The position numbers and the translations under genes were made by a program. 64,000 nt of DNA from an uncultured Methanosarcinaceae archaeon. GTDB lineage: Archaea > Halobacteriota > Methanosarcinia > Methanosarcinales > Methanosarcinaceae. The notes beneath the pieces are model-generated. The model worked only from the letters and a program-made list of their open reading frames with translations. It was not told the origin of the DNA and did no database searches. Numbering within the stretch: position 1 is the first letter of the stretch; the number at the start of each line of letters is the position of its first letter. Location of the stretch: positions 96,001 through 160,000 of the forward strand of contig CAVSHT010000004.1 in assembly GCA_963727895.1 (NCBI GenBank), read 5' to 3'. Positions 1-64,000 of this stretch are shown here, piece after piece.

Positions 1-2
1 GG

Positions 3-284
3 GTTTCCAATCTCGAAGGTGCCCAATATGACCGAAACTGGTTGGATATTCATATGGTACCGGAGCAATCTGTACAGGCTGATCTGGATGTAAATGGTGA
101 GAATATGATGCCGATGCATTGGGGAGCATTTATACTTGCGAATCATGGATGGAATGAACCAATAAAAAGAGTACTAAAAGAAGCAGATAAAAGAGACGTA
201 AATATGATTGCTCCTCTGATTGGTGAAACGGTACTATTAGATTCAGACCTACACATACCTTCAACTCCATGGTGGGATTTTTGA
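3..284 (+). CDS. MBL-fold metallo-hydrolase (RomA/NAPE-PLD-like), C-terminal part; runs off window start
   Basis: Frame open from nt 3: EGAQYDRNWLDIHMVPEQSVQA...PMHWGAF...W.EP motifs. Confidence 0.75.
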   Translation, partial: VSNLEGAQYDRNWLDIHMVPEQSVQADLDVNGENMMPMHWGAFILANHGWNEPIKRVLKEADKRDVNMIAPLIGETVLLDSDLHIPSTPWWDF

Positions 285-380
285 AAGAGCATTATCTATG
301 GAGATGGTGCCTGGAATGTGGGAGATATCAAAGTAAACAAAGTCATGGAGTCGGGATATGAATGCGAAAAGCGATTTGAT
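285..380 (+). pseudogene. Relic 3' end of a flavodoxin-family gene, paralog of 7031..7564
   Basis: Reads KSIIYGDGAWNVGDIKVNKVMESGYE vs KGIIYGTGVWNMGDIKESKAMEQAYE at ~7470-7560. Confidence 0.7.
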
Positions 381-459
381 AGAAAGAGAAGAATCTAGGC
401 ATGTTGGAAAATTACTTTTTAATTTTTTACATTTCACCTTTATTTGTATGGCTTACTTT

Positions 460-497
460 TATATACTATTAACTCTTATATACTGACTGACCAGTCA
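460..497 (+). promoter_or_regulatory. TATA-like box plus palindromic operator TGACTGACCAGTCA (484-497)
   Basis: TATATACTA at 460; 6-2-6 palindrome starts 24 nt later; same layout recurs at 6903 and 8870. Confidence 0.65.
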
Positions 498-682
498 CTC
501 ATGAAGATCGATCAAGTAAACGATTAAAAAAGAATATCGTGAAAATTTTAAAGAAAATAAAATCAGAGAGAACATTTGAAAGTTGTCGATATTAACGGCA
601 GTCTACAGCTAGTAGACTTTTCAGTAAGAATATTTGACATTCAAGAAATTAGGCATCATAAAAATTTTGAAGGGACCAAAAT

Positions 683-1105
683 ATGGACAAATCAAATTTA
701 AGTGAAAGTGTAATTTTCCCGAAAGGTGAAAAACTTCCAGAACAGTTCAGTAAGTTTTTTTCAGGTAACGCATGGCTTTGCATGTTGGTACCGAGAGATA
801 ATGAATTTAATTGTCCCATTGGTAATGTGACATTCGAACCTGGCTGCAGAAATAACTGGCATAAACATGCTGGCGGACAGATCCTGCTAGTAACAGGAGG
901 ACGTGGTTATTATCAGGAAGAAGGAAAGCCTGCACAGGAACTTAATCCTGGTGATGTAGTAAAAATCGCTCCAAATGTAAAGCACTGGCATGGAGCGGCA
1001 CCTGACAGTTGGTTTGTACATCTTTCCGTTGAGACAAACGTTAATGCAGGTCCGGCAGAATGGTTGGAACCCGTAACTGATGAAGAATATAACAATTTAA
1101 GCTAA
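683..1105 (+). CDS. Cupin domain protein
   Basis: FEPGCRNNWHKH.GGQIL and HWHGA cupin motifs. Confidence 0.9.
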   Translation: MDKSNLSESVIFPKGEKLPEQFSKFFSGNAWLCMLVPRDNEFNCPIGNVTFEPGCRNNWHKHAGGQILLVTGGRGYYQEEGKPAQELNPGDVVKIAPNVKHWHGAAPDSWFVHLSVETNVNAGPAEWLEPVTDEEYNNLS

Positions 1106-1140
1106 CACTGTTAGATAATTTGACAATATAGAGACGATAA

Positions 1141-2127
<987 letters not shown>

Positions 2128-2147
2128 ACATAATTGGGGGCATAAGA

Positions 2148-2783
2148 TTGAAAGTATTATTAGTAAACGGAAGTCCACATGAGAAAGGCTGTACCTATAC
2201 TGCTCTTTCCGAAGTAGCAAAGACTTTGAATGAAGAAGAGATTGACACAGAAATTTATTGGATCGGAAAAAAGCCTCTTACTGGGTGCACTGCCTGTAAG
2301 AGCTGCGCCAAAACAGGAAGATGTGCATTTAATGACCGTGTCAATGACTTCCTTGACATTGCCAAAGATGCCGATGGATTTATTTTCGGTTCTCCGGTGC
2401 ATTATGCATCCGCAGGTGGTGCGATTACATCTTTTATGGATTGCGTTTTCTATACCGACCTGCAAGGAGGACGACAGTCTTTTTATCTGAAACCAGTGGC
2501 AGCAGTTGTTTCCGCAAGGAGAGCGGGAACGACAGCAACACTTGACCAGCTCAATAAGTATTTCACCATTTCGGAGATGCCAATTATTTCTTCCCGCTAT
2601 TGGAATATGGTTCATGGAGCAAAACCTGAAGATGTGAAAAAAGACCTGGAAGGATTGCAGATCATGCGTGTGCTTGCATGGAATATGGCATGGTTCCTGA
2701 AGTGCAAGGAGGCTGGCACGAAGGCTGGCGTACAGCTTCCGATGAAAGAAAAAAGCATCTATACAAATTTCATTAGGGAATAA
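2148..2783 (+). CDS. Flavodoxin-family / iron-sulfur flavoprotein (Isf-like)
   Basis: NGSPH, CxxCxxCx5C, GSPVHY. Confidence 0.85.
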   Translation: MKVLLVNGSPHEKGCTYTALSEVAKTLNEEEIDTEIYWIGKKPLTGCTACKSCAKTGRCAFNDRVNDFLDIAKDADGFIFGSPVHYASAGGAITSFMDCVFYTDLQGGRQSFYLKPVAAVVSARRAGTTATLDQLNKYFTISEMPIISSRYWNMVHGAKPEDVKKDLEGLQIMRVLAWNMAWFLKCKEAGTKAGVQLPMKEKSIYTNFIRE

Positions 2784-2838
2784 TCATTAATTGAAATCTT
2801 TGAATGTTAATAGACAAAAAGAAAGTGAGAGGCAAGAA

Positions 2839-3369
2839 ATGACTAACTTAAAAGATCAGAAATGTCTTATTGCTTATTTTTCACGTGAGGGGAATAACTA
2901 TGTCAGTGGCAAGATCGTGAATTTGCCTGTCGGCAACACAAAAGTAGTAGCCAACATGATCCGTGAAATAACAGGAGGCAATGTTTTCCAGATTGATACA
3001 GTAAAGTCTTATCCTAAAGATTATTCTGCAACCACCAACGTAGCAAAAAAGGAATTGAATGAAAATGCCAGACCTGAGCTTACCAGCCACGTGGACGACA
3101 TGGAGTCGTATGACGTGATATTCTTGGGTTACCCTAATTGGTGGGGAACGATGCCAATGGCTGTCTACACATTCTTGGAAGAATATGACCTTTCCGGAAA
3201 GACCATTGTTCCATTCTGCACACATGAAGGAAGCGGAATGGGCCGCAGTGAAAGTGATATTGCAAAGCTTTGCCCTAAAACAACACTTTTGAAAGGGCTT
3301 GCTATTCACGGTTCACGTGTAAGTGCTGCAAAAAAGGATATTGAAGGCTGGTTGAACAAATTAGCATAA
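2839..3369 (+). CDS. Flavodoxin (Flavodoxin_4 type); ATG at 2839 is the likely start
   Basis: AYFSREG, GNT, GYPNWWGTMP, PFCTHEGSG. Confidence 0.85.
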   Translation: MTNLKDQKCLIAYFSREGNNYVSGKIVNLPVGNTKVVANMIREITGGNVFQIDTVKSYPKDYSATTNVAKKELNENARPELTSHVDDMESYDVIFLGYPNWWGTMPMAVYTFLEEYDLSGKTIVPFCTHEGSGMGRSESDIAKLCPKTTLLKGLAIHGSRVSAAKKDIEGWLNKLA

Positions 3370-3390
3370 ATTCATACAGGAGGCTAAAAA

Positions 3391-4533
3391 ATGACAAAAA
3401 AATTAGGTTTTGGCTGTATGAGATTGCCACTTCTGGACAAAGATGACCAGACATCATTTGACACAAAGACACTGAACAAATTGGTAGGTACATTTCTGGA
3501 AAAAGGCTTCACTTATTTCGATACAGCTTATACATACCATGGATTTAAGAGTGAGGAAGCTGTCAAAGAGGCTCTGGTAAAAAGACATAACAGAGATGAA
3601 TTCGCTCTTGCAACGAAACTTCCCCCCAGAATGTTAAAATCAGCGGATGATCATGAAAGGATCTTTAACGAGCAACTGGAAAATTGTGGTGTTGAATTCT
3701 TTGATTATTACCTGCTCCACAATGTTGGTGTAAGTGCCTATGAACAGGCATGTAAATATGATACATTCGGTTTTGCATTGAAGAAAAAGGAAAAAGGCAA
3801 AATAAAGAACGTGGGTATGTCTTTCCATGACACTCCGGAATTGCTGGATGAGATTCTGACCGCTCACCCGAAATTTGATTTTGTTCAATTGCAGATCAAT
3901 TACATTGACTGGGAAAATCCAGGTATCCAGTCAAGAAGATGCTATGAAGTGGCAAGAAAACATAACAAGCCAATTGTTGTAATGGAACCCATCAAGGGTG
4001 GAAATCTTGCAGCAGTTCCAAAAAAGGCGGAAGAATTGATGAAAGCATATGACAAGGATGCTTCAGTTGCTTCTTGGGCTATCAGATTTGCTGCCAGTCA
4101 GGAAGGTGTCATGATGGTACTCAGCGGCATGAATACCATGGAACAGGTTCTTGATAATACTTCATATATGGCAGACTTTAAACCCCTGAACGAGGAAGAA
4201 TACAGGATTCTCGACCAAGTAATTGATATTATAAATGAAGATACTGCGATTCCCTGCACAACATGCAGATATTGTGAAGCAGGCTGTCCTAAGAATATTG
4301 CGATACCGGACTACTTTTCATTATATAATAGCGCAAAGCGTGCTGTGACTGATAATATTTCAAGCCAGTTTGTTTACTATCTGAACCTCACTTCAAATCA
4401 TGGCAAGGCTAGCGATTGCATAGACTGTAAACAATGTGAAAAGGCATGTCCTCAGCATCTGAAGATAACAGAATATCTCAAAGATGTGTCCGCGGAATTT
4501 GAAGCTGGAGGACCGGCATTACCGACAAAATAA
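3391..4533 (+). CDS. Aldo/keto reductase with C-terminal 2x[4Fe-4S] domain
   Basis: LGFGCMRLP, FDTAYTYH, CxxCxxCxxxCP twice. Confidence 0.9.
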   Translation: MTKKLGFGCMRLPLLDKDDQTSFDTKTLNKLVGTFLEKGFTYFDTAYTYHGFKSEEAVKEALVKRHNRDEFALATKLPPRMLKSADDHERIFNEQLENCGVEFFDYYLLHNVGVSAYEQACKYDTFGFALKKKEKGKIKNVGMSFHDTPELLDEILTAHPKFDFVQLQINYIDWENPGIQSRRCYEVARKHNKPIVVMEPIKGGNLAAVPKKAEELMKAYDKDASVASWAIRFAASQEGVMMVLSGMNTMEQVLDNTSYMADFKPLNEEEYRILDQVIDIINEDTAIPCTTCRYCEAGCPKNIAIPDYFSLYNSAKRAVTDNISSQFVYYLNLTSNHGKASDCIDCKQCEKACPQHLKITEYLKDVSAEFEAGGPALPTK

Positions 4534-4641
4534 AGATGAATGATAATTTGATCGAACAGTTTGCTAAACAAACTGGCGGTTGTGGGGAAATAGTAAGACA
4601 GATTCCGAATATCTTAGCGGAATGAAAGTGAGGTTTTGATC

Positions 4642-5389
4642 ATGAGGATTAGTGAAACAGCAAACAAGAACCATGAAGAATTATTTCCCAATCACAAATC
4701 TACACTAAAAGTAACAGATCCAGAACTTATAGAAGTCTTTGATAATTTTGCTTTTGATGAAGTAATTAGTTATGGAAATTTAGATACAAAAACCAGGTTA
4801 ATGGTCATTTTGGGATCGCTGATCGCAAGCCAGACTTTAAGCGAATATAAATTGATGCTTAGTGCTGCACTTAATGTAGGTGTAATTCCGATCGAGGTTA
4901 AGGAGATTGTATATCAATCTGTACCATATGTCGGGATTGCGAAAGCACTTGATTTTATCCATGCCACCAATGAAATACTGGATAGCAGAGGGATAGAACT
5001 TCCATTAGAAGGTCAATCTACAACTTCACCAGAAACACGATATGAAAAGGGGTTAGAAATACAAAAATCAATTTTTGGAGAAATGATTGATAAAATGTAT
5101 GAGGAATCACCAGCAAATCAGGTCCATATTCAAAAATATTTATCTGCAAACTGTTTTGGTGATTATTTACACCAGAAAAGGACTGGATATAAAAACAAGA
5201 GAGCTTTTGACATTTTCTGTGATTTTATCCCTGGGTGGATGTGAGCCACAGTTAAAAGGACATATCCAGGGCAATCTAAATGTTGGAAACAATAAAGAAA
5301 CATTGCTTAGTGCAGTTACGCAGTTATTGCCATATGTGGGATATCCAAGAACATTGAATGCAATAAGATGCTTAAATGAAGTAGAGTGA
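4642..5389 (+). pseudogene. Carboxymuconolactone decarboxylase-family protein (two CMD domains), frameshifted near 5167
   Basis: FDNFAFDEV, YQSVPYVG; second frame has YTRKGLD..TRELL, LPYVGYPR. Confidence 0.85.
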
Positions 5390-5582
5390 CCGTTGATCTG
5401 ATCCGCGAGGATGGTTTCGATCATGTGGGCGGTCAGTACCTTTGGATCACCCGATATACCGAGTTTTTCGCGCTGCTAATTGCCCAACTAGCGTACCGGT
5501 TCGAGTGGTTTTGGGCAAGTAGACGTATGGGAGACAGCTAATGATTTGCAAAATGATTTTTGCGCAAAGCAAGTGAGGATAT

Positions 5583-5689
5583 ATGACTGCCCATCCCATT
5601 CACATCATCCCTGAACAAAAATATGAGGTCACTCCGTTGGAGCTTTTCTTCGATCTCGTGTTCGCGTTCGCAGTATCGCAGCTCTCACT
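5583..5689 (+). pseudogene. ltrA: 5' fragment of a low-temperature requirement protein A-like gene
   Basis: ATG 5583 reads MTAHPIHIIPEQKYEVTPLELFFDLVFAFAVSQLS, which carries the LtrA N-terminal signature ELFFDLVF. Confidence 0.7.
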
Positions 5690-6691
5690 ATGGGAGTTGT
5701 TGAAGAAGTTGGAAATGCAGTTGAGCTGGTTAAACCTGGTGATAGGGTAGTAATACCATTTAACGTTGCCTGTGGATCTTGTTTGAATTGCATTCAGGGT
5801 TTAACTAATCTGTGTCTTACTATGAATCCAGAAATGGCTGGAGCAGGCTATGGATTTCCTGGAATGGGACCATATGCTGGTGGACAAGCAGAGTACTTGA
5901 GAGTTCCTTTTGGAGACTGGGCTTGCTTAAAATTACCCGGTGAACCAGGGGATGAATTTGAAGATGATTTTTTGCTGCTTTCAGATATATTTCCAACAGC
6001 ATATTATGCAACAGAGCTAGCTAAAGTAAAAACTGGGAAAACTGTAGCTGTTTTTGGTGCTGGGCCTGTAGGCTTACTTGCAGCATACAGTTCAATGTTA
6101 AAAGGTGCAAGTGAAGTCTACGTTGTTGATAAATCAGACAAACGTTTAAAACTTGCTGAATCAATTGGTGCAATTCCAATTAACTTTACAGATGGTGATC
6201 CAGTTGAGATGATAATGCAATACCGTCAAGATAATAATAAATTAATGAGTTCTTTAAGGCATGGAGAAGAAAAGGCTTTAGGTGTGAATTGTGCAATTGA
6301 CGCAGTGGGTTATCAAGCATTTGATCGAAATAATCCTGAAGAATTTAAGGCAAATCAAGTTTTAATGGATATAGCAAGAATTATAGCTCCCGGGGGCAGC
6401 GTTGGAGTAGTTGGTGTTTATAGTCCAGATCCTGTTAGTAAGGATGAAAATGAAAAACTAGGACATTTAACGCTTCCGTGGGCTGAATTATGGTTCAAAG
6501 GAGTATCTATAGGTACTGGGCCAACACCTGTTAAACAAATGCATGTGTTTTTAAGAAATTTGATATTCAATGGTAAAGCAAAACCAAGCTTCATAGTATC
6601 TGACCATATCAGCATTGATGAAGCTCCTGAGGCGTATAAGCAATTTGATAAGAGGGATAATGTAGTTAAGCCTATAATCAAATTCCATTAA
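5690..6691 (+). pseudogene. Zn-dependent (glutathione-independent formaldehyde-type) alcohol dehydrogenase, 5'-truncated
   Basis: Starts at MGVVEEVG, just after the expected GHE motif; CxxCxxCx7C, LSDIFPT and GAGPVG are present. Confidence 0.8.
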
Positions 6692-6902
6692 GTCAAAGTA
6701 AGAATTTAAACTATTTCAATTTTTAAAGTCAACTTTTCTTTAATTAATTCTTCCTAACTACAGAAACCACGGACTAAAATCCGTCAATCAGGTATATAAA
6801 TTTATTAAAAACTTTCCTTTAAGTACCCAGCTAATCAGGAGTATAGCTGTGAGTTGTCTCAATTTCTTTTTACACTTCGTCATTGATGGTTGAGCAAATA
6901 GT

Positions 6903-6940
6903 TATATACTATTAATACCTGATGATTGATTGATCAGTCA
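6903..6940 (+). promoter_or_regulatory. TATA-like box plus operator TGATTGATCAGTCA (6927-6940)
   Basis: Same 24-nt spacing and motif as at 460/484. Confidence 0.6.
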
Positions 6941-7030
6941 ATAGCTAAATTCACGCTACTAATAAACTCGTCTCAAAACTCAAATTACTGAAGTATAAAA
7001 GCATAATCAATAATAGGGAAGATAATACAA

Positions 7031-7564
7031 ATGAGCAAAAAAGTATTAGTATTGTCTGCAAGTCCAAGAAAAGGCGGAAACTCAGACCTGCTGTGCGACC
7101 AGTTTATGCTTGGAGCAAAAGAAGCCGGACACACTGTAGAGAAGATATTCTTGAGGGATAAGGAAATCAATTACTGCACAGGATGTGGAGCCTGTTTGGG
7201 AAAGGACTGTCCTCAAGAAGATGATATGGCTGAAGTCCTGGAGAAAATGATTACGTCAGAGGTGATCTTAATGGCAACGCCAGTGTATTTCTACACAATG
7301 AATGGTCAAATGAAGACTCTAATTGATCGCACCTGTTCTCGTTACACTGAGATCAACGACAAGGACTTTTATTTTATTGCAACGGCAGCCGACGATAGTA
7401 AGCAGGCTATGGAGAGAACATTGGAAGGATTCCGGGGATTTACTTCCTGCCTTGAGGGAGCAAAGGAAAAGGGTATTATTTATGGAACTGGTGTCTGGAA
7501 TATGGGAGACATCAAAGAAAGCAAAGCAATGGAACAGGCATATGAAATGGGAAAAGCGGTTTGA
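7031..7564 (+). CDS. Flavodoxin-family / NADPH-dependent FMN reductase (Isf-like)
   Basis: SASPRKGGNS, CxxCxxC...CPQ.DD, ATPVYFY. Confidence 0.9.
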   Translation: MSKKVLVLSASPRKGGNSDLLCDQFMLGAKEAGHTVEKIFLRDKEINYCTGCGACLGKDCPQEDDMAEVLEKMITSEVILMATPVYFYTMNGQMKTLIDRTCSRYTEINDKDFYFIATAADDSKQAMERTLEGFRGFTSCLEGAKEKGIIYGTGVWNMGDIKESKAMEQAYEMGKAV

Positions 7565-7634
7565 TTCGGAAGAAGGAACAATGAGCAAGAACAGGTATAA
7601 TGAGCGGAAATAAAGATTATGAGGTGTTAAGACA

Positions 7635-8466
7635 ATGAAAAATGTAATCGTAGTCATTGGTGCAGGGTCAATTGGCCAGGCAATCGCACGTCGTGTGAGT
7701 GCAGGAAAACATGTATTGTTGGCAGATATAAAGAAGGAGAATGTTGACGCTGCGGCAGAAGTCATGATGGATGCTGGATTTGAGGTGAGTACAGCAATAG
7801 TAGATATATCATCACGTGAGTCGATTCATGCATTGGTCCAGAAAGCGACTACTATTGGAGATGATATTACTGGTATAATCCTTGCAGCAGGAGTATCGCC
7901 TTCGCAGGCATCACCAGAAACGATCTTAAAAGTGGACCTGTATGGTACTGCTGTAGTGCTGGAAGAATTTGGGAATGTCATTTCACCGAATGGTTCTGGT
8001 GTTATTATTTCTTCACAATCAGGACATAGGCTCCCAGCATTATCTGTTGAACAAAATAAGGACCTGGCTACTACGCCTGTTGAGGAATTACTTGATCTTG
8101 AGACTGTTGCAATTAGATAATATTACTGATTCGCTTCAAGCTTATCAGCTATCCAAACGTGCAAATTCTCTATGGGTGATGGCTGAGGCAGTGCGCTGGG
8201 GTAAACGAGGTGCAAGGATTAACGCCATAAGTCCAGGTATAATCTTCACACCACTTGCCAGAGATGAGATGAAAGGTCCACGTGGAGGGGGATATAGACG
8301 TATGATTGAAGTATCTGCATCAGGTCGTGGAGGTACTCCTGATGAAGTTGGAGCTGTTGCAGCTCTATTAATGGGGTCTGAAGACACATTTATCACGGGC
8401 AGTGACTTTCTCATGGACGGTGGAGTGACAGCTGCCTATTGGTATGGTGAACTTGCGCCGCAATGA
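7635..8466 (+). pseudogene. SDR-family oxidoreductase, frameshifted near 8100
   Basis: GAGSIG; second frame has YQLSK, RINAISPG, FITGSDFLMDGG. Confidence 0.85.
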
Positions 8467-8771
8467 TAAAAATGAAATCAACTGCTGAAACTGAAATTTT
8501 GAACTTGTCACTAGAGAAATTCAAATGGAAAACAACAGGACAATATGACAAACTTAGTGATTTATTTGATGATAATCTTGTAATTATACATATTTCTGGA
8601 CACACCACAACAAAAAAAGAGTAGATTGATCAGTTAAAGTCAGTAAGGTTTGTTTATAACCAAATTGAGCAAAAAGAGGTTTTAGTAAAATGCTATGGCA
8701 ATACTGCTGTATTAGTTGGAAGAATGGAAGCTGGTGAATCTTCACACAACTTTGGGGGATTATGATGACTG
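8463..8771 (+). pseudogene. NTF2-like (DUF4440-type) protein relic with in-frame TAG at 8622-8624 and a degraded C-terminus
   Basis: LSDLFDDNLVIIHISG.T.TKKE*IDQLKS...YGNTAVLVG. Confidence 0.6.
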
Positions 8772-8846
8772 AACCAATATCATTAGACTGTAAACTGACA
8801 AATATATGGAGACTTCTGACTAAAAATTATTTTTTCACCCCTATTG

Positions 8847-8909
8847 TGAGTGATTAGTCAATCAAAACATATATACTAAAAACCATTTCTACGACTAACT
8901 GCTCAGTCA
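8847..8909 (+). promoter_or_regulatory. TATA-like box (8870) flanked by two operator-like sites (8847-8860, 8896-8909)
   Basis: TGAGTGATTAGTCA and TAACTGCTCAGTCA resemble TGACTGANCAGTCA. Confidence 0.55.
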
Positions 8910-8955
8910 GTTACGATACTATGTGATACAATTCTAATATTCAGGAGAACTAATA

Positions 8956-9948
8956 ATGTCGGGAAATATGGGATCTAAAAATGAATCAAGTATAAAAACT
9001 TTTGAACTCCATAAAAAAGTAACTGTAAAAAAAGTATCCTATAAAAACCGGTACGGGATTACCGTTGTAGCAGACATGTACTTATCAAAAGATATGGACA
9101 AGTCAAAAAAATATCCAGCAATTGTCATAGGAACACCTTATGGAGGTGTAAAAGAGCAAGGTGCTGGTATTTACGCACAGAATATGGCAGAACGAGGATT
9201 CGTTGCCATTGCATTCGATGAATCTTTTAATGGCGAAAGCAGTGGTGAACCAAGACATGTTTCTTTCCCAGATATATTTGTTGAAGATTTTAGCTCAGGA
9301 GTAGACTTTTTGGGAACACGTCTTTTAGTGGACAGAAACAGGATCGGCGCTATCGGAATCTGTGGAAGTGGCGGATTTTCAATTACTGCAGCTCAAGTTG
9401 ACCCACGTATCAAAGCAGTTGCTACTGCAAGTATGTATGATATAAGTAGCATGATAAGAGATGGATTTGGAAAAACAATGACTGATGAACAGCGTGCTCA
9501 TACTTTAGTTCAGTTGGGCGAGCAACGATGGAAAGACTTTGAGAATGGTACTCCAGAAGTGCCTATGGGTTTCCCAAGTGAACCAGCTGATTCAATTCCA
9601 GAAGGATTAGATCCAATTTCAAGTGAATTTTTTGAATACTATGGAATGGAGCGTGGACATCATCCTAATGCAGGAGCCTCATTCACTATTACAAGTAGCA
9701 TGTCATTCATGAACTTCCCTTTGATGAACTACATTGATACAATTTCACCAAGACCAATTTTGTTCATCATCGGTGAAAATGCTCACTCCAGGTATTACAG
9801 TGAAGATGCCTATGAAATGGCTGCCGAACCCAAAGAACTTTACATTGTTCCGGGAGCAAGACATATTGATCTGTACGACAGAACCGACATGATTCCGTTT
9901 GACAAATTAGAGTCATTCTTTGCAAAATATCTAGGTTACAAAAAATGA
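8956..9948 (+). CDS. Alpha/beta hydrolase (YcjY-like)
   Basis: PYGGVKEQ, GICGSGG nucleophile elbow, PGARHIDLYD. Confidence 0.9.
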   Translation: MSGNMGSKNESSIKTFELHKKVTVKKVSYKNRYGITVVADMYLSKDMDKSKKYPAIVIGTPYGGVKEQGAGIYAQNMAERGFVAIAFDESFNGESSGEPRHVSFPDIFVEDFSSGVDFLGTRLLVDRNRIGAIGICGSGGFSITAAQVDPRIKAVATASMYDISSMIRDGFGKTMTDEQRAHTLVQLGEQRWKDFENGTPEVPMGFPSEPADSIPEGLDPISSEFFEYYGMERGHHPNAGASFTITSSMSFMNFPLMNYIDTISPRPILFIIGENAHSRYYSEDAYEMAAEPKELYIVPGARHIDLYDRTDMIPFDKLESFFAKYLGYKK

Positions 9949-10083
9949 GCAGAGTAGTGTTCTACGAACCTAAATTTGAACAATTATCTGGAGATGACAG
10001 GCTAGAAACTTATTTTTGGTCCTCTGCGAGTAATTGGTCAATCACAATGCAACTAAACAATTAATAAATTCAGGAGAACTAAA

Positions 10084-11287
10084 ATGTTATACAGAAAAAT
10101 GCCAAAGAACGGAGACGAGCTTTCGATACTTGGATTCGGATGCATGCGCCTCCCCGTAAAAGAAGACGGTAGTATAGATGAAGAAAGAGCCACTAAGCAG
10201 GTACGCTATGCAATCGACCAGGGAGTAAACTATGTTGATACGGCTTTGGCCCTATCACATGGGACAGAGCGAGCCTTTCTTAGGTCATGCTCTTGCTGAT
10301 GGATATAGAGAAAAGGTTAAACTCGCTACAAAGCTCCCGTCCTGGCTTATAGAGAGCCGAGAGGATATGGATCAGCTCTTGAATGCTCAGTTGGAGAAAC
10401 TCAATACAGACCAGATTGACTATTACCTTATCCATGCTCTTGTTGGTGACCTGTGGGACAATATTGAAAAGATTGGTGTAGCTGATTTCCTTGACAAAGC
10501 CAAAGCTGACGGCCGAATAATTAACGCAGGTTTTTCTTTCCATGGCTCGGGAGAGGATTTCAATCGGATAGTGGATGCCTATGACTGGGACTTTTGCCAG
10601 ATCCAGTATAACTTCCTGGACGAAAAGAACCAAGCAGGTACCAAGGGATTGGAATATGCAGCTTCAAAGGGACTTGGAGTAGTCATTATGGAACCTCTCC
10701 GTGGAGGAAACCTCACAAATCCAGTACCTTCTGCTGTGAAAGAGATCTGGGATGAGGCTCCGACGAAGAGGACCGCTGCAGAATGGGCTCTTCAATGGGT
10801 ATGGAATCATCCAGAGGTCACGGTTGTCCTCTCAGGGATGAATGAGGAAACACATATTGAAGAGAACCTGAAAATGGCAGGTGAGTCTTACCCGAATTCT
10901 TTGACTGAAGCTGAACTGCAGATAATAAAGAAAGTAGAGCAGAAGTACCGTGAACTGATGAAAGTAGGCTGTACAGGCTGCAGATACTGTATGCCTTGTC
11001 CAGTAGGGGTGAATATTCCACTCTGTTTCGAATTGTACAACAACCTCTACATGTCCGGCAATGCAGACGAGACAAAGTTTCTCTATGCTGCACAGTTGAG
11101 TGGTGCCATATCCGTTGGAGAAACCGGATTTGCCTCCCAGTGCGTACAATGCGGACAGTGCCTTGAAAAATGTCCACAGCATATCGATGTCCCAACGATT
11201 CTCGAATCCGTTGTAGAAGAACTTGAAGGCTCTGATTTGGAGGAGAGAGTTGCTATGGCAAAGCAGCTGTTCAAGAAGCAGACTTAA
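10084..11287 (+). pseudogene. Aldo/keto reductase with Fe-S domain, frameshifted near 10245
   Basis: LGFGCMRLP; an extra T breaks DTAWPYH; C-terminal CxxCxxC motifs. Confidence 0.85.
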
Positions 11288-11614
11288 AAACAAGAACAAT
11301 GTTAAGTGCCAAAAAAGCAAAATGAAGATATTGTTTAAGCTAATTTTATTGAAAAATTAAACAATATTTCCATTTTTCGTTGTTTATTCTCAAGTTCAGT
11401 TAATAATACTCATTCAGTTTTAAAATTTTGAATTTTTACTTCAAATTGTAAAACAATGATCCAAACAATTATGAAAATCAAACTTGGAAGAAATAGTTTG
11501 AAACTCTAACGAGCCTCTAATAATATTGCTCAAAAATAATAATATTGCGTGAGAAAATGATATTTAAGCTGTTTATTGCTAAAGCATTTAATTCTTCATG
11601 GTGAAGGGCGGTAT

Positions 11615-11675
11615 ATGGATCTCACTGATGTACTTAATTCTGTCAAAGAAGGAAAAATCGATATTGAAACTGCGG
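11615..11675 (+). pseudogene. Possible 5' fragment of a LarB-like gene fused to the IS6 relic
   Basis: MDLTDVLNSVKEGKIDIETA resembles archaeal LarB N-termini; only 20 aa. Confidence 0.3.
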
Positions 11676-12361
11676 ATGATGGCAGAAAGAGGGGTAATAG
11701 TCAACCATACAACCATTATGAGATGGGTACATCAATACTCACTTGAAATCGAAAAGAAGGTCAGAAGACATTTAAGACCAACTAATGACTCTTGGAGAGT
11801 GGATGAAACATACATAAGAGTTAAAAGTGAATGGAAATATCTTTACCGAGCAGTTGACTCAAATGGAGATACAATTGATTTCATGTTAAGTGCAAAACGA
11901 GATCAAAAAGCAGCAAAACGTTTCTTTAAGAAAGCTTTGAACTCTAATCATAATCAAATTCCAAGAGTAATAACAGTTGACAAAAATCCAGCTTATCCAC
12001 CTGCTATAGAGAAACTGAAAAATAACAAAATACTACCTAGAAACGTAGACATTAGACAAATCAAGTATTTGAATAATATTATAGAACAAGATCATAGATC
12101 CATTAAACGGGTAGTTAATCCAATGTTAGGATTTCAGTCTTTTCATACAGCCATTAAAACTTTAAAAGGAATTGAAGCGATGAATATGATTAAAAAAGGA
12201 CAAATCAAAAATTTTAATTATTCTGGTTTTAATGAAGCTAAATATATTAATCAATTATTTGGAATAGTTCTATAATATTTACACATTTTTTTAAATATTT
12301 TAACTTTTATTCATTATTCATAGATTTACAGGCTTATTCTAAAATTTTTTGCAACGGGACC
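11676..12361 (+). mobile_element. IS6-family transposase, 5'-truncated, with right end
   Basis: WRVDETYI, YLYRAVD, TVDKNPAY, NNIIEQDHR; TTTTTGCAACGGGACC end. Confidence 0.9.
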
Positions 12362-12597
12362 CCATTTATTATATCTTTAGAAAAATTTTTTTGCAATGGA
12401 ACCCGTATGCTTAATCTTAAGCACATAATTCGATATCAATAGAGGTTTATGTGCCTAAAAAGGCGGAACTTATAATATAATATTTTTTAGTTCATGATTT
12501 CCGCAATTTGTACTTTTATATGTAAACTTGCTAATTACGACTCTCATTTAATTTCATACGTAACTATTATATACATCAAAAATGCATATGGCATCAG

Positions 12598-12617
12598 TTA
12601 GTTACATAAGTAACTAA
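12598..12617. promoter_or_regulatory. Palindromic operator TTAGTTAC-N4-GTAACTAA upstream of the MFS-MarR operon
   Basis: Perfect 8-bp arms; MarR-type geometry. Confidence 0.6.
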
Positions 12618-12823
12618 TCCATGATATAGCACTAACAGATAACAGTTCAACATATAAAAAAGACAGCTGAATCGAAACAGCCTGTGATCTGGTCAACCAA
12701 CAAATAGATACGAACATATATGCAGGCATTTCCAAATGCAGATCTGGCTTTTCTCAATACATAAAACAAGTGGCACATTCAACTAATTTTAAGAGTTCTT
12801 TAAAAGAAAAAGAGATATGAGAT

Positions 12824-14026
12824 ATGAATTCGAAAAAAATAAAATTATGGACTAAAGATTTTGTAGTCATTTTCATTGAAAATTTTCTAGCCGCTTTAAG
12901 CTTTTACTTATTAATGATAGTTATGTCTGGATATGCAATGAGTAAATTTGACTCATCACCAGTTGAAGCGGGTTTTTCTGCCAGTATATTCATAATTGGC
13001 GGACTTATTGCGCGTCTGTTTATCGGGAGATGGATAGGGCAAATCGGTCATAAGAAGACACTTTGTATGGGAGTCATTTTAAGTTTAATTATGACGGTGT
13101 TATATTTTGAGGTTAATAGTGTAATCCTTTTGCTTACTGTCCGCTTTCTTCATGGTGTAGGATTTGGTATTACTGCTACAGCAACGGCTACAATCGCTGC
13201 GAATATCATTCCTATGGGAAGGAAAGGCGAAGGTATTAGTTATTTTGGATTAAGCCAAATACTTGCTACGGCTATCGGTCCTTTTTTAGGTATTTTCATT
13301 AGCCAGCATGGCAGGTTCAGCACGATTTTTGCTACTTGTATAGTTGCCTCAGCAATCGGTCTTATGATTTTGCCATTTTTATCATCTTTACATAATATGG
13401 ACTTAACAAAAGAACAGTTGGATAAAATGAAAGGATTCAAATTAAACAATTTCTTTGAATCCAGGGTGATTCCAATTTCAATCATTGCTATGTCTATTTT
13501 CATTTGTTATTCGAGTGTTGTGTCCTTCCTTGCAGTGTACTCACAGGAAATTCATCTAGTAAACGCAGCCAGCTTCTTTTTTATAGTATATGCCGCAGTA
13601 ATCTTAGTTTCGAGGCCTATTATTGGTCGATTGTTTGACTTGAAGGGTGAAAATGCAATCATGTACCCGGCAATTCTAATATTTACAATTGGAATGCTTC
13701 TGTTTAGCCAGACTCATCATGGTTATACACTTTTGTTGGCCGGAGCTTTGATAGGTCTTGGATTTGGGGCTATACAATCCAGTACTCAGGCCATTTCTGT
13801 AAAAATAACTCCGCAGCATCGTATGGGGTTGGCGAATTCAACCTATTTTGCGTTTTCAGACATCGGAATGGGGCTTGGTCCTTTGGTTGTTGGATTTATA
13901 ATTCCTTTTACCGGTTACAGAGGAATATATACGGTTCTGGCAATTTTTGCGGCGGTCTGCCTGTTATTGTATTACTTATTATATGGAAAAAAAGCTGTGC
14001 ATGGGAAAGATAAAGCAGGTTTCTAA
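12824..14026 (+). CDS. MFS transporter
   Basis: 400 aa, about 12 hydrophobic segments, RFLHGVG, GRLFDLKG. Confidence 0.9.
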   Translation: MNSKKIKLWTKDFVVIFIENFLAALSFYLLMIVMSGYAMSKFDSSPVEAGFSASIFIIGGLIARLFIGRWIGQIGHKKTLCMGVILSLIMTVLYFEVNSVILLLTVRFLHGVGFGITATATATIAANIIPMGRKGEGISYFGLSQILATAIGPFLGIFISQHGRFSTIFATCIVASAIGLMILPFLSSLHNMDLTKEQLDKMKGFKLNNFFESRVIPISIIAMSIFICYSSVVSFLAVYSQEIHLVNAASFFFIVYAAVILVSRPIIGRLFDLKGENAIMYPAILIFTIGMLLFSQTHHGYTLLLAGALIGLGFGAIQSSTQAISVKITPQHRMGLANSTYFAFSDIGMGLGPLVVGFIIPFTGYRGIYTVLAIFAAVCLLLYYLLYGKKAVHGKDKAGF

Positions 14027-14103
14027 AAAGGACCCGACGAGTCAAAATGTTTTTTAAAGTTATCTTAAAGCGATATGACGAGCAAAAAATAGAGGATAAA
14101 ATT

Positions 14104-14570
14104 ATGGTAGATCCAAGAGAAATTTGCGGTCCTATTTCCATTATCTACCGGAGCCATCTAGCATATATGGCAAAGGAACTCAAAGCTTACAGGATCGGAA
14201 GCGGGCAATTTGATTTTTTAATGGTTTTATATCGTAAGGATGGCATCTCTCAAGAAACCCTTGCAAAAATCCTGAAAGTTAGCAAAGCAACAAGTACCAG
14301 AGCAATCCAGAGCCTGGAAAAAGAAGGTTATGTGACAGGGAAAAAGATGAAAATGATCTTCGGGCTTATAAGGTTTACCTTACCGAAAAAGGTATGGAAA
14401 TAAGAGATGTGATTCTGGAAAAATCGATTTATTTTGTCGACACTCTCCTTTCGGATTTCACACATGAAGAAAAAGAAATTTTCAGGCGACTGATCCAGAA
14501 GGCTTCACATCAATTTCATGAAACGAAACTCAAGCCTCCGTATTTAGACAAGTTGGATGATCTGGAGTAG
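14104..14570 (+). pseudogene. MarR-family regulator, frameshifted near 14335
   Basis: DGISQETLA..SKATSTRAIQSLEKEGY, then DENDLRAYKVYLTEKG in the other frame. Confidence 0.85.
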
Positions 14571-14596
14571 AAACTAGAAGGAAGCACAAAATATGG

Positions 14597-14731
14597 GGCA
14601 GTGTACCAAAAGTTTTGTAAGTGCGACAAGAAGTTATGTCATAAATTGCCTTGTGCTACTCTTTCCATTTAGAGTAACCCTATTATGAGGTGCATCAGCA
14701 GTAATGCAGTTGTGCTAAGCTCATAAGGCAA
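14597..14731 (+). mobile_element. IS256-like terminal repeat followed by the 5' ~110 nt of a group II intron (relic)
   Basis: GGCAGTGTACCAAAAGTTTTGTAA|GTGCGACAAG..., near-identical to the reverse complement of ~58360-58491. Confidence 0.85.
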
Positions 14732-14880
14732 GGTTGTGGTGCAAAAATAATATTTCCGCAGTTTGATACTATAATTCTTACCTTTTGTACCATTTTCCTG
14801 GTGATGAGATTGATTAACATTCTTAATTGTGAAGGCTTTCAGTGATTTTATAAAATGGTCTGATTTTTTGCAACGGAACC
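14732..14880. mobile_element. IS6-derived MITE (~150 bp)
   Basis: Degenerate GGTTGTGGTGCAAAAA ... TTTTTGCAACGGAACC; right half similar to 48057..48206. Confidence 0.7.
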
Positions 14881-15070
14881 CTCCTCTTTCTGCCATCATT
14901 TCCTTTAAATTTCGATAACTTAATGGATATTTTAAGTACCATCTAACATTCAATAAGATAATTTCACCTACAAAGTGCTTCCATTTAAAGGAATTAGATA
15001 GCATGTCACTACCTTTGATTTCATTTTTATTTTAATTATATCCTTAGCAGATATTTTTTGCAACGGAACC
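14881..15070 (-). mobile_element. IS6 left end plus transposase N-terminal fragment
   Basis: FKWKHF.GEIILLNVRWYLKYPLSYRNLKEMMAERG; terminal repeat at 15055-15070. Confidence 0.85.
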
Positions 15071-15080
15071 TTCTCCTTTA

Positions 15081-15256
15081 TAGATACGGTCGGATAAAAG
15101 AAGCTGAAGAACAATATAAGCTTGCTCTGCAAGTCAACCCAAATCACGTAGCAACACACTCAAATTATGGCCTTCTCTTTGAAGGAATGGGATGCACAGA
15201 AAAAGCTGAAGAACATTATAAGCTTGCTCTATAAACCAATCCAAAGCATGCCAACA
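15081..15256 (+). pseudogene. TPR-repeat protein fragment
   Basis: EAEEQYKLALQVNPNHVATHSNYG...KAEEHYKLAL*TNPKH (34-aa period, internal stop). Confidence 0.7.
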
Positions 15257-15277
15257 AGTTCTAAAATTACGATTTAT

Positions 15278-15489
15278 GGTTCTGTTTCAAAAATTATATG
15301 GCAGAAGTAAACTCTGTTATGCAGCAAATAATTTAAAAAGCTATTTTTTCAGGAAGTTCTTATATACGAACATTTTACCTCAAAAAGTTCGTATATCGGA
15401 GTACCCCACAAAATTAGATAGCGTATTACTACTTTTTATTTCCTTTTTATTTTATTATGTCCTTGGAAGATATTTTTTGCAACGAAACC
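15278..15489. mobile_element. Probable IS6-derived MITE (~210 bp)
   Basis: GGTTCTGTTTCAAAAA ... TTTTTTGCAACGAAACC. Confidence 0.5.
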
Positions 15490-15509
15490 ACCGATCTTAT
15501 TCGTCTTGT

Positions 15510-18278
15510 TTAAGTTTTGTTTTTTTGTGTTTCAGACTGAGCTTTGTTATTTGCTTCTAGGTACTTGGTGAGAGGTTTCAATGCTCTCTCATCTCCAATT
15601 TCTATAAGCAGAAGCACAGAGTTCCCTCTGATATTATTGTTTTCACTGCTAAGACCTTTTATAAGAGGTTTTACAGCCTCCCCTTTTCTATCTATAAAGG
15701 CTTTTGAGGCACTGCTTCTTACTTCTTTGTTATTGTCTCCTAAAGCTTTGACGAGAGTTTCTATTGCTTTTTCATCTTTTATCTCTTCTAAAGCAGTAAT
15801 AGCAGAAATCCTAATTCTAGGATCATTATCTCCAAGAGCTTTCTCAAAAGTTCCAATTTCTTTTGGATCGTTTATTTTTCCCAGAGCTTCTAAAGCAGTG
15901 CATCTTACTGTTTCATTTCCGTCTGTTGTAGCGTTAGCAAGCGCATTTTCAGCTGTACTATCACTTATATTTCCAAGGGCCCATGCTGAAGCGATTCTTA
16001 CATTTTCATCTTCATCTTGTAGTGCCACAATTAAAGAGTTTACTGCTCCTTTATCTCCTATTGTTCCAAGAGCCAGAACTGCGCTTTTCCTTACTATTGG
16101 ATCTTTACTGGACAATGTCTGAGTCAAAGGTTCAACAGCCTTGGGATTTCCAATTTCTCCCAGAGCAAGGGCTGCACGACTTTTTACTGAATTATTTTCG
16201 TTCAAAGCCGCGATAAGAGGGTCTACTGCCTGTTGATTTCCTATCTTTCCAAGAGAAGTTGCACTACACTCTTTCACGCTGTCGCATTTATCTATTTTCA
16301 AGGCAAGTGATAAGGGCCCAACTGCCTTTTCACTTCCAATTTCTCCAAGAGAGTAAGCTGCACAGGCTTTAGTTTCATTTAAATCTTTTACAAGTACTTC
16401 AATAAGAGGATCTACTGAATTTTTATCCCTTACTCCTCCCAGTGCAAATGTAGAACTGATTCTCATATAACTGTTTTCATTCTTTAGCGCGTTCAAAAGT
16501 TTCTCTTGTGCTTTTTTATCTTTTGGATCTACCCCGCAAATCTCTTCATATTTATTTATGTCTTGAGGATCAGCTTCTAATGCATTAATAAGTGAGGTTG
16601 TTTCTGATTTTCCAGTTTCTTCAAATGTTTTTGAAACCTCATCTCGGAAGTTTGCGTCTTTTTCTTCTATAGCTTGCAAAAGAGATTGGTTTCCATTTTC
16701 ATTGTTTTTAATTCCCATAAATTCAATAGAAGTGTTTGTTTTTTTCTTAAACAAGTCATTAAGTCCTGAAACAGCTTCCTTGTCTCCTATTTCAATTAGT
16801 GAAAATGTAATGTATTTTCTAGCTGTTTCGTTCTTGTTTTCAAGGGCTTTTGTCAAAGCTGGAACTGCAGGTTTTCCTATTTTTGTCAGAGCCAAAGCGC
16901 AGTTCAGTCTTAAGTCTTCATTTTTAGCTGAAAGATTTTGAATTAGAGGCTCAATGGCTCTTTTATCTCCTATCTGTCCAAGAGCCCAGGCTGCTGTACA
17001 AGATGCATATGTATCGTCATCTGAAAGGGTTTCTATAAGAGGTTCAACCGCCGGTTTTCCAATTCCTACCAGAATGTCTCCAGCATGTGATTTTATATTA
17101 CTATCTCCATCTTTTAATGCCTGAACAATTGGTTTAGTGTTTCTGTTTCCTGACTCCATAAGAGTCTTTTCAGTCATATTTCTGACTTCTTCATCAGGAT
17201 CTTTTAACTGCTTTATTAGAGCTGTTGTTGCTTCTTCATCTCTTACTTCTCCAAGAGCTTTCACAACAGAACCTCTTACTTCAGGATCATTGTCTGAAAG
17301 AGCACTTATCAAAGCTTTTTCTGCTCTCTGATCTCCGATATCTCCTAATTCAATAGCTGTAATACCACGGATTTCCGGATCTTTATCAGAAAGGAGCTGA
17401 ATCAAGGGTTCTGTTGCTTTTTCTTCTCTAAGTTCTCCAAGAGCTACAATGGCTCTTTTTCTTGTCTTGTTGTCTTCATCGTTCAGCTCCTTTATTAAAG
17501 GTTCAGTGGCTTTTTCACTCCCTATCCTTCCGAGGGCTTCCACAGCGTTGCTTCGAACCTCTCTATCTTCATCTGAAAGGGCCTTTATTAAAGGCTCTTC
17601 TACGTTTTTACCCCCCAGTTTTCCCAGTGCTTCTGCTGTACTGGATCTTACATCGCTATTATTATCTTCAAGAGCCTTACATAGAGCCTCAGTAATTTTG
17701 TCATTTCCTACAGACCCTGAGAATAATGTTGCCTTCCAATCGTCTTCCTTTGAAGAAGAACCTACATTTGCAATTTCTCCAAGAGCCCATGCTGAATTGG
17801 AACGCACTCTTCCGTCTTCGTCTGAAAGTGACTGAATTAGTTGTTCTTCTGCCATCTGGCTTCTTGCATTACCAAGAGCTAGAGCTGCATTACTCCTAAC
17901 TTTTGGATCTTCGTCCTGCAAAAGCCCTATTAAAGCTTTTTCTGTTTTTTGGCCACCGATATTTCCAAGAGCTAAAGCTACTTCACACTTTACTTCCGGT
18001 TTTCCCGAATCAATAGCATCTATAAGAGGATCTACAGCTTTTTCTCCCAGATCTTCCAGAGCAAATCTAGCCTCTGTTCTGGTGTTTATATCATCGGCAC
18101 CTAATTCTTGTATCAAAGGTTCTACAGCTTGTTGTGTCTTCGACTCATTTATATCTAATATGGTTCCACTTAAATTTTCATTGAGGTTTCCTTTTTTGCT
18201 TTCGTTGAGCCCTGCAGCAACTCCAACCATTGTCAATATAAATAGCAACAATAAGATTTTAGGTACTGAATGATTCAT
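15510..18278 (-). CDS. Secreted HEAT-repeat (PBS lyase HEAT-like) protein, 922 aa
   Basis: N-terminal hydrophobic signal; many ~31-aa D..VR..A..ALG.IG..A.EPLI..L repeats. Confidence 0.9.
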   Translation of the reverse strand: MNHSVPKILLLLFILTMVGVAAGLNESKKGNLNENLSGTILDINESKTQQAVEPLIQELGADDINTRTEARFALEDLGEKAVDPLIDAIDSGKPEVKCEVALALGNIGGQKTEKALIGLLQDEDPKVRSNAALALGNARSQMAEEQLIQSLSDEDGRVRSNSAWALGEIANVGSSSKEDDWKATLFSGSVGNDKITEALCKALEDNNSDVRSSTAEALGKLGGKNVEEPLIKALSDEDREVRSNAVEALGRIGSEKATEPLIKELNDEDNKTRKRAIVALGELREEKATEPLIQLLSDKDPEIRGITAIELGDIGDQRAEKALISALSDNDPEVRGSVVKALGEVRDEEATTALIKQLKDPDEEVRNMTEKTLMESGNRNTKPIVQALKDGDSNIKSHAGDILVGIGKPAVEPLIETLSDDDTYASCTAAWALGQIGDKRAIEPLIQNLSAKNEDLRLNCALALTKIGKPAVPALTKALENKNETARKYITFSLIEIGDKEAVSGLNDLFKKKTNTSIEFMGIKNNENGNQSLLQAIEEKDANFRDEVSKTFEETGKSETTSLINALEADPQDINKYEEICGVDPKDKKAQEKLLNALKNENSYMRISSTFALGGVRDKNSVDPLIEVLVKDLNETKACAAYSLGEIGSEKAVGPLSLALKIDKCDSVKECSATSLGKIGNQQAVDPLIAALNENNSVKSRAALALGEIGNPKAVEPLTQTLSSKDPIVRKSAVLALGTIGDKGAVNSLIVALQDEDENVRIASAWALGNISDSTAENALANATTDGNETVRCTALEALGKINDPKEIGTFEKALGDNDPRIRISAITALEEIKDEKAIETLVKALGDNNKEVRSSASKAFIDRKGEAVKPLIKGLSSENNNIRGNSVLLLIEIGDERALKPLTKYLEANNKAQSETQKNKT

Positions 18279-18311
18279 ATTTCACACCATTTCCATGAAT
18301 TCAATATTAAT

Positions 18312-18427
18312 AGGACTTACGCACTTGAAGTACAAAATCAAGAACAATTGACGTTGTGACGAATTCGGCGTTTTAGACAGTTAAGGGTTTAATGCTATTG
18401 ATTTCTCAGTCCAACTGCGTAAGTCCT
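18312..18427. mobile_element. MITE with terminal repeat AGGACTTACGCA
   Basis: Perfect TAGGACTTACGCA/TGCGTAAGTCCTA ends. Confidence 0.75.
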
Positions 18428-19125
18428 AATTAATTTGATTTAGGGTTGTGTATCTGAGTTATTGATCATTTCCGAAAAAACGAGTACATCTTTCACATTT
18501 AATAAAAAATTAAATATAGTCTTATGTTTACGGTTTTCTATAACTCGGCCCCACGACCTGATTTTGGAATTTAGGATTTAGATTCTCTCCTATGCAGACT
18601 TTCTAAATAAGGAATCTATATTAATCACTAATTAATCTAAATTTAATAGTCTGGCACATTTTCTACTAATATATAGCCTCCTACGATTGAGTTATGTAAA
18701 TCGATTCCATTACAAAAAATCTCAGAATAAGCACGTGAATCTACAGACAATGAACAAAAGTTAAAATATTCAAGAAGATTTATCAATATTATAGAACTGT
18801 TTTAAATAATTGATTAACATATTTAGCTTCATTAAGATTAGAGTAATTTAGATTCTTGACTTGTCCTTTTTTAATCCTATTCATAACTTCAATTCTTTAT
18901 AAAGTTTTATTAGCAAATTGAAAAAATTGAAATCCTAACATTGGATTAACTATTTTCGACAGTGTAACATAAGTTCGGTTCTATTGCAAAAAATCCTAAT
19001 ATCCTTAGTTTGACATCATACATTTAATTTAGTGAGAAGCCTTAATTTTTGTCAAAAATCAATTGACAGTACTCATAAATTTCATCAAATTACTTCTATT
19101 TTTTTCAACTTCACAATCACTATTG

Positions 19126-19260
19126 AGAGCCTATCCGAAAAGTGGCTAAATGCTATCACTTTTACGATATGCAATATGCAAAACTGGAACGGATACTCTG
19201 TGATATTATAGACCTATTGTGACTATTCCACATACATCGCTGACTTTTTGGATAGGCTCT
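19126..19260. mobile_element. MITE with terminal repeat GAGCCTATCCGAAAAGT; second copy inverted at 30547..30678
   Basis: Terminal inverted repeats and homologous interiors in both copies. Confidence 0.8.
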
Positions 19261-19319
19261 TAGGTTACATCTTCTTTTTTCTTTCCGTTTTTCCCATTAT
19301 ATTTTTATTGTGGGTATTG

Positions 19320-21542
19320 TCACTTTCCCGATCCTTTCTGCCAAAGGAGTATAAGTTCGTTGAGCCTTTCGTTCGTGAGTTTCGCTCCGGTTTCAGGGAT
19401 TCGTAGTCCATTGAGATATATATGGATAGCTTCCTGTAGTTCTTCGGTACTTATGTTTTCCCCTTCCTGAGAATTTTGGTTATCCCAGGGGTTCCAGTCT
19501 CGAACAGTCCAATTCCAGCTCTGAATTACTTTTTCATCCCCGTTTCTGGCTATTGCTGTAACATTATAAAAGTTGGGGGATAGTGTTGTATCTGAATATG
19601 AGTTGTTCTTAACGTTGGATTCTGAGATTATATTTTCTCCATTAAGATACCAGCTTACATCACAGGCATAGTTTGTACTGACACTAAACTCCTGCTTCTC
19701 TCCTTTATAGGTTGTAATATTTCCAGTGGGACTGACTAAGTTAATCAAAAGGGGAGGGACTACTTTTATATAACCAGTTTTTGTCTCGGTGTCTAATCCA
19801 TTGCTATTACCTATAGTCAGAGATACAGTGTAGGTCCCGTAAGAATTATAGGTATAGATTGGATTCTGAGTTGTTGAGTCGATTTTCCCATCACCATTAA
19901 CGTCCCATTTCCAGAAGAGAGCGTTTTTAGAAAGATCTCTAAACTGAACCGTAAGAGGATATCTCCCTGATGTAATATCTGATGAAAAATTAGCCTTGGG
20001 AAACTGACTATTAGTTGTGAAAGCTTTAATGCAGAGGTTTGCTTCCGAGTTGGCAGATATGTCTTCCCACTTAATTCCATCAGGACTCACATAACTTTCA
20101 CCGGGGTTGGCCTGAGCCTTACTACTGTAAAGAGCTATAGGTTCTTCAACTGCAAGGGGACCTGAAGCTAAAGGATTAATAAATTTTATAACTATCGAAA
20201 ATTTCTCTCCTGCATAGATTGGCACTGTGGAATTCAGTACATGTGTATGGTACCCTGGAAAGGAGTATTGCCCATTCTCATGTGCAACGACCCCCTCTGA
20301 TGAGTTAACGGGGCCTGATACAGGATTTTTGTAAACGTATATCTCATAAGCCGTGTTAAGGTCCGTAGTATAGAAGCCTATGGCTTTGAGAGTTTCATCC
20401 CTTTCTGAAGAGAAAATGTTGCTTCCCCAAGCAACCTGAGGATTTTCTGAATACTCTTTCGATGCTGTCCATCCCAAAGGGTCATACTGGTAGATATTAT
20501 CATAATTATCCTGACTTTCAGCTGTGAACACGGCATTTTCATCGTATCCAAGTTTTGTGTCGTAATATGAAATATAGAAGTATCCATCTTCACCCCATGT
20601 ATTACCCCAGCTATTCTTTGCTATAAAAGCTCCGTCTCCGGGGGGAACTTGTATAAATAGATTACGGTTAAAAGAGTCATTCCATCCTACAATAGTTATA
20701 GCGTGATTGACAGACAGGTTTCCTATGTATCGATAGGTATGACTTTTCTCTTGATAATAGGCTGTATTCCAGTACATTATGGAGTACACAGCTCCGTATT
20801 CCATAAGTGCCCTTTTAAGAATCTCGTTATCCAGAGACTCCTCTTTAGCTGGCAAGAATAGTGTCTCTTGCACATGTTTTTGTACTTGAAGTCCTGAAGG
20901 TGAGTATGTAGACGCTTCATTATAAGGGTCATCTGAGTCGTTCACAGGTCCACTCCAGCGGGAAAGGTATGCTGTTGATATGAACGCATTCCCACCATCG
21001 TATGGGGTAAGATCAAATCCTTGAGAATAGCTTTTTGAGACAAGATTTTTCATATTGTTTTCAGAAAAGTCATAGGTTTTTCCTTCTTTTCCTAGGACAT
21101 ATGATTCAAGAGATGCCATACTTGAAAAGGCCCAACAGCTTCCATCTGTTCCCTGATTCTTTACAGCCGTTACTTTTCCTTCCTTACGCAGATCATAAGC
21201 TATCGGAAGTTCTGAAGAACCTGAAGCTCTTAACAAAAGTCTTCCTTCAGGACTTGAACGTCCTGATAGGTTTACAGGTGAAGGTACATACCCTGTTCCT
21301 GAAGTCTGCTCGTAGTTGTTCCCTAGAGTTGGGGATTCAATTGAGCTAGAATACCGTTCTTCTAGAAAGTCAGGATTCATTGGCGCTGTTTCAATCACAG
21401 GTTCAACCATGGATTTAGCAGAATATGTGTAATTTTTTGGCATATCAGTTTTTTCGGTACTTTCTGCAGCAAAACATAGGTTGATCTGCAGGCATAAAAT
21501 TAAGACCATAAATACAAACAGAAAGAATTTTATCCTTTTCAA
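19320..21542 (-). CDS. Secreted papain-family (C1A) cysteine protease with lectin-like and PKD domains
   Basis: NQGTDGSCWAF, NHAITIVGW, KNSWG; PKD motif G.YPLTVQF.D.S...W.WD. Confidence 0.9.
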   Translation of the reverse strand: MKRIKFFLFVFMVLILCLQINLCFAAESTEKTDMPKNYTYSAKSMVEPVIETAPMNPDFLEERYSSSIESPTLGNNYEQTSGTGYVPSPVNLSGRSSPEGRLLLRASGSSELPIAYDLRKEGKVTAVKNQGTDGSCWAFSSMASLESYVLGKEGKTYDFSENNMKNLVSKSYSQGFDLTPYDGGNAFISTAYLSRWSGPVNDSDDPYNEASTYSPSGLQVQKHVQETLFLPAKEESLDNEILKRALMEYGAVYSIMYWNTAYYQEKSHTYRYIGNLSVNHAITIVGWNDSFNRNLFIQVPPGDGAFIAKNSWGNTWGEDGYFYISYYDTKLGYDENAVFTAESQDNYDNIYQYDPLGWTASKEYSENPQVAWGSNIFSSERDETLKAIGFYTTDLNTAYEIYVYKNPVSGPVNSSEGVVAHENGQYSFPGYHTHVLNSTVPIYAGEKFSIVIKFINPLASGPLAVEEPIALYSSKAQANPGESYVSPDGIKWEDISANSEANLCIKAFTTNSQFPKANFSSDITSGRYPLTVQFRDLSKNALFWKWDVNGDGKIDSTTQNPIYTYNSYGTYTVSLTIGNSNGLDTETKTGYIKVVPPLLINLVSPTGNITTYKGEKQEFSVSTNYACDVSWYLNGENIISESNVKNNSYSDTTLSPNFYNVTAIARNGDEKVIQSWNWTVRDWNPWDNQNSQEGENISTEELQEAIHIYLNGLRIPETGAKLTNERLNELILLWQKGSGK

Positions 21543-21922
21543 GATATTTGGCCTCGGTTAAATAAATTCCAGACCGAATTGTATAAAATTTTTGAGATCT
21601 GGTCAGGATATAAATTTATATCATTATTTTAGGACTAACTTTTATAACTATTTATGAAACTTGCCTATATATCCTTTTCCCACTGATTATTATTTTTTAT
21701 TATTTATATGGACTCAGTCCCAAAATCTAGTGATTTTTGCATTTTTTGATTGAAAATCTGAATTCGCAAGAAGAATCCAATTTTCATCAAAATCAATATT
21801 CGATATATAAAGACTTCAATCCCTAAGTACCCGCAAAGAAATAACTTAGGCACGTTTTTATACTGTACTCAAGTATTTTCGCAAACAAGCTCAATCATTT
21901 ATTTCAAACATAATTGTATCTT

Positions 21923-22033
21923 GACTATGTCACATTACAAGGTAAAACGTTATCATTATCTCATATCACAAGTATATTGTTCGTAGTAAAATCGATAACC
22001 GCAATTGGAATAACTGTCTAATCTGACATAGTC
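21923..22033. mobile_element. MITE with terminal repeat GACTATGTCA; second copy at 30318..30429
   Basis: GACTATGTCA/TGACATAGTC ends; near-identical interiors. Confidence 0.75.
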
Positions 22034-22093
22034 TAATTAAAATGAAATAAAAAATAAGAATATTATAGGCAATTTCATTGGTCATCGGTTAAG

Positions 22094-22215
22094 GTTCATG
22101 TCCAGAGACCTTTCGCAGTAAATCTGATTTAAATTTTCTGACATAGTCCAGTGGAAATATGGAATTCATCGGGAGTTTCATCGAGTGTTACTGCAGGAGG
22201 TCTGTGGACATGAAG
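22094..22215. mobile_element. MITE with terminal repeat GTTCATGTCCA(C/G)AGACC; copies at 46105..46226 and 39608..39858 (the latter interrupted)
   Basis: Long terminal repeats, TTAA-type flanks, three homologous copies. Confidence 0.8.
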
Positions 22216-22464
22216 ATTAATCCAATGTTAGGATTTCAGTCTTTTCAATCTGCTAATAAAACTTTAAAAGGAATTGAAGCTATGAATATGATTAAAAAAG
22301 GACAAATCAAGAAACCTAAATTACTCTGGCTTTAATGAAGCTAAATATATTAATCAATTATTTGGAATAGTTCTATAATATTGATAAATCTTCTTGAATA
22401 TTTTAACTTTTGTTCATTGTCTGTAGATTTACGTGCTTATTCTGAGATTTTTTGCAACGGGACC
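22216..22464 (+). mobile_element. IS6 3' relic with right end
   Basis: Near-copy of ~12115-12361. Confidence 0.85.
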
Positions 22465-22525
22465 CTTTGATTTCCCATATCCCTTTGACTTAAAAGAGCC
22501 TACAACGGAATTGATGCGTGCTTGT

Positions 22526-22981
22526 TTAAAGCTTAGCTGCATTCAAAGCAATCTTTCGAATTATCTCAATAACAGATTGTAGTTCATCTGATTCAAAATC
22601 CTTGAGCAAAAGTGAATTCAGCTCGGAACCTATTTTCCGCATTTCAGGCTTCATTTTTTTGCCTTTTTCAGTAAGGTAAAGTTTTTTTATTCTTTTGTCT
22701 TCTGGATCTGTTGTACGGTAGACAATACCTTCTTTTTCCATTTTCAGTATAGATTTTGCAATCATTGTTTAATCAAATCCTCTCGACTGTGCAAGGCTAT
22801 CCTGGCTCCGACCTTTCTGGCAATATAGGGCCATCAAGATAGAGAAATGGCCCCATCCTATATTGTATGGAGCCAGTTCCTTCGCAAAATGTTTTTGGAT
22901 AGAAAGATATATAAACGATATCAGTGCGGCAACTTTGTCAATATCCTCGATCCACTGGATAGGTGTTTCTTCTTCATTCAT
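22526..22981 (-). pseudogene. MarR-family regulator with in-frame TAA (22769-22771); paralog of 36491..36946
   Basis: Near-identical protein, with a stop replacing Lys in GFDKTMIAK. Confidence 0.9.
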
Positions 22982-23541
22982 ATTTTTTCACTCATGGCAA
23001 TTCAGCATACTTCTAGCTCTTTGAAAAACTAGTTGAATGGTATACTATTTATAATACATAAACAGTAATAAAATTATTTATTAGTTACAAAGCGTTGTTG
23101 AGGATATAGAAAGACTCCTCTGTATCTAATAAATTTAAGGAACTGCATAGGACCTTGGCAATAAGTTTGTAAAGTAAATTAGAGAAGAAATAGAACGGAA
23201 TAGGATGCCTAATCAGGATGAAGCACATTACCAGCCTATGGAATATTTTGCCAATTAGCAAAATTCAATAAAAAACACTTTGTCCACGATTATGAGTAGT
23301 ATATTTAGTAAAAATTAATAAAAATTCAGCCGATGCTCTGGCTCACATTATTAAAAACTGAAAACACATTAAGAAACGGGAATAAGAGAACTAACCCTTA
23401 TTCTTTATGCTGATCAGAAAGAAAGGTTCAGTTCAGATAGAACTCACTTTACAGAGGGTATGCATGGAGTTCAGTGGGATTATAAAGGAATTTAGAACTA
23501 AGCTGAATTCCTTAAAAATTATGAATAAACTTGAAAAAGCT

Positions 23542-24390
23542 ATGGCTTTCAATGAGGAATTAAATAGTGACTTAGAAGGAAATCATCAAGAAGAAGATCG
23601 AAAAAATAATCCATACAGTAACTCCTCCAGTGATTTTGCCAAAATCTTTAGCGCAGTAAAAAATTCTGAAAAAATAGAAATTCCACTTATCAAACTGACC
23701 GATGTCTGGAAAATTTATCAGATGGGAGAGATTGAGTTTGCAGCTCTTAAAGGAATAAACCTTGAAATTTATGAAGGAGAATTCCTTGTTGTTCTTGGGC
23801 CAAGCGGAAGCGGAAAAAGCACGCTCATGAACCTTCTGGGCTGTCTGGATTTGCCTTCAAAAGGTACTGTTTGTCTGAATTCAAAGGATATTTCAAAACT
23901 TAATGAGTCTGAACTTGCTAATATCAGAGGACAGATGATAGGATTCATTTTCCAGAGCTTTAACCTTATTCCAACTTTAAACACCTATGAAAACGTGCTT
24001 TTACCTCTGGAATTTCAGGAAGAAAATTCATATACAGCTCGAAAAAAAGCCTTATATCTACTTGATGTTATTGGGCTCTCGGAAAAAAATAAGAATCTTC
24101 TTTCTCAACTCTCAGGGGGACAGAGACAGAGAGTTGCAATAGCTCGTTCTCTTGCTGTGAATCCACCCATTATTCTGGCAGATGAACCTACAGGAAACCT
24201 TGATACAAAGACTGGAAACTACATTCTAGACTTCTTGAATGATTTACATGAAAGAGAAGGTAAGACAATTATTATTGTGACTCATGATCTGGATATTGTA
24301 AAATACGCTACAAGAGTTGTGTACATCAGAGATGGCGAGATAGAAAAAATCGAAAAACGAATGAAGATCGAATATGAGGGGTCAAAATGA
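23542..24390 (+). CDS. ABC transporter ATP-binding protein (LolD/MacB type); start uncertain
   Basis: [26 protein letters not shown]. Confidence 0.9.
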
Positions 24391-25775
24391 AAAAATTATC
24401 TCTACTAACATTTTTACTTTTGTTTTCAACTTTCCTTTTCCTTTGGGTCGGAACAGCATTTGGTGCTTCAAATGGGAATATAAATTCTGCAGATCTGCAG
24501 GTAAGTGTAACTAATCAAAACCCTGACACTGCTAGGCCTGGGGAACCTGTTGAACTTACTCTCAGCATTCAGAATATAGGAAATACTGACCTGAAAGACA
24601 TAAATGTTGCACTCAATCCAGAATATCCATTCAGCCAAATTTCTGGAGAAGACTTTGAAAAGGATATCTCTTTTCTAAATGCACGTCAGGAGGATGATGA
24701 AGCTGGAGTTCTGAAATTCAGACTTATGACCGATGCAAATGCTTCCGAAGGCACTTATAATCTCGATATTGTCACCACTTATAAAAGCTCAGGGTCTTCA
24801 GAAACTACTTACACCACTACAAAAACAATCCAGGTTCAAGTTCAAGGTAAAGAATACGCTCAGGTTGTAACTGTTAGCAAGGCTGATATTGACATAGCAA
24901 AGGAAGAACCTCTAGAGTTTGTTGTTACAAATACAGGAACTTCTCCCTTGAAAAATCTGGTTTTCTCCTGGAATGATCCAAAAGGCATTATTTTGCCTGT
25001 ATATTCAGATAACACAAAATACATTAAGTATCTAGATGTCGGCCAATCTGTAAAAGTTGACTATACTGTAATGGCAGACGTAAGTGCTACTCCCGGACTT
25101 TATCCCTTGAATGTAAATCTTTCATATGAAGACAATGAATCCAACGCAAAAATCATTAAGACTACAGCAGGCATTTTTGTAGGAGGAGCAACGGATTTTG
25201 ACGTTTCTTTCTCGGAAAGCAGTGCTGGAGAGACTTCTCTCTCAGTAGCAAACGTGGGTAATAACATAGCATATGCTGTAAAAGTTTCTATTCCCGATCA
25301 AGACGGATACCAAGTGTTAGGAAGTCCGTCAACAATTGTGGGAAATTTAGAGAAGGGAGATTATACAATTGCATCTTTTAATATCACAAACACATGGGAT
25401 GGAAATAGTAATTCAGGGACATCACTTGATACTGCAAATAAAAGGTATGCAGCAGGAGATAATGCAAGTTCATCTTCAATGAACTCAAATCCATTAAAAG
25501 TCCAGATTGAATATACAGATGCAAAAGGAGAAAGAATAACAGTTGACAAAGATGTAGTAATCCAGATGTCTGCATCTATGGGATTTGGCACTGGAGATGG
25601 GACAGGGACACGAGGTAACAGGAGCAGTGGTCTCAGTTCAAATCTGCTATATATTTTAGGAATAGTGATTGTAGGTGCAGGAGTTTTCCTGTATCGCAAA
25701 CGAAAAAAAGGAGCTAAAAAAGCTGATGGTAAAACATCCTTAGATGACTCCAGTTTAGGAATGTCAAAGTATTGA
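24387..25775 (+). CDS. COG1361 S-layer-domain protein with C-terminal TM anchor
   Basis: Signal peptide, NQNPD.ARPGE.VEL, C-terminal TM plus basic tail. Confidence 0.85.
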   Translation: MKKLSLLTFLLLFSTFLFLWVGTAFGASNGNINSADLQVSVTNQNPDTARPGEPVELTLSIQNIGNTDLKDINVALNPEYPFSQISGEDFEKDISFLNARQEDDEAGVLKFRLMTDANASEGTYNLDIVTTYKSSGSSETTYTTTKTIQVQVQGKEYAQVVTVSKADIDIAKEEPLEFVVTNTGTSPLKNLVFSWNDPKGIILPVYSDNTKYIKYLDVGQSVKVDYTVMADVSATPGLYPLNVNLSYEDNESNAKIIKTTAGIFVGGATDFDVSFSESSAGETSLSVANVGNNIAYAVKVSIPDQDGYQVLGSPSTIVGNLEKGDYTIASFNITNTWDGNSNSGTSLDTANKRYAAGDNASSSSMNSNPLKVQIEYTDAKGERITVDKDVVIQMSASMGFGTGDGTGTRGNRSSGLSSNLLYILGIVIVGAGVFLYRKRKKGAKKADGKTSLDDSSLGMSKY

Positions 25776-25809
25776 AAAGACAGAAAAACTGGAGGAATGC
25801 TCAATTAGA

Positions 25810-26123
25810 AATGGAACTTACTCAAAATTGGCTTTGAATATGCTCGTGCACAGCAAACTTAGAAGCTGGCTTACTATCATTGGAATCGTAATAGGAGTTG
25901 GCGCAGTAGTAGGAGGGATAGTCTCTCTGGGGGATGCTATGCAGGCACAGGTGCAAAGCAGGCTTGCAACCTTAGATTTAGCGCACATCACCATCTCACC
26001 AGGATATTCAAGAGCTCAAGCAGGAGGGTTTGGTGGATTTAGAAGAGGAACTACTACAAATGATGTTCAGTTGACAGATAAAGATATTGATGCGCTCCGT
26101 GGTATAGCAGATCTAAAATATAT
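25810..26123 (+). pseudogene. MacB/FtsX-type ABC permease, truncated by IS1
   Basis: RSWLTIIGIVIGV; homology to 32911..34149 stops at the IS1 end (26124). Confidence 0.85.
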
Positions 26124-26620
26124 GGTATTGTTACTTAAATATATCTAGTTCTTTATTTCTTTATTTCATCAATAGAAGAACCGAGTACTTTAGCATTTCA
26201 AGACTCTTCGTATAACACTTTGTCTTTCTTCTTAATCTTGCTAGAAAATGCCTCAATATGCTGTTATATCTCTCAACTGTAAATGTTTCTGCTTTTGATT
26301 GAGTATGAATCTTTTCTGGAAGAAACTCTGCATATGCTCTCCAGTGATCTGTCATCACTTCTCCAATGTCTTTTTTCTTCAATTTTTCCCAGAGTAGTTT
26401 TCCAGTTTCCGTTCCTCTGCTGCCAAAAGAGCAGTTGATGAACTTTTTCCCAACTCTATCAACAGCAATCCAGATCCAGCAATATTTTTTTTGTTACCGA
26501 CGTAAGTGTGCATCTCATCCATTTCAACAATAGATATCTCACTTTCACTTTTTAGGTTCTCTAACTCCTGACCAAATTTCTTTATCTATTTTTGGACAGA
26601 AACATGACTTACCCCTAAAA

Positions 26621-28150
26621 CGCACATGATATTCTTCGAATAACAAGCACAACTAATGAAAGTACTCTCCGTTCTTTTTTTTGACTATTAAGCCCTCATT
26701 ACCTTGGGCAGTAAGGTTGTCTCGATTTTGGTTTTTCAAAACCGTCCTAAAACTAATCAGTGAATTGCCATCGAAGGCTCAAGTGTGACTTTGATCACGG
26801 ATGCTAAGTTGGCCTTTTAGGCAATTCCACTGCCCAAATAAATTTGGTGATCTAATTTGATTGAAGTCATAAACAAAGCTTGTGGTTTAGACATTCACAA
26901 ACTCTTTTTCATTGCTACAATTCTCAGCAGATCTGGTGAAAAACAACAGCAACGTTTCAACAGAGACGATGAAGGAATTTTAGCCCCTAAAAATTGGGTA
27001 ATATCAGAAAAATGTGATGTTGTTGCATGTGAATCAACCAGCTACTTTTGGGTTCCGATTCATGATTCATTGGTAAAGCATCTAACTGTGATAGTTGGAA
27101 ATGCGCGAGATATGAAGGTATTTACCCATAAAAAACAGATAAAATTGACTCAGAAGTCATTGCACAACTTGCACTTAATAATATGATTCAGCCATCAAGA
27201 GTTTTTCCAAAGGATCATATAGATTTTAGATCATATGTTCGACTTCGGTTAACACTTGTACAAAAAAGAACAGATTTAAAAAATAAAGCTCACTCAATTC
27301 TTGCATCTGAAATTCAATTCTTGCATCTGAAATGCTACACCTGAATAATGTGCTGACAGACGTTTTTGGCAAGAATGGCAGAATGATCTTATTAGGAATC
27401 TCTTCAGGTAAGAGTGTTGATCAGATTATTGCAAGCCTCTCTCCAAATGTTCGGAAAAAAGCTGCTCAGATAAGAGAAATTCTTGATCGAGAAATTTCTC
27501 AAAGTGCTGCATTCAGACTTCAGATCTGTCTGAAACTCATAAAAAGTCTTGATGATGAACTCGAAGCTTTAGAAACAGAAATTTTCAATTATGCTTCTCG
27601 AAATCATAAGCGAGAAATGGAGATTTTAATGTCAGTTCCAGGTATAGGGGAACTTGGTGCGGCAATTTTACTTGCTGAAATAGGCAACTTTAAGGATTTT
27701 TCTTCTGGAAATAAGCTTGCTTCTTGGCTTGGTCTAGTTCCTAATGTGTATCAATCTGCAGATAAATACTATAACGGCAGAATCACAAAGAGGGGATCAA
27801 AAGTAGCAAGGTGGATTCTGACACAGATTGCTCAAGCAGCAGCAAGAAAGAAGAATAGCAGGTTAAAAGAGTTTTTTAACAGAAAAAAGAAGTCGATTGG
27901 ACATGCAAAAACAATTATTGCCTTAGCAAGGAAAATTGCAACGATACTATGGCATCTTATTACAAACGATGAGATGGACGAAGATGAAACCGGATATCAA
28001 AAGGGAGAAATCCAAAAGAGAAAGATTATTGAAACTGAGCTTTTTTCGGTTGATGAACGGATTAAAATAATTAGTGGAATATTTGCGATTATGGGGAAAA
28101 AGGATCAAGAGAGCACGTGAGGATAATCTCCTCATGTACTTTCATGCTAA
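26621..28150 (+). mobile_element. IS110-family element; recombinase broken by a frameshift (~27135) and a 20-bp tandem duplication (27294-27333)
   Basis: GLDIHK, CESTS, (K)TDKID, PGIG, GLVP..YQSA, ALARK motifs. Confidence 0.9.
26704..26837 (+). ncRNA. Candidate bridge RNA in the IS110 left non-coding end
   Basis: Nested stems; segments match the target (CGATTT, CCTAAAA) and donor (ATGCTAA) junctions. Confidence 0.6.
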
Positions 28151-28486
28151 ATCATCCTATTGAGCGAAAGCCCAATCCTTCAAGATAGAGTTGTAAAGCC
28201 TGTCTTTTTACAGAAGCGGAAAAAGCAGTTGATTTTAGCTCTACTGTATAGTTATATCCACAATCAGAGCATTTGTACCGTTGACGCCCGCCAACTATAC
28301 CATTCTTTTTGTGATTAGAACTATTACATTTTGGGCAGTTCATGAAGAAATAGAGGTTCTCATAATAAATAACTATAGTTAATTATCAAAGCCTTATTTT
28401 GCATATTTGTTATATTTCTATGAGAAGTATGTTTATCTATAAATAAATTAATATTAACTTGTTAACCAGTAGAAGAGGCGCATGAG

Positions 28487-30175
28487 TTGAAGATAACAAA
28501 GATAACTGCTTATGTGATTGTATTTTTGTTAATAGTATTAGCAGCACTAATTTGTATTAGAGGATTCGGCTTTTACTCTAATAGAAACAACTCAGAAATA
28601 AATAATAATTGCAATCAAGACACTCTTACTTTACTTTCACAGAATTATTCTGAAGTAAGTAACATTCCAAGCAATATTTTTATTGACAAAATTGAAAATG
28701 CTACTAATCCTAACAACTCACATTCGATGCTCTCTGGAAACGAGAAATCGGAAATCTTTTTAGATAATGTTTCAAAAGAGTTAGTATACGCAACTACAAG
28801 AAGTTCTAATGACTCGTCAACTCCAATAGCTAACCACGCAGCTGAAAGACTCAAGAATAAGTCTCTTTATATATGTAATTTTACTCCGATGTTTAAATGC
28901 ACATATGATATCTCTATGGGTATAAGCACAGACAATTCACTAAGTTATATAGAACTTTATAGTCCAGGGTCAAAGCTGGTAATCCGTGAAGTAAATAGCA
29001 ACACTGTATTGAAAAGTTATTTCCAAAATGTTTCAGGGAGTATGAAGTCTAAAACTATAACTATCGGTAATGCTGAGAAATCAAATTTAAAAATTATTTT
29101 TGATGGAGTGAACAAGACAAATACTATCGTCACAGAAAATGGCAACTATATAATTACACCATTTTATAAAATTGATAGACAAAAGTTGCCATATGTCGAT
29201 TTTTCAAATGGATATATCAAGTTTATATCTTTTATCGATGGAAATGGAAAATATCTTGATGTTAATTTATTCAGCATAAGCCAGAAAGCAAACCGTAAAT
29301 TAATAACTCCAATTGGAGATAGCAAAATGATTGCATATGGGCTTGACGGTCCTTATCCGAGAAATCTGACTGGACAGGGAATTAATTATCTTAATAGTAA
29401 AGGTGATAGTGGCACAATCTGGTTTGATGTGGGAAATATTGCTAAATGCAATCAAACAGATCTTGAATATTTACGGAATCTAGTTACTAATGATTCATGG
29501 GGAGTAGGTATACATTTCTCTAAAGGGCTAGGTACTCTTCCTCCTGATGAAGTTAATAAGACAATAGATACGGAATATGAATACGTTTATGAAAAAATAG
29601 GGAAAAAACCAACAAGTTGGTGCTCCTTGAGAAATAACGATAGTATAAGCCAGGCAATTTATGCATATGATAAATACGGAATGTACTGGAGAAATGGAGA
29701 TTCAGGAGTCGAGGCAGAAGAAATTATTGGGAATTTAGATGATGACACATGGCCTTGGTGGGAACTGGCATCTCATGCAGGAATGACTCATCCAGTTTTT
29801 ACACATCAAACAGACAAAGAGCCAGCTATAAAATATTCAATAAGTATATCGAAATTAAAGACCTGGGTAGATAATTATTATTCAAATAATATATCTATAG
29901 TACCATTTTATGAATACAGTCTAATAAATCGCAATACACATGATGCATATTTTGATAATATAAGATCTAACGAAACTTTTACCAAATTTGATGCACATAC
30001 AAATGGTTTCAGGTCTCTAATAAATGTGGCTATAAGTGCTGGAAATAATACAAAAGTTTATGACGATACAGTAGATAAATATTTAAATTTCAAGGTGGAA
30101 GCGGATAAATCAATTACTTTTTGGGTTGAAAACAATCATACTTATGATGTATACTGTTCTTTTACCTCAAAATAA
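28487..30175 (+). CDS. Membrane-anchored/secreted protein with a polysaccharide-deacetylase-like C-terminal domain
   Basis: N-terminal TM; YGLDGP, WGVGIHFS, PVFTH resemble NodB/CE4 motifs. Confidence 0.55.
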   Translation: MKITKITAYVIVFLLIVLAALICIRGFGFYSNRNNSEINNNCNQDTLTLLSQNYSEVSNIPSNIFIDKIENATNPNNSHSMLSGNEKSEIFLDNVSKELVYATTRSSNDSSTPIANHAAERLKNKSLYICNFTPMFKCTYDISMGISTDNSLSYIELYSPGSKLVIREVNSNTVLKSYFQNVSGSMKSKTITIGNAEKSNLKIIFDGVNKTNTIVTENGNYIITPFYKIDRQKLPYVDFSNGYIKFISFIDGNGKYLDVNLFSISQKANRKLITPIGDSKMIAYGLDGPYPRNLTGQGINYLNSKGDSGTIWFDVGNIAKCNQTDLEYLRNLVTNDSWGVGIHFSKGLGTLPPDEVNKTIDTEYEYVYEKIGKKPTSWCSLRNNDSISQAIYAYDKYGMYWRNGDSGVEAEEIIGNLDDDTWPWWELASHAGMTHPVFTHQTDKEPAIKYSISISKLKTWVDNYYSNNISIVPFYEYSLINRNTHDAYFDNIRSNETFTKFDAHTNGFRSLINVAISAGNNTKVYDDTVDKYLNFKVEADKSITFWVENNHTYDVYCSFTSK

Positions 30176-30814
30176 TTTTTATGGCTTTGATACTGAAATA
30201 TAGTTATTTATTATGAGAACCGGTTCCGTTGCAAAAAAATTATGAAAGGAATTTAGTGAAATAAGTAAAAAGTTAAGAGGGTGCCGTTGCAAAAAAATTA
30301 TGAAAGGAATTTACCTTGACTATGTCACATTACAAGGTAAAACGTTATCATTAGATCTCATATCCCAAGTATATTGTTCATAGTGAAATCGATAACTGCA
30401 ATGGAATAACTGTCTAATTTGACATAGTCGAGTTAAGTTTAAAAACTAATTTGAAAGCTTCATAATAAATAACTATAAAAAGTAGAATTTATATAATAAA
30501 AAAGATTGATGCTTTTTTAATAAATGTATGTTTATCAAATAATAATGAGCCTATCCGAAAAGTCAGTAATGCATGTTGAAATGTCACAATAGGTCTATAG
30601 CATCAAAGTATCCGTTCCGGTTTTTGAGTATTGCATATTGTAAAAGTCATAGCAAGTAACCACTTTTCGGATAGGCTCTTAGAGGACTTCTTCAGAGCCG
30701 TATTTTTGGTACTGTGTAGTCTATGGGGTCTGAGAAAACTTTTGGCATCCAGTAACATCTGTCAAAAGGGCAAATCCCATCAACTACACAGGACCTTAAC
30801 TTCTCTGTGTAGTT

Positions 30815-31084
30815 TTAGTACCAGGATGGTCCCATGTAGACTGTTTTGTATACATAGATAACAGTCCATTGGTTGTTCCTGAACTCTCTGTGGCCTACTC
30901 TGTGTTTTTCCCAGTGACCTGGATGAAAGTGTTTGTGGTCGTTGTCGAATTTCTTGTCATTGTCACCGAATTTCTTGATATCTTTATTTACTGTATTTGG
31001 TGTTGCGCCTACTGTTGCAGCTGTCACTGACATTACAAAACAGAGTGCCAGCAAAATACCGAGTATTTTTTTTATTCTTAACAT
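30815..31084 (-). CDS. Small secreted His/aromatic-rich protein (89 aa)
   Basis: Signal peptide KKILGILLALCFVMSVTAA; purine-rich RBS before ATG 31084. Confidence 0.65.
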   Translation of the reverse strand: MLRIKKILGILLALCFVMSVTAATVGATPNTVNKDIKKFGDNDKKFDNDHKHFHPGHWEKHRVGHREFRNNQWTVIYVYKTVYMGPSWY

Positions 31085-31685
31085 TTTTTTTCCTCTGAAA
31101 TATTTCAAAAAAACCTCCTTTTCTGCTGGTTGTTTATATAAAGTGTATAAACAATTTGTTGAAATCAAAGGTTTATCGAAATTCTTTTTATTGATCAATT
31201 TCGGACTATACAGATGAAATGAAAAATCAAATACAGCCACCTATAACTTTTGCGAGTTCAATTGCATAAATCCTATTTTGATCAACTTAGTCTTGTTGAT
31301 TCTATGTCAACAGTTCCTAAAGCAATTAGATAAAATATAATATTACTTATATACTCAAAAAAAGTATAATTTATTTTTAAATACGTTATTTGAGCTCTAA
31401 TTTCAAAAAAATCAGTAAATACTAAAATTAATTCTTTTTAGGGCAATTTTAGGCATTATTTACTAAAGAGGACGCAAATTTGCCTTTTATTTTTTATATA
31501 TTATTTATCAATTAATTATAAACCAAGCTATAAAAATTGAAAGTCTGAGAAATGAACTTACAAAACTTAAAGGATTGCAATTAAACCAAGATGACGAGTT
31601 AAATATAGGACCTACAAAGCATTTGATATCACTCTCCAAATAAAAGTTTTAAATGGGTCTACATTTAATAACTATGTACTTTTTG

Positions 31686-31906
31686 GGTTCTTTTGCAAAA
31701 AAATGGTTGGTTTACAGAGTAAGTAAAAAAAGTTACAATTAGATAAGTTAATTATTCTCATTACTAAGAAAAATGATAAATAAAAATGCCAATTATAGCT
31801 TCAAAGTGTAAGAGATGAATTTTTGCAACGAACCCTAAAATAATAAAGACTATTGGACTTATCTCAAAAGGACAATGGAATAGCCAAGATTTTTTGCAAC
31901 GGAACC
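31686..31906. mobile_element. IS6-derived MITE-like relic(s)
   Basis: One left-type and two right-type IS6 ends. Confidence 0.55.
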
Positions 31907-32207
31907 GATATATTCACTTAAAGTAATAACCGTGACTTGCGGCAAATTGAAAGATCTCATTGATTGCAGCTGTTATACTTTCGTTAGTCAGAGTAGTTAA
32001 TTCAGTACTTAGAAGAAGCTTCCTGAAAACTTTAATAGCAGTAGACACAAAAAATAAGGGCATTGTTAATTAAATATATCTAGTTCTTTATTTATGTATT
32101 TCAGAGACTTTTTAATATCTTCTGGAATTTCCAAAATTTACCATTAATTTCACTAGCAATTGGATGCAATCAATACAAGACCAGAAAATAATAAAAAGTC
32201 TCGAATT

Positions 32208-32459
32208 TTAAGACATGCTCTTAGAGTCATTAAAGTATGATCTTCTAGAAGTGTTGTTCCAATAAAGTCTTTCAGAACCATTCATATGTAGTCTATGGTG
32301 ATGTATAATATTACCATTTGTCGAATATTGATTATTTTTTGGTTCTGATGCCCTTTGAGTTGAATTTTGCGCACTCTGTGTTTTTTCAGTGCAGCCAGCA
32401 GAAAAAATAATGCAGGTAAAAACAAAAAATATTGCAACAATTTTCAATTTTGTATTCAC
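32208..32459 (-). CDS. Small putative lipoprotein
   Basis: Lipobox-like FSAGC after a hydrophobic stretch; GGAAGGT RBS. Confidence 0.6.
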   Translation of the reverse strand: MNTKLKIVAIFFVFTCIIFSAGCTEKTQSAQNSTQRASEPKNNQYSTNGNIIHHHRLHMNGSERLYWNNTSRRSYFNDSKSMS

Positions 32460-32910
32460 TGATTACACCTTCCAATTATTTGTTTATTCTATAATTAGAG
32501 ATAGTATTAATGAAACAATAGCTTGTTTTTATATTATTCATTGCTGGAATCTAATTTATTAATTATATTGAAGTGTATTTTGAAAAAATAGTAATTCAAT
32601 CGCTATAAATAAAAAGTATTTAACCAATATTCTTACTACTTTTTCGATAGCCTCTAGGCCAATTTCTTCTTGATTTTCTTATATATTCCTTAAGCCTACA
32701 TTTGAAAATATTTCTAGTAATATAGATCCAAATTTATTTTTTAAATTGTAAAGCTTATTTAAAATCATTTGATAGCTGTCTACCACAAAATTCCATTACA
32801 TTTTTACGATAAGCATAGACTTTTTTTCAAACAACCTGTCAAATTGTTTTTTCCTTTCAATATTCTAAAAGCTAGAAATTAAGAAAGGGACTGTTCCCTT
32901 TCTTTTCCAT

Positions 32911-34149
32911 TTATTCATATCTTAGTGCATCTACCGGTTTCAGTTTCGAGGCTCTATATGCGGGTACTACTCCAGAGATCACACCCATAAAGACAGCAAG
33001 AGCTAGCCCATAAACCATTAGTCTAGGAGAAAGTGATATACTTGTCCCGCCTCCTCCTCTCATCATTGTAACACCGATCATTGGAAATACAGCTGAAAGA
33101 AGAGCTCCTAAAATCACTCCAAAAACACCGCCAACAAAGCCTACCATTGCGGAATTAAACAGGAAAATCATAAGGATATCTCTATTTTTCGCCCCTATGG
33201 CTTTCATTGTCCCTATTTCTTTTGTTTTTTCAAGGACAGAAGTAAACATGGTGTTTGCAATTCCTACAGCTCCTACAATAAGCGATACAGCAGCAATTGC
33301 TCCCAAAAAGAGACTCATTGAATCTATCATACTGGTAACAGTACTAGCCATTGATGCTGTGGTGGTTACAGTAAAGTCTTGATCACTTGCTTTATTATCA
33401 TGCCTGGAGATCAAGAGCTTATTTACAATTGCTGTGTCTGCAGCATCTACAACAGCCGGACTCTGAGCTTCTACTTGAATGGAATCATACACATTTTTTT
33501 GCGCATCTGTAATCACGTTTACTGCAGCGTTTATGGGCATATATATCTGATTATCTTCACCTCCACCCTGTGATGTCAAAATTCCAATAACTCTTACGGA
33601 CTTTCCATCGACATCTATAATCTGGTTAATTCCAATGTCTTTTTTGTAGATTCCAGTAGCTACTCCACTTCCTATAACTGCAACATAATTATCTGCTGGT
33701 TCGAGTAGCCTTCCTGAATCCAGGGTAATAGTATTCATATACTTCCAAACTTGTGGATCTACTCCAGTAACAGAAAGAGAAGCGTTTTCTGAGTTGTAGC
33801 TTATATTTGTTTTACCAGAAATCTCACCAGTAATATATTTTAGATCTGGTATTCCACGAAGAGCATCAATATCTTTGTCTGTCAGCTGAACATCAGTTGT
33901 AGTAGTAGTTCCTCTTCCAAAACCACCACCGCCAAATCCCCTTTCTGAAGCTTTTGAGTATCCTGGCGATATCGTGATATGTGCTAAATCTAAGGTGGAA
34001 AGTCTACTCTGTACCTGTGCCTGCATGGAATCCCCAAGAGAGATTATTCCAACTACTGAACCAACTCCTATTACGATTCCAATGATAGTAAGCCAGCTTC
34101 TAAGTTTGCTGTGTACGAGCATGTTTAGAGCTAATTTTAAGTAAGTCAC
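32911..34149 (-). CDS. MacB/FtsX-type ABC permease
   Basis: VGAVGIANTM.TSVLEKTKEIGTMKAIGA, PVDALRYE. Confidence 0.95.
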   Translation of the reverse strand: MTYLKLALNMLVHSKLRSWLTIIGIVIGVGSVVGIISLGDSMQAQVQSRLSTLDLAHITISPGYSKASERGFGGGGFGRGTTTTTDVQLTDKDIDALRGIPDLKYITGEISGKTNISYNSENASLSVTGVDPQVWKYMNTITLDSGRLLEPADNYVAVIGSGVATGIYKKDIGINQIIDVDGKSVRVIGILTSQGGGEDNQIYMPINAAVNVITDAQKNVYDSIQVEAQSPAVVDAADTAIVNKLLISRHDNKASDQDFTVTTTASMASTVTSMIDSMSLFLGAIAAVSLIVGAVGIANTMFTSVLEKTKEIGTMKAIGAKNRDILMIFLFNSAMVGFVGGVFGVILGALLSAVFPMIGVTMMRGGGGTSISLSPRLMVYGLALAVFMGVISGVVPAYRASKLKPVDALRYE

Positions 34150-34184
34150 ATTTTTAATTGAGCATCCCTCCAGCTTTTTTCCTT

Positions 34185-35642
34185 TTAATACTTCGGAATT
34201 TCTAACTTGGAATCGTCCGAGGATGTTTTACCTTCAGATTTTTTAGCTCCTCGTTTTTGTCTACGGTACAGGAAGACTCCTGCGCCTACAATCACTATTA
34301 ACAAAATATAGGGTAGACTTGAACTGAAACCACCTCTCCTGTAACCTCGCGCTCCTGACCTGCCTCCAGTGTTAAATTCTGTAGATCCAGATGTCTGAAT
34401 TGCTACATCCTTGTCAACTGTTACTCTTTCTCCTTGTGCATCCGTGTACTCAATCTGGACTTTTAATGGTTTTGAATTCATTGAGGATGAATTTGCATTA
34501 TTTGCAGTATCAAGTGCTGTCCCTGAATTACCATCTCCAGCCTGTGTATTCGTGACATTAAAAGATGCAATTGTATAATCTCCCTTCTCCAGATTCCCAA
34601 CAATTGTTGAAGAACTTCCTAACACTTGGTATCCGTCTTGATCGGGAATAGAAACTTTCACAGCATATGCTATATTATTACCTACATTTGCTATTGAGAG
34701 AGAAGTATCTCCAGCATCGCTTTCCGAGAAGGATACATCGAAGTCAGTTGGTCCTCCTACAAAAATGCCTGCTGTAGTCTTAATGATTTTTGCGTTGGAT
34801 TCATTGTCTTCATATGAAAGATTTACATTCAAGGGATAAAGTCCGGGAGTAGCACTGACGTCTGCCATTACAGTATAGTCAACTTTTACAGATTGGCCGG
34901 CATCTAGATACTTAATGTATTTTGTGTTATCTGAATATACAGGCAAAATAATGCCTTTTGGATCATTCCAGGAGAAAACCAGATTTTTCAAGAGAGAAGT
35001 TCCTGTATTTGTAACAACAAACTCTAGAGGTTCTTCCTTTGCTATGTCAATATCAGCCTTGCTAACAGTTACAACCTGAGCGTATTCTTTACCTTGAACT
35101 TGAACCTGGATTGTTTTTGTAGTGGTGTAAGTAGTTTCTGAAGACCCTGAACTTTTATAAGTGGTGACAATATCGAGATTATAAGTGCCTTCGGAAGCAT
35201 TTGCATCGGTCATAAGTCTGAATTTCAGAACTCCAGCTTCATCATCCTCCTGACGTGCATTTAGAAAAGAGATATCCTTTTCAAAGTCTTCTCTAGAAAT
35301 TTGGCTGAATGGATATTCAGGGTTGACTTTAACACTAATATCTTGGAGATCATTGTTTCCTATATTCTGCACGCTGAGAGTAAGTTCGACAGGTTCTCCA
35401 GGCCTAGCAGGATCAGGATTTTGATTAGTCACACTCACCTGCACATCTGCAGAATTTATATTCCCATTTGATGCGCTGATTGTTGTTCCGGTTTCGGTAG
35501 TAGTAGAATATTGATTAGTTAGATTTGTCTTCACAGATGAAGAGTTTAGAGTCCCATTTGATGCACCAAGTGCTGTGCCAGCTCCTATGCATATGAAGAT
35601 TGAAAGCAACAACAAAAATGTTAATGAAGATAACTTTCTCAT
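34185..35642 (-). CDS. COG1361 S-layer-domain protein
   Basis: Paralog of 24387..25775. Confidence 0.85.
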   Translation of the reverse strand: MRKLSSLTFLLLLSIFICIGAGTALGASNGTLNSSSVKTNLTNQYSTTTETGTTISASNGNINSADVQVSVTNQNPDPARPGEPVELTLSVQNIGNNDLQDISVKVNPEYPFSQISREDFEKDISFLNARQEDDEAGVLKFRLMTDANASEGTYNLDIVTTYKSSGSSETTYTTTKTIQVQVQGKEYAQVVTVSKADIDIAKEEPLEFVVTNTGTSLLKNLVFSWNDPKGIILPVYSDNTKYIKYLDAGQSVKVDYTVMADVSATPGLYPLNVNLSYEDNESNAKIIKTTAGIFVGGPTDFDVSFSESDAGDTSLSIANVGNNIAYAVKVSIPDQDGYQVLGSSSTIVGNLEKGDYTIASFNVTNTQAGDGNSGTALDTANNANSSSMNSKPLKVQIEYTDAQGERVTVDKDVAIQTSGSTEFNTGGRSGARGYRRGGFSSSLPYILLIVIVGAGVFLYRRQKRGAKKSEGKTSSDDSKLEIPKY

Positions 35643-36364
35643 TTTAACTCCTCAGATTCAATTTTCATTCGTTTTTCTATTTTTTCGATCTCACCATCTC
35701 TAATGTACACAACTCTTGTAGCGTATTTTACGAGATCAAGATCATGAGTTACAATAATAACCGTCTTTCCTTCCCTTTCATGCAAATCGTTTAAAAAATC
35801 CAAAATATAGTTTCCAGTCTTCGTGTCAAGGTTTCCTGTAGGTTCATCTGCCAGAATAATAGGTGGATTCACAGCAAGAGAACGAGCTATTGCAACTCTC
35901 TGTCTCTGTCCCCCTGAGAGTTGAGACGGAAAGTTCCCTTTTTTTTCTGAGAGCCCAATAATATCAAGTAGATATGAGGCTTTTTTTTGGGCTTTATGTG
36001 AATTTTCTTCCTGAAATTCCAGAGGTAACAACACATTTTCTTCTGTATTCAGCGTGGGAATAAGATTAAAGCTCTGGAAAATAAATCCTATCATCTGCCC
36101 TCTGATCTTAGCAAGCTCAGACTCATTAAGTTCTGAAATGTCCTTTGAATTCAGATAAACAATACCTCTAGAGGGCAAATCCAGGCAGCCCAACAGATTC
36201 ATAAGCGTGCTTTTTCCGCTTCCGCTTGGTCCGAGAACAACAAGAAATTCCCCTTCATAAATATCAAGGTTTATTCCTTTAAGGGCTGCAAACTCAACCT
36301 CGCCCATCTGGTAAATTTTCCAGACATTGATCAGTTTGATAAGAGGCTCTTCTATGCTTCTCAT
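35639..36364 (-). CDS. ABC transporter ATP-binding protein (LolD/MacB type)
   Basis: Walker A/B and signature motifs. Confidence 0.95.
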
Positions 36365-36379
36365 AAAGTTCCCTTCACC

Positions 36380-36399
36380 ATTGTTGACTAATCAACAAT
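36380..36399. promoter_or_regulatory. Palindromic operator ATTGTTGA-N4-TCAACAAT in the divergent ABC/MarR promoter
   Basis: Perfect 8-bp arms. Confidence 0.6.
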
Positions 36400-36490
36400 T
36401 TTGATATGATCCATTTAGTATTAATAGTATACCATTCAACTAATTTTTTAAAAGGACTTGAATTACGCTGAATTGCCATGAGTGAAAATA

Positions 36491-36946
36491 ATGAATGAAG
36501 AAGAAACGCCTATCCAATGGATTGAAGATATTGACAAAGTTGTTGCACTTATCTCATTTACATATCGCTCTGTCCAGAAGCATTTTGCGAATGAACTGGC
36601 TTCATACAATATAGGATGGGGCCATTTCTCTATCTTAATGTCGTTATATCGTCAGGAAGGTCGGAGCCAGGACAGCCTTGCACAATCGAGAGGATTTGAT
36701 AAAACGATGATTGCAAAATCGATACTGAAAATGGAAAAAGAAGGCATTGTCTACCGTATAACAGACCCGGAAGACAAAAGAATCAAAAGGCTCTACCTGA
36801 CTGAAAAAGGTAAAAAAATGAAGCCTGAAATGCGAAAAATAGGCTCCGAGCTGAACTCACTTCTGCTCAAGGATTTTGAATCAGATGAACTACAATCTGT
36901 TATTGAGATAATTCGAAAGATTGCTTTGAATGCAGCTAATCTCTAA
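36491..36946 (+). CDS. MarR-family regulator
   Basis: wHTH with DPEDKRIKRLYLTEKG. Confidence 0.9.
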   Translation: MNEEETPIQWIEDIDKVVALISFTYRSVQKHFANELASYNIGWGHFSILMSLYRQEGRSQDSLAQSRGFDKTMIAKSILKMEKEGIVYRITDPEDKRIKRLYLTEKGKKMKPEMRKIGSELNSLLLKDFESDELQSVIEIIRKIALNAANL

Positions 36947-37151
36947 ACAAGAACGCATTCACATTTATAAATGAGGATTGGGTTATGTAGAAACTTTCTT
37001 CCTATCCGTCTTATGCAGTTGATGTTCAAAAGATCTGTTTCAATCCTAATGAGTAAGTCCTAAAAGAATCAAACACCTTAAGTCAAGAGACTTTTTAGAT
37101 AATTCCCAAAATTTGATTTTTTATTTTGACAAAAAAATTCAGGGATCAAAT

Positions 37152-37943
37152 ATGCAAAACATACTTTCAGTCCAATCCCTTATAAAAAAATTTGATGATT
37201 TTACAGCCGTAAAAAACATTAGTTTTAATGTAGAAACAGGTTCAATCTTCGCTTTTTTAGGTCCAAATGGGGCAGGGAAATCCACAACAATCAAAATGCT
37301 CACAACTGTCCTGAAACCAACATCTGGAGACATAATTATCAATGGTTTCAATGTTCTTACAGAAAAGGATAAGGCACGTGCATCTTTTGGGATAGTCTTT
37401 CAGGATCCTAGTCTTGATGATGAGTTGACAGCTTACGAGAATATCGTCTATCATGCAGTTGTCTACAAAGTACCTAAAAAAGAAAGAGAAGACAGAATTC
37501 AGAAAGCTCTGGAAATTGTCGGGCTCTGGGACAGGCGTGAAGATTATGTTAAGAATTTTTCAGGCGGCGTGAAACGCAGGCTTGAGATTGCGCGTGCGCT
37601 TGTCCACTATCCGAAGATTCTTTTCCTTGATGAACCTACAGTAGGCCTTGATCCTCAGACTCGGAATTCTATATGGGACCATATAAAAAAGCTGAACGAA
37701 GAAAGAAATATGACAATTTTTCTGACAACACATTACATGGAAGAAGCTGAAGCAATTGCGGACCAGATAGCCGTTATTGATCACGGAAAAATTATAAAAT
37801 TGGGAACAGTTGAAGAGATTAAGAGCCAGACAAAAACCGAATCCTTAGAAGAAGCTTTTCTCAAACTAACAGGCAAAAACATTCGTGATGATAATGGGAC
37901 AAGTAAACAAATAATGATGCGAGGTATGGGGAGGATTAAATAA
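37152..37943 (+). CDS. ABC-2 (DrrA-type) ATP-binding protein
   Basis: GPNGAGKST, FSGG..RRLEIAR, LDEPTVGLDPQ. Confidence 0.95.
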   Translation: MQNILSVQSLIKKFDDFTAVKNISFNVETGSIFAFLGPNGAGKSTTIKMLTTVLKPTSGDIIINGFNVLTEKDKARASFGIVFQDPSLDDELTAYENIVYHAVVYKVPKKEREDRIQKALEIVGLWDRREDYVKNFSGGVKRRLEIARALVHYPKILFLDEPTVGLDPQTRNSIWDHIKKLNEERNMTIFLTTHYMEEAEAIADQIAVIDHGKIIKLGTVEEIKSQTKTESLEEAFLKLTGKNIRDDNGTSKQIMMRGMGRIK

Positions 37944-38695
37944 TGATCGAGGTTATCTACGCTCTCTCTCTGAGGCAGCTCAAACATTATTGGCGTTCCA
38001 AGGCCAGACTTATAGGTACTCTAGGGCAACCAATGCTTTTTTTGATCGCTTTTGGATTTGGCTTCGGTCCTATGTATTCTCAGGTCAGTGGAGGAGCAAA
38101 TTACATTGATTTTCTTGCCCCAGGAATTGTCACAATGGGAATTCTATTTACAGCTGTCTTTTCTGGTCTGGAGGTAATATGGGACAGGCAATTCGGTTTT
38201 CTCAAGGAAACTCTGGTAGCTCCTATTTCAAGAACAGAGATCATGATTGGAAAAACGTTTGGAGGTGCAACTATAGCTATAATTCAGGGTTTGATTGTAC
38301 TTAGCCTAACGTATATTCTTGGATTCAGAATTTCCAGTATAAGTAGCCTTGTTATTGGGTTAATTTTTATGTTTTTGATAGCCATTTTCTTTACAGGAAT
38401 TGGTCTCACTATGGCTTCACAAATGAAAGATATGCAAGGGTTTCAGATGATATTGAACTTTCTAATTATGCCTACATTTTTCCTTTCAGGAGCTTTATTT
38501 CCTCTAAAAAACTTGCCTCCTGCAATTTATTTTATAAGCAGGATCGATCCGCTTACTTATGGGGTTGATGGTCTGAGAGGAGCAATCGCGGGTATAAGCA
38601 CTTTCAGTATCTCCAGCGATTTGGTGGTAATGGGCTCATTGTCAATTATCATCTGTTTGATAGGAACAATGTTTTTTTCAAAAATGGAGGCATAA
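37943..38695 (+). CDS. ABC-2 (DrrB-type) permease
   Basis: WDRQFGFLKE.LVAP, FLSGALFP, PLTYGVD. Confidence 0.95.
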   Translation: MIEVIYALSLRQLKHYWRSKARLIGTLGQPMLFLIAFGFGFGPMYSQVSGGANYIDFLAPGIVTMGILFTAVFSGLEVIWDRQFGFLKETLVAPISRTEIMIGKTFGGATIAIIQGLIVLSLTYILGFRISSISSLVIGLIFMFLIAIFFTGIGLTMASQMKDMQGFQMILNFLIMPTFFLSGALFPLKNLPPAIYFISRIDPLTYGVDGLRGAIAGISTFSISSDLVVMGSLSIIICLIGTMFFSKMEA

Positions 38696-38751
38696 GCCTC
38701 TAAGCATTACTTTCTTTTCATTACTTTAACATATTAAAGAAGGCGAACTAA

Positions 38752-39567
38752 ATGAGTGAAATTGACTGGGATACTCCAAAAAGTGATACAAATTATGATC
38801 AGAATTGTGATCATCAGTTTCAGAAAGGTCAAACACTGATAGAAATGATGAAAATAAAGAGCGGAGATTCTGTACTTGATATGGGCTGCGGGACAGGATG
38901 GCAGGCTTTAAATGTCTCGGGAGTTCTCGGGCCAGCTGGCAAGCTTACGTGTATTGATCCTTCCTCATATCGTATAGAACTTGCACGGAAAAAGTTTGGC
39001 GTTGATTCTCTCAATAATGTCCGTTTTCTTGTGGGGCAGACTGAAAATCTTAGTAAAGTACCTGACAACTCAATCAACCATGTCTATTTCTGTTCTTCAT
39101 TTCACTGGATTGCTGACAAGAGAACCGCTCTCAGTGAAACATATAGAGTGCTTCAATCAGGGGGCAGTGTAGGAATGACAACGCTTGATAGAGACAGCCC
39201 TGATATGATGAGAACGCTTGTAGATCCTATTTTAGCAAAATATAACATTACAAGGAAATATAAATTACACAGGGAAATAAGCAGAGTAAATGCACAGGAG
39301 CTCCATAAACTTCTGTCGGAAGCCGGTTTTACCTTTATTTCAATTGAACCAAGGACGATTTCAAGGAATTATCGTTCACCTGAAGAATTTTTGAAACACC
39401 TGGAAGAAAGGGATAGTATGAGGAGTTTGTTGAAAGATATCCCAGAAAAAATTAAGGAAAAGATCAAACAGGAGATTTACGAAGAACTCACTAAGATCCA
39501 AAAACCGGTCTTTGCTGAGTTTGGTATTGTTACATTGTTCGCAATTGCAAAAAAACTAAATGAGTAA
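38752..39567 (+). CDS. Class I SAM-dependent methyltransferase
   Basis: VLDMGCGTG, FHWI. Confidence 0.9.
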   Translation: MSEIDWDTPKSDTNYDQNCDHQFQKGQTLIEMMKIKSGDSVLDMGCGTGWQALNVSGVLGPAGKLTCIDPSSYRIELARKKFGVDSLNNVRFLVGQTENLSKVPDNSINHVYFCSSFHWIADKRTALSETYRVLQSGGSVGMTTLDRDSPDMMRTLVDPILAKYNITRKYKLHREISRVNAQELHKLLSEAGFTFISIEPRTISRNYRSPEEFLKHLEERDSMRSLLKDIPEKIKEKIKQEIYEELTKIQKPVFAEFGIVTLFAIAKKLNE

Positions 39568-39857
39568 TGTTAATGAAAAATAGGTGATTCATCTTTAATC
39601 AGTTAATGTTCATGTCCACAGACCTCCTGCAGTAACACTCAATGAAACTCCTGAGGAATTCCATATTTCCATTGGACTTCGATAGTTAAATGATGAATGC
39701 TCACGTAAATTGTATCTATTTTTCGCAATCACAAGAAAGTTCTGAAAATCATTAAAAGTTGCATCATTTAGCCTCTTGACTATAGATGTTGATTTGTGTT
39801 TACAAATATGTCCGAAGATTTAAATCAAATTTACTGCAAGAGGTCTGTGGACATGAC

Positions 39858-40034
39858 CCCTAGCAGATGACCAAAACTAGACTTTCAGGTTTCTCCACAT
39901 TGTCTTATGAGCTTAGCACAACTGCATTACTGCTGATGTACCTCATAATAGGATTACTCTAAATGGAAAGAGTAGCACAAGGCAATTTATGACATAACTT
40001 CTTGTCGCACTTACAGAACTTTTGGTACATTATC
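39858..40034 (-). mobile_element. IS256-like terminal repeat followed by the 5' ~150 nt of a group II intron (relic)
   Basis: Minus strand GATAATGTACCAAAAGTTCTGTAA|GTGCGACAAG...; matches ~58315-58491. Confidence 0.85.
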
Positions 40035-40068
40035 ACAAAATTCTAGATTTTTGGAACTGAGCCTTAAA

Positions 40069-40701
40069 TCAGTGCCGTTCAGACAATGAGTAAATTACAT
40101 AATGAGATGCAAATTTAGTGTTAATTTCTATCGTTTTTAGTTCTTTTATGACAAAATAAGGTGAAAAGAGGTCCTTTATTTCGGACTCCGAAGAGAAATA
40201 CAATGTTGTTCCCAGCTGAGTTTTCCGGAATTTACCCTTGCCGCCGAACTGTGGATCTTTCTTAGAAAAACAGACCGAAAGGTACTGTGCTCTTGGTTTC
40301 AGGAGATTATATACATTTTTTACGTATTTTTTTCGGTCTTCCGGAAAGATATGGTGTAAAAATTCCCAGTCATAGCCAAAGTCAAAAGTCTCTTTTATTT
40401 CATGCAAATCACCGAGGAGATCAGCGACAACAAACCTGCACCTGACTCCCCGTCTTTGTGCGTTTTCAGTAGCGATCTTTATTATGGTAGGGGAATTATC
40501 GATACCGGTTACCTCAAATCCCTGACCTGCAAGGTATATCGCATAGTTGCCTGCACCACAACCAAGATCAATAGTCTTGCAGGGCAGGATTTTTCCACTC
40601 TGTACCAATTCAACAAGTGCATCTGGAGGTGTCTCACTATTCCAGGGGATTTTATCAAGCGGTACCTTCTGGTAGATTTTGTCGACGTCGACATATTTCA
40701 T
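40069..40701 (-). CDS. Class I SAM-dependent methyltransferase (TPMT/TehB-like)
   Basis: IPWN...P..L, IDLGCGAG, DWEFLHHI. Confidence 0.85.
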   Translation of the reverse strand: MKYVDVDKIYQKVPLDKIPWNSETPPDALVELVQSGKILPCKTIDLGCGAGNYAIYLAGQGFEVTGIDNSPTIIKIATENAQRRGVRCRFVVADLLGDLHEIKETFDFGYDWEFLHHIFPEDRKKYVKNVYNLLKPRAQYLSVCFSKKDPQFGGKGKFRKTQLGTTLYFSSESEIKDLFSPYFVIKELKTIEINTKFASHYVIYSLSERH

Positions 40702-40730
40702 ACATGCTACTTCCGGAAATGATTGAGTTC

Positions 40731-41579
40731 TTATTTTTTTACCAGAGATTGCCGGTACATTGTCTCAAGCTCGGCAAGGTCATTTATCGGTGTAGGGATT
40801 ACCCGTGAATCATTCTCCATAATCGCTTTTGCAAGGTTTCGGAAGATTTCTGCTTCCCGTGAATCTGGAGCATATTCCACAAGCTGTTCTCCCTTCTAGC
40901 TCACAAGCCTGAATCAAAGGACTCCTGGGGACAAATTGGACAAATGAGGTTCCCAGCTTTTTTGCAAATGCAGGAATAAATGCATGCTCGAAAGCCTCAT
41001 CACCGTTGCTGTTGCAAATTATCCCGGCAAGACCTGCATCTCCTCGCTTTGCAAGACGCTGCACGGCCCGCGCAATATTATTTGCAGCGTATATACTCAT
41101 GAACCCTCCAGAACAAAATAAGGTAGATCTCTTCTGCAAAACCTTCACGAATCGGCATCGAGAATCCACCGCATACTACATCGCCAAGCACATCGTAGAT
41201 TGCCACATCAATGTTGTAGATCGAAAAAGCCCTGAGGTCTTTCAGGATCTGCAGTGCGGTCAGCACGCCTCGACCGGCACATCCTATACCTGGTTCTGGT
41301 CCCCCAGCTTCGACAAGGTAGACCCCACCGGGTGATCTGAATACGATATTATCCAGATTGATTGCATACTCGTCTTTTCCTACCCTCAACTGTTCACGGT
41401 GTTCTTCCAGCACTGCGAAAATAAACTTCCCCTCTGCAAGGATCCTTGTCGAATCCCTCTTGGGATCACAACCAACTTGCATGACAGTGTGCTCCACCTC
41501 ATTTAATGCGGCGGACAGGTTCGAGGAGATAGTGGCTCTTCCCAATTCCACCTTTGCCATAGATCGCGATCTGTCTCAT
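40731..41579 (-). pseudogene. Nitrogenase Fe-protein (NifH)-like reductase with three frameshifts
   Basis: MRQIAIYGKGGIGKS, GCDPKRDST, EAGGPEPGIGCAGRG, DVLGDVVCGGF; shifts near 41534, 41110 and 40885. Confidence 0.9.
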
Positions 41580-41586
41580 AGTTCCT

Positions 41587-42945
41587 TCACCATTTTGCCT
41601 CATATCTCTTTTCCTTCGAACGCCACCCCATTGTCCATTCGTTCTGGACGCACTCAAACAGATTAAGAATACCGTTATACCCGAAGTATTCTCGGTTGAT
41701 CATCCTGAACTGGCGTATCATCCTGACCACCTCAATGACATAGGCAACGGGAAGTCCCTCGATGGCATGCCTTTCGATTGTACTGCCAAACACGACCTGA
41801 GGCCTGACCTCCTGGAGACCCTTTCGTGTTTTATATACATCTGTTCCGTAAACGATCTTAGGATTAAGCCCGAGATTCTTGAGTTCCAGCTCCAGCAATT
41901 CTCTCACTGACCGTTGTGAAGTGTACAGAGCAATGAGTTCTGGAGTCATCTCCATCTCCTCTGTGACAAAACGAACCAGCGGTATTCCTATTGTAGCATC
42001 GGCAACAATTGCTGCCGGGGTTCGGTATAGGAATCTTGCCATCGGCCATTCGCGCCGGCACGTTGCCATCACCATACGTTCGCCTTCGACAATCATCTCT
42101 TCCGCCATTTTCAGTGAATCGAACCTCTCTCCCAAAGCGATAAGCCAACGTTTTGTGTTTGTCATTCCTATAGGCAGTGGTATTCCTTTGCAGACCTGCT
42201 CGATGCCATATACTGCAGAAAGATAATCCGCTGCTTTTTGTCCAGCATCATGACTCAACAGGAGGGATGTCTCGGCAGATGCAATATTCTCGATTTCAGC
42301 AATAGGAGTTCGGTGTGTCAGCGTGGCTACAACCTTAACGCCCATCCGGGAGAGAACCTGCTTCACCCACGCAAGGTCTGCTGGCCATGTGGGGTTGGCG
42401 TTTGCATGGGGAGCAACAAGGCAAACTGAATTAGGAACTTTTTCAACGTCACTTTTCACCAACTTTTTCAGGATCGTATCCAGCGCGATGTCGATGCCGT
42501 CATACTGTAACCCTCTGAATCCGGCGCATTCAATAGGAATGAGTCGGAACTTTACTTCAGGCTGCAATGCCTCGCATACTCCCACAATGTCGTCTCCCAC
42601 TATCTCGGGCCCACACGCGCTGAGCACGAACAGGGCAGAGATCGGCAGATCTTTTACCTCCCTGATCGTGCGGGCAAGTATGTCCTCTCCACCATGCACG
42701 ATCTCATCTACACAGAGCTTCGTACACAGAGTCATAGTTTCCATGTAGTCGCACTCCTGTGAGGCGAAGGCATTGTTGACAAGGTACTCGCATCCTTGAG
42801 GAGAATGGGCAAGCAAGGAAGAATTGGATATCCCTAATGCTGTGAGAGCAGCGCCGTTGAAAGCACAACGGAGATAAGGATCTGTACAGGCCTCCGAAGA
42901 TAAAATTAAAGGCGCAGCTGTTCCCTCAATTGATTCTTGTTCCAT
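41587..42945 (-). CDS. Nitrogenase component-1-like subunit (K/beta-like); probable start MEQES at 42945
   Basis: RCAFNGA, HSPQGC, GGEDIL, SACGPEIVGDD, PLPIG, YFGYNG. Confidence 0.85.
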   Translation of the reverse strand: MEQESIEGTAAPLILSSEACTDPYLRCAFNGAALTALGISNSSLLAHSPQGCEYLVNNAFASQECDYMETMTLCTKLCVDEIVHGGEDILARTIREVKDLPISALFVLSACGPEIVGDDIVGVCEALQPEVKFRLIPIECAGFRGLQYDGIDIALDTILKKLVKSDVEKVPNSVCLVAPHANANPTWPADLAWVKQVLSRMGVKVVATLTHRTPIAEIENIASAETSLLLSHDAGQKAADYLSAVYGIEQVCKGIPLPIGMTNTKRWLIALGERFDSLKMAEEMIVEGERMVMATCRREWPMARFLYRTPAAIVADATIGIPLVRFVTEEMEMTPELIALYTSQRSVRELLELELKNLGLNPKIVYGTDVYKTRKGLQEVRPQVVFGSTIERHAIEGLPVAYVIEVVRMIRQFRMINREYFGYNGILNLFECVQNEWTMGWRSKEKRYEAKW

Positions 42946-44429
42946 AGAGCATCCCTTTAAATAAGCGCGAACGTGGGAGGTCTTTGTTCTCAAGGGCCTG
43001 TCTGACGAGAGCTGCAATGTTCTTTATCCCTCTGAAACCATACTGAGGCTGAAACACCGGATTCATGAGTGTTAAGTTTACTACCGGACATGGAGGAAAA
43101 CGACCAGAATTCCCGAAGAATATGGGGTTGTCATATCCCTTCACGATCTCCTCAAGTTCGTCCTCAGTCTCTTTTGACGACCGAAAACTCCCCAGACGGA
43201 AGAGCCCTTTTGTCAGAATAATCTCCGGATTAACCCCGGCTTCCAGGAGAAACTTTATACTGGGCATACGTTCTTTGATAGTATATGGGTGGACGTTAAT
43301 TACAATAGGATGGGCGCCAAACTCTGCTGCCATCCGTGCAAGGGAAAGCGCCCTTATTGGCCCTGGAAACTCCGAGATTTCTATGATAGCTGTTTTCCCG
43401 GAAAGAGTCTTTCTTAGGTATTCAATTTCCGGTTCCACTTCCTGTAACTCTCGTTCAATTACCTTAATGGCTTCAGCTTCCATTCCAAGAGGTGTTGCAA
43501 CTCCAAGCAACCATTCCTTTGTAGCTTCAGGCCCATAGGGTTGCCCAGTTTTGCTGTAGGGGATACCGAACCGCTCCTGCATCAGGTCACCCAATTTCTG
43601 TCCCCAATCAAAACACCATGAGGCATTCAGCTCAACCTCTCTGGCATGCCTGATTTGATCAACTGTGCACCCTCCAGCAATGATAGCGTTAATCTTTATT
43701 CCTACTTCACTAAGGAGCCGCTCTATTTCATCCATGTCCCAGTTGAACTCTGTGGGGGTAGGGCCCAGCGGGCTCCAAGAATGTTAATTGTCCTTTTCAT
43801 TTTCGTTTTAGGAGGATCCATCAAATCCATGATAAGCTTAAAAGCGTCCTCATAACCGCTTCGGAAATCCCCGCCAAATCCTTCACTGCGGAGTGCCAGC
43901 ACCCGGCAACCAACCAGCTTCTCTACCTCATGGGCAATACTTTCAACGTCATCACCGATAATTCCGGAGCAGTAGCAAGAGAGGATGACAATGAGGTCTG
44001 AGTGGTACTTAGCGTATGCTTCCTTTACTGCTTCCAGGAGTTTTCCCTCTCCACCATAAATGATGTTGCTCTCATTAAGGGTGGTACAAGCTGTGGGTTC
44101 GAGCGGGATTCCACGGATCTCACAGCACTCCCGGGTCCTGACAAAGTCCGACATGTAGAGTGGGCATCCGGTCGGACCGTGGACAAGAGGAACAACATGA
44201 CGAATCCCGCTGATGACGTAGTAAGAAGTAAAAAACTTGCACATAGGAGCATGCGAAGCCTGCAGTTTGGGAATCATCTCGCCCGTTTCTACTTTTTTCA
44301 GTAACTGCTGCAGGTCACCGTGAAAAACTATGGAATTATTTTCCGAATTCACACATTTTTCAATGTTGCATGGAGATAAATATTTTCCTAAATTTGGTTC
44401 AGTGTAGTTGCAGGGGATGTGATAAATTT
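42926..44429 (-). pseudogene. Nitrogenase component-1-like subunit (D/alpha-like); frameshift near 43765; 5' end abuts an IS6 end
   Basis: MCKF, HGPTGC, YGGEGKL, CSGIIGDD, NASWC, PQYGFRG. Confidence 0.85.
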
Positions 44430-44750
44430 GGTTTCGTTGCAAAATATCTCAGAATAAGCCTGTAAATCTATGGATAATGAACAAAAGTTAAAATATCCAA
44501 AGAAAAGGAGTATATGGTTCTTACACCTTTTTTGCGTTGAATATAAGGGTTATCGAAGAAAACTCTTATATTCTCATAGTCTTTGGAATTGATTTTAACT
44601 CAAACACATAGCAAGCTTTAACCGATATTGTTTTTATTTGTTGAGTAAACAAACTCAACGAATTCGCTAGATTTTATTTATAAATGATCTAAGATATTAG
44701 TGAAAAAAAGTGGGAACTGTAAGGAAGGATATTACTCTTTGCTTGTTAAT

Positions 44751-44873
44751 TTAAGAATTTCTTCTATTATCTGGTTTTTTATGCTGGTTGTTACTCTCTT
44801 TATTTTCTTCCTCTTCCATTTCTTTCCTGAATTCTATATAATCCCTCTCGACTTCTTCTATCTTGTTTTCCAT
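44751..44873 (-). CDS. Putative 40-aa charged microprotein
   Basis: GGAGGT RBS at 44879-44884 and upstream AATATATAAA; MENKIEEVERDYIEFRKEMEEEENKESNNQHKKPDNRRNS. Confidence 0.5.
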   Translation of the reverse strand: MENKIEEVERDYIEFRKEMEEEENKESNNQHKKPDNRRNS

Positions 44874-45138
44874 TTGTGACCTCCATCCAATATTAGCAAG
44901 TCACACTCTATTTATATATTTTGGAACAATTTAGTATTTTTTTGAGTCGTTTAAATTCTCCTTCTAATAATTCCCCATTCTATGAGCCTCTTTTCTATGT
45001 ATCTCATTTCATAATCTGTAAAAGAAAGGCTATGATAATGTCTAATAAAACATCAATATGACCAAAATGTTGACTAGACTTTGGGAGATCCCATAAACTC
45101 AATTACCGGAGCCAAAACGAATATGATTAAAAAAGGAC

Positions 45139-45879
45139 GGCTTTGATACTTAAACATAGTTATATACTATTAGAAAGTATATTTCTTCATTAACTGCCCC
45201 AGATGCAATAGTTCCAGTCACAAAAAGAATGGTATAGTTGGTGGTCGTCAACGCTACAAATGCCATGATTGTGGATATAACTATACAGTAGAGCTAAAAT
45301 CAACTGCTTTTTCCGCCTCTGTCAAAAAACAGGCTTTACAACTTTACCTTGAAGGATTGGGCTTTCGTTCAATAGGACGAGTTTTAGGGGTGAGTCATGT
45401 TTCTGTCCAAAAATGGATAAAGAAATTTGGTCAAGAGTTAGAGGCTCTAAAAAGCGAAAATGAGATATCTATTGTTGAACTGGATGAGATGCACACTTAC
45501 ATCGGTAACAAAAAAAAATATTGCTGGATCTGGATTGCTGTTGATAGAGTTGGGAAAAAGTTCATCAACTGCTCTTTTGGTAGCAGAGGAACGGAAACTG
45601 GAAAACTACTCTGGGAAAAATTGAAGAAAAAAGAGATTGGAGAAGTGATGACAGATCACTGGAGAGCATATGCAGAGTTTCTTCCAGAAAAGAATCATAC
45701 TCAATCAAAAGCAGAAACATTTACAGTTGAGGGATATAACAGCATATTGAGGCACTTTCTAGCAAGATTAAGAAGAAAGACAAAGTGTTATACGAAGAGT
45801 ATTGAAATGCTAAAGTACTCGGTTATTCCATTGATGAAATACAGAAATAAAGAGTTAACTATGTTTAGATAACAATATC
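45139..45879 (+). mobile_element. IS1-family element; InsA/InsB in one frame, start codon ATT
   Basis: CPRC...CHDC, DEMHTYIG, MTDHW, VEGYN; A9 run at 45510-45518; duplicated right end at ~45977-46025. Confidence 0.9.
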
Positions 45880-46429
45880 GAATATTTTAATAACCCCCTA
45901 TACATATTAAATTAATTTGAATATTTGATAAGTTGCCAAAAACGATGTGCTAAGACCCAACTGCGTAACTCCTATATTGATGAAATACAGAAATAAAGAG
46001 TTAACTATGTTTAGTTAACAATGCCCGAAAATTTTCTCCTCGCACTTTAAGGCTATAATTGACACCTTTATGTACTATTTTTCCAGGTGATGAGAATGAT
46101 TAACGTTCATGTCCAGAGACCTTCGGCAGTAAATTTGATTTAAATCTTTTGACACAGTCCAGTGAAAATATGGAATTCCTTGGGAGTTTAATTGAGTGTT
46201 ACTGCAGGAGGTCTGTGGACATGAACCTTAACCGATGACCAATGAATCCTTATTATGATTTTTTGCAACAGAACCGATTAAAGCGTTAAATTTGTTTGTT
46301 CTTTCTATTTTTCCTTTATTTTTTCCTGATACGACAATATTTCATTTAGTTATTGGCTTAAAAGGATAGTATATTCAATATTAGGAAAACGCTTATAACT
46401 CCTAAATCGTAACAATTGTGTACATGACA

Positions 46430-47248
46430 CAAAAATTCACTCTTACCATTCAATCTGGAAAAAACAGATTAGGAGAACAGGAAGGATTTGAAAGCATAGA
46501 AATAAAGCCAGGGGATACCCTCTCAATTGTAGGCCCTACTGGCTCAGGAAAATCAGCTTTAATTAATGATATTGAAACTCTTGCACAGGGAGATACTGTA
46601 ACAGATCGGAGGATTCTAATCAATGACGAAGAACCTCCCGAATCCTTTGTACGGGAGCCAGCCTTCAAACCGATTGCCATGATAACCCAGAACACACGTT
46701 GTCTGGCAGATCTCTCAGTCGAAGCATTCCTGCTGATGCATATAAGAGCAAGGCGACCTGGTAGGGAAGACCTGCTTGACGAGACAATGAATCTTGCAAA
46801 TACTTTTACAGGTGAAGAGATCAGCCTTAAATGTCGTATGAGCGGCTTATCTGGAGGGCAGACCAGATCGCTTATGATTGCAGATGCACTTGTAATCGGC
46901 GATACTCCGATACTTCTGCTTGACGAAATCGAAAACGCAGGCATCTTCAAAGACCGGGTCATTCAGTCTCTTCAGGGAGGAAACAAGGCAGTTATCCTTG
47001 TAACACACGACCCTTATCTTGCTCTTACGGCAGGCAGGCGCATAGTGATGAAGAATGGGGGAGTTGCTTCTGTGATCGAGCCGGCAGGACAGGAGCAGCA
47101 TCTTATTGAATATCTTGCTTTAATCGATGACCGACTCCATCAAATCCGGGAGAAACTCAGACAGGGAGCTTCTTTCCCGTCAAGTTCTCCGAAAGTTATT
47201 TCAGAGACTGTAATGGCTGCGGTTGAACAGGAGGTAATCTACAGATGA
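46430..47248 (+). CDS. ABC-type ATPase without a permease partner
   Basis: GPTGSGKS, LSGGQTRSLMIAD, LLDEIENAG. Confidence 0.85.
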   Translation, partial: QKFTLTIQSGKNRLGEQEGFESIEIKPGDTLSIVGPTGSGKSALINDIETLAQGDTVTDRRILINDEEPPESFVREPAFKPIAMITQNTRCLADLSVEAFLLMHIRARRPGREDLLDETMNLANTFTGEEISLKCRMSGLSGGQTRSLMIADALVIGDTPILLLDEIENAGIFKDRVIQSLQGGNKAVILVTHDPYLALTAGRRIVMKNGGVASVIEPAGQEQHLIEYLALIDDRLHQIREKLRQGASFPSSSPKVISETVMAAVEQEVIYR

Positions 47249-47949
47249 AGCTCCTAATAATCGCAGGCCCTCCAAGCGGAGGAAAAACAGCTGTGATCCG
47301 CCAGGTTATAAAAAATCTCCCCGAAGGATCCCTTCTCGCCTTCCTGAAGATCGATGTTGTACATGCAACAGAAGACCAGGAACTTGCAGATGAGTTTGAC
47401 ATTCCTGTCAAAAAAATATATTCGGGAGACGTGTGCCCTGACCATATGGGAATTCTGGTCCTTGACGACGCATTACGCTGGGCCGAGAGCATTTTAAGAA
47501 ATATCCTGATAATTGAAAGCGCAGGACTCTGTCTCAGGTGCACTCCTTACACGACTTACTCTCTTGGAATTGCAGTTGTCAGCGCGATCTCAGGCACCAA
47601 TTCCCCGCTCAAAATGGCCCCTTTGCTTGCTCTTGCAGATGTGGCAGTTGTTACCAAAACTGACCTTGTATCACAGGCAGAAAAAGAGGTTTTCAGGGAA
47701 AGCATCCGAAAAGTTGTCCCGAATATTGACATAGTAGAAACAAATGCAGTTCAGGGAACAGGTCTAAGATACCTGATGAGGCGGATTGCCGAGCATCCGG
47801 ATATAGGGCCTGACCCGATCGTGCTCAGAGGTGCCCCTCCGCTTGGCGTCTGTACGGTATGTATTGGGAAAAAAGAAATCGGATGGAAAAACCACTTTGG
47901 AATCATCCGGCCGCTGGATATGCCAGAGCCCATCTACAGAGGCGACTGA
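47245..47949 (+). CDS. G3E-type (HypB/UreG/CobW-like) GTPase
   Basis: GPPSGGKT, CPDH, ESAGLCLRC, TKTD, CTVC. Confidence 0.85.
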   Translation: MKLLIIAGPPSGGKTAVIRQVIKNLPEGSLLAFLKIDVVHATEDQELADEFDIPVKKIYSGDVCPDHMGILVLDDALRWAESILRNILIIESAGLCLRCTPYTTYSLGIAVVSAISGTNSPLKMAPLLALADVAVVTKTDLVSQAEKEVFRESIRKVVPNIDIVETNAVQGTGLRYLMRRIAEHPDIGPDPIVLRGAPPLGVCTVCIGKKEIGWKNHFGIIRPLDMPEPIYRGD

Positions 47950-48056
47950 TGGTGAATAAATGGGATCCTCCGGGTAAAAACTGGAGCTTGCGGTTCCCAG
48001 ATCTGTTCGGACTTTGTTGGGCGGCTTGAAGCAGGATTAACAGAGTTAGATCTGTG
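47949..48056 (+). pseudogene. 5' fragment of an Fe-S-binding protein, truncated by an IS6 MITE
   Basis: MVNKWDPPGKN[C]GACGSQICSDF...DLC (frameshifted PGxNCGxCG motif). Confidence 0.65.
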
Positions 48057-48206
48057 GGTTCCGTTGCAAAAATAATTTTTCTGTACTTTGAGGTTATTCT
48101 TCTTTCCTTTAAATGTCATTTTAATCCAAATTTTCTCACTAAAATTATCTTATTGTGAATGTTTTCAACGATTTTGTAAAATGCTCTGATTTTTTGCAAC
48201 GGAACC
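48057..48206. mobile_element. IS6-derived MITE (150 bp)
   Basis: Perfect GGTTCCGTTGCAAAAA/TTTTTGCAACGGAACC ends. Confidence 0.85.
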
Positions 48207-48386
48207 CAAAAACTTATTGACATTGGTAATAACCTGCTCCTTGCTCATCTAGTGCTGCTGACAGAAGACATAAACGCCCTCGGCGTTGCGACGAAAATCG
48301 TCTCCACATGCTTCTCCATACTGCTGCCCGATCTCGTAGTCCGTACCCTGACACTTGATCACTTTGAGCGCCTTTGCTTCCTTCAT
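48207..48386 (-). pseudogene. 5' fragment of a peptidase C45-like gene
   Basis: MKEAKALKVIKCQGTDYEIGQQYGEA...; internal TAG; cut by the MITE. Confidence 0.55.
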
Positions 48387-48434
48387 GAAAATACACCCTC
48401 TTTACTTCATTTTAACGTCCTAACTACGCATGTT

Positions 48435-49076
48435 CTATTTTTCTCTGACCTGGATTTGAGTTTCAGTCAAAAGTTCTTCGTCGGGAATTTCTGTAGTGTC
48501 GTTTAGATATAGCTCTCCGCATAGATCAAAAAGCTCCAGATTGTTTTCTTTAACAAATGAGAGGACACTGTTGTATGCGACTTCAACTTCATAATAAGGT
48601 CCCACACATACAGCAGAAACAGCTTTAGTAGCTGGCAAGGTCTTAATCTCCATTTTTGGATCTTCTATTGAAATTTTGCCAGAAACCGGAAGTGCAATCT
48701 CAATATCGGCATCAGTTTCTTTGTTTTCACAAGCCTTATGCAAGATGTTTATGTTCTTTTGCAACTGCTGAATCTCTGCTTGAGTTTCCTTTATTTTTTC
48801 CTTAAAACACGCCTCTATATGCTCATAATTTCCATCGCTTTCCGCATCTAAAAGCTTAGAGGACTCTTCTAAGGAAAAACCGAGAGAGAGTAAGGTTTTA
48901 ATTTTCATTCCTTTTTCCAGTTGTGTACCGGTGTAATATCGATATCCTGTAAAAGGATCCTTTGCTTCCGGAACAAGCACTCCGTTTTGGTCATAGAACC
49001 TGAGAGCTTTTTTTGAGAGGCGAGTCATAAAAGAAAATATACCAATAGGAATCTGATTTATTGACATCTTGCTCAA
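48435..49076 (-). CDS. MerR-family regulator with a (shortened) GyrI-like effector domain
   Basis: IG.FS....LSKKALRFYD..G.L.P...DPFTGYRYY; palindrome TTTTCCC-CTA-GGGAAAA at 49114-49130. Confidence 0.85.
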   Translation of the reverse strand: MSKMSINQIPIGIFSFMTRLSKKALRFYDQNGVLVPEAKDPFTGYRYYTGTQLEKGMKIKTLLSLGFSLEESSKLLDAESDGNYEHIEACFKEKIKETQAEIQQLQKNINILHKACENKETDADIEIALPVSGKISIEDPKMEIKTLPATKAVSAVCVGPYYEVEVAYNSVLSFVKENNLELFDLCGELYLNDTTEIPDEELLTETQIQVREK

Positions 49077-49304
49077 TCTGCTAATTGTCCTGAGATTAGA
49101 TAAACCATCTTACTTTTCCCCTAGGGAAAACTTCAAAAAAGGAAGTGTTGTAAATCTGTTTTTTAAGTAGGTCAGCCCCCGCAGACTACACAGAACATAA
49201 TCAAATAATATTCAAATATAACCTCATCAGACTCTCATCGAAGTATCAAAGAAAAGTAATAGTAAGAAATAACTGTGACGCAATGGGAATTTGGAGTGAG
49301 AGAT

Positions 49305-49766
49305 ATGCCAAAGGTCGTAGTTGGCGGTACGTTTCAGCATCTTCATGACGGGCACATCAAACTAATCAAGAAAGCATTTAAGGTTGCAAAGGATGGGAAA
49401 GTCCATATCGGACTTGTATCGGATGAGATGCTACAGAAAAACCATAATATCGATAACTATGAAAACAGGAGAGCCCAACTGTTGCGGTATTTAAAGGAAA
49501 TAGGGGTCCATAAAGACAGATATGAAGTCGTGAAATTAAATGACCCCTACGGCTCCACTTTAAAAGAGAATTTTGACTATATAATTGTCTCTCCCGAAAC
49601 TTATCCAGTTGCCCTTAAAATTAACAGTATCAGAGAAAAAATAGAAATGGAACCTTTGGAAATTATATATGTTGAATATGTGATGTCTGAAGATAAAATC
49701 CCAATTTCTTCAACAAGGATTGAAAAAGGAGAAATTGATAAGCACGGCAAACTGAAAAAAACATGA
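49305..49766 (+). CDS. coaD: Phosphopantetheine adenylyltransferase (archaeal type)
   Basis: VVVGGTFQHLHDGH, LNDPYG, IIVSPET, ISSTRI. Confidence 0.9.
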   Translation: MPKVVVGGTFQHLHDGHIKLIKKAFKVAKDGKVHIGLVSDEMLQKNHNIDNYENRRAQLLRYLKEIGVHKDRYEVVKLNDPYGSTLKENFDYIIVSPETYPVALKINSIREKIEMEPLEIIYVEYVMSEDKIPISSTRIEKGEIDKHGKLKKT

Positions 49767-49972
49767 GTCTTTAAACATCCAAAGACCGAGGATTAAAAGT
49801 GGGTATTTTTTTGTAGGATGTAGGAATGTAAAATACATGAAAACAAAAAATTCATTTATTATAAAGAAAAGGTCTTCATAATCATTTTTAATTTTACAGG
49901 GCTTTTTATACACTGCTTGCGATGACGACAGTGTGCCTGTTTTTCCGTTAAATTATAAAAAAGGTGTATAAA

Positions 49973-51421
49973 ATGCAAGATCGGAAGGAAATCGATGATA
50001 GTGATATACATGGATATGTACATAGTCTCTCGAATACGGAGAGAATATTTCTTTGGGGTATGCGATCCAAAATAGCTGTGGTCGGTAGGATTCTTGGAAA
50101 TGTGTCCGAAAAAGACCTTGTAAGAGCGCTTCTTTATGTTCGTCGCATGCATCCGCTTATAGGGTGCAGGATCATTTTTGATGAAAACCATAATGCTCTG
50201 TGCTCAACAGATAATGTCCCTGAAACCATATTACGCATTGTAAAGAGAAAATCTGAGACTCAATGGTCCGATGAGATCCGCCACGAACATCTGATACCAT
50301 TTGAGCCTGAAATAGGACCATTGATACGATTCGTTCTTGTATATTCTCCTCAGGTTTCAGAGTTAATTGTATTTGCCCACCACAGCATATGTGATGGGAC
50401 AGCTGTGGCAAATCTTATCCATGACATCCTAGTCTGCTATTCAAATCCAGAAAAAGAAGTACAAACTATCCAACCACCAATATTAACAGATTACATTCTG
50501 AAAGATGAAAACGTGTCATCATCAAGATCTATAGAAAAACTTGCAATTAACAATTATAACAGTCAATGGAAGCAGAGTGCGCACTTATTTACTCAGGCGG
50601 ATTTTAATGAGTTGTATGCAGCCTACTGGAAGAAGAACCGGTACTGCATGATCCTCCTTCAACTTGAACCAGAAGAGACAAGGAATCTAATTACTCGATG
50701 TCGAAAGAATGGAGTAACTATAGTTTCTACAATGACTGTTGCATTTCTTGCTGCAAGGCAAGAGATCAAGGGTTCTCTTCCTGAAGATCAGAATACCGTC
50801 GGAATACCATTTGACCTAAGAAGGCATCTTAAAAAAGATAACATTAAGGCCTTTTGCTTTTTTGCTGGAGACTTCAACCTACATTTTTCATATAACCAGA
50901 ACAAATCCTTCTGGAAAAATGCCCAAGAACTACACACGATCATCTGGGAACGAGTAAAGGCGCTCGATACATCTGCCCTGAATATGAAATCTTTTGATCC
51001 GACACTGGTTGATGCCATCTTCAGCTACGCTCCTTATGTGCAGAAAATCCCGAAGGCCTTTAACAAGACAGAAAACCTTTCTGCCTTTGCCAGGGATTCA
51101 AAGAACGTAGCCTTTGCCTTATCACAGAAGATTAGATCTAAACATCCTAGCATGATAGTCACTAATCTCGGACGGCTTGATTTTCCTGAGACTTATAATG
51201 ACCTCAGACTTGATCACATTTTTTTTGCACCACCAGCCAATGAGGCTGTTCCTCTAATCTGTGGAGGCGTTGGTGTCAACGGCAAGTTGACTTTCTCCTT
51301 GGTTTTTCTAGATAAAATTGAGGAGGATAATCCATATATTAATGAAGATATGATCCGCATTCGAAACAAGGTGCTCCAATATATAGGCTTCCCAGAAAAA
51401 GCGAGTGATAGAGTAATGTGA
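49973..51421 (+). CDS. Stand-alone condensation-domain / CoA-dependent acyltransferase (PapA5/Atf-like)
   Basis: RRMHPL, HHSICDG (HHxxxDG), PFDLR, TNLGR. Confidence 0.8.
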   Translation: MQDRKEIDDSDIHGYVHSLSNTERIFLWGMRSKIAVVGRILGNVSEKDLVRALLYVRRMHPLIGCRIIFDENHNALCSTDNVPETILRIVKRKSETQWSDEIRHEHLIPFEPEIGPLIRFVLVYSPQVSELIVFAHHSICDGTAVANLIHDILVCYSNPEKEVQTIQPPILTDYILKDENVSSSRSIEKLAINNYNSQWKQSAHLFTQADFNELYAAYWKKNRYCMILLQLEPEETRNLITRCRKNGVTIVSTMTVAFLAARQEIKGSLPEDQNTVGIPFDLRRHLKKDNIKAFCFFAGDFNLHFSYNQNKSFWKNAQELHTIIWERVKALDTSALNMKSFDPTLVDAIFSYAPYVQKIPKAFNKTENLSAFARDSKNVAFALSQKIRSKHPSMIVTNLGRLDFPETYNDLRLDHIFFAPPANEAVPLICGGVGVNGKLTFSLVFLDKIEEDNPYINEDMIRIRNKVLQYIGFPEKASDRVM

Positions 51422-52047
51422 TGGATATTGAGAACAATGAGTTACAAGAGACGGGGTAAATATTAAAGTTTTGCGGCAGTGTGCTGGTTCTTCTATAAAA
51501 TTGAAATCGAAGCTAAAATTGAGGAAATGCACAGTTTTTAAGGTAAAACCTATGCACAAAGAGGTAGTGTTTCAAATCGTCTGTAAAATTGGTTCCGTTG
51601 CAAAAATCGTATCCTCTTCAAATTTGATGGGTTTTCAACCACAGAAAAAATGTATTAGTTTAGGGTCCTTAAAAAGTGGACCAATTTTTAAGGAATAATG
51701 AGCCTTATTTTTTAGATTAGATATTGTGCCAGTGTTTCCCAAATAAAAATACAGCTGGAAAATGAATTTTTTTGAATTTAAATAACTAAATATCCTAAAT
51801 ATTCTATTTAAAAGCATATTAATCCTTTTTCAATATTATATTTTATATAAAGGAAAAATGTGGTCTAATGACATAATTATGAATAAATATGATCTATCAA
51901 AATATCAAGCTATTATTACATTCAGTTATCAATTTTAAAGTTTAATTTTATTTATTATCTTAAAGTCTACGTTTTTATGGTGTATTTTTTCTTGGGAAAC
52001 TCTGATTATATACATATTGATTGAAATAAGCATTTTAGGATCTTATT

Positions 52048-52479
52048 TCACACACTCATTTTGAAGGACCTTAAACAGTTTATTATAAGTATACTTAGGG
52101 TTATGAACAAATATGGGAAGATAGATTCCATTAAAGATATAGTACTTGCACTTATAATAATAAAAACCGGATCAGTAAACCAAAAATTATTAACCCAGGA
52201 TTTGGTATAAATATTGTAAAACCAAGAACTGTTATAAAAGTTATATAGGTTATAAATAAACAACGGGATGAATAAAGCAATAAACAGTTTTAGGGAACTC
52301 GTTTTTTTCATAGCATGTCTATCTTTTCTTTTCATCCGATAGAATAAATATAAAAAAAATAATACAAATAATGCGACAATTACAATGTAACCAACCGGTA
52401 TTCCATATAATGTTACAGCATGGCTGTAAACTACTTTTCCTCCTGAACTAGAGTTAAGGATTGGAGTTTCATTTTCCAC
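52048..52479 (-). CDS. Hypothetical membrane protein
   Basis: 143-aa ORF with several hydrophobic segments. Confidence 0.55.
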   Translation of the reverse strand: MENETPILNSSSGGKVVYSHAVTLYGIPVGYIVIVALFVLFFLYLFYRMKRKDRHAMKKTSSLKLFIALFIPLFIYNLYNFYNSSWFYNIYTKSWVNNFWFTDPVFIIISASTISLMESIFPYLFITLSILIINCLRSFKMSV

Positions 52480-52678
52480 TTTTTTTAATGTTACAAAGAG
52501 TTAAATATTTATTTCTGTTATTTTGTGAACTAAACCTCTCGAAAAATTAGAGTTTTTCAACTGAATAAAAATGTTAGATATCTTTATTAATTCTCTAAGC
52601 TCTAATATTAGTCAGCAAATTTATGAAAATAATAGAAGCAGTTTGCTATACTTTATAAAATTGAGGAAAGGGAAATGT

Positions 52679-53197
52679 ATGAAAAATCAAACACTTAAAA
52701 TGCTAAAAAAGAAACAATTTTTTTTACTATCAGTCTTTTGTGTAATTTTACTGACAACTGTATATGCAAGTGCGACTTCTTTAGTTCCATCATGCCAGAA
52801 GAATGAGCCAAATCAATTTGTCCTTCAAGGCATTGGATCAAAGTATAAAGATGTACAAATAAGTTATTCAACGACCAGTATCACAGGCAAACCTGTTTTT
52901 AGCTATAAAGACTCAAAAGGCTCGGGCAGCTTCACAGGAGATGAAATCCGTACTCAACAAACAGAAATGGGTACAGTGGCCACGGTGACCTTAGAGAGTA
53001 TTCCTGACCTGCGTGTTATAACACTGACCATATTAGTACCAACAATCAATCTCGATAAATCAGCAAAAGAATTTAAAACTATTGCAATTAGAACAACTAG
53101 CAAAACTAGCATCGGTGGAGAGCACCTTATCAAAGGAGCAGTTCAATCCTATGAAGTAATTGACCTTAAAGGAACTGCTAAAAGCGTTGAGTTTTGA
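52679..53197 (+). CDS. Hypothetical secreted protein
   Basis: Signal-like N-terminus, beta-rich body; start uncertain. Confidence 0.65.
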   Translation: MKNQTLKMLKKKQFFLLSVFCVILLTTVYASATSLVPSCQKNEPNQFVLQGIGSKYKDVQISYSTTSITGKPVFSYKDSKGSGSFTGDEIRTQQTEMGTVATVTLESIPDLRVITLTILVPTINLDKSAKEFKTIAIRTTSKTSIGGEHLIKGAVQSYEVIDLKGTAKSVEF

Positions 53198-53899
53198 GAT
53201 AAAGTTCGTTGCTAAAATTTTCGTATTGTACATTAAGGCTATTATTGGTACTTTTATGCCTATTTTTTTAGAGGATTCTTCTTTTATCATTTTCTTTTAT
53301 TTTTACCTATGTTTTTCTTATCCTTTTTAGCTGTCAAAGGGGGGGTCATCGATAGGAAAAAATTTTTACTCAAAAATGAAACAAGTTTCCTGATATTTAA
53401 TTTTCACATATGTATTGGTTTTTGTATTCCATAGTATCTGGAATGAATCTAAGCTCAAACACATAGCTCTAATTAGCCGATATCGAAAATTTTCGTCGAG
53501 TAAACAAAATTAGATAAAATTTGAAGAAAATCCTTGACTTTTGGACACTTACATTAATCCCAAATTTCTAGTAGTAAGCTCAAAAGGTATGTTTCCATTG
53601 TAATATTTTGGCGTAGCCTCCAATATTTATTGTTATTGGGCAATATTCTCTCAAATTTCCCTTCTAAGAATTCCCCATTCTATGAGCCTCTTTTCGATGT
53701 CCCTCATTTCGTAATCTGTAAAAGAAAGGTTCTGATAATGTATAATAAAGCAACAATAACATAAAAATGTTGCTTTTTAAGAGAATATCTGCTTCAAAAC
53801 CCGAGATTTTACTGAAAATTGTGAGAAAAAGGCAACAAATCGTCTAAAATGTTGACTAGATTTTAGGAGATCTGCATAAATTCGATTACCGGAACCAAA

Positions 53900-54081
53900 A
53901 CGAATATGATAAAAAAGGACAAGTCAATAATCTAAATTACTCTGGTCTTGATTATGTTATATATACTAAATCAATTATTTAATATATTTCTATAATATTG
54001 ATACATCTTTTTGAAGATTTTAACTTTTGTTCATTATCCATAGATTTACATGCTTATTCTGAGATTTTTTGCAACGGAATC
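53900..54081 (+). mobile_element. IS6 3' relic with right end
   Basis: Similar to ~12182-12361. Confidence 0.7.
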
Positions 54082-54136
54082 AGAAAAACAGAGGACTTAC
54101 AAATATATATTATACAGTCTAAATAGTGTAATCGGC

Positions 54137-54643
54137 ATGGATAAATCAGATCGCAAACAAACAATATTAGTATCTCTAACACTTACTATATTAATTGCAA
54201 CAACAACTAGCAGATTTATTACTGAAGATAAAGATAGCTCCTTTTTAACATCAATTGTCTTTTTTTATGGAATGGATGTTGTATTCTTAGCGTTTTATTT
54301 TATCTATATACAGATTCAATCAAAAGAGTCCATATTGACAGAAATATTAGATTTTTGGGGACTTGTTTACATATTCTTGACTAATCTTTCATTGTTCTCA
54401 TTATTAGTATACTCAACATATCCTGATACACAAAATTATATATATGTCTCTATAATCTGTTTGATAGCTACCAACACGGTACTAGGAATCTTAATTGGAG
54501 TAGGTGCTTTCGCAGCCGCTTTTCACATTATTAAGTTAAAATGGATAAAAAGAAAAAGAATTAAAATTTTTCGTGAACCTGAAAATAAACCCCTTTCTTC
54601 ATTGGCAAGTTCGCACGTGAAGAAGAAAAAGAAGAGGATATAA
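54137..54643 (+). CDS. Hypothetical membrane protein (about 4 TM)
   Basis: Hydrophobic segments, basic tail; the longer upstream ORF start lies inside the IS6 relic. Confidence 0.55.
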   Translation: MDKSDRKQTILVSLTLTILIATTTSRFITEDKDSSFLTSIVFFYGMDVVFLAFYFIYIQIQSKESILTEILDFWGLVYIFLTNLSLFSLLVYSTYPDTQNYIYVSIICLIATNTVLGILIGVGAFAAAFHIIKLKWIKRKRIKIFREPENKPLSSLASSHVKKKKKRI

Positions 54644-54863
54644 AATATGTCTCTATGTAAACCAGTTCGACAGATCTCTATTTGATCCCAATATTCATTC
54701 CAGCGCTAGAGTTAACCTGTCAATTGCATAAATCAAATGGCCAAAAGAATCTTGTGACCCAAAAAGGACGGATCGTTGCCATGTCCCATATTCAATGATT
54801 GTAATGCTCTTATCCAGCAGGTGAGATATCATATTGACTCGTCTCGACCACTCAATTAAATGC

Positions 54864-56042
54864 TCATTTTTCGTTAAATAGCGGCTTTAAGTCCACCTCA
54901 GTCCATTCCTGCGTCTCTGGCATCCTGACCCAAATTTTCAGCTCTTTGGGCACGGCGACTATTTGATAGCTTGTGTCGTTGGGAGCTCTAAATGATCCAC
55001 CTTTCTCCAGAGGGATGTTCATGATCTCCATCATGACCTCGGGATTAAATTTTCCCTTATATTTCTCACCCAAGGCAAGCAGATTTGCACGCCTATGTGC
55101 TGTATATACGGGATCCTGATCATTTAAGGCAATAGGCACAAATCCCCAGGAAGGATCTACAAAGTGATTTGTGGCTACCAGCAGGCCAACTTTATCAGGT
55201 GTCCTACGCATGACATTAGAGGTTGCCCATTCGTAAGAGTAGGCCACTGTTTCGTTAGCTACGTTCACTACAAACGCAAGGTCAGGATAGGATGTATGAA
55301 ATTGAGCATCAATCTGGTCGAGATCAGCTGAATTCTCCAGGAATGAGAACAAAGAAATTAAAGCGGGCATTCTGTCATAACGCGGAATGTTCTCAGAGTT
55401 GTGGCCATCGTTAAGCTCCAGGAATATACCCTCCTTATTCATGCCCGATTCCATTCCGATATGTCCGATGCAGTTTATGCTTGCCAGGGGAATGCTTCCA
55501 TCATTGGGATTGTAGACGACTACAGTTGTGTACTTAGTGGGTTCCGGCCCCAGATCATAATTTCGACCGAAGACCAGCTGGCCATTGGAGGTATAGTTGC
55601 CCCAGGCAGCGACTCCTGAGCACTCCTTTACATGTGGGTTTTCTTGATGTGAGTTTATACAGATAGCTATTTCTTTGATCATATTGTTGACTATCAGCTG
55701 CTTATCAAGCCCCATACCTGAGGTCTCAGCCATTCCGTATATGATCTCCTTGTATCTTTGTGGATAAAACCTGAAGTCAGATCTTGCAGTCTGCAGTATG
55801 GCATCATATGTAAACCTGGGATCTATACTAGTGTTAGTACTCATATTGTCGTAAAATTCGTTCAGCTCATTCTTTTACAGCGTTCCATATTGTCTTCCCA
55901 TGTTCCTATAGCTACCGTGAAGCTCGACGACGTTCAGAGATCCGGCTCTGTAAAGCTTTCCATCCTCAAAGATCATTACAGGATTTTTGGTATCCAGGAC
56001 TAAACTCTCATTGGCAATGTTTGTTCCCATACTAAGATTCAT
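54864..56042 (-). pseudogene. Peptidase C45 (Ntn-hydrolase) with in-frame TAA at 55875-55877
   Basis: GSYRNMGRQYG...CSGVAAWG...GRNYD...GMNKEG...ATNHF, both parts in the same frame. Confidence 0.85.
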
Positions 56043-56341
56043 TGAATTTCTCCCCAAAATTAAATTATAATTATATAGTTAAATATATTTTCTATATTAG
56101 GTACTGTAAACTGTTTGGAATTTTGTAATCATTTAACTTATTTGCGAATGATTATTAACAAATGATCAAAAAAGATACGAACCGTTTGGTATTTGTTCGC
56201 ATATACTTTTCATGGATAATGGACTTGTTGGGCAGTGTCGCAAATTTGCTGTAAATTTGAAGTCAAGTTTTTGTGTATTAGGGGAAAATTGATCTTATGA
56301 TGTGGAATTTTCTACTCAATAACTTCTTGAGATTTGTGATT

Positions 56342-58467
56342 GTTGAATAAGAAAGAGCGATTGCTCGCTCTCCCTCTTCTAAGAACCGGACTTGAAAGTT
56401 TCCCTTCATCCGGCTCAAGTGTTCTATAACCCTTTCTGTATCAGGCAGCAGTTTTTTTTCAAACGGATTGACTTTTCCTTGAACTTAATTTATTATGACG
56501 TTCATGGAAGTAGTCGATATCAAGAAATGGATTCATTTGCAGTTTTAAAGGAATGTGTCTATGGATTTTAGTTTTGGATAAAAGCAACAAACTGTTTCTT
56601 TCTGTTCTGAAGTTCCATTTTCGTGTAGCACTTTGCTTCCAATATTTGTTGATAATCCAATTTTTGGATTTGTTTGGATGTCTTCTTTTAGCCCATCTCC
56701 ATAACATTTCCCACATTCGATGGTCAAGTGTCTGGAATGTTTCAGAAGAGACCACTGAATTATGATAGTTAGTCCAACCTCTAATTATTGGATTTAGTTT
56801 GGAAATTAAGTTATCTTGGGACCATGCTATCCCTTTTCTTAAGGTTTGACTAATTGTTTCAGTGAATCTTTTAATGGACTTCTTGGAAGGCTTGGTCAGT
56901 AGCTTGCCTTTGTACTCGCGAAAATTCCAGCCCAGAAAGTCGAAGCCTTCATAATATTTGTGATAAGAGTTTTATCATCAGACAGTTCAAGACCTCTTTC
57001 TTTAAGAAAAACAGCAATCTTATCTTTGATTTCTCTGGCAGTTTCTTCTGAATTAGCAGTTACTATGAAATCATCGCAGTACCTGATGAAGTTAATCTTG
57101 GTTGAATTCTTTTTTTTTAGGGTATTCATCCAAAAGTAACTTCTCAAGACCGTCCAATGTCATATTAGCCAAGATAGGGGAGATCATTCCGCCTTGTGGT
57201 GTGCCTGCTTTTGTTGGATTTGTGTGACGTTTGTAAATAAATCCTGCTTTGAGAAATTGAATTAATACTGATTTTTCCATTGGAATATTGGCCAGTAACC
57301 ACTGATGATTAATGTTATCGAAACACCCTTTAATATCGCCTTCTAAAATCCATTGCGCTGAATTTTTCTTGCTTAGACATAGAAAGATTTGCTCACAAGC
57401 ATCCTTAGTACTTCGGTGTTTTCTAAAGCCAAAGGACCTTATATCAGACAAGGTTTCAGCTATGGGGTCAAGAGCTAATGCGTATAAAGACTGCACAGCT
57501 CTATCATACATTGTAGGGATACCTAAAGGACGTCTCTTCTTTTTACCAGGTTTATTAATGAAAACTCTTTTGAGGGGTTTAGCTTTGTATCTTTTATCAG
57601 TAAGAATAAGAACAGCTTTCATCCTAGAGTCGGGTGTTAGCCATTTCTCACCATCGATTCCAGATGTCCTTTTTCCTTTATTTTGAATGACTCTTCTTAC
57701 TGCCAATAGTTTGGCAGAATAGAAATGTGTCAGTAAATATTGTAATCTCTTAATAAGGTTCCATTTGTTTTGTAAAACTGCTTTTGTAATTCGGGTTTGC
57801 AACTTATTAACGCTTTTCTCTACTTTATGCCAGTTGATACTTTTCTATTTCTGGGAGAGATAAGCGTCTGTAAGCTTCTTATCCTGAAGGGATATCGTTG
57901 AAATACTTACATTCAGAAGTTTGCCTCCTTTCATACAATAGAACACCATCAGTAAGTCTGCATCCTTTCGGATCAAGGCAAAGTTTGAACCTCTATCCAA
58001 TTCATTACAAATTGACATTCGCTTTTTACTGAATCCTATACCCTCTATGCAATTAATTCCCTTCACAGAGTTTCTACCCTTTTTTTTTAATTAAAAGGAG
58101 CATATAGGGCTTACCAAGTTTTATGTCACAAATAATGTAAATGTTTTAGAAGCCATCTATAGACCGGAAAGTGTATGTCCATTTTCTGCGACGTCTGTAA
58201 CACCATCGCACCCTGCTTTCATACCGTTTGGTTCAAGCGTATCAGTCTAGTTTCGCTTGTCATGAGTCACGACCCGTACAATGATTCAACATATGTTTCT
58301 TCATAGCATTTTTACCCTAGCAGATGACCCAAGTTAGACTTTCAGGCTTTTCCACATTGTCTTACGAGCTTAGTACAACTGCATTACTGCTGATGCACCT
58401 CATAATAGGATTACTCTAAATGGAAAGAGTAGCACAAGGCAATTTATGACATAACATCTTGTCGCAC
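56342..58467 (-). ncRNA. Group II intron, full length
   Basis: 5' GTGCG; domain V GAGCCGGATGAAGGGAAACTTTCAAGTCCGGTTC (56383-56416); 3' ...TTCAAC; EBS1 hairpin ~58187-58210. Confidence 0.9.
56459..57933 (-). pseudogene. Group II intron reverse transcriptase/maturase, no endonuclease domain; TAG at 57845 and two frameshifts
   Basis: RPLGIPT..DR, GDIKGCFDNI, GTPQGG.ISP.LAN, RYCDDF, FDFLG, domain X GWTNY. Confidence 0.9.
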
Positions 58468-58554
58468 TTACAGAACTTATGTTACACTGTCACTTGTTGC
58501 CTCTGATGGAACAAAGGTTCTCACAATTGCAGAATACAATCAATTTATTAATTT

Positions 58555-59294
58555 GATATTGATAACCAAAAATAGTTATCTTTTATTAGAAAGTATATTT
58601 CTGCATGAATTGCCCCAGATGCAATAGTTCTAATCACAAAAAGAATGGTATAGTTGGTGGTCATCAACACTATAAATGTCATGATTGTGGCTATAACTAT
58701 ACAGTAGAGCTAAAATCAACTGCTTTTTCCACTTCTGTCAAAAAACAGGCTTTACAACTCTATCTTGAAGGATTAGGCTTTCGCTCAATAGGAAGAATTT
58801 CAGGGGTGAGTCATGTTTCTGTCCAAAGATGGATAAAGAAATTTGGTCAGGAGTTAGAGGCCCTAAAAAGTGAAAATGAGATATCTATTGTTGAAATGGA
58901 TGAGATGCATACTTACATAGGTAACAAAAAAAATATTGTTGGATCTGGATTGCTGTTGATAGATTTGGGAAAAAGTTCATCAACTGCTCTTTTGGTAACA
59001 GAGGAACAGAAACTGGAAAACTACTCTGGGAAAAATTGAAGAAAAAAGAGATTGGAGAAGTGATGACAGATTACTGGAGGGCATATGCAGAGTTTATTCC
59101 TGAAACGATTCATACTCAATCAAAAGCAGAAACATTTACAGTTGAGGGATATAACAGCATATTGAGGCATTTTCTGGCAAGATTGAGAAGAAAAACAAAG
59201 TGTTATACGAAGAGTCTTGAAATGCTAAAGTACTCGGTTATTATATTGATGAAATACAGAAATAAAGAACTAGATATAGTTAAGTAACAATGCC
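58555..59294 (+). mobile_element. IS1-family element (InsA 58605..59039; InsB in the -1 frame at an A8 run)
   Basis: CPRC...CHDC; A8 at 58926-58933; AACAATGCC end. Confidence 0.9.
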
Positions 59295-59370
59295 AAATTA
59301 TAATGTGAAAATATAATGTAAAAACGTTTCTTGATCTGTGAACTTAAATCGTTACTTGAGGGTGAAATTA

Positions 59371-59508
59371 ATGGAAAAATGTGAAAGTTTTAGAAAAGAA
59401 GTTGAAAATTTTGTAACAATCAAAGGGCAAAAACTTTGCATCGAATGTGCCATTAAAACTCAAAAGGATATTGACCCGGACAGTCTAAACTTCAGTGCAT
59501 GTATATAA
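59371..59508 (+). CDS. Putative 45-aa Zn-finger-like microprotein
   Basis: GAGGGTGA RBS; MEKCESFRKEVENFVTIKGQKLCIECAIKTQKDIDPDSLNFSACI. Confidence 0.55.
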   Translation: MEKCESFRKEVENFVTIKGQKLCIECAIKTQKDIDPDSLNFSACI

Positions 59509-59768
59509 TTTTAGTAAAATTATTTTTAGGTTAAATTCTTTTGATAAACCATTCATGCTCTTTGAAACCTGACTACTATGTAGGAGCTTGCAGTAATTTA
59601 AACATCAATAGGCTTTGAGCCTGATAAAAATTTCCCACCTTATTATTCCTTACTTCGACTCTTTGATGTTGTGATAGGAAAAGTTAATCATAAGGGAAAT
59701 ACATTGTAAGCTTTACATACTTAAAAACATTATAACAAAGTTTTCAAATTTCTTGTGGAGTATCATTC

Positions 59769-60701
59769 TTGACTGTGAAAAAAGCACTTATCCCCGCGGC
59801 AGGCCTTGGGACACGCTTTTTGCCTGCTACCAAATCAATGCCTAAAGAAATGCTTCCTATTATTGATACACCTGTTATCCATTATGTAGTAGAGGAGGCA
59901 ATTGCCTCAGGTATCGAAGACATAATTATTATTACAGGAAGAGGTAAGAGAGCAATAGAAGACTATTTTGATGATTCTCCCGAACTTGAAATGCACCTTG
60001 AGAAGAGACATAATAAGGAACTTTTACAACTGGTTAGAGATGTTTCCTCTCTTGTGGACATTCACTATATCCGCCAGAAAGAACCAAATGGACTTGGAGA
60101 TGCGATCCTCAGGGCAGAAAATCATATTGGAGACGAACCTTTTGCCGTATTGCTGGGTGACGACATTATTGTGAATGACAAGCCTTGCACTGCCCAACTT
60201 ATTGAATATTTTGAAAAATATGGACGATCTACACTCGCAGTGGAAGAAGTACCTTATGAAAAATTGAGCAGTTATGGAATTATAAAAGGAAAACCCCTAA
60301 ATGATTCTCTATATGTACTGGAAGATATTATCGAAAAGCCATCACCTGAAAAAGCTCCCTCTAATATAGGAGCCATCGGTCGTTACGTCTTTACCCCTGA
60401 AATCTTTGACTGCATAAAAAAAGCAGGAACAGGAGTTGGAAACGAAATTCAGTTGACGGATGGAATCAGGATTCTTAACAGGTCGCAGACAATCTACGCC
60501 TGCAGGTTCAAAGGAAAAAGATTTGATACAGGTGACAGATTAGGGTATGTGAAATCGATAATAGATTTTGCTCTTGAAAATCAAAATCTCAAAGAAGACG
60601 TACTTGAATATATCAGAGAAATCATTGAAACTGAAAAAGTTCCGGAACAGGAAAAAACTGATATAATCAAAAAGTTATCAGTTGACAAAATCACATCTTA
60701 A
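59769..60701 (+). CDS. galU: UTP--glucose-1-phosphate uridylyltransferase
   Basis: PAAGLGTRFLPATKSMPKEML, RQKEPNGLGDA, EIQLTD. Confidence 0.95.
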   Translation: MTVKKALIPAAGLGTRFLPATKSMPKEMLPIIDTPVIHYVVEEAIASGIEDIIIITGRGKRAIEDYFDDSPELEMHLEKRHNKELLQLVRDVSSLVDIHYIRQKEPNGLGDAILRAENHIGDEPFAVLLGDDIIVNDKPCTAQLIEYFEKYGRSTLAVEEVPYEKLSSYGIIKGKPLNDSLYVLEDIIEKPSPEKAPSNIGAIGRYVFTPEIFDCIKKAGTGVGNEIQLTDGIRILNRSQTIYACRFKGKRFDTGDRLGYVKSIIDFALENQNLKEDVLEYIREIIETEKVPEQEKTDIIKKLSVDKITS

Positions 60702-60765
60702 TGAGAAAGGAATTTGGGCAAGAACTAATAATTAGAAATTAAAAAACCTGATAAAAAAGATTTAG

Positions 60766-60848
60766 TGCGGGAGAAGGGATTCGAACCCCTGAACGCCTAC
60801 GCGAAACGATCTTGAGTCGTTCACCGTTGACCACTTGGTTACTCCCGC
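60766..60848 (-). tRNA. tRNA-Leu(CAA)
   Basis: Cloverleaf GCGGGAG...AACGA-CTCAAGA-TCGTT, long variable arm, GTTCGAATCC. Confidence 0.95.
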
Positions 60849-61080
60849 ATTTCAGGAATCCAATAAGGTAACGACAGAACTAGCATATAAAGCTAATCCT
60901 GTGGAAAAACTGTGTTTAAAATTTAAATTAAAAGAAATTTAGGATCATTCTGGATTAATCTTGCTAACTCAACTTTATACTTTGTACTGTTTGGCGTAGT
61001 CTGTTAGACTTCAAAGTTTTTAGATTAAGAGTCTTCAATTTTTATTATTTTTACTTCAACATTATATTTTTGCCTGAGTT

Positions 61081-61398
61081 TCATGCCTCTTTTTCTGAAC
61101 AATTAACTTGAAGACATTCAAGATATTCCTTTTCTCCCTCAATATTCCAAAATTCTATAGCAGACATTTCATATGTGTGTAACGACTTTACTAGTTTTGT
61201 GGTTTCTTCAAAACGTGAAGAATCAGTTTTTACAAACATAGCAATTTCATTATCTTCTTCAATATTTTCAGTCCAACTGTATATTGAAGATACTGGAAAC
61301 ATATTTACACAGGCTTCAAGCCTTCTTGAAACCAACTCTCTTGCTATCTGTGATGCATTCTCCATATTTCCGGCAGTAATATATACAATTCCGAGCAT
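61081..61398 (-). CDS. cutA: Divalent-cation tolerance protein CutA
   Basis: A..IARELV.RRL.ACVN, S.Y.W, LHTYE. Confidence 0.9.
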   Translation of the reverse strand: MLGIVYITAGNMENASQIARELVSRRLEACVNMFPVSSIYSWTENIEEDNEIAMFVKTDSSRFEETTKLVKSLHTYEMSAIEFWNIEGEKEYLECLQVNCSEKEA

Positions 61399-61929
61399 GA
61401 GTAAACACCTCATGGACACTTAATGTTGTAAACAAGAGTTTTAACTTAAAACACATTCTTTTCTATGGAACAAGTATTTATCGCCTCTAAATACGGAACT
61501 ATCAGCTTTGATAACGAAACTGGTTTTTAAAATATATGAATTCATACATTTATTGCATTACATATGAATTCCCATATAAATTTATATATAAATAAAATTA
61601 TTTATAATTAGTACATTTTCTTAGATTGAATCCTGGTTAAAAAAAGGCAATATATATCGATTTAAAACAGTAAGATTACTGTAACATTTTTATATTATGT
61701 TGGGTACTAAAATTCAACGCGATGAATTAATTGATGTAGAATCGGATTTATATACTACAGTATAAAAATTTAGAGACCAGTTTAATCCAACATTTTAGAT
61801 TTATAACCAAATCCAAAATTCATAATATTACAAGTATCTGGTTAAGCTTAATTCAAAACATATTAATCTTAATTCATAACTGGTTAAGCTTAATTATATT
61901 AGTTTAGCTTAATAATTTGGAGAATTTCC

Positions 61930-63723
61930 TTGAATGGCACAAACATTGCACTGAGTATTTTTTTACTATACTGGTTCGCAGTTTCCTTTCTTGACAGGAA
62001 AGGTATACTGAAAAAGTATAACATAAGCACCTTCGGGCCACTTCCCATCCTTATGATCAGGACAACTAAGGGACTTAAATTATTGGATGTATTGGCCCGT
62101 CCAAAGTCTTATTGGAGATATTTTGCAAACCTTGGAATCCTATTGATGTTTGCAGGCATGACTGCAATGTTCCTGGTCATAGCTCTCTCAGACGTTGGAT
62201 TGTATACTTCATTCCTTAATGGAAACGTGCCAGCACCGGGAAAATATAATGCTCCAAGAAATATCCTGCTTATCCCTGGAATAAACGAATTCATTCCCTT
62301 TACCTGGGGAGTTATTGCTCTCGTAGTTACACTTGTAGTCCATGAATTTTCGCATGCTATTCTCTGCAGAGTTGAAGGCATCAGAGTCAAATCAATGGGA
62401 ATTCTGTATGCTTTTGTTCCTATCGGAGGTTTTGCGGAGCCTGATGATGAACAGCTTTTCGGGTCAAAAGAAAAAGTAGAAACTGAACCTCCTCTCACAG
62501 CTACAATCGACGAAATTGAAGAATGGGAAAAAGAAGAGAAAATCAGGCGAGAAACTGAGGAAACACAATATCAAAAACAGGAATCTAAGCCTGTAGTAGC
62601 TACAAGGATTCAGAGATCACGGATTCTTGCAGCAGGCGTTATGGCCAATTTCACTGTGGCTTTTATCGCTTTTCTGCTGTTTTTCGGGCCCGTACTTGGA
62701 GCAATAGCTCCTCTCAGTGATGTCATGGTCTTACATGTAAATGAAAGTTCTCCGGCTGATCTTGCAGGGATCAAGGAAGGCATGATAATAACCCAGGTCA
62801 ATAATACGAATATAACTACAGCAACCGATTTACTAACTTACCTTCAGAAAACAAAGGTGGGAGATACTGTCAGAATTTATGCAGAAAAAAATAATACCGT
62901 TTCCATACATGATTTACATATCTCCTCAGATCCTAATAACTATGTAGGTGGAGTGCTTGTAGGAGGAATTGTTTCGGGAAGTCCTGCGGAAGCTGCAGGA
63001 ATTAAAACCGGAATGAAAATGATCAAAATTAACAATACGGAAATGCAAAATATTGCAAGTTTCGCAAACGTTATGGGAACAACTAAGGCAAATCAGACCG
63101 TAAAAATAGAAATGATCCCTCCTGATAACTACACAGGCAAGCTTACTCAAAATGGGACTGTTATTTTCGATGTGAAGTTATCTTCCAATCCAGAAGAAAA
63201 TGATCACGGTTATCTGGGAGTTATTTATGGAAATAACGAAGTTGCCGATCTTCCCGGACTCGGAATGTCTATATGGATGCCACAGGCTAAAGTGTATCTT
63301 GAAGCTTTGAAACAAATTCCATCCTTACTAACTGTGCCTGCAGGCTGGATTATTATTTTTGGTCTTCCCATTTACGGATTTGCAGGTGAAGGATTCAGAG
63401 GTTTTTCAGGTACTCTTATGCAGTTTTACCATCCTGTAGGTTGGGCAGAACCTCTGGGAATAGGAATTTTCTGGATTGCAAATACTTTACTATGGATTGG
63501 CTGGCTTAATTTCTATGTCGGCCTATTCAACTGTTTGCCTGCCGTACCTCTGGACGGAGGACACGTATTTAGGGACTCGACATATTCCTTTGTATATAGG
63601 CTCACCAGAAACGACTCTATATCGGAAAAGATCTCAAACTCTATCACAGCAAGCTTTTCGATGTTGATTTTGTTTTCTTTTATATTTATGATAGTTGGGC
63701 CTTATCTAGGACAGTGGATCTAA
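61930..63723 (+). CDS. Site-2 protease (M50) with two PDZ domains
   Basis: HEFSH, NCLPAVPLDG, two SPA..AGIK.G repeats. Confidence 0.9.
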   Translation: MNGTNIALSIFLLYWFAVSFLDRKGILKKYNISTFGPLPILMIRTTKGLKLLDVLARPKSYWRYFANLGILLMFAGMTAMFLVIALSDVGLYTSFLNGNVPAPGKYNAPRNILLIPGINEFIPFTWGVIALVVTLVVHEFSHAILCRVEGIRVKSMGILYAFVPIGGFAEPDDEQLFGSKEKVETEPPLTATIDEIEEWEKEEKIRRETEETQYQKQESKPVVATRIQRSRILAAGVMANFTVAFIAFLLFFGPVLGAIAPLSDVMVLHVNESSPADLAGIKEGMIITQVNNTNITTATDLLTYLQKTKVGDTVRIYAEKNNTVSIHDLHISSDPNNYVGGVLVGGIVSGSPAEAAGIKTGMKMIKINNTEMQNIASFANVMGTTKANQTVKIEMIPPDNYTGKLTQNGTVIFDVKLSSNPEENDHGYLGVIYGNNEVADLPGLGMSIWMPQAKVYLEALKQIPSLLTVPAGWIIIFGLPIYGFAGEGFRGFSGTLMQFYHPVGWAEPLGIGIFWIANTLLWIGWLNFYVGLFNCLPAVPLDGGHVFRDSTYSFVYRLTRNDSISEKISNSITASFSMLILFSFIFMIVGPYLGQWI

Positions 63724-64000
63724 AAAAGTCTTAAGTCCCTTATTACTCAGCGTTCAAAGAAGCAGAATGCTGGGTTATCACTTTTTTTCGGCTACAGAAT
63801 TTTTTTCTTGCTTCCTATGTTTGAAATGCTAAATGTAATGTAGCTAAAGATAATTGCTTCTATGTTAATTTATTAGTAACATCTATAAGATTTCTCAGCT
63901 TTATATAAAGAAAGTTTTCAAGCAAGATTTAAATATGTTTACTTTAGGAGGAAAAAAAATAAGTTTGAGAACCAGATTTCGGAGGTTATTCCGCAAGAAG

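Follow-up and report, generated by a model that had tools for sequence, protein, structure and literature searches.

A decayed IS110-family element of Methanosarcinaceae with a predicted bridge RNA of reversed guide order, probably directed to IS1

What directs one insertion sequence into the body of another? The question is raised by a locus within the window (the whole stretch of 64,000 nucleotides analysed here, from an uncultured Methanosarcinaceae archaeon), where an IS1-family copy is interrupted by an IS110-family element. An initial inspection of the letters, hereafter the sequence-only reading, had suggested that this element is archaeal and carries at its left end a bridge-RNA-like structure with target and donor guides; the sequence strings that it quoted are all found where it had placed them. 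Our analysis makes it very likely, on comparative sequence grounds, that the element is a decayed, non-autonomous copy of a Methanosarcina IS110-family insertion sequence moving by bridge-RNA-guided recombination. Its genome harbors 23 copies of the element (identity 93-99%), and the close relatives occur in Methanosarcina and Methanolobus records, in agreement with an archaeal host.

The body of the element (26620..28148, plus strand, 1529 bp) begins with ACGCAC and ends with CATGCT, its bounds being deduced from relatives and empty sites. The left junction reads CCCCTAAAACGCAC from 26612 and the right one reads CATGCTAAATCATCCT with its end at 28158. The 213 empty IS1 sites and the junctions of relatives together give the arrangement LT-AA-[ACGCAC...CATGCT]-AA-RT, where LT and RT are the left and right target halves; therefore, the insertion sequence starts with A26620, and the AA core occupies 26618..26619 on the left and 28149..28150 on the right (both plus strand), being present at both junctions and only once in the empty sites. 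AA is found in 86 of the 92 unique left junctions of the genus and in 61 of 63 unique right ones, which upholds the core proposed earlier; the start, which had been placed at CGCAC, has to be corrected to ACGCAC. An AAA core, as well as the CGCAC start, is ruled out by the empty IS1 sites and by relatives whose junctions contain fewer A's, such as L078 (TTCT-AA-AC... and CATGCT-AA-TGTACC). Nor is the IS1 reading frame restored, as had been claimed: excision of the window copy together with one AA leaves CCCCTAAAATCATCC, with four A's, out of frame and one base shorter than the in-frame five-A form of IS1. Restoration holds true only with the former split, and the empty sites that this split predicts (six A's, or five A's plus CTCT) are absent from all 213. 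One A fewer than the common form of IS1 predicts is found at 5 of 15 IS1 right junctions, three of which have in common the right flank ATCATCC, present in none of the 213 empty sites. The right end lies 28 nt past the recombinase stop codon, while the left end comprises 237 nt; there are no long terminal inverted repeats, and the short core is common to donor and target, as is typical of the IS110 family.

The interrupted IS1-family copy lies on the minus strand. Its distal part (26150..26617), where the ORF 26161-26382 matches PF03400 (DDE_Tnp_IS1), contains the left target half ...CCCCTA, ending at 26617, and its proximal part (28151..28345) provides, in an IS1 context, the right target half ATCATCCT and an InsA-like zinc-ribbon ORF (28152-28343; weak matches to PF03811 and PF12760). 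About 226 IS1 copies in the genome carry the same sequence as the interrupted one, and the genome contains 48 perfect target sites (CCTAAAAATCG), 46 of them within IS1, in accordance with the suggestion that the element is aimed at IS1. ATC variants make up 12 of 15 occupied sites versus 61 of the 197 empty sites belonging to the two classes (Fisher p = 0.00025, or p = 0.038 after the copies are collapsed to 5 haplotypes).

As to the recombinase, its gene is damaged in all 23 copies of the genome, including the window copy, whose recombinase had already been described as broken and shows both a frameshift and a duplication. The N-terminal (DEDD/RuvC-like) fragment (26857..27186, plus strand) stops prematurely, the A run at 27130-27135 lacking one base, as it does in 5 of the 22 copies aligned there; this truncated fragment scores 21.6 bits with PF01548, below the cutoff of 29. 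Downstream, the gene is split by a tandem duplication (27294..27333, plus strand) with the 20-bp unit TCAATTCTTGCATCTGAAAT present twice; the duplication occurs in 19 of the 23 copies, and one copy has four units. The C-terminal ORF (27332..28120, plus strand, 262 aa) comprises a coiled-coil and the Tnp domain and matches PF02371 (95 bits). Relatives keep an intact gene of 414 aa, and the intact relative L033 gives 80.2 bits with PF01548 and 94.7 bits with PF02371; with NF033542 ('IS110 family RNA-guided transposase') an intact relative also reaches 282.8 bits, the cutoff being 140, so the assignment to the IS110 family, made before these searches, is sound. In a phmmer alignment to IS621 the motifs GLDIHK, CEST, KTDKID, and YQS of the relative stand against GIDTAK, IEAT, KTDTVD, and YES, which brings the D, E, D..D, and YxS positions, the putative catalytic residues and the Tnp-domain serine, into register. 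The KTD motif is lost through the frameshift in the window copy, and KTY stands in its place in several copies. The idea of a recombinase that works although split finds no support, as no copy pairs an intact KTD-bearing N-terminal fragment with the full 262-aa C-terminal one. The tblastn matches to named IS1111-type elements (IS1618, IS5708, ISKpn2, ISShdy1) are confined to residues ~196-369. Two side observations may be added: a recent burst of copies took place in a genome lacking an intact recombinase gene, and a distant family (L043/L044, 40% identical, two copies) has an RNA-like left end in which 9 nt match the presumed left boundary in the same sense.

The non-coding left end (26620..26856, plus strand, 237 nt), which carries the predicted bridge RNA, is kept in 52 of the 59 genus genomes searched. 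The core of this RNA (26704..26837, plus strand) is closed by an outer stem of TTGGGCAGT (26704-26712) with ACTGCCCAA (26829-26837), where a GC-to-AU double change at the third G is found in 12 of 60 sequences, and which encloses two arms. Arm 1, the putative target-binding loop (26715..26758, plus strand), has a basal stem of GGTTG (26715-26719) with TAATC (26754-26758) and a hairpin GGTTTTTCAAAACC (26730-26743, plus strand); helix 2 is paired in 95.7% and helix 3 in 98.3%, with the exchanges UA/UG/CG and UA/CG. Arm 2, the putative donor-binding loop (26762..26827, plus strand), is built of an outer stem, GAATTGCC (26762-26769) with GGCAATTC (26820-26827), a second stem (26773-26778 with 26812-26817), and an inner hairpin (GTGA, 26785-26788, with TCAC, 26795-26798), helices 4-6 being paired in 91-95%. 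Fold prediction, one of the checks envisaged in the sequence-only reading, recovered the outer stem and arm 2 (-44.8 kcal/mol, z -2.54, none of 200 shuffles as good). Over 60 distinct sequences, pairing is kept in 92.7% of cells versus 28.6-48.9% with the partners slid, and double changes, affecting 10 pairs, are found in 56 cells versus 21.8 +/- 4.2 in shuffles, of which 0 of 500 reach 56. A scan of 26000-28800 with Rfam 15 at E-values up to 10 returned no bridge RNA family and three chance-level matches, the best of them (E = 1.8) to an unrelated model. In a raw RNA run labelled with the species of a relative, all 19 placed reads fall in the left end and its flanks and none across 21 bins of the recombinase ORF, which, with 19 reads from a library whose strandedness is not given, is weak support. 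In RNA-seq contigs of three runs the depth over the entire element is 2-5 times that of the flanks, which fits its copy number and carries no information on transcription; RNA and DNA are not distinguishable in such contigs. The left end probably codes for an RNA of about 135-160 nt on the recombinase strand.

The loop of arm 1 contains two segments related to the target. The 5' target guide CGATTTT (26723..26729, plus strand) is complementary to the top strand of the core and right flank (AA-AATCG), and the 3' target guide (26746..26753, plus strand), CCTA followed by the core AA and then by AC, corresponds in sense to the left flank, to the core, and to the two bases with which the insertion sequence begins. 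Covariation of this loop with the insertion sites, the test that the sequence-only reading had named, holds for both flanks. Relatives with other guides are inserted in other sequences matching those guides: right flanks agree with their cognate 5' guides at 3.69 versus 2.81 +/- 0.21 of 7 positions (19 guide groups; 2.68 versus 1.85 of 5 in a register-free test) and left flanks with their cognate 3' guides at 2.75 versus 1.42 +/- 0.18 of 4 (23 guide groups), values reached in 0 of 20,000 permutations in each of the three tests, though these counts overstate the significance because related copies are not independent. Targets and guides alike are A/T-rich and contain runs of A, hence one-base slips of the register and high chance matching (permutation means of 1.4 of 4 and 2.8 of 7). 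Matches on both sides are seen in L073 (9 of 9 on each side) and also in L159, L163, and L165. The entropy of the guide columns is 1.08 and 1.17 bits, versus 0.37 in paired and 0.41 in other unpaired columns, i.e., variability peaks in the guides, the structure being conserved and covarying elsewhere. Matches between guides and flanks exceed chance, and across the relatives the predicted guides covary with the flanks.

In arm 2, the 3' donor guide (26801..26808, plus strand), which is ATGCT+AA and then G26808, has the sense of the right end of the element, CATGCT+AA. Its 5-mer equals that of the right end in 64 of the 71 parsed elements, and paired variants, with an ATGCA guide and a CATGCA right end, are seen in relatives. 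G26808 is private to the window copy, the other 22 copies having A; this A-to-G change in the donor guide had passed unnoticed in the sequence-only reading. The candidate 5' donor guide TGTGAC+TTT (26784..26792, plus strand) may belong to the inner hairpin. The string TGTGACTT, quoted earlier for it, is indeed present at 26784-26791, but only ATGTG and the T run match the reverse complement of the element start; the candidate AUGUGAC-UUU has two mismatches adjoining the core and is constant while the element start varies. A guide for the left end of the element was sought by setting the 5' strand of this arm against the variable starts of relatives, and no covariation emerged. Of the two donor guides originally put forward, ATGCTAA stands and the second one, which does not track the element start, is no more than a candidate; altogether, three of the four predicted guides are supported by covariation or matching. 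The bridge-RNA-like nature of the left end is corroborated.

The RNA guidance of the IS110 family has been demonstrated experimentally (PMC11208160, PMC11187229). According to the descriptions of guide order and strand rules for IS621 (PMC11208160, PMC11208158) and of guide order in the IS1111 and IS110 groups (PMC11187229), the order in the RNA predicted here, with the top-strand complement 5' and the bottom-strand match 3', is opposite to that of IS621 and ISEc21. It agrees with the order described for seekRNAs of the IS1111 type, yet the RNA is located upstream of the recombinase gene. In arm 1 the 3' strand shares its sense with the left flank, and the supported guide of arm 2 has the same polarity. 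This reversal relative to IS621 was missing from the sequence-only reading.

As described in PMC11208160 and PMC11208158, IS621 of E. coli resembles our element in its DEDD/RuvC plus Tnp recombinase (E = 1.8e-11 to chain 8wt6_A), in the RNA coming from the left end, upstream of the gene, in two loops each made of stem, guide, stem-loop, and guide, in a dinucleotide core lying within the guides with two post-core bases matching the other DNA (handshake-like), and in a donor formed by the joined right and left ends. In contrast, the order of guides in each loop is reversed here relative to the orientation of the element, the core is AA instead of CT, one outer stem surrounds both loops, where IS621 has a 5' stem-loop and closes each of its two loops on its own, the host is archaeal, and the similarity of the proteins is only remote (47 bits). 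With the IS1111-type seekRNAs of ISEc11, ISKpn4, and ISPa11, as presented in PMC11187229, it shares the top-strand-complementary segment placed 5' of the bottom-strand-complementary one and apparently a three-base extension (GCT/GCC) between a subterminal inverted repeat and the right end. In those elements, compared with ours by layout, the non-coding region and the RNA are downstream of the transposase gene, whereas here they are upstream. Subterminal inverted repeats in the IS1111 group are reported to be 7-17 bp long (11-13 bp in PMC11187229) and to lie near both ends, left extensions measuring 6-7 bp and right ones 3 bp; in our element, by eye, TTTCATG and CATGA(T/A)A flank CT-AA-ACGCA at the junction (TTTCATG...CATGA), which can be read as a 3-bp right and a 6-bp left extension with only 5-7 bp repeated. 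A 10-bp repeat ATGAAAGTAC is located ~45 nt inside the left end. IS4321/IS5075 of the IS1111 family (Partridge and Hall 2003, as cited in PMC11208160) also have a specific target inside another mobile element, but they are bacterial and use the terminal inverted repeat of Tn21-family transposons, whereas the target here is the IS1 transposase coding region. ISMac14, ISMba7, ISMba20, and ISMma5, by name Methanosarcina elements, are listed as euryarchaeal IS110-family entries of ISfinder (Supplementary Table 1 of PMC11208160; source data of PMC11187229); the domain alignment of the representative of their cluster resembles our recombinase, while the sequence printed for it is another protein. 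Our literature search found no paper joining 'bridge RNA' with 'Methanosarcina', nor any of these four names in the main texts searched. A preprint (10.64898/2026.10.21.760802) announces 86 structural models of bridge RNAs, many of them unlike IS621, and the layout seen here may already be within such catalogues.

Could the copies in IS1 descend from a single ancestral insertion, spread without any targeting as an IS1::IS110 composite by the IS1 transposase or by recombination? With ~226 IS1 copies a passenger could be amplified, the rare flank ATCATCC common to three copies would fit such a history, and rearrangements do occur, as is evident from 8 or 9 copies flanked by IS1 on a single side. 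However, the IS1 halves around the 10 two-sided copies differ at 14-40 of 479 positions on the left and at 9-22 of 212 on the right, being far more diverged than the IS110 bodies of recent copies (9-23 differences per ~1525 positions); at least 3 copies sit outside IS1 and still fit the guides (e.g., CTTCTA-AA-ATAG and AACCTA-AA-ACTG), and relatives with different guides occupy different sequences that match those guides. Since the IS1 hosts diverge far more than the inserts, hitch-hiking on IS1 is excluded as extremely improbable, and by this comparison no fewer than 10 of the insertions, each into a diverged IS1 copy, arose independently.

We also regard it as very improbable that the recombinase protein reads the DNA itself, with the left-end structure being a 5' untranslated leader or a regulatory RNA and its matches to the flanks incidental. 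Such a leader would account for the failure to find one of the four expected guides, and A-rich low-complexity targets favor short matches; against it, the guides shift together with the flanks in at least 19-23 groups while the protein remains 80-93% identical, the most variable columns of a conserved RNA are exactly the guides, and RNA guidance is known for the family (PMC11208160, PMC11187229), whose NCBIfam model is named accordingly. As for the order of the guides, it might be an artefact of a wrong strand or element orientation, the RNA being a standard bridge RNA of the IS621 type: folding favors the minus strand by z-score (-3.88 versus -2.54), and the IS621 order is the one given in the text of the papers. 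Yet G-U pairs are abundant (31/69 is GU in 54, 89/137 GU in 51, 28/72 GU in 30, and 45/56 UG in 18) and include the UA-UG-CG series in the hairpin of arm 1; because they would be A-C on the minus strand, the RNA is placed on the plus strand. With a minus-strand RNA, moreover, the guide pairing with the top strand would belong to the left half, in conflict with both frames of the IS621 rule, and the recombinase ORF fixes the orientation of the element. The G-U pattern and the guide logic rule out the minus-strand RNA, and we find an artefact of this kind very unlikely.

Under the bridge-RNA reading, which we prefer, the outer stem would close the RNA around both arms, arm 1 reading the target and arm 2 the donor, i.e., the joined ends CATGCT-AA-ACGCAC, and recombination at the AA core would result in LT-AA-IS-AA-RT. 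In arm 1, the two bases that terminate the 3' strand match the two with which the insertion sequence begins and would recall the handshake guide of IS621, so that the AC after the core may be handshake-like by analogy. That the RNA is produced and that the recombinase binds it is what we infer, together with the mechanism of strand exchange and the source of the recombinase behind the movement of these copies. The lineage of the window copy would be programmed for CCTA-AA-(A)ATCG, a sequence that is almost confined here to the helix-turn-helix coding part of the IS1-family transposase gene, and, due to this near confinement to IS1, the element would land in IS1 and disrupt it.

Bridge and seek RNAs have been defined on bacterial elements. 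It is possible, though we put it forward only tentatively, that Methanosarcinaceae possess a third IS110 layout, with the RNA upstream as in IS621, the donor polarity flipped, the guide order of IS1111, one outer stem, and an AA core, that it was reprogrammed at least 20 times in one genus, and that one lineage took the coding sequence of the IS1 transposase as its new target, becoming a parasite and inactivator of that insertion sequence and spreading as copies unable to make their own recombinase. The known principle of RNA-guided IS110 elements is unchanged by the finding: the layout is unusual, and the kind is known. The archaeal family is well resolved, and each change of a guide can be read against its insertion sites. 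An upstream RNA with guide order of the IS1111 type bears on the relation between the two known layouts and suggests that function can survive an inversion of the donor junction with respect to the RNA gene. Guide variants occurring naturally in the family number more than 20, several Methanosarcina genomes keep the recombinase gene intact, and Methanolobus has relatives of the family. For programmable insertion in methanogens, an archaeal bridge recombinase whose core is a simple AA offers a plausible start. As to the biology of these genomes, targeting of one insertion sequence by another is a case of a site-specific element prospering on an IS family whose many copies offer it safe places to land.

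Within the window, a minus-strand IS1-family element, retaining an InsA-like zinc-ribbon ORF (28343-28152, minus strand) and a DDE_Tnp_IS1 fragment (26382-26161, minus strand), is interrupted by a 1.5-kb insert that codes, in three disrupted pieces, for both domains of an IS110-family recombinase; one piece, 26857-27186, matches PF01548, and another, 27332-28120, matches PF02371 with 95 bits. An intact relative of 414 aa (locus L033) is recognized by NCBIfam NF033542 ("IS110 family RNA-guided transposase") with 282.8 bits, the cutoff being 140, and is similar to the chains of the IS110-type reference element IS621 in the PDB (E 1.8e-11), the acidic and serine motifs aligning in register. ORF 25828-26148, with an N-terminal membrane segment, breaks off suddenly at the IS1 border and looks like a gene cut short by IS1 insertion.

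The genome of the window's organism, hereafter G000 (3.67 Mb, 19 contigs, 36.6% G+C), harbors 23 near-full copies of the element with 93-99% identity, plus diverged fragments, and about 226 IS1-family copies, 213 with an empty site and 13 with an IS110 left junction. This IS1 expansion, represented around the insert by 26150-26617 and 28151-28400, comprises several variants in sequence, some of them frameshifted 4-A forms. The empty site reads CCCCTAAAACTCTTCC in 125 of the 213, CCCCTAAAAATCGTCC in 45 and CCCCTAAAAATCTTCC in 10, the remainder being rarer forms, 4-A forms among them. Occupied junctions, empty sites and the junctions of relatives all fit a single scheme, LT-AA-[AC(G/A)NA(C/T)ATG ... 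CATGC(T/C)]-AA-RT, where LT and RT are the left and right target halves. The shared AA core proposed in the sequence-only reading holds across the genus: AA precedes the IS in 86 of 92 unique left junctions (the IS beginning with AC in 80 of the 92) and follows it in 61 of 63 unique right ones. In the window, the core copies lie at 26618-26619 and 28149-28150, and the IS body at 26620-28148. Two details of that reading have to be abandoned, namely the IS start at CGCAC, which would require empty sites with one A more than any of the 213 seen, and the restoration of the IS1 frame by the AA core, since the corrected scheme leaves the window copy with the 4-A site CCCCTAAAATCATCC, out of frame. 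Three copies (that of the window, at 28151-28158, and those at C4:393015 and C8:98181) have ATCATCC as right flank, one A shorter and with G changed to A, a form absent from all 213 empty IS1 sites even though the IS1 copies hosting the three are not alike. The cause may be gene conversion across the junction or a slip in the A run.

The non-coding left end (237 nt) was predicted to fold into three parts, recovering the previously proposed outer stem (26704-26712 with 26829-26837) that encloses two arms. Arm 1, the target-binding loop, has a basal stem (26715-26719/26754-26758) and a hairpin (26730-26743); arm 2, the donor-binding loop, consists of stems 26762-26769/26820-26827 and 26773-26778/26812-26817 and a small inner hairpin. 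Over 37 named pairs in 60 distinct sequences of the genus, 92.7% of cells are paired, versus 28.6-48.9% after sliding the partners by 1-3 columns. Both-sided changes occur at 10 of these pairs, and the doubly changed cells number 56, compared with 21.8 ± 4.2 in shuffles, none of 500 reaching 56. One pair is GU in 54 of the 60 sequences, another in 51, and the arm-1 hairpin displays a UA/UG/CG series; this G-U pattern makes the RNA compatible only with the recombinase strand. Rfam 15 holds no family matching the left-end RNA. The outer stem's 3' strand could instead pair downstream, within 26833-26848 (CCAAAT..ATTTGG), with a compensatory change in locus L036 (CCAAGT..ACTTGG), and another clade of the genus has a longer outer helix instead, CTCCATCAT pairing with ATGATGGAG; such pairings could serve as alternative closing helices or form a hairpin at the 3' end.

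To these copies 80 further loci of the genus were added, giving 114 parsed elements in total. The 3' strand of arm 1 repeats LT (4-6 nt, left-flank sense), followed by AA and then AC. The guide CCUA of the window corresponds to the left flank CCTA; CAGA (genome G072, loci L036, L109 and L163) to AGA or CAGA; GAUA (genomes G048, with 10 loci collected and 9 parsed, G041, with 4 copies, G046 and G061) to (G/A)ATA; CAAA (genomes G004 and G012) to CAAA or TAAA; UUCC (L073 and L159) to TTCC; ACUG (L110) to ACTG; and UGUC (L165) to TGTC. Over 23 guide groups, the 3' guide matches its own left flanks at a mean of 2.75 of 4 positions versus 1.42 ± 0.18 when guides are shuffled between groups (0 of 20,000 permutations reach 2.75), and over 6 nt at 3.19 versus 1.96. 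The 5' strand of arm 1 consists of RT in reverse complement and a following UU. It predicts AAAATCG in the window, the right flank of the 5-A IS1 form; AAAATAAGT in G048, where the flank is AAATAAGT; AAATCTAGT in L073 and AAATAAAAG in L099, each matched 9/9; and AAAAATCGG in L163, where the flank is AAATCGG. In 19 groups the agreement is 3.69 versus 2.81 ± 0.21 of 7, and in a register-free version 2.68 versus 1.85 of 5 (0 of 20,000 permutations in either). The covariation of guides with insertion sites, by which the sequence-only reading was to be checked, is thus found on both flanks with 0 of 20,000 permutations each, counts that are not probabilities, as related copies are non-independent and the sequences A-rich. 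The guides are also the most variable part of the RNA, with column entropies of 1.08 and 1.17 bits against 0.37 in paired and 0.41 in other unpaired positions.

The 3' strand of arm 2 (AUGCU/AUGCC/AUGUU) equals the last five IS bases in 64 of 71 elements, extending the identity with the donor end noticed in the window, and AUGCA goes with a CATGCA end in L159 and L165. Among the seven misses are evident chimeras, one of them C4_54059 with a left end from another subfamily: this element (C4:52532-54059, L054) has the left end and guides of the C4:93227-94172 (L024) subfamily and a left flank fitting the L024-type guide (TACTAAAAC), its body and IS1 right flank being window-type. The second donor guide, sought in the arm 2 5' strand (..AUGUGAC-UUU), stays a candidate, and the variation of the IS start while this strand is constant speaks against it.

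The 11-mer fitting both arm-1 strands (CCTAAAAATCG) occurs 48 times in G000, 46 of them in IS1, and diverged IS1 hosts were hit at the same site, in agreement with the proposal that the element is aimed at another IS. Amplification of the insert as a passenger of IS1 is ruled out by comparing host and insert divergence. The IS1 hosts of 10 two-sided copies differ at 14-40 of 479 positions on the left, where the C7 copy with its internal deletion is left out, and at 9-22 of 212 on the right, and the IS110 bodies of recent copies at 9-23 of about 1525; hosts diverge more than inserts, hence the IS1 copies had already diverged before the insert arrived. Judged from these sequences, the insertions are independent hits on one IS1 site. 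Where the right flank is IS1 (15 copies), the site is an ATC-type variant in 12 and of the commoner ACTC type in three, the empty sites numbering 61 and 136, respectively (Fisher p = 0.00025; 0.038 after collapsing the copies to five haplotypes). Three or four copies lie outside IS1, at sites still fitting the guides, and eight or nine are flanked by IS1 on just one side, a sign of subsequent rearrangements.

As had been noticed, the recombinase of the window copy is broken, namely by an A run one base short (27130-27135) and a 20-bp tandem duplication (27294-27333) present as two units in 19 of the 23 copies. The duplication breaks the gene precisely where the RuvC-like domain meets the remainder, with an ATG at the joint; in copy C5:290067-291654 four units bring that stretch in frame again. 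An A-to-G change at 26808, adjoining the donor guide, is private to the window copy, several G000 copies have KTY in place of KTD, and six have a stop at codon 3. None of the 23 copies in G000 has both recombinase halves intact; relatives from other genomes of the genus possess open frames of 414-416 aa. Some G000 copies, e.g., C4:393056-393841, contain one in-frame TAG, 24 codons short of the end of the gene, which need not terminate the protein because the genus is able to read TAG as pyrrolysine.

The left end is present in 52 of 59 searched genomes of the genus; protein relatives with 63-93% identity occur in records titled Methanosarcina, Methanosarcinaceae and Methanolobus, and the copies from Methanolobus and other Methanosarcinaceae retain the same RNA. 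Near-identical elements (L148, L152, L165, L166, L167, L188) on contigs of 1.5-3.7 kb in bacterial bins (Oricola, Cloacimonadales, Ignavibacteriaceae, Bacteroidales, Clostridiales) most likely reflect misbinning rather than transfer to bacteria. Three RNA-seq assemblies contain the element of relative L104 in contigs whose depth fits copy number and is uninformative on transcription. In one raw-read run there were 19 reads, every one in the left end or its flanks and 0 in bins over the recombinase ORF; provided that the library follows the usual stranded protocol, their strand is that expected for a sense RNA, and they hint that such an RNA might be made from the left end.

The principle of RNA guidance is already known, and our literature search found no paper combining "bridge RNA" and "Methanosarcina". 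One preprint counts 662 archaeal IS110 recombinases (10.1101/2024.06.21.599552), and a 2026 preprint gives 86 bridge RNA models, many unlike that of IS621 (10.64898/2026.10.21.760802). As described for IS621, the loop order is stem, left guide, stem-loop, right guide, with the RE-LE junction LD-core-RD as donor (PMC11208160, PMC11208158). When oriented by the recombinase gene, the Methanosarcina element has the reversed order, its 5' strands complementing the top strand on the right and its 3' strands having left-half sense; reverse-complementing target and donor makes the whole layout IS621-like, including the two post-core bases (AC) that match the other DNA, as in the handshake guide. According to Siddiquee et al. 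(PMC11187229), seekRNAs of IS1111-type elements carry the complement of the top strand 5' of the match to the bottom strand, and ISEc21, of the IS110 type, has the reverse; apart from a few exceptions, the non-coding region follows the gene in IS1111 types and precedes it in IS110 types. With its RNA upstream and its guide order reversed, the element family therefore resembles the IS110 type in RNA position and the IS1111 type in guide order. In L043 and L044, from another genus of the order with a recombinase 40% identical, the left end is also about 250 nt long and contains a hairpin flanked by strands, one of them repeating 9 nt of the putative left boundary (CACAGAGTC), which suggests that the guide layout of that family would be the same.

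Follow-up and report, generated by a model that had tools for sequence, protein, structure and literature searches.

The group II intron RmInt2 of Sinorhizobium meliloti, described by Martinez-Rodriguez et al. (2014), homes into the inverted repeats of ISRm17 (PMC4615759; PMC5894124), and its mobility was shown experimentally, as reported in PMC4615759. In Methanosarcina acetivorans, nested group II introns (Dai and Zimmerly 2003) home into other introns according to a review (PMC4424553), whose treatment of class C (IIC) introns has them insert at terminator and attC motifs, without a homing site of 20-35 bp. Our literature search returned no paper that reports a group II intron inside an IS256 repeat or a MITE, and Methanosarcina introns may have been described in such a setting before. 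IStrons, in which a group I intron is fused to an IS200/605 element, are a recurrent architecture that transposes as one unit. They are mentioned in PMC4853749.

We analysed an archaeal group II intron located at the inner edge of a MITE terminal repeat, in a stretch of 64,000 nucleotides which, taken whole, is called the window below.

Results

Structure of the composite element

Read directly from the sequence, the minus strand has the order CAACAAGT / GACAGTGTAACATAAGTTCTGTAA / GTGCGAC...intron...TTCAAC / AATCAC...TTACAGCAAATTTGCGACACTGCC / CAACAAGT. The features of the window are given below with their coordinates and strand.

14597..14734, plus strand: second instance within the window, a 24-mer resembling the repeat, GGCAGTGTACCAAAAGTTTTGTAA, with a 114-nt fragment from the intron 5' end behind it (Rfam match 14657-14741)
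39858..40034, minus strand: third instance within the window, a 24-mer resembling the repeat, GATAATGTACCAAAAGTTCTGTAA, with a 153-nt fragment from the intron 5' end behind it (Rfam match 39826-39974)
56223..56230, no strand: left copy of the target-site duplication ACTTGTTG (sequence; single ACTTGTTA in the empty sites of G060 and G040)
56231..56254, plus strand: right-end terminal inverted repeat of the MITE, GGCAGTGTCGCAAATTTGCTGTAA, written from outer to inner (17/24 with the left end)
56231..56341, minus strand: 3' exon, the 111-nt body plus right end of the 135-bp MITE (BLAST, alignment)
56342..58467, minus strand: 2,126-nt group II intron, GTGCG...AAC, whose domain IV holds a decayed RT/maturase ORF (Rfam, Pfam)
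56342..56418, minus strand: ribozyme domains V and VI (RF00029, 60.3 bits, model positions 1-77 of 77)
56951..56953, minus strand: site of a 1-nt deletion in the RT ORF, causing the second frameshift (AATATT-ATG against AATATTAATG in five other copies)
57110..57118, minus strand: A9 tract of the RT ORF, with 2 nt fewer than the intact frame (reference frame: intact copies in G001 and G014)
57845..57847, minus strand: premature TAG in the RT ORF (TGG in the five other copies of a six-copy alignment)
58195..58200, minus strand: EBS1 UUACAG, intron nt 268-273 (hairpin loop read from the sequence)
58287..58431, minus strand: part of ribozyme domain I, Rfam group-II-D1D4-7 (RF02012, 60.6 bits, model positions 1-151 of 151)
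58330..58335, minus strand: putative EBS2 AACUUG, intron nt 133-138 (pairs with repeat nt 13-18)
58468..58491, minus strand: 5' exon, which is the whole left-end inverted repeat of 24 nt, GACAGTGTAACATAAGTTCTGTAA (the C5 composite and the empty copy C5:181882-181905 have it unchanged)
58492..58499, no strand: right copy of the target-site duplication ACTTGTTG (sequence, homologous empty sites)

The intron runs from 58467 to 56342 on the minus strand, directly 3' of nt 24 of the MITE terminal inverted repeat, as the initial annotation had placed it and as our reading of the sequence and the Rfam limits bear out. That annotation had also described an opposite end matching at 17 of 24 positions, a transposase-free element of about 135 bp left after removal of the intron, and a 2.26-kb unit between 8-bp direct repeats. 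Counting position by position, we found the same 17/24 agreement between the two 24-mer ends (a single pair would reach it by chance with binomial probability 9.4e-6, given the base composition); the MITE minus the intron measures exactly 135 bp, and the whole composite (56231-58491) measures 2,261 bp, with ACTTGTTG at 56223-56230 and 58492-58499 flush with both MITE ends. The second and third instances in the window are fragments of the same intron as in the MITE composite.

Family of the carrier element and its target sites

BLAST with the intron-less element detected eight full copies of the MITE family in this genome, 135-137 bp in length, and two of a sister subfamily; a full 135-nt intron-less copy lies at C5:181771-181905 (96.3%). 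The MITE is short, non-coding and multi-copy, and its MITE-only segment has matches in many genomes of the genus. Among the 10 copies, 8-bp duplications agree at 8/8 positions in four, at 7/8 in one and at 6/8 in one.

The site into which the window MITE is inserted is itself a copy of another repeat. The flanks of the window composite are contiguous around a single ACTTGTTA in G060 (L066 1501-1618) and again in G040, while those of the C5 composite described below are contiguous around a single GCGGTTCT at C4:~267057, so that homologous empty sites exist for both intron-bearing MITE copies; these are homologous copies of the target repeat, not demonstrably orthologous loci. With the single 8-mer in the empty sites, the 8-bp duplications claimed by the initial annotation are genuine. 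Its expectation of an empty site in a relative was borne out as to homology, in G060 and G040, and not as to orthology: in a synteny search, the left-flank gene was matched at 80-82% in only 3 of 58 other genomes (four loci), where similarity ends about 200 nt before the insertion, and no orthologous empty site was found.

A full-length element in G010 encodes a 375-aa transposase that scores 357 bits with NF033543 (cut-off 150) and 365 bits with PF00872, which assigns it to the IS256 family. It terminates in ...TTACAGAAAAATTGGCACACTGCC, and the reverse complement of its right end is GGCAGTGTGCCAATTTTTCTGTAA. The MITE ends share the form of the ends of this element and of a degraded IS256-type copy at C14:28023-29394, which ends in GGCAGTGTAGCGAGTTTTCTGTAA and GGTAGTGTAACGAAATTTCTGTAA; the right-end repeat GGCAGTGTCGCAAATTTGCTGTAA of the window is the same end as on other MITE copies. 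Judged by the form of its ends, the carrier is a genuine MITE of the IS256 family, as the initial annotation had proposed. We rejected chance likeness of the two MITE ends in view of the element family (the eight full and two sister copies), the duplications and the empty sites. The autonomous IS256 element with the same ends that had been anticipated was found at full length in the relative G010, and this genome holds degraded copies only: no intact IS256-type transposase or autonomous element was found in the 84%-complete assembly, where one copy (C14) is damaged by an insertion, a frameshift and a TAG, and the other (C5:109215) is truncated.

The intron and its reverse transcriptase

The intron limits, 58467-56342, agree with Rfam, the RF00029 match stopping exactly at 56342, and both models were matched over their full length with scores of 60.6 bits for RF02012 (threshold 34) and 60.3 bits for RF00029 (threshold 40). 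The boundaries fit the group II 5' GUGYG and 3' AY, with GTGCG at 58467-58463 and TTCAAC ending at 56342, and the hairpins read from the sequence gave domains V and VI with an AGC triad, a GAAA loop and a bulged A located 7 nt from the 3' end. Pieces of the ORF match RVT_N (5.6e-24), RVT_1 (2.6e-25) and GIIM (7.3e-28) in Pfam, and the intact relative in G001 scores 345 bits with TIGR04416 (cut-off 300). An endonuclease domain had no match in the Pfam or NCBIfam output. By these matches and boundaries, the window intron is a member of the group II introns in their retroelement form.

Three lesions are carried by the RT ORF: the TGG to TAG change at 57847-57845, the frame error of the A-run at 57110-57118 and the 1-nt deletion near 56952. 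From the six-copy alignment, which gives one nonsense codon and two frame errors, we read the RT of the window intron as dead, in agreement with the initial annotation. The A-run is out of frame in four of the six compared copies, in three different ways: the C5 copy has the same net length (-2) as the window copy, while that of G010 is +1 and that of G009 is -1. On this comparison, the A-run is a slippage-prone, hypervariable tract, and a lesion shared at this position is therefore weak evidence. A tblastn search of the 84%-complete assembly detected no other close RT able to act in trans. The only other RT match from tblastn, at C11:158567-159451, is 28% identical.

Target recognition and use of the repeat across the genus

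EBS1 (UUACAG) is complementary at 6/6 positions to CUGUAA, the final 6 nt of the repeat. The loop that we take as EBS2 (AACUUG), a probable assignment less well supported than that of EBS1, forms five Watson-Crick pairs and one G-U pair with repeat nt 13-18, UAAGUU. EBS1 and IBS1 covary at four other targets, with TTACCG/CGGTAA in G057, TTATGG/CCATGA in G001, CGATAT/ATATCG in G068 and GGCATG/CATGCC in G044.

The 24-nt repeat directly precedes the 5' junction of the intron in 10 of the 23 junctions examined across the genus, namely the C5 copy of this genome and those of G017, G010, G031, G061, G014, G049, G056, G053 and G005; the window holds three more repeat-site intron junctions. The IS256-family element of G010 holds the same intron (91-92% identical), inserted at the repeat position that is used in the window MITE: it follows ...AAAGTTCTGTAA, stands between repeat and transposase gene and has the sense orientation. 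Only the left-type repeat is occupied in this genome, where the right repeat reads as a poor EBS2 match, and in G061 the intron is located after a right-like repeat, GGCAGTGTAGCGAATTTGCTGTAA. The intron of G031 lies at the repeat site and is interrupted by about 5 kb with further intron-like segments. At seven further repeat/intron junction loci (L042-L049), neither a transposase nor a right repeat was found nearby, and most of the introns are truncated. Several sites in this genome that look like good targets carry no intron, among them C5:181882-181905 and C5:183575.

To judge from these junctions, the 24-nt terminal repeat is the habitual homing site of this intron lineage in many species of one genus. 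Use of the IS256-type terminal repeat as a landing site would account for the position of the intron exactly at the inner edge of the repeat.

Comparison of the two composites

A second composite of MITE and intron is present in this genome at C5:394159-396426, with the duplication GCGGTTCT. Its intron, a second full copy (C5:394183-396315), is 95.2% identical to the window intron; the two differ at 104 of 2,133 columns (4.9%), and both are 2 nt short at the same A-run. Comparison of the two composite MITEs showed 13 differences in 137 positions (9.5%), 12 of which fall in the first 60 nt adjoining the intron, versus only 8 differences in the last 300 nt of the intron (Fisher p = 7e-6). The nearest relative of the window MITE is the intron-less copy at C5:181771-181905, with 5 differences in 137, and the MITE of the C5 composite is a mosaic of two subfamilies. 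Uniform divergence over the whole unit, the pattern looked for in an IStron-like composite, was not found: divergence jumps at the boundary between intron and MITE. On these alignments, the intron and the MITE have separate histories.

Discussion

Origin of the composite

The MITE probably transposed first and the intron retrohomed later, twice independently, which would make the composites nested selfish elements. In the window, a 135-bp MITE derived from an IS256-family insertion sequence, and non-autonomous, would have transposed into the site in the repeat copy, duplicating ACTTGTTG. The intron would then have entered the top strand of the MITE by reverse splicing, immediately 3' of nt 24 in the left terminal repeat, where its EBS2 and EBS1 loops would pair with the inner 12 nt of the repeat, TAAGTT-CTGTAA, a target carried equally by a full-length IS256-type element or by a MITE that inherited the repeat. 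Reverse transcriptase would have copied the inserted intron into DNA (retrohoming), and the RT would later have been lost through one nonsense codon and two frame errors, leaving the copy a fossil. We infer in this way which event came first, that the mechanism was RNA-based and that the window copy is now immobile, while the anatomy of the composite, its element family, its duplications and empty sites, the genus-wide use of the repeat, the EBS/IBS complementarity with its covariation and the separate histories were read from the sequences themselves.

Homing of the intron into a resident MITE was one of the two routes offered by the initial annotation, and we favour it on the mismatch between MITE and intron divergence and on the intron-less nearest relative of the window MITE. 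Some observations run against it: both introns are at -2 at the same A-run, and the assembly, 84% complete, yielded no further close RT; the duplications of both composites are perfect, as fresh DNA insertions would show; and apparently good targets in this genome were left empty. If the A-run lesion is ancestral, a second homing would need an RT acting in trans, or slippage. Recombination among MITE copies, to which the mosaic MITE of C5 points, could also blur the history.

Joins that skip the intron (56341 to 58468, 2,126 nt skipped) occur in public runs, examined as contigs only, with three contigs in X2 (labelled 'DNA?') and one in X13, an RNA library. We rejected them as splicing products, the outer flanks being unlike the window and those of other intron-less MITE copies, and they speak neither for nor against splicing. 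The X1 and X2 runs also contain near-identical introns with other flanks.

The other route of the initial annotation, in which the 2.26-kb MITE plus intron is a non-autonomous DNA transposon, is unlikely. An IS256-type transposase would recognise the intact outer 24-nt repeat at one terminus together with the normal end at the opposite terminus, and would move the whole unit, already dead intron included. The location of the intron at the inner edge of the repeat keeps all 24 terminal nucleotides contiguous with the end, and the initial annotation had held that composites sharing RT lesions and having different duplications would support such movement. The C5 composite has both, with a different and perfect 8-bp duplication and the same net -2 at the A-run, in an assembly (84%-complete) that yielded no intact close RT; the support is offset by the divergence of the MITE bodies (13/137, with the jump at the boundary from 8 differences in 300 nt to 12 in 60 nt) and by the hypervariability of the A-run. 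Duplication by the MITE alone, before arrival of the intron, accounts for the flanks equally well. An X2 contig of 116 nt (depth 3.68, public DNA run) joins the 5' end of the intron, the left repeat, 6 letters and the right repeat, a geometry which is that of an IS256-family circle junction or a tandem dimer and is compatible with transposition of the composite; a 6-bp spacer at such junctions was most efficient in vitro in the IS256-family work of PMC7780238, which also reports an 8-bp target duplication for ISCth4 and IS256, and of 59 genomes of the genus, 6 have abutted ends exactly 6 nt apart. The X2 junction, however, is a single short metagenome contig and could predate homing of the intron. 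The intron-less nearest relative of the window MITE (5/137) and the failure to find an intact IS256-type transposase in the assembly also argue against movement of the whole unit, as does the junction between the intron 3' end and the MITE, which, among the matches listed from 59 genomes, was found only in this genome, twice, and as a deleted remnant in G040.

In a more general form, the idea keeps a slender chance: since the intron inserts precisely where the 24-nt repeat ends on its inner side, the terminal site for the transposase is left intact, and IS256-type elements and MITEs with an intron may stay transposable, so that an intron with a dead RT would spread by DNA transposition as an archaeal group II counterpart of the IStron. 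In a full-length element such as that of G010, any promoter arising at the 6-bp circle junction would in that event also drive the sense-oriented intron, and intron expression would be tied to transposition. The X2 contig and the genus-wide 6-nt end-to-end junctions are compatible with such spread.

It is highly improbable that the intron spread among MITE copies without RT, by homologous recombination or gene conversion through the MITE flanks: the copies are many and alike, the mosaic C5 MITE shows that exchange among them happens, and the RTs are dead, but the 5' side offers only 24 nt of homology, a flanking exon would be co-converted and yet the 60 nt adjoining the intron are the most divergent part, and the EBS1/IBS1 covariation at other targets shows site choice by RNA pairing.

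Comparison with known systems

Insertion of the MITE followed by retrohoming of the intron, the reading that we prefer, would stack three layers of selfish DNA, namely repeat, MITE and intron, in a repeat-rich methanogen genome, and would explain why these introns occur in non-coding, multi-copy DNA. In practical terms the gain is modest, a rule by which annotators can spot split MITE or IS ends. The occupied and empty targets and the intact and dead RTs of relatives offer a natural system for asking whether an intron at the edge of a repeat blocks or tolerates transposition.

The composite resembles IStrons in uniting a ribozyme with a DNA transposon, the model for transposition of the whole, but here the intron and the MITE have separate histories. 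IIC introns likewise target a recurrent DNA motif outside genes, as far as the review describes them, whereas the archaeal intron has EBS1 and EBS2 pairings with a specific 12-nt sequence. The M. acetivorans introns are also archaeal, with site-specific homing into other mobile DNA and no flanking coding exons (PMC4424553); however, their targets as reported in that review are introns, and its account of them mentions no IS or MITE terminal repeats.

RmInt1 resembles the present intron in having its natural homing site inside an abundant IS, ISRm2011-2 of the IS630 family (PMC5894124), and in being without an endonuclease domain (PMC4615759), but the account in PMC5894124 puts its target 'within' ISRm2011-2 and does not place it in a terminal repeat. 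RmInt2 is likewise an intron of terminal repeats: all its copies, as described in PMC4615759, lie in IS terminal inverted repeats that supply the IBS sequences, the same source noting that a multi-copy, harmless target favours survival of the intron. The intron studied here differs in being archaeal, in the IS256 family of its target and in having a transposase-free MITE as carrier. RmInt2, as reported, uses both repeats, while in this genome only the left-type repeat is clearly used, and its mobility is experimental, while the archaeal intron was analysed as sequence. Bacterial introns that home into IS inverted repeats are already known; the archaeal case is no new kind of element, and it adds Archaea to the range of a strategy whose experimental documentation has so far come from RmInt2 and ISRm17 in a bacterium.

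Structure of the composite element

Direct reading of the sequence gave, on the minus strand of window 56223-58499, the order CAACAAGT, GACAGTGTAACATAAGTTCTGTAA, GTGCGAC...intron...TTCAAC, AATCAC...(111 nt)...TTACAGCAAATTTGCGACACTGCC, CAACAAGT. The group II intron (58467 down to 56342) is 2,126 nt long and is inserted after nucleotide 24 of the terminal repeat; removing it leaves an element of 135 bp, and the entire unit measures 2,261 bp. Rfam models matched domain I at 58287-58431 (60.6 bits) and domain V/VI at 56342-56418 (60.3 bits), the latter match ending exactly at the 3' splice site placed by the initial annotation. The two MITE ends match at 17 of 24 positions (chance for one pair, 9.4e-6), and the 8-mer ACTTGTTG directly adjoins both. 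All these features, from the intron limits to the 8-bp direct repeat around the 2.26-kb unit, agreed with the initial annotation, as did its description of the reverse transcriptase (RT) as dead: RVT_N, RVT_1 and GIIM are present in the pieces of the intron ORF, which is broken by a TAG at 57847-57845 (TGG in five other copies), a frame error at the A9 run at 57110-57118 and the loss of 1 nt near 56952.

This run belongs to a 9-12-nt A-run in the RT linker (interrupted in the copy on contig C5 of the same genome) that is out of frame in four of six copies, from three genomes (the window, C5, L002 of G010 and L004 of G009), while the G001 and G014 copies have no pure A-run and are both intact. 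The frame errors could reflect real decay, homopolymer sequencing error or a run in which transcriptional slippage restores the frame. The public run X1 contained a near-identical intron (window 56364-58491; 7 other letters in 1,550). It reads TGG where the window copy has TAG at 57846, keeps the base that is lost near 56951, and has an A-run one longer and a different sequence following the left repeat; this relative, in another flanking context, is less decayed.

An IS1-like element (window ~58550-59300), with nine further matches in its own genome at 92-94% identity, lies 50 nt from the composite.

Open reading frames of the IS1-like element
58605-59039, HTH ORF
59036-59287, DDE_Tnp_IS1 ORF, in a different frame from the HTH ORF

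The carrier and its target duplications

The draft source genome (19 contigs, 3.67 Mb, 84% complete, so that repeats may be missing) was searched by BLAST with the intron-less 135-mer, which found an intron-less full copy (C5:181771-181905, 96.3%) and further copies. The alignment of ten two-ended elements comprised eight of this family (135-137 bp) and two of a sister subfamily, with target duplications of 8/8 in four, 7/8 in one, 6/8 in one and unrecognisable in four. Two of the 43 end-like 24-mers found by fuzzy search bound a 1,372-bp element (C14:28023-29394) whose Transposase_mut ORF has decayed through an insertion, a frameshift and a TAG, and which has an internally deleted second copy at C5:~109140-109950. 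The congeneric genome G010 carries a full-length element whose 375-aa transposase is intact (NCBIfam IS256, 357 bits, cut-off 150; PF00872, 365 bits) and whose end, ...TTACAGAAAAATTGGCACACTGCC, has the same form as the MITE ends. Duplications of 8 bp and circle junctions of 6 bp are known behaviour of the IS256 family (PMC7780238). The proposal of an IS256-like MITE was borne out, the carrier being a genuine MITE of the IS256 family.

The single 8-mer expected at an empty site was found in two relatives. In G060 the flanks of the composite (58 nt left, 86% identity; 66 nt right, 94%) are contiguous around one ACTTGTTA, and G040 has another empty copy; since this sequence is a member of yet another repeat family, these sites are homologous, not provably orthologous. 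The second composite (C5:394159-396426) has GCGGTTCT on both sides, and at C4:~267057 paralogous flanks meet around one GCGGTTCT (93% over 301 nt, 80% over 389 nt). These comparisons show that the duplications of the composites are real. The short repeat family that hosts the window composite (...CATGGATAATGGACTTGTTNCCTCTGATGGAACAAAGGTTCTCACA...; window 56140-56230 and 58492-58560; L066 of G060, 1468-1620; L074 of G040) has several 70-80% copies in the source genome, and at least three mobile layers are thus stacked at this locus.

The terminal repeat as a homing site

A 5'-junction search over 59 genomes of the genus (relatives represented by one genome per species) allowed 23 intron 5' ends to be read. 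The 24-nt repeat precedes ten of them (the C5 copy, G017, G010, G031, G061, G014, G049, G056, G053 and G005; the G010 contig begins inside the repeat and the G056 junction is shifted by 1 nt), and it is not upstream of the other 13, most of which are more distant introns. In G010 the same intron (91-92% identical) follows ...AAAGTTCTGTAA and precedes AATATGATTGACTC..., with the transposase start 58 nt beyond the intron-following sequence and in the same orientation as the intron. Two further fragments lie in the window.

Truncated intron 5' fragments after repeat-like 24-mers
14597-14734, plus strand
39858-40034, minus strand

The EBS1 loop UUACAG (58200-58195) is the perfect complement of the last six bases of the repeat, and the putative EBS2, AACUUG (58335-58330), pairs with the UAAGUU that precedes the IBS1 bases. 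At other sites EBS1 and the 5' exon covary: TTACCG/CGGTAA (G057), TTATGG/CCATGA (G001), CGATAT/ATATCG (G068) and GGCATG/CATGCC (G044). This pairing and covariation point to site choice by RNA pairing, as in retrohoming, and the IS256-type terminal repeat is probably the habitual homing site of this intron lineage. The intron protein of an intact relative has RVT_N, RVT_1 and GIIM (TIGR04416, 345 bits), and the domain profile search reported no endonuclease domain in it.

An intact-RT variant occupies a different target (...CATAGGTTTTACCATGA|AACCTATG), which matches its EBS1, at L003 (G001), L017 (G057) and L099 (G042). This target is part of another repeat, which closes 49 nt further on with a terminal repeat of the same kind; L099 1300-1459 and the G001 5' exon share 89% identity. 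The repeat-located intron of G031 (L042, G031:C1:5105000-5113800; 80% identical) is split by about 5 kb with further intron-like segments, a form of nesting that has also been reported in Methanosarcina acetivorans. In the source genome (G000), the only other reverse-transcriptase-like match, G000:C11:158567-159451, is 28% identical to the intron RT, and G000:C14:42025-42165 holds 141 nt of an intron 3' end (92%) followed by sequence that is neither MITE nor IS256 end, an intron remnant in another context. A ~188-bp repeat with more than 70 copies genome-wide (90-99% identity) has a copy just downstream of a truncated intron fragment, at window 14883-15070 (C4:110883-111070).

Order of insertion

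Comparison of the two composites gave 104 differences between their introns in 2,133 aligned columns (4.9%) and 13 between their MITE parts in 137 (9.5%; Fisher p = 0.026). Divergence rises abruptly across the 3' splice site, from 8 differences over the final 300 columns of the intron to 12 over the 60 exon columns that follow (p = 7e-6). The MITE of the window composite has 5 differences from the intron-less C5:181771-181905 and 13 from the C5 composite, whose MITE is a mosaic of two subfamilies. A MITE that inserted alone, making the target duplication, and received the intron in its repeat later would explain the duplications equally well; together with the divergence pattern, this makes it quite probable that the MITE came first and the intron second, twice independently. 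Of the two routes first proposed, homing into a resident MITE is thus favoured.

The other route, movement of MITE and intron as one DNA unit, was expected to leave shared RT lesions and different duplications. The two composites do have different duplications, and their introns share a 2-nt shortfall at the same A-run when set against the intact ORFs of G001 and G014; however, this tract is low in complexity and hypervariable (in frame in two of six copies, the others being -2, -2 with +1 elsewhere, +1 and -1), so a shared length there says little for common descent after inactivation. It also agrees with such movement that the intron leaves all 24 repeat bases contiguous with the element end, and that an intact close RT was not found in the 84%-complete assembly. 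Against this, the MITE parts diverge more than the introns and the nearest MITE is intron-less, which makes joint transposition improbable. Spread of the intron by RT-independent recombination is less probable still and can hardly be credited.

Joint movement would also accord with a 116-nt contig (depth 3.68) from X2, a public DNA run, in which the first 57 nt of the intron and the left repeat are joined through six letters to the right repeat (window 58411-58490 and 56231-56260). This single contig comes either from a form like a circle junction or from a tandem arrangement with an intron-bearing end. Contigs of the public runs derive from metagenomes and show neither RNA ends nor splicing nor rare forms. 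Two IS256-type ends placed outer-to-outer occur in the assembled genomes of six of the 59 genus members, all at 6 nt when 4-9 nt were allowed; three of the six are orthologues at a single locus, and the reversed pattern, used as a control, matched four genomes.

End-to-end junctions of 6 nt
L098-L103, in G004, G042, G043, G053, G068 and G070

Circle junctions of the IS256 family have this spacing. The junctions show that 6-bp joins arise in this family and are retained in chromosomes, and suggest fixed tandem dimers of MITEs; they do not show that a composite has ever served as substrate, because homing of the intron into a repeat could follow the formation of a junction.

Comparison with known systems

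Our literature search, with incomplete coverage of primary papers, found no report in which IS256 repeats, MITEs or archaeal IS repeats carry a group II intron. Bacterial group II introns are common in other mobile DNA, and the archaeal introns of Methanosarcina are known to home into other introns (review, PMC4424553). RmInt1 has its homing target in ISRm2011-2 (PMC5894124) and RmInt2 in the inverted repeats of ISRm17 (PMC4615759). The arrangement of the composite is of a kind already known from bacteria. RmInt2 in ISRm17 resembles this archaeal lineage in placing an intron in IS inverted repeats; its homing has experimental support, whereas all mechanism for the composite is read from sequence.

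Follow-up and report, generated by a model that had tools for sequence, protein, structure and literature searches.

The window analysed here, a stretch of 64,000 nt from the genome of an archaeon (the host organism carries mcrA), contains a group II intron inserted into a miniature transposable element whose terminal repeats are of the IS256 type. The features of the locus are given below from the 5' to the 3' side of the intron, which lies on the minus strand.

58492..58499, 8-bp target-site duplication, left side
58468..58491, minus strand, 5' exon, made up of the outermost 24 nt of the miniature element's left terminal inverted repeat
58475-58481, minus strand, IBS2, within the 5' exon
58468-58474, minus strand, IBS1, within the 5' exon
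56342..58467, minus strand, group II intron, 2126 nt, 5' GTGCG ... AAC 3' (Rfam and an intron-free element copy)
58276, minus strand, candidate delta' C, intron nt 192, 5' strand of a presumed coordination loop (covaries with delta)
58261..58267, minus strand, EBS2 ACTCATG, intron nt 201-207 (6/7 pairs with exon positions -14..-8, CATAAGT)
58187..58210, minus strand, domain I hairpin carrying EBS1, with a stem of 7 bp and a loop of 10 nt (sequence, RNAalifold consensus, stem covariation)
58201, minus strand, delta G, nt 267, immediately 5' of EBS1 (covaries with nt 192)
58194..58200, minus strand, EBS1 TTACAGA, intron nt 268-274 (7/7 Watson-Crick pairs with exon -1..-7, covariation in relatives)
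58159, minus strand, candidate EBS3 U, nt 309 (column covaries with 3' exon +1)
56459..57844, minus strand, intron-encoded reverse transcriptase (RT)/maturase pseudogene in three reading-frame pieces, without endonuclease domain (Pfam)
57110..57118, minus strand, A9 tract, point of frame loss, with 2 nt fewer than in the intact relative L003
56952..56953, minus strand, second frameshift, one base absent relative to all four compared copies (C5, L002, L003, L004)
56231..56341, minus strand, 3' exon, the other 111 nt of the miniature element, right terminal repeat included
56231-56254, right terminal repeat in plus-strand reading, carrying CTGTAA at 56249-56254
56223..56230, 8-bp target-site duplication, right side, plus strand ACTTGTTG, identical to 58492-58499

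The intron was recognized by two Rfam families, RF02012 for domain I (58431..58287, 60.6 bits against a cut-off of 34) and RF00029 for domains V/VI (56418..56342, 60.3 bits against a cut-off of 40, covering the full model 1-77), and its ends agree with the 5' GUGYG ... AY 3' consensus, with GTGCG at 58467 and ..AAC finishing at 56342. Additionally, domain I pairs with the 5' exon through both EBS1 (7/7) and EBS2 (6/7), and both pairings covary in relatives. The 5' exon finishes with ...GTTCTGTAA at 58468 and the intron begins with GTGCGAC at 58467. These boundaries are fixed by an intron-free copy of the miniature element (C5:181771-181905), which is colinear with the joined 5' and 3' exons and which bears out, at the DNA level, the splice junction TCTGTAA/AATCAC that had been predicted in the preliminary description. 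A second copy of the intron, 95% identical to that of the window, is found at C5:394183-396315.

The host of the intron is 135 bp long and free of open reading frames, carries terminal inverted repeats, is flanked by a target duplication and is present in multiple copies, as expected of a MITE; an alignment of at least nine copies gave identities of 73-96%. The intron is inserted after position 24 of the 24-nt repeat. The same repeat type bounds a degenerate transposon (C14:28023-29394) with Transposase_mut pieces (E 7.6e-52), as well as an intact element in L002 with a 375-aa Transposase_mut gene (E 4.9e-109). Members of the IS256 family typically have terminal inverted repeats measuring about 24-26 bp and target duplications of 8-9 bp, values which fit the 24-nt repeats and 8-bp duplications observed here. 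The IS1-family transposase at 58605-59287 was also considered as a host and rejected, given that the IS1 copy begins at 58558/58559, 67 bp past the end of the miniature element; by eye, the end of the IS1 copy shows no relation to the 24-nt repeat.

On the minus strand, the hairpin 58210..58187 reads TGCGATG-GTGTTACAGA-CGTCGCA, with one G.U pair among the seven of its stem, and it exposes TTACAGA at 58200..58194, as had been described beforehand. This heptamer is, as also claimed, the exact reverse complement of the final 7 nt of the 5' exon. Whether the loop acts as EBS1 was addressed with nine homologous introns that have distinct targets, in which loop positions 4-10 were compared with each intron's own exon positions -1..-7. 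The cognate pairings amounted to 7, 6, 6, 7, 5, 6, 6, 4 and 7 out of 7, which corresponds to a mean of 6.0/7 (n=9) against 2.58/7 for non-cognate combinations (n=72), and a tenth homologous intron, L010, pairs at 7/7 by eye. Two of the introns fitted poorly: L022, with 6/7 including an internal mismatch and an absent EBS2 match, and L026, with only 4/7 in register. The RNAalifold consensus computed from 11 homologues contains the hairpin, and all seven stem pairs are retained in 12/12 sequences, each of the seven occurring as two or more standard pair types. Judged by this in-register covariation, the hairpin loop at 58200..58194 is the true EBS1, in agreement with its earlier designation.

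EBS2, which the preliminary description had left unassigned, could be placed at ACTCATG, where a single central C.A mismatch interrupts the pairing with the exon. By eye, the homologous stretch is complementary to its own exon in seven of the nine relatives with distinct targets (L003, L007, L009, L019, L024, L026 and L027) and non-complementary in L022 and L028. The sister intron L003, 87% identical to the window copy, has both EBS1 and EBS2 altered, and these match its own, different site at 6 and 7 pairs; a terminal repeat was looked for near the target site of L003 and none was seen. As for the 3' exon, the column of nt 309 carries T with an exon +1 A in six introns (L001, L003, L004, L009, L022 and L057) and C with an exon +1 G in three (L010, L011 and L025), a count from which L024 (T in this column) was left out as its 3' boundary and +1 base are uncertain. 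The delta G adjoining EBS1 is incapable of pairing with A, the first base of the 3' exon. It is therefore tentatively proposed that EBS3 at nt 309, and not the delta base, reads the 3' exon. The delta G occurs with C at nt 192 in four sequences of a single lineage, and U occurs with A in eight others; since this covariation amounts to one evolutionary event, nt 192 is only tentatively assigned as delta'.

The protein encoded by the intron gave Pfam matches to RVT_N, RVT_1 and GIIM, so that the maturase is present, split by the two frameshifts. Its PDB alignment stops at residue 481 of 562 of TeI4h, before the endonuclease domain that TeI4h possesses. TeI4h (6ME0) was the closest solved protein, scoring 292 and 203 bits where LtrA reached 117 and 35 bits, and it was also closer than the IIC RTs; the RT of the window is about as near to TeI4h as known CL proteins are to one another. 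TeI4h has been classed as CL/IIB1 in the available part of its description (PMC2882425). The element is a group II intron, very probably of IIB structure, with an endonuclease-free protein, which may tentatively be placed in the CL type by its similarity to one solved CL protein, the other references being LtrA and IIC RTs. The absence of the endonuclease, which had earlier suggested a class D-like RT, is not specific to class D, and a class D-like placing is not supported, the high similarity to a CL protein speaking against such a placing.

Regarding transcripts, 21 runs were listed, of which five were RNA, each covering a small share of the stretch, and in the contigs of the four RNA runs compared, no spliced form distinguishable from an empty DNA copy was found. 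The sole contig joining 56341 to 58468 (run X13) has flanks unlike those of the window, and so represents an intron-free copy of the element that is silent on splicing either way. A joint from 56274 to 58468, skipping 2193, was observed in run X15 together with two smaller joints. Low-depth contigs of RNA runs over parts of the intron may derive from relatives or from DNA.

The junction between repeat and intron recurs within and beyond this genome. Here, four of the four intron 5' junctions directly follow the ...TGTAA of the repeat. The exact 16-nt junction occurred 13 times in nine of the 59 genomes of the genus, with no occurrence of the reversed control pattern, and a BLAST search against 284 genomes of the order added more matches that span the junction, including one from a second genus. 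By eye, all 12 junctions with sufficient upstream sequence carry the 24-nt repeat, whose tip octamer has at most two mismatches in nine and three mismatches in three of them; one of the 13 junctions is located in an intact element of the IS256 family, in its left end. Together with the Transposase_mut elements bounded by the repeat, this recurrence upholds the earlier proposal that the intron targets a motif in IS256-type ends. The further proposal that the opposite end is a second homing site held in part. The CTGTAA is present there, and ends of this sequence type are occupied by relatives in other genomes, but for the window copy it is a poor site, since it pairs at 6/7 with EBS1 and at just 3/7 with EBS2. 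Repeat-like sites with 7/7 EBS1 pairing numbered 39, three of them occupied, under a loose search pattern that includes chance matches. A nested intron was also present (L024). Separately, short 5' intron fragments following ...TGTAA were observed, which can be used in annotation as markers of old IS256-type ends.

These observations are very probably explained by an intron lineage with IIB structure and a CL-type protein that retrohomes into the terminal repeats of IS256-family elements and of their miniature derivatives, the window copy being one whose RT is broken. Repeat positions 11-24 would be read by EBS2 and EBS1 of the intron RNA and position 25 by EBS3, with reverse splicing between positions 24 and 25. 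The intron is always oriented inward from the transposon end. At the left end of a full element, it consequently lies in the transposase leader, in sense orientation. As the endonuclease is absent, nascent strands at replication forks would presumably serve as primers for copying into DNA. The window copy would have entered the 135-bp miniature element and subsequently lost its RT through the two frameshifts.

It could be argued that the complementarity on which this mechanism depends is coincidental and that the loop is not EBS1. TTACAGA occurs once in intron nt 1-600, and at least once in 181 of 5000 dinucleotide-preserving shuffles (3.6%), although the chance of the heptamer at one fixed register is about 1e-4; the folding energy of the hairpin is unexceptional (-9.7 kcal/mol, z = -1.31, with 19 of 200 shuffles equally stable). 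The covariance-model folding advised beforehand found domain I but neither placed nor confirmed EBS1, given that RF02012 is limited to intron nt 37-181. Hence, the single sequence alone would be merely suggestive, and it is the comparative evidence that is decisive: in-register covariation between loop and exon across relatives with distinct targets, together with compensatory changes in the stem, reduces coincidence to a negligible probability. A different objection accepts the pairing and concerns the way of spread, in that the intron might have entered an IS256-type end a single time, all further copies having arisen when transposon and intron moved together, by transposition, as one composite. 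The intron does no damage to the outer 24 nt of the repeat, perfect 8-bp duplications flank both full occupied copies (the composite 56231-58491 of the window and that of C5), and these two share the same rare repeat variant, all of which would be compatible with such hitch-hiking. However, the junctions are found in varied hosts, namely miniature elements and an intact element of 1.27 kb, and in several repeat subtypes; the miniature element of the window is nearer to the empty copy (5/135 differences) than to the other occupied one of this genome (13/135); and the synonymous divergence between the two introns of this genome (0.20, with a dN/dS of 0.13) exceeds the exon divergence of about 0.10. 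Within this genome, the two insertions thus look independent. Furthermore, that insertion is guided by base pairing is shown by how well EBS1 and EBS2 fit the repeat and by the sister L003 with its changed target, which makes composite transposition as the sole way of spread quite improbable.

Another question is whether the window copy could still be active, its ribozyme splicing and its protein being supplied in trans or through slippage at the A9 tract. Compared with the ORF (88/1412 differences), the ribozyme parts have changed little (14/605 and 2/116), and the A tract is out of frame in four of the four repeat-targeting copies, whose dN/dS is nonetheless about 0.1. Relatives lacking the ORF occur in other genomes, which implies help in trans, and mobilization in trans is documented for Thermosynechococcus elongatus introns in the available part of that report (PMC2882425). 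On the other hand, the second frameshift (56952/56953) lies outside any homopolymer, the C5 copy carries, at window-intron nt 1320, an additional inserted base that lies upstream of its own A tract, and this 84%-complete assembly, in which both RT copies are broken, yielded no further cognate RT. In addition, the 24-mer of the 5' exon is found intron-free at C5:181882, where a perfectly matching target has stayed empty. Present activity is therefore unlikely; with both RT copies broken and no cognate RT found, mobility in this genome would be historical, and the window copy is most likely immobile now while the ribozyme part remains well conserved.

A bolder joint reading would take the intron as an obligate hyperparasite of IS256-type elements whose protein production is gated by the A tract. 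Given an inverted repeat, each element would offer the target in both orientations, one of which would always face the lagging-strand template, and miniature elements that encode no protein would also be covered. Sparing the outer 24 nt of the repeat would leave the composite still able to transpose, and the hypervariable A tract would gate the intron protein, which would imply transcriptional slippage or phase-variable expression. This reading is considered rather unlikely.

Group II introns that target insertion sequences have been described before. RmInt1 of Sinorhizobium meliloti, whose class D protein lacks an endonuclease, has its natural homing site in ISRm2011-2, within the coding region of the insertion sequence as opposed to the terminal repeat targeted here. 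The bacterial intron E.c.I4 is inserted in the transposase coding sequence of an IS3-family element, according to the available part of the report (PMC3522654). As far as that part describes it, the two systems share a homing site in a multi-copy insertion sequence, with many non-essential targets and a ride on a mobile element, as well as incomplete site occupancy and frequent fragments. They differ in the host, here an archaeon, and in the target, here the terminal repeat of elements of the IS256 family. Since the target is a non-coding terminal repeat, it is carried by miniature elements that encode no protein and by both ends of an element. Similarly, the available text on the TeI3/TeI4 introns (CL/IIB1) of T. 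elongatus (PMC2882425) describes close relatives that differ chiefly in their EBS sequences, some of which occupy a conserved position within an insertion sequence or a different intron, and ORF-less derivatives; a terminal-repeat target is not mentioned in that text, and T. elongatus is a thermophilic cyanobacterium whereas the host of the window is an archaeon. The nested introns of Methanosarcina acetivorans (Dai and Zimmerly 2003), as summarized in a review (PMC4424553), are archaeal, belong to the same broad taxon and also home into other mobile DNA, with flanking exons devoid of coding ORFs; however, their targets are other group II introns, and IS256 ends are not mentioned there. In the main texts of the open-access literature, no group II intron targeting transposon terminal repeats was found.

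As intron targeting of insertion sequences is already established, the general interest of this finding is modest. Its particular features are that the homing site is the terminal repeat of a transposon and not a gene, and that the target is encoded in two short loops, exactly those changed in the retargeted, 87%-identical sister. The result is a layered arrangement in a methane-metabolizing archaeon, an intron within a miniature transposon, the genome around it being densely populated by insertion sequences. With the site present at both ends of the element and in non-coding derivatives, this strategy is slightly unlike that of introns targeting genes of insertion sequences, and such targeting may explain the persistence of these introns in archaeal genomes.

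The group II intron of the window lies on the minus strand, and its limits of 58467 and 56342 follow from the Rfam placements of its domain I and domains V/VI:

58431..58287, minus strand: group II domain I segment (Rfam RF02012, 60.6 bits, cut-off 34)
56418..56342, minus strand: domains V/VI (Rfam RF00029, 60.3 bits, cut-off 40)

Between these domains, RVT_N, RVT_1 and GIIM were recognized by Pfam on three separate reading-frame pieces, and no nuclease domain was found by Pfam in the intron protein, intact relatives included. Two protein halves for comparison with reference proteins were drawn from the C5 copy, a better preserved full copy in the same genome; the TeI4h protein of 6ME0 scored 292 and 203 bits against them and LtrA 117 and 35 bits, and the alignment to TeI4h ended at residue 481 of 562. 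Clades C, D, CL1A and CL1B are named for archaeal intron proteins in PMC8919778, and TeI4h is given as CL/IIB1 in PMC2882425. Considering this class of TeI4h, its scores and the end of the alignment before the nuclease domain, the window intron appears, with TeI4h and LtrA as the references compared, to be CL-like without an endonuclease and not the class D-like intron guessed in the preliminary description.

The two exons join into a miniature element with inverted 24-nt ends, and larger elements with the same type of end were found elsewhere in this genome (C14) and in a related genome (L002):

58491..58468 (first 24 nt) and 56341..56231 (remaining 111 nt), minus strand: miniature host element, 135 bp, two exons joined
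58499..58492 and 56230..56223: perfect 8-bp duplication flanking the 135-bp element
C14:28023-29394: larger element, 1372 bp, frames matching Transposase_mut (E 7.6e-52, 5.7e-14 and 2.4e-19)
L002: larger element, intact, 375-aa Transposase_mut gene (E 4.9e-109), right end matching

Intron-free element copies occur, among them C5:181771-181905, which is colinear with the joined exons. Since the same type of end bounds two larger Transposase_mut elements, the target had been correctly described as IS256-like ends. The intron is inserted after position 24 of the terminal repeat, and the exon sites IBS2 and IBS1 together make up repeat positions 11-24. The degenerate transposase of the IS256-type element on C14 is interrupted at C14:28259-28368 by a different repeat, about 105-110 bp long and probably another miniature element, with further copies at seven or more other loci (76-96% identity).

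The transposase gene adjoining the intron (58605-59287, plus strand) was tried as its host and rejected, being of the IS1 family and part of a 740-bp element starting at 58558/58559. The neighbouring features are:

58558-59297, plus strand: IS1-family element adjoining the intron, with a zinc-ribbon/HTH ORF and a DDE_Tnp_IS1 fragment
60766-60848, minus strand: Rfam RF00005 match (54 bits), a tRNA gene whose variable arm is long

The 301 matches to this IS1 element in the genome, 201 of which reach at least 700 nt, add up to 179 kb, or about 4.9% of the assembly (3.67 Mb); their median identity is 91%.

The assignment of EBS1 in the preliminary description relied on a hairpin loop exactly complementary to the final 7 nt of the 5' exon, and this loop is indeed present in the sequence:

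58210..58187, minus strand: EBS1 hairpin, 7-bp stem (one G.U pair) and 10-nt loop
58200..58194, minus strand: EBS1, the last seven loop bases, exact reverse complement of the 7 nt preceding GTGCGAC at 58467

Taken alone, the window sequence argues only weakly against chance: intron nt 1-600 contain the EBS1 7-mer a single time, 181 of 5000 dinucleotide-preserving shuffles contain it one or more times, and the folding energy of the hairpin is ordinary (z = -1.31; 19 of 200 shuffles fold equally well). The covariance-model check proposed earlier was run, and RF02012 matches domain I, but the model ends at intron nt 181 and cannot place EBS1. Homologous introns were found in 29 of 41 genomes searched (the window's own and 40 relatives); the 5' ends and flanks of the relatives' introns were retrieved and domain I was aligned. 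When exon positions -1 to -7 were compared in register with loop positions 4-10 in nine introns at distinct sites, each loop paired with its own exon at 7, 6, 6, 7, 5, 6, 6, 4 and 7 of 7 positions (mean 6.0), versus a mean of 2.58 of 7 for non-cognate loop/exon combinations (n = 72). The weakest fit was that of L026, with 4/7 in register and 6 when shifted by one; L022 was also weak (6/7, internal mismatch), and a tenth intron, L010, gave 7/7 with one G.U pair when read by eye. Additionally, all seven stem pairs are kept in 12/12 sequences, each showing more than one standard pair type, and the hairpin is contained in the predicted RNAalifold consensus. It was this comparative evidence that proved decisive in identifying the predicted loop as EBS1.

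The second exon-binding site, which the preliminary description had left unassigned, and the most informative relative are as follows:

58267..58261, minus strand: EBS2, variable stretch at intron nt 201-207, pairing with exon -14..-8 at 6/7
G001:C15, locus 1501-3630: L003, sister intron with an intact 514-codon ORF

The single EBS2 mismatch is a central C.A, and by eye the homologous stretch fits its own exon in seven of nine distinct-target relatives, L022 and L028 being the exceptions. The base directly 5' of EBS1 (delta) is G, for which no pairing with the first base of the 3' exon (A) is possible; it covaries with nt 192, as G/C in four sequences of one lineage and U/A in eight others. 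Tentatively, nt 309 (58159) is a candidate for EBS3, described as the IIB mode of 3' exon reading in the review PMC4424553, its column holding T with A as first base of the 3' exon in six introns and C with G in three. The clearest control is L003, which is 87% identical overall, has both EBS1 and EBS2 changed, and occupies a different site fitting its loops with 6 and 7 pairs, respectively, a case of natural retargeting. The L003 site is intergenic, partly palindromic and matches both of its loops.

In this genome, 4/4 intron 5' junctions lie directly after the ...TGTAA of the repeat, the three others being:

C5:394183-396315: second full intron copy, 95% identical to the window copy
14621-14734, plus strand: intron 5' fragment, 114 nt, starting exactly after an IS256-type repeat
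40010..39858, minus strand: intron 5' fragment, 153 nt, starting exactly after an IS256-type repeat

Both fragments are 94-95% identical. Among 59 genomes of the genus, 9 carry the exact 16-nt junction, with 13 instances in all versus none for the reversed control pattern, and the 24-nt repeat is present at 12/12 junctions having enough upstream sequence; by eye, its tip octamer has at most two mismatches in nine of these and three in three. A junction BLAST of 284 genomes of the order, with three candidates scored per genome and counts that are lower bounds, yielded more matches across the junction within the genus, plus a single one in a second genus of the family. The L002 intron is in sense orientation, 58 nt ahead of the start codon of the transposase. 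The opposite element end had also been suggested as a second homing site, and ends of this sequence type are indeed occupied in relatives (L023/L050; L040; 3' exon of L004), but that of the window's element fits EBS1 at 6/7 and EBS2 at only 3/7.

Most repeat-intron junctions in other genomes (L021, L046, L050, L051, L055 and others) belong to 5' fragments of 29-250 nt with the exact 5' junction kept, and both window fragments are cut off downstream, with other repeated DNA within about 150 nt past the cut. Abortive reverse transcription truncates the opposite end; later deletions, perhaps tied to the transposon end, seem likelier. Several relatives of the window intron are ORF-less, among them L024 (G039:C44, locus about 171-201), a nested, twintron-like insertion with a 5' exon made up of the initial 30 nt of a different group II intron.

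Occupied elements could arise by separate insertions or by duplication of one composite. The two occupied elements of this genome differ at 13/135 positions, and 5/135 separate the window's element from an empty copy. The window and C5 introns differ at 104/2133 columns (14/605 in the 5' ribozyme, 88/1412 in the ORF), with a synonymous divergence of 0.20 and a dN/dS of 0.13. Judged from these divergences, separate insertions fit better than duplication, because neutral sites of the introns have diverged further than the host elements and the introns evolved as functional genes. Under a loose pattern, the genome holds 75 repeat-like 24-mers, of which 39 permit 7/7 EBS1 pairs and 3 of these 39 are occupied; the window's exact repeat variant occurs three times, twice occupied.

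The window copy itself is most likely immobile. Relative to the intact 514-codon L003 ORF, its A9 tract (57118..57110) is 2 nt short and one base is missing at 56953/56952; the C5 copy shares the short tract and carries an additional base before it (window-intron nt 1320), and no other cognate RT was found by tblastn in the assembly (84% complete). This A tract, between RT blocks, reads A9, A5GA4, A12GG and A11 in the window (57110-57118, minus strand), L042, L002 and L004, differing in length in every repeat-targeting copy and out of frame in 4/4, despite a dN/dS of 0.08-0.13 among them; in the other-target relatives L003, L005, L006 and L009 it is interrupted and in frame. A hot spot of mutation, expression that depends on slippage, or an assembly error in the homopolymer could each account for such variation. 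With regard to splicing, the RNA contigs yielded no more than a copy of the element that lacks the intron and is flanked differently: a contig of 600 nt (depth 53.7) from metatranscriptome run X13 corresponds to 56231-56341 plus 58468-58491. The miniature family may be transcribed, or the contig may be carried-over DNA.

Targeting of insertion sequences is described as a widely used group II intron strategy in PMC3522654, which places E.c.I4 in IS3-family transposase genes; introns of T. elongatus insert into an insertion sequence or other introns (PMC2882425), and in M. acetivorans one intron serves as homing target for another (PMC4424553). In contrast to these, the site here is a non-coding terminal repeat, and no description of terminal-repeat-targeting introns was found in the open-access full text searched. 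Insertion-sequence targeting is thus already known, and the difference lies in the terminal-repeat site, which is therefore carried by miniature elements and by both element ends.
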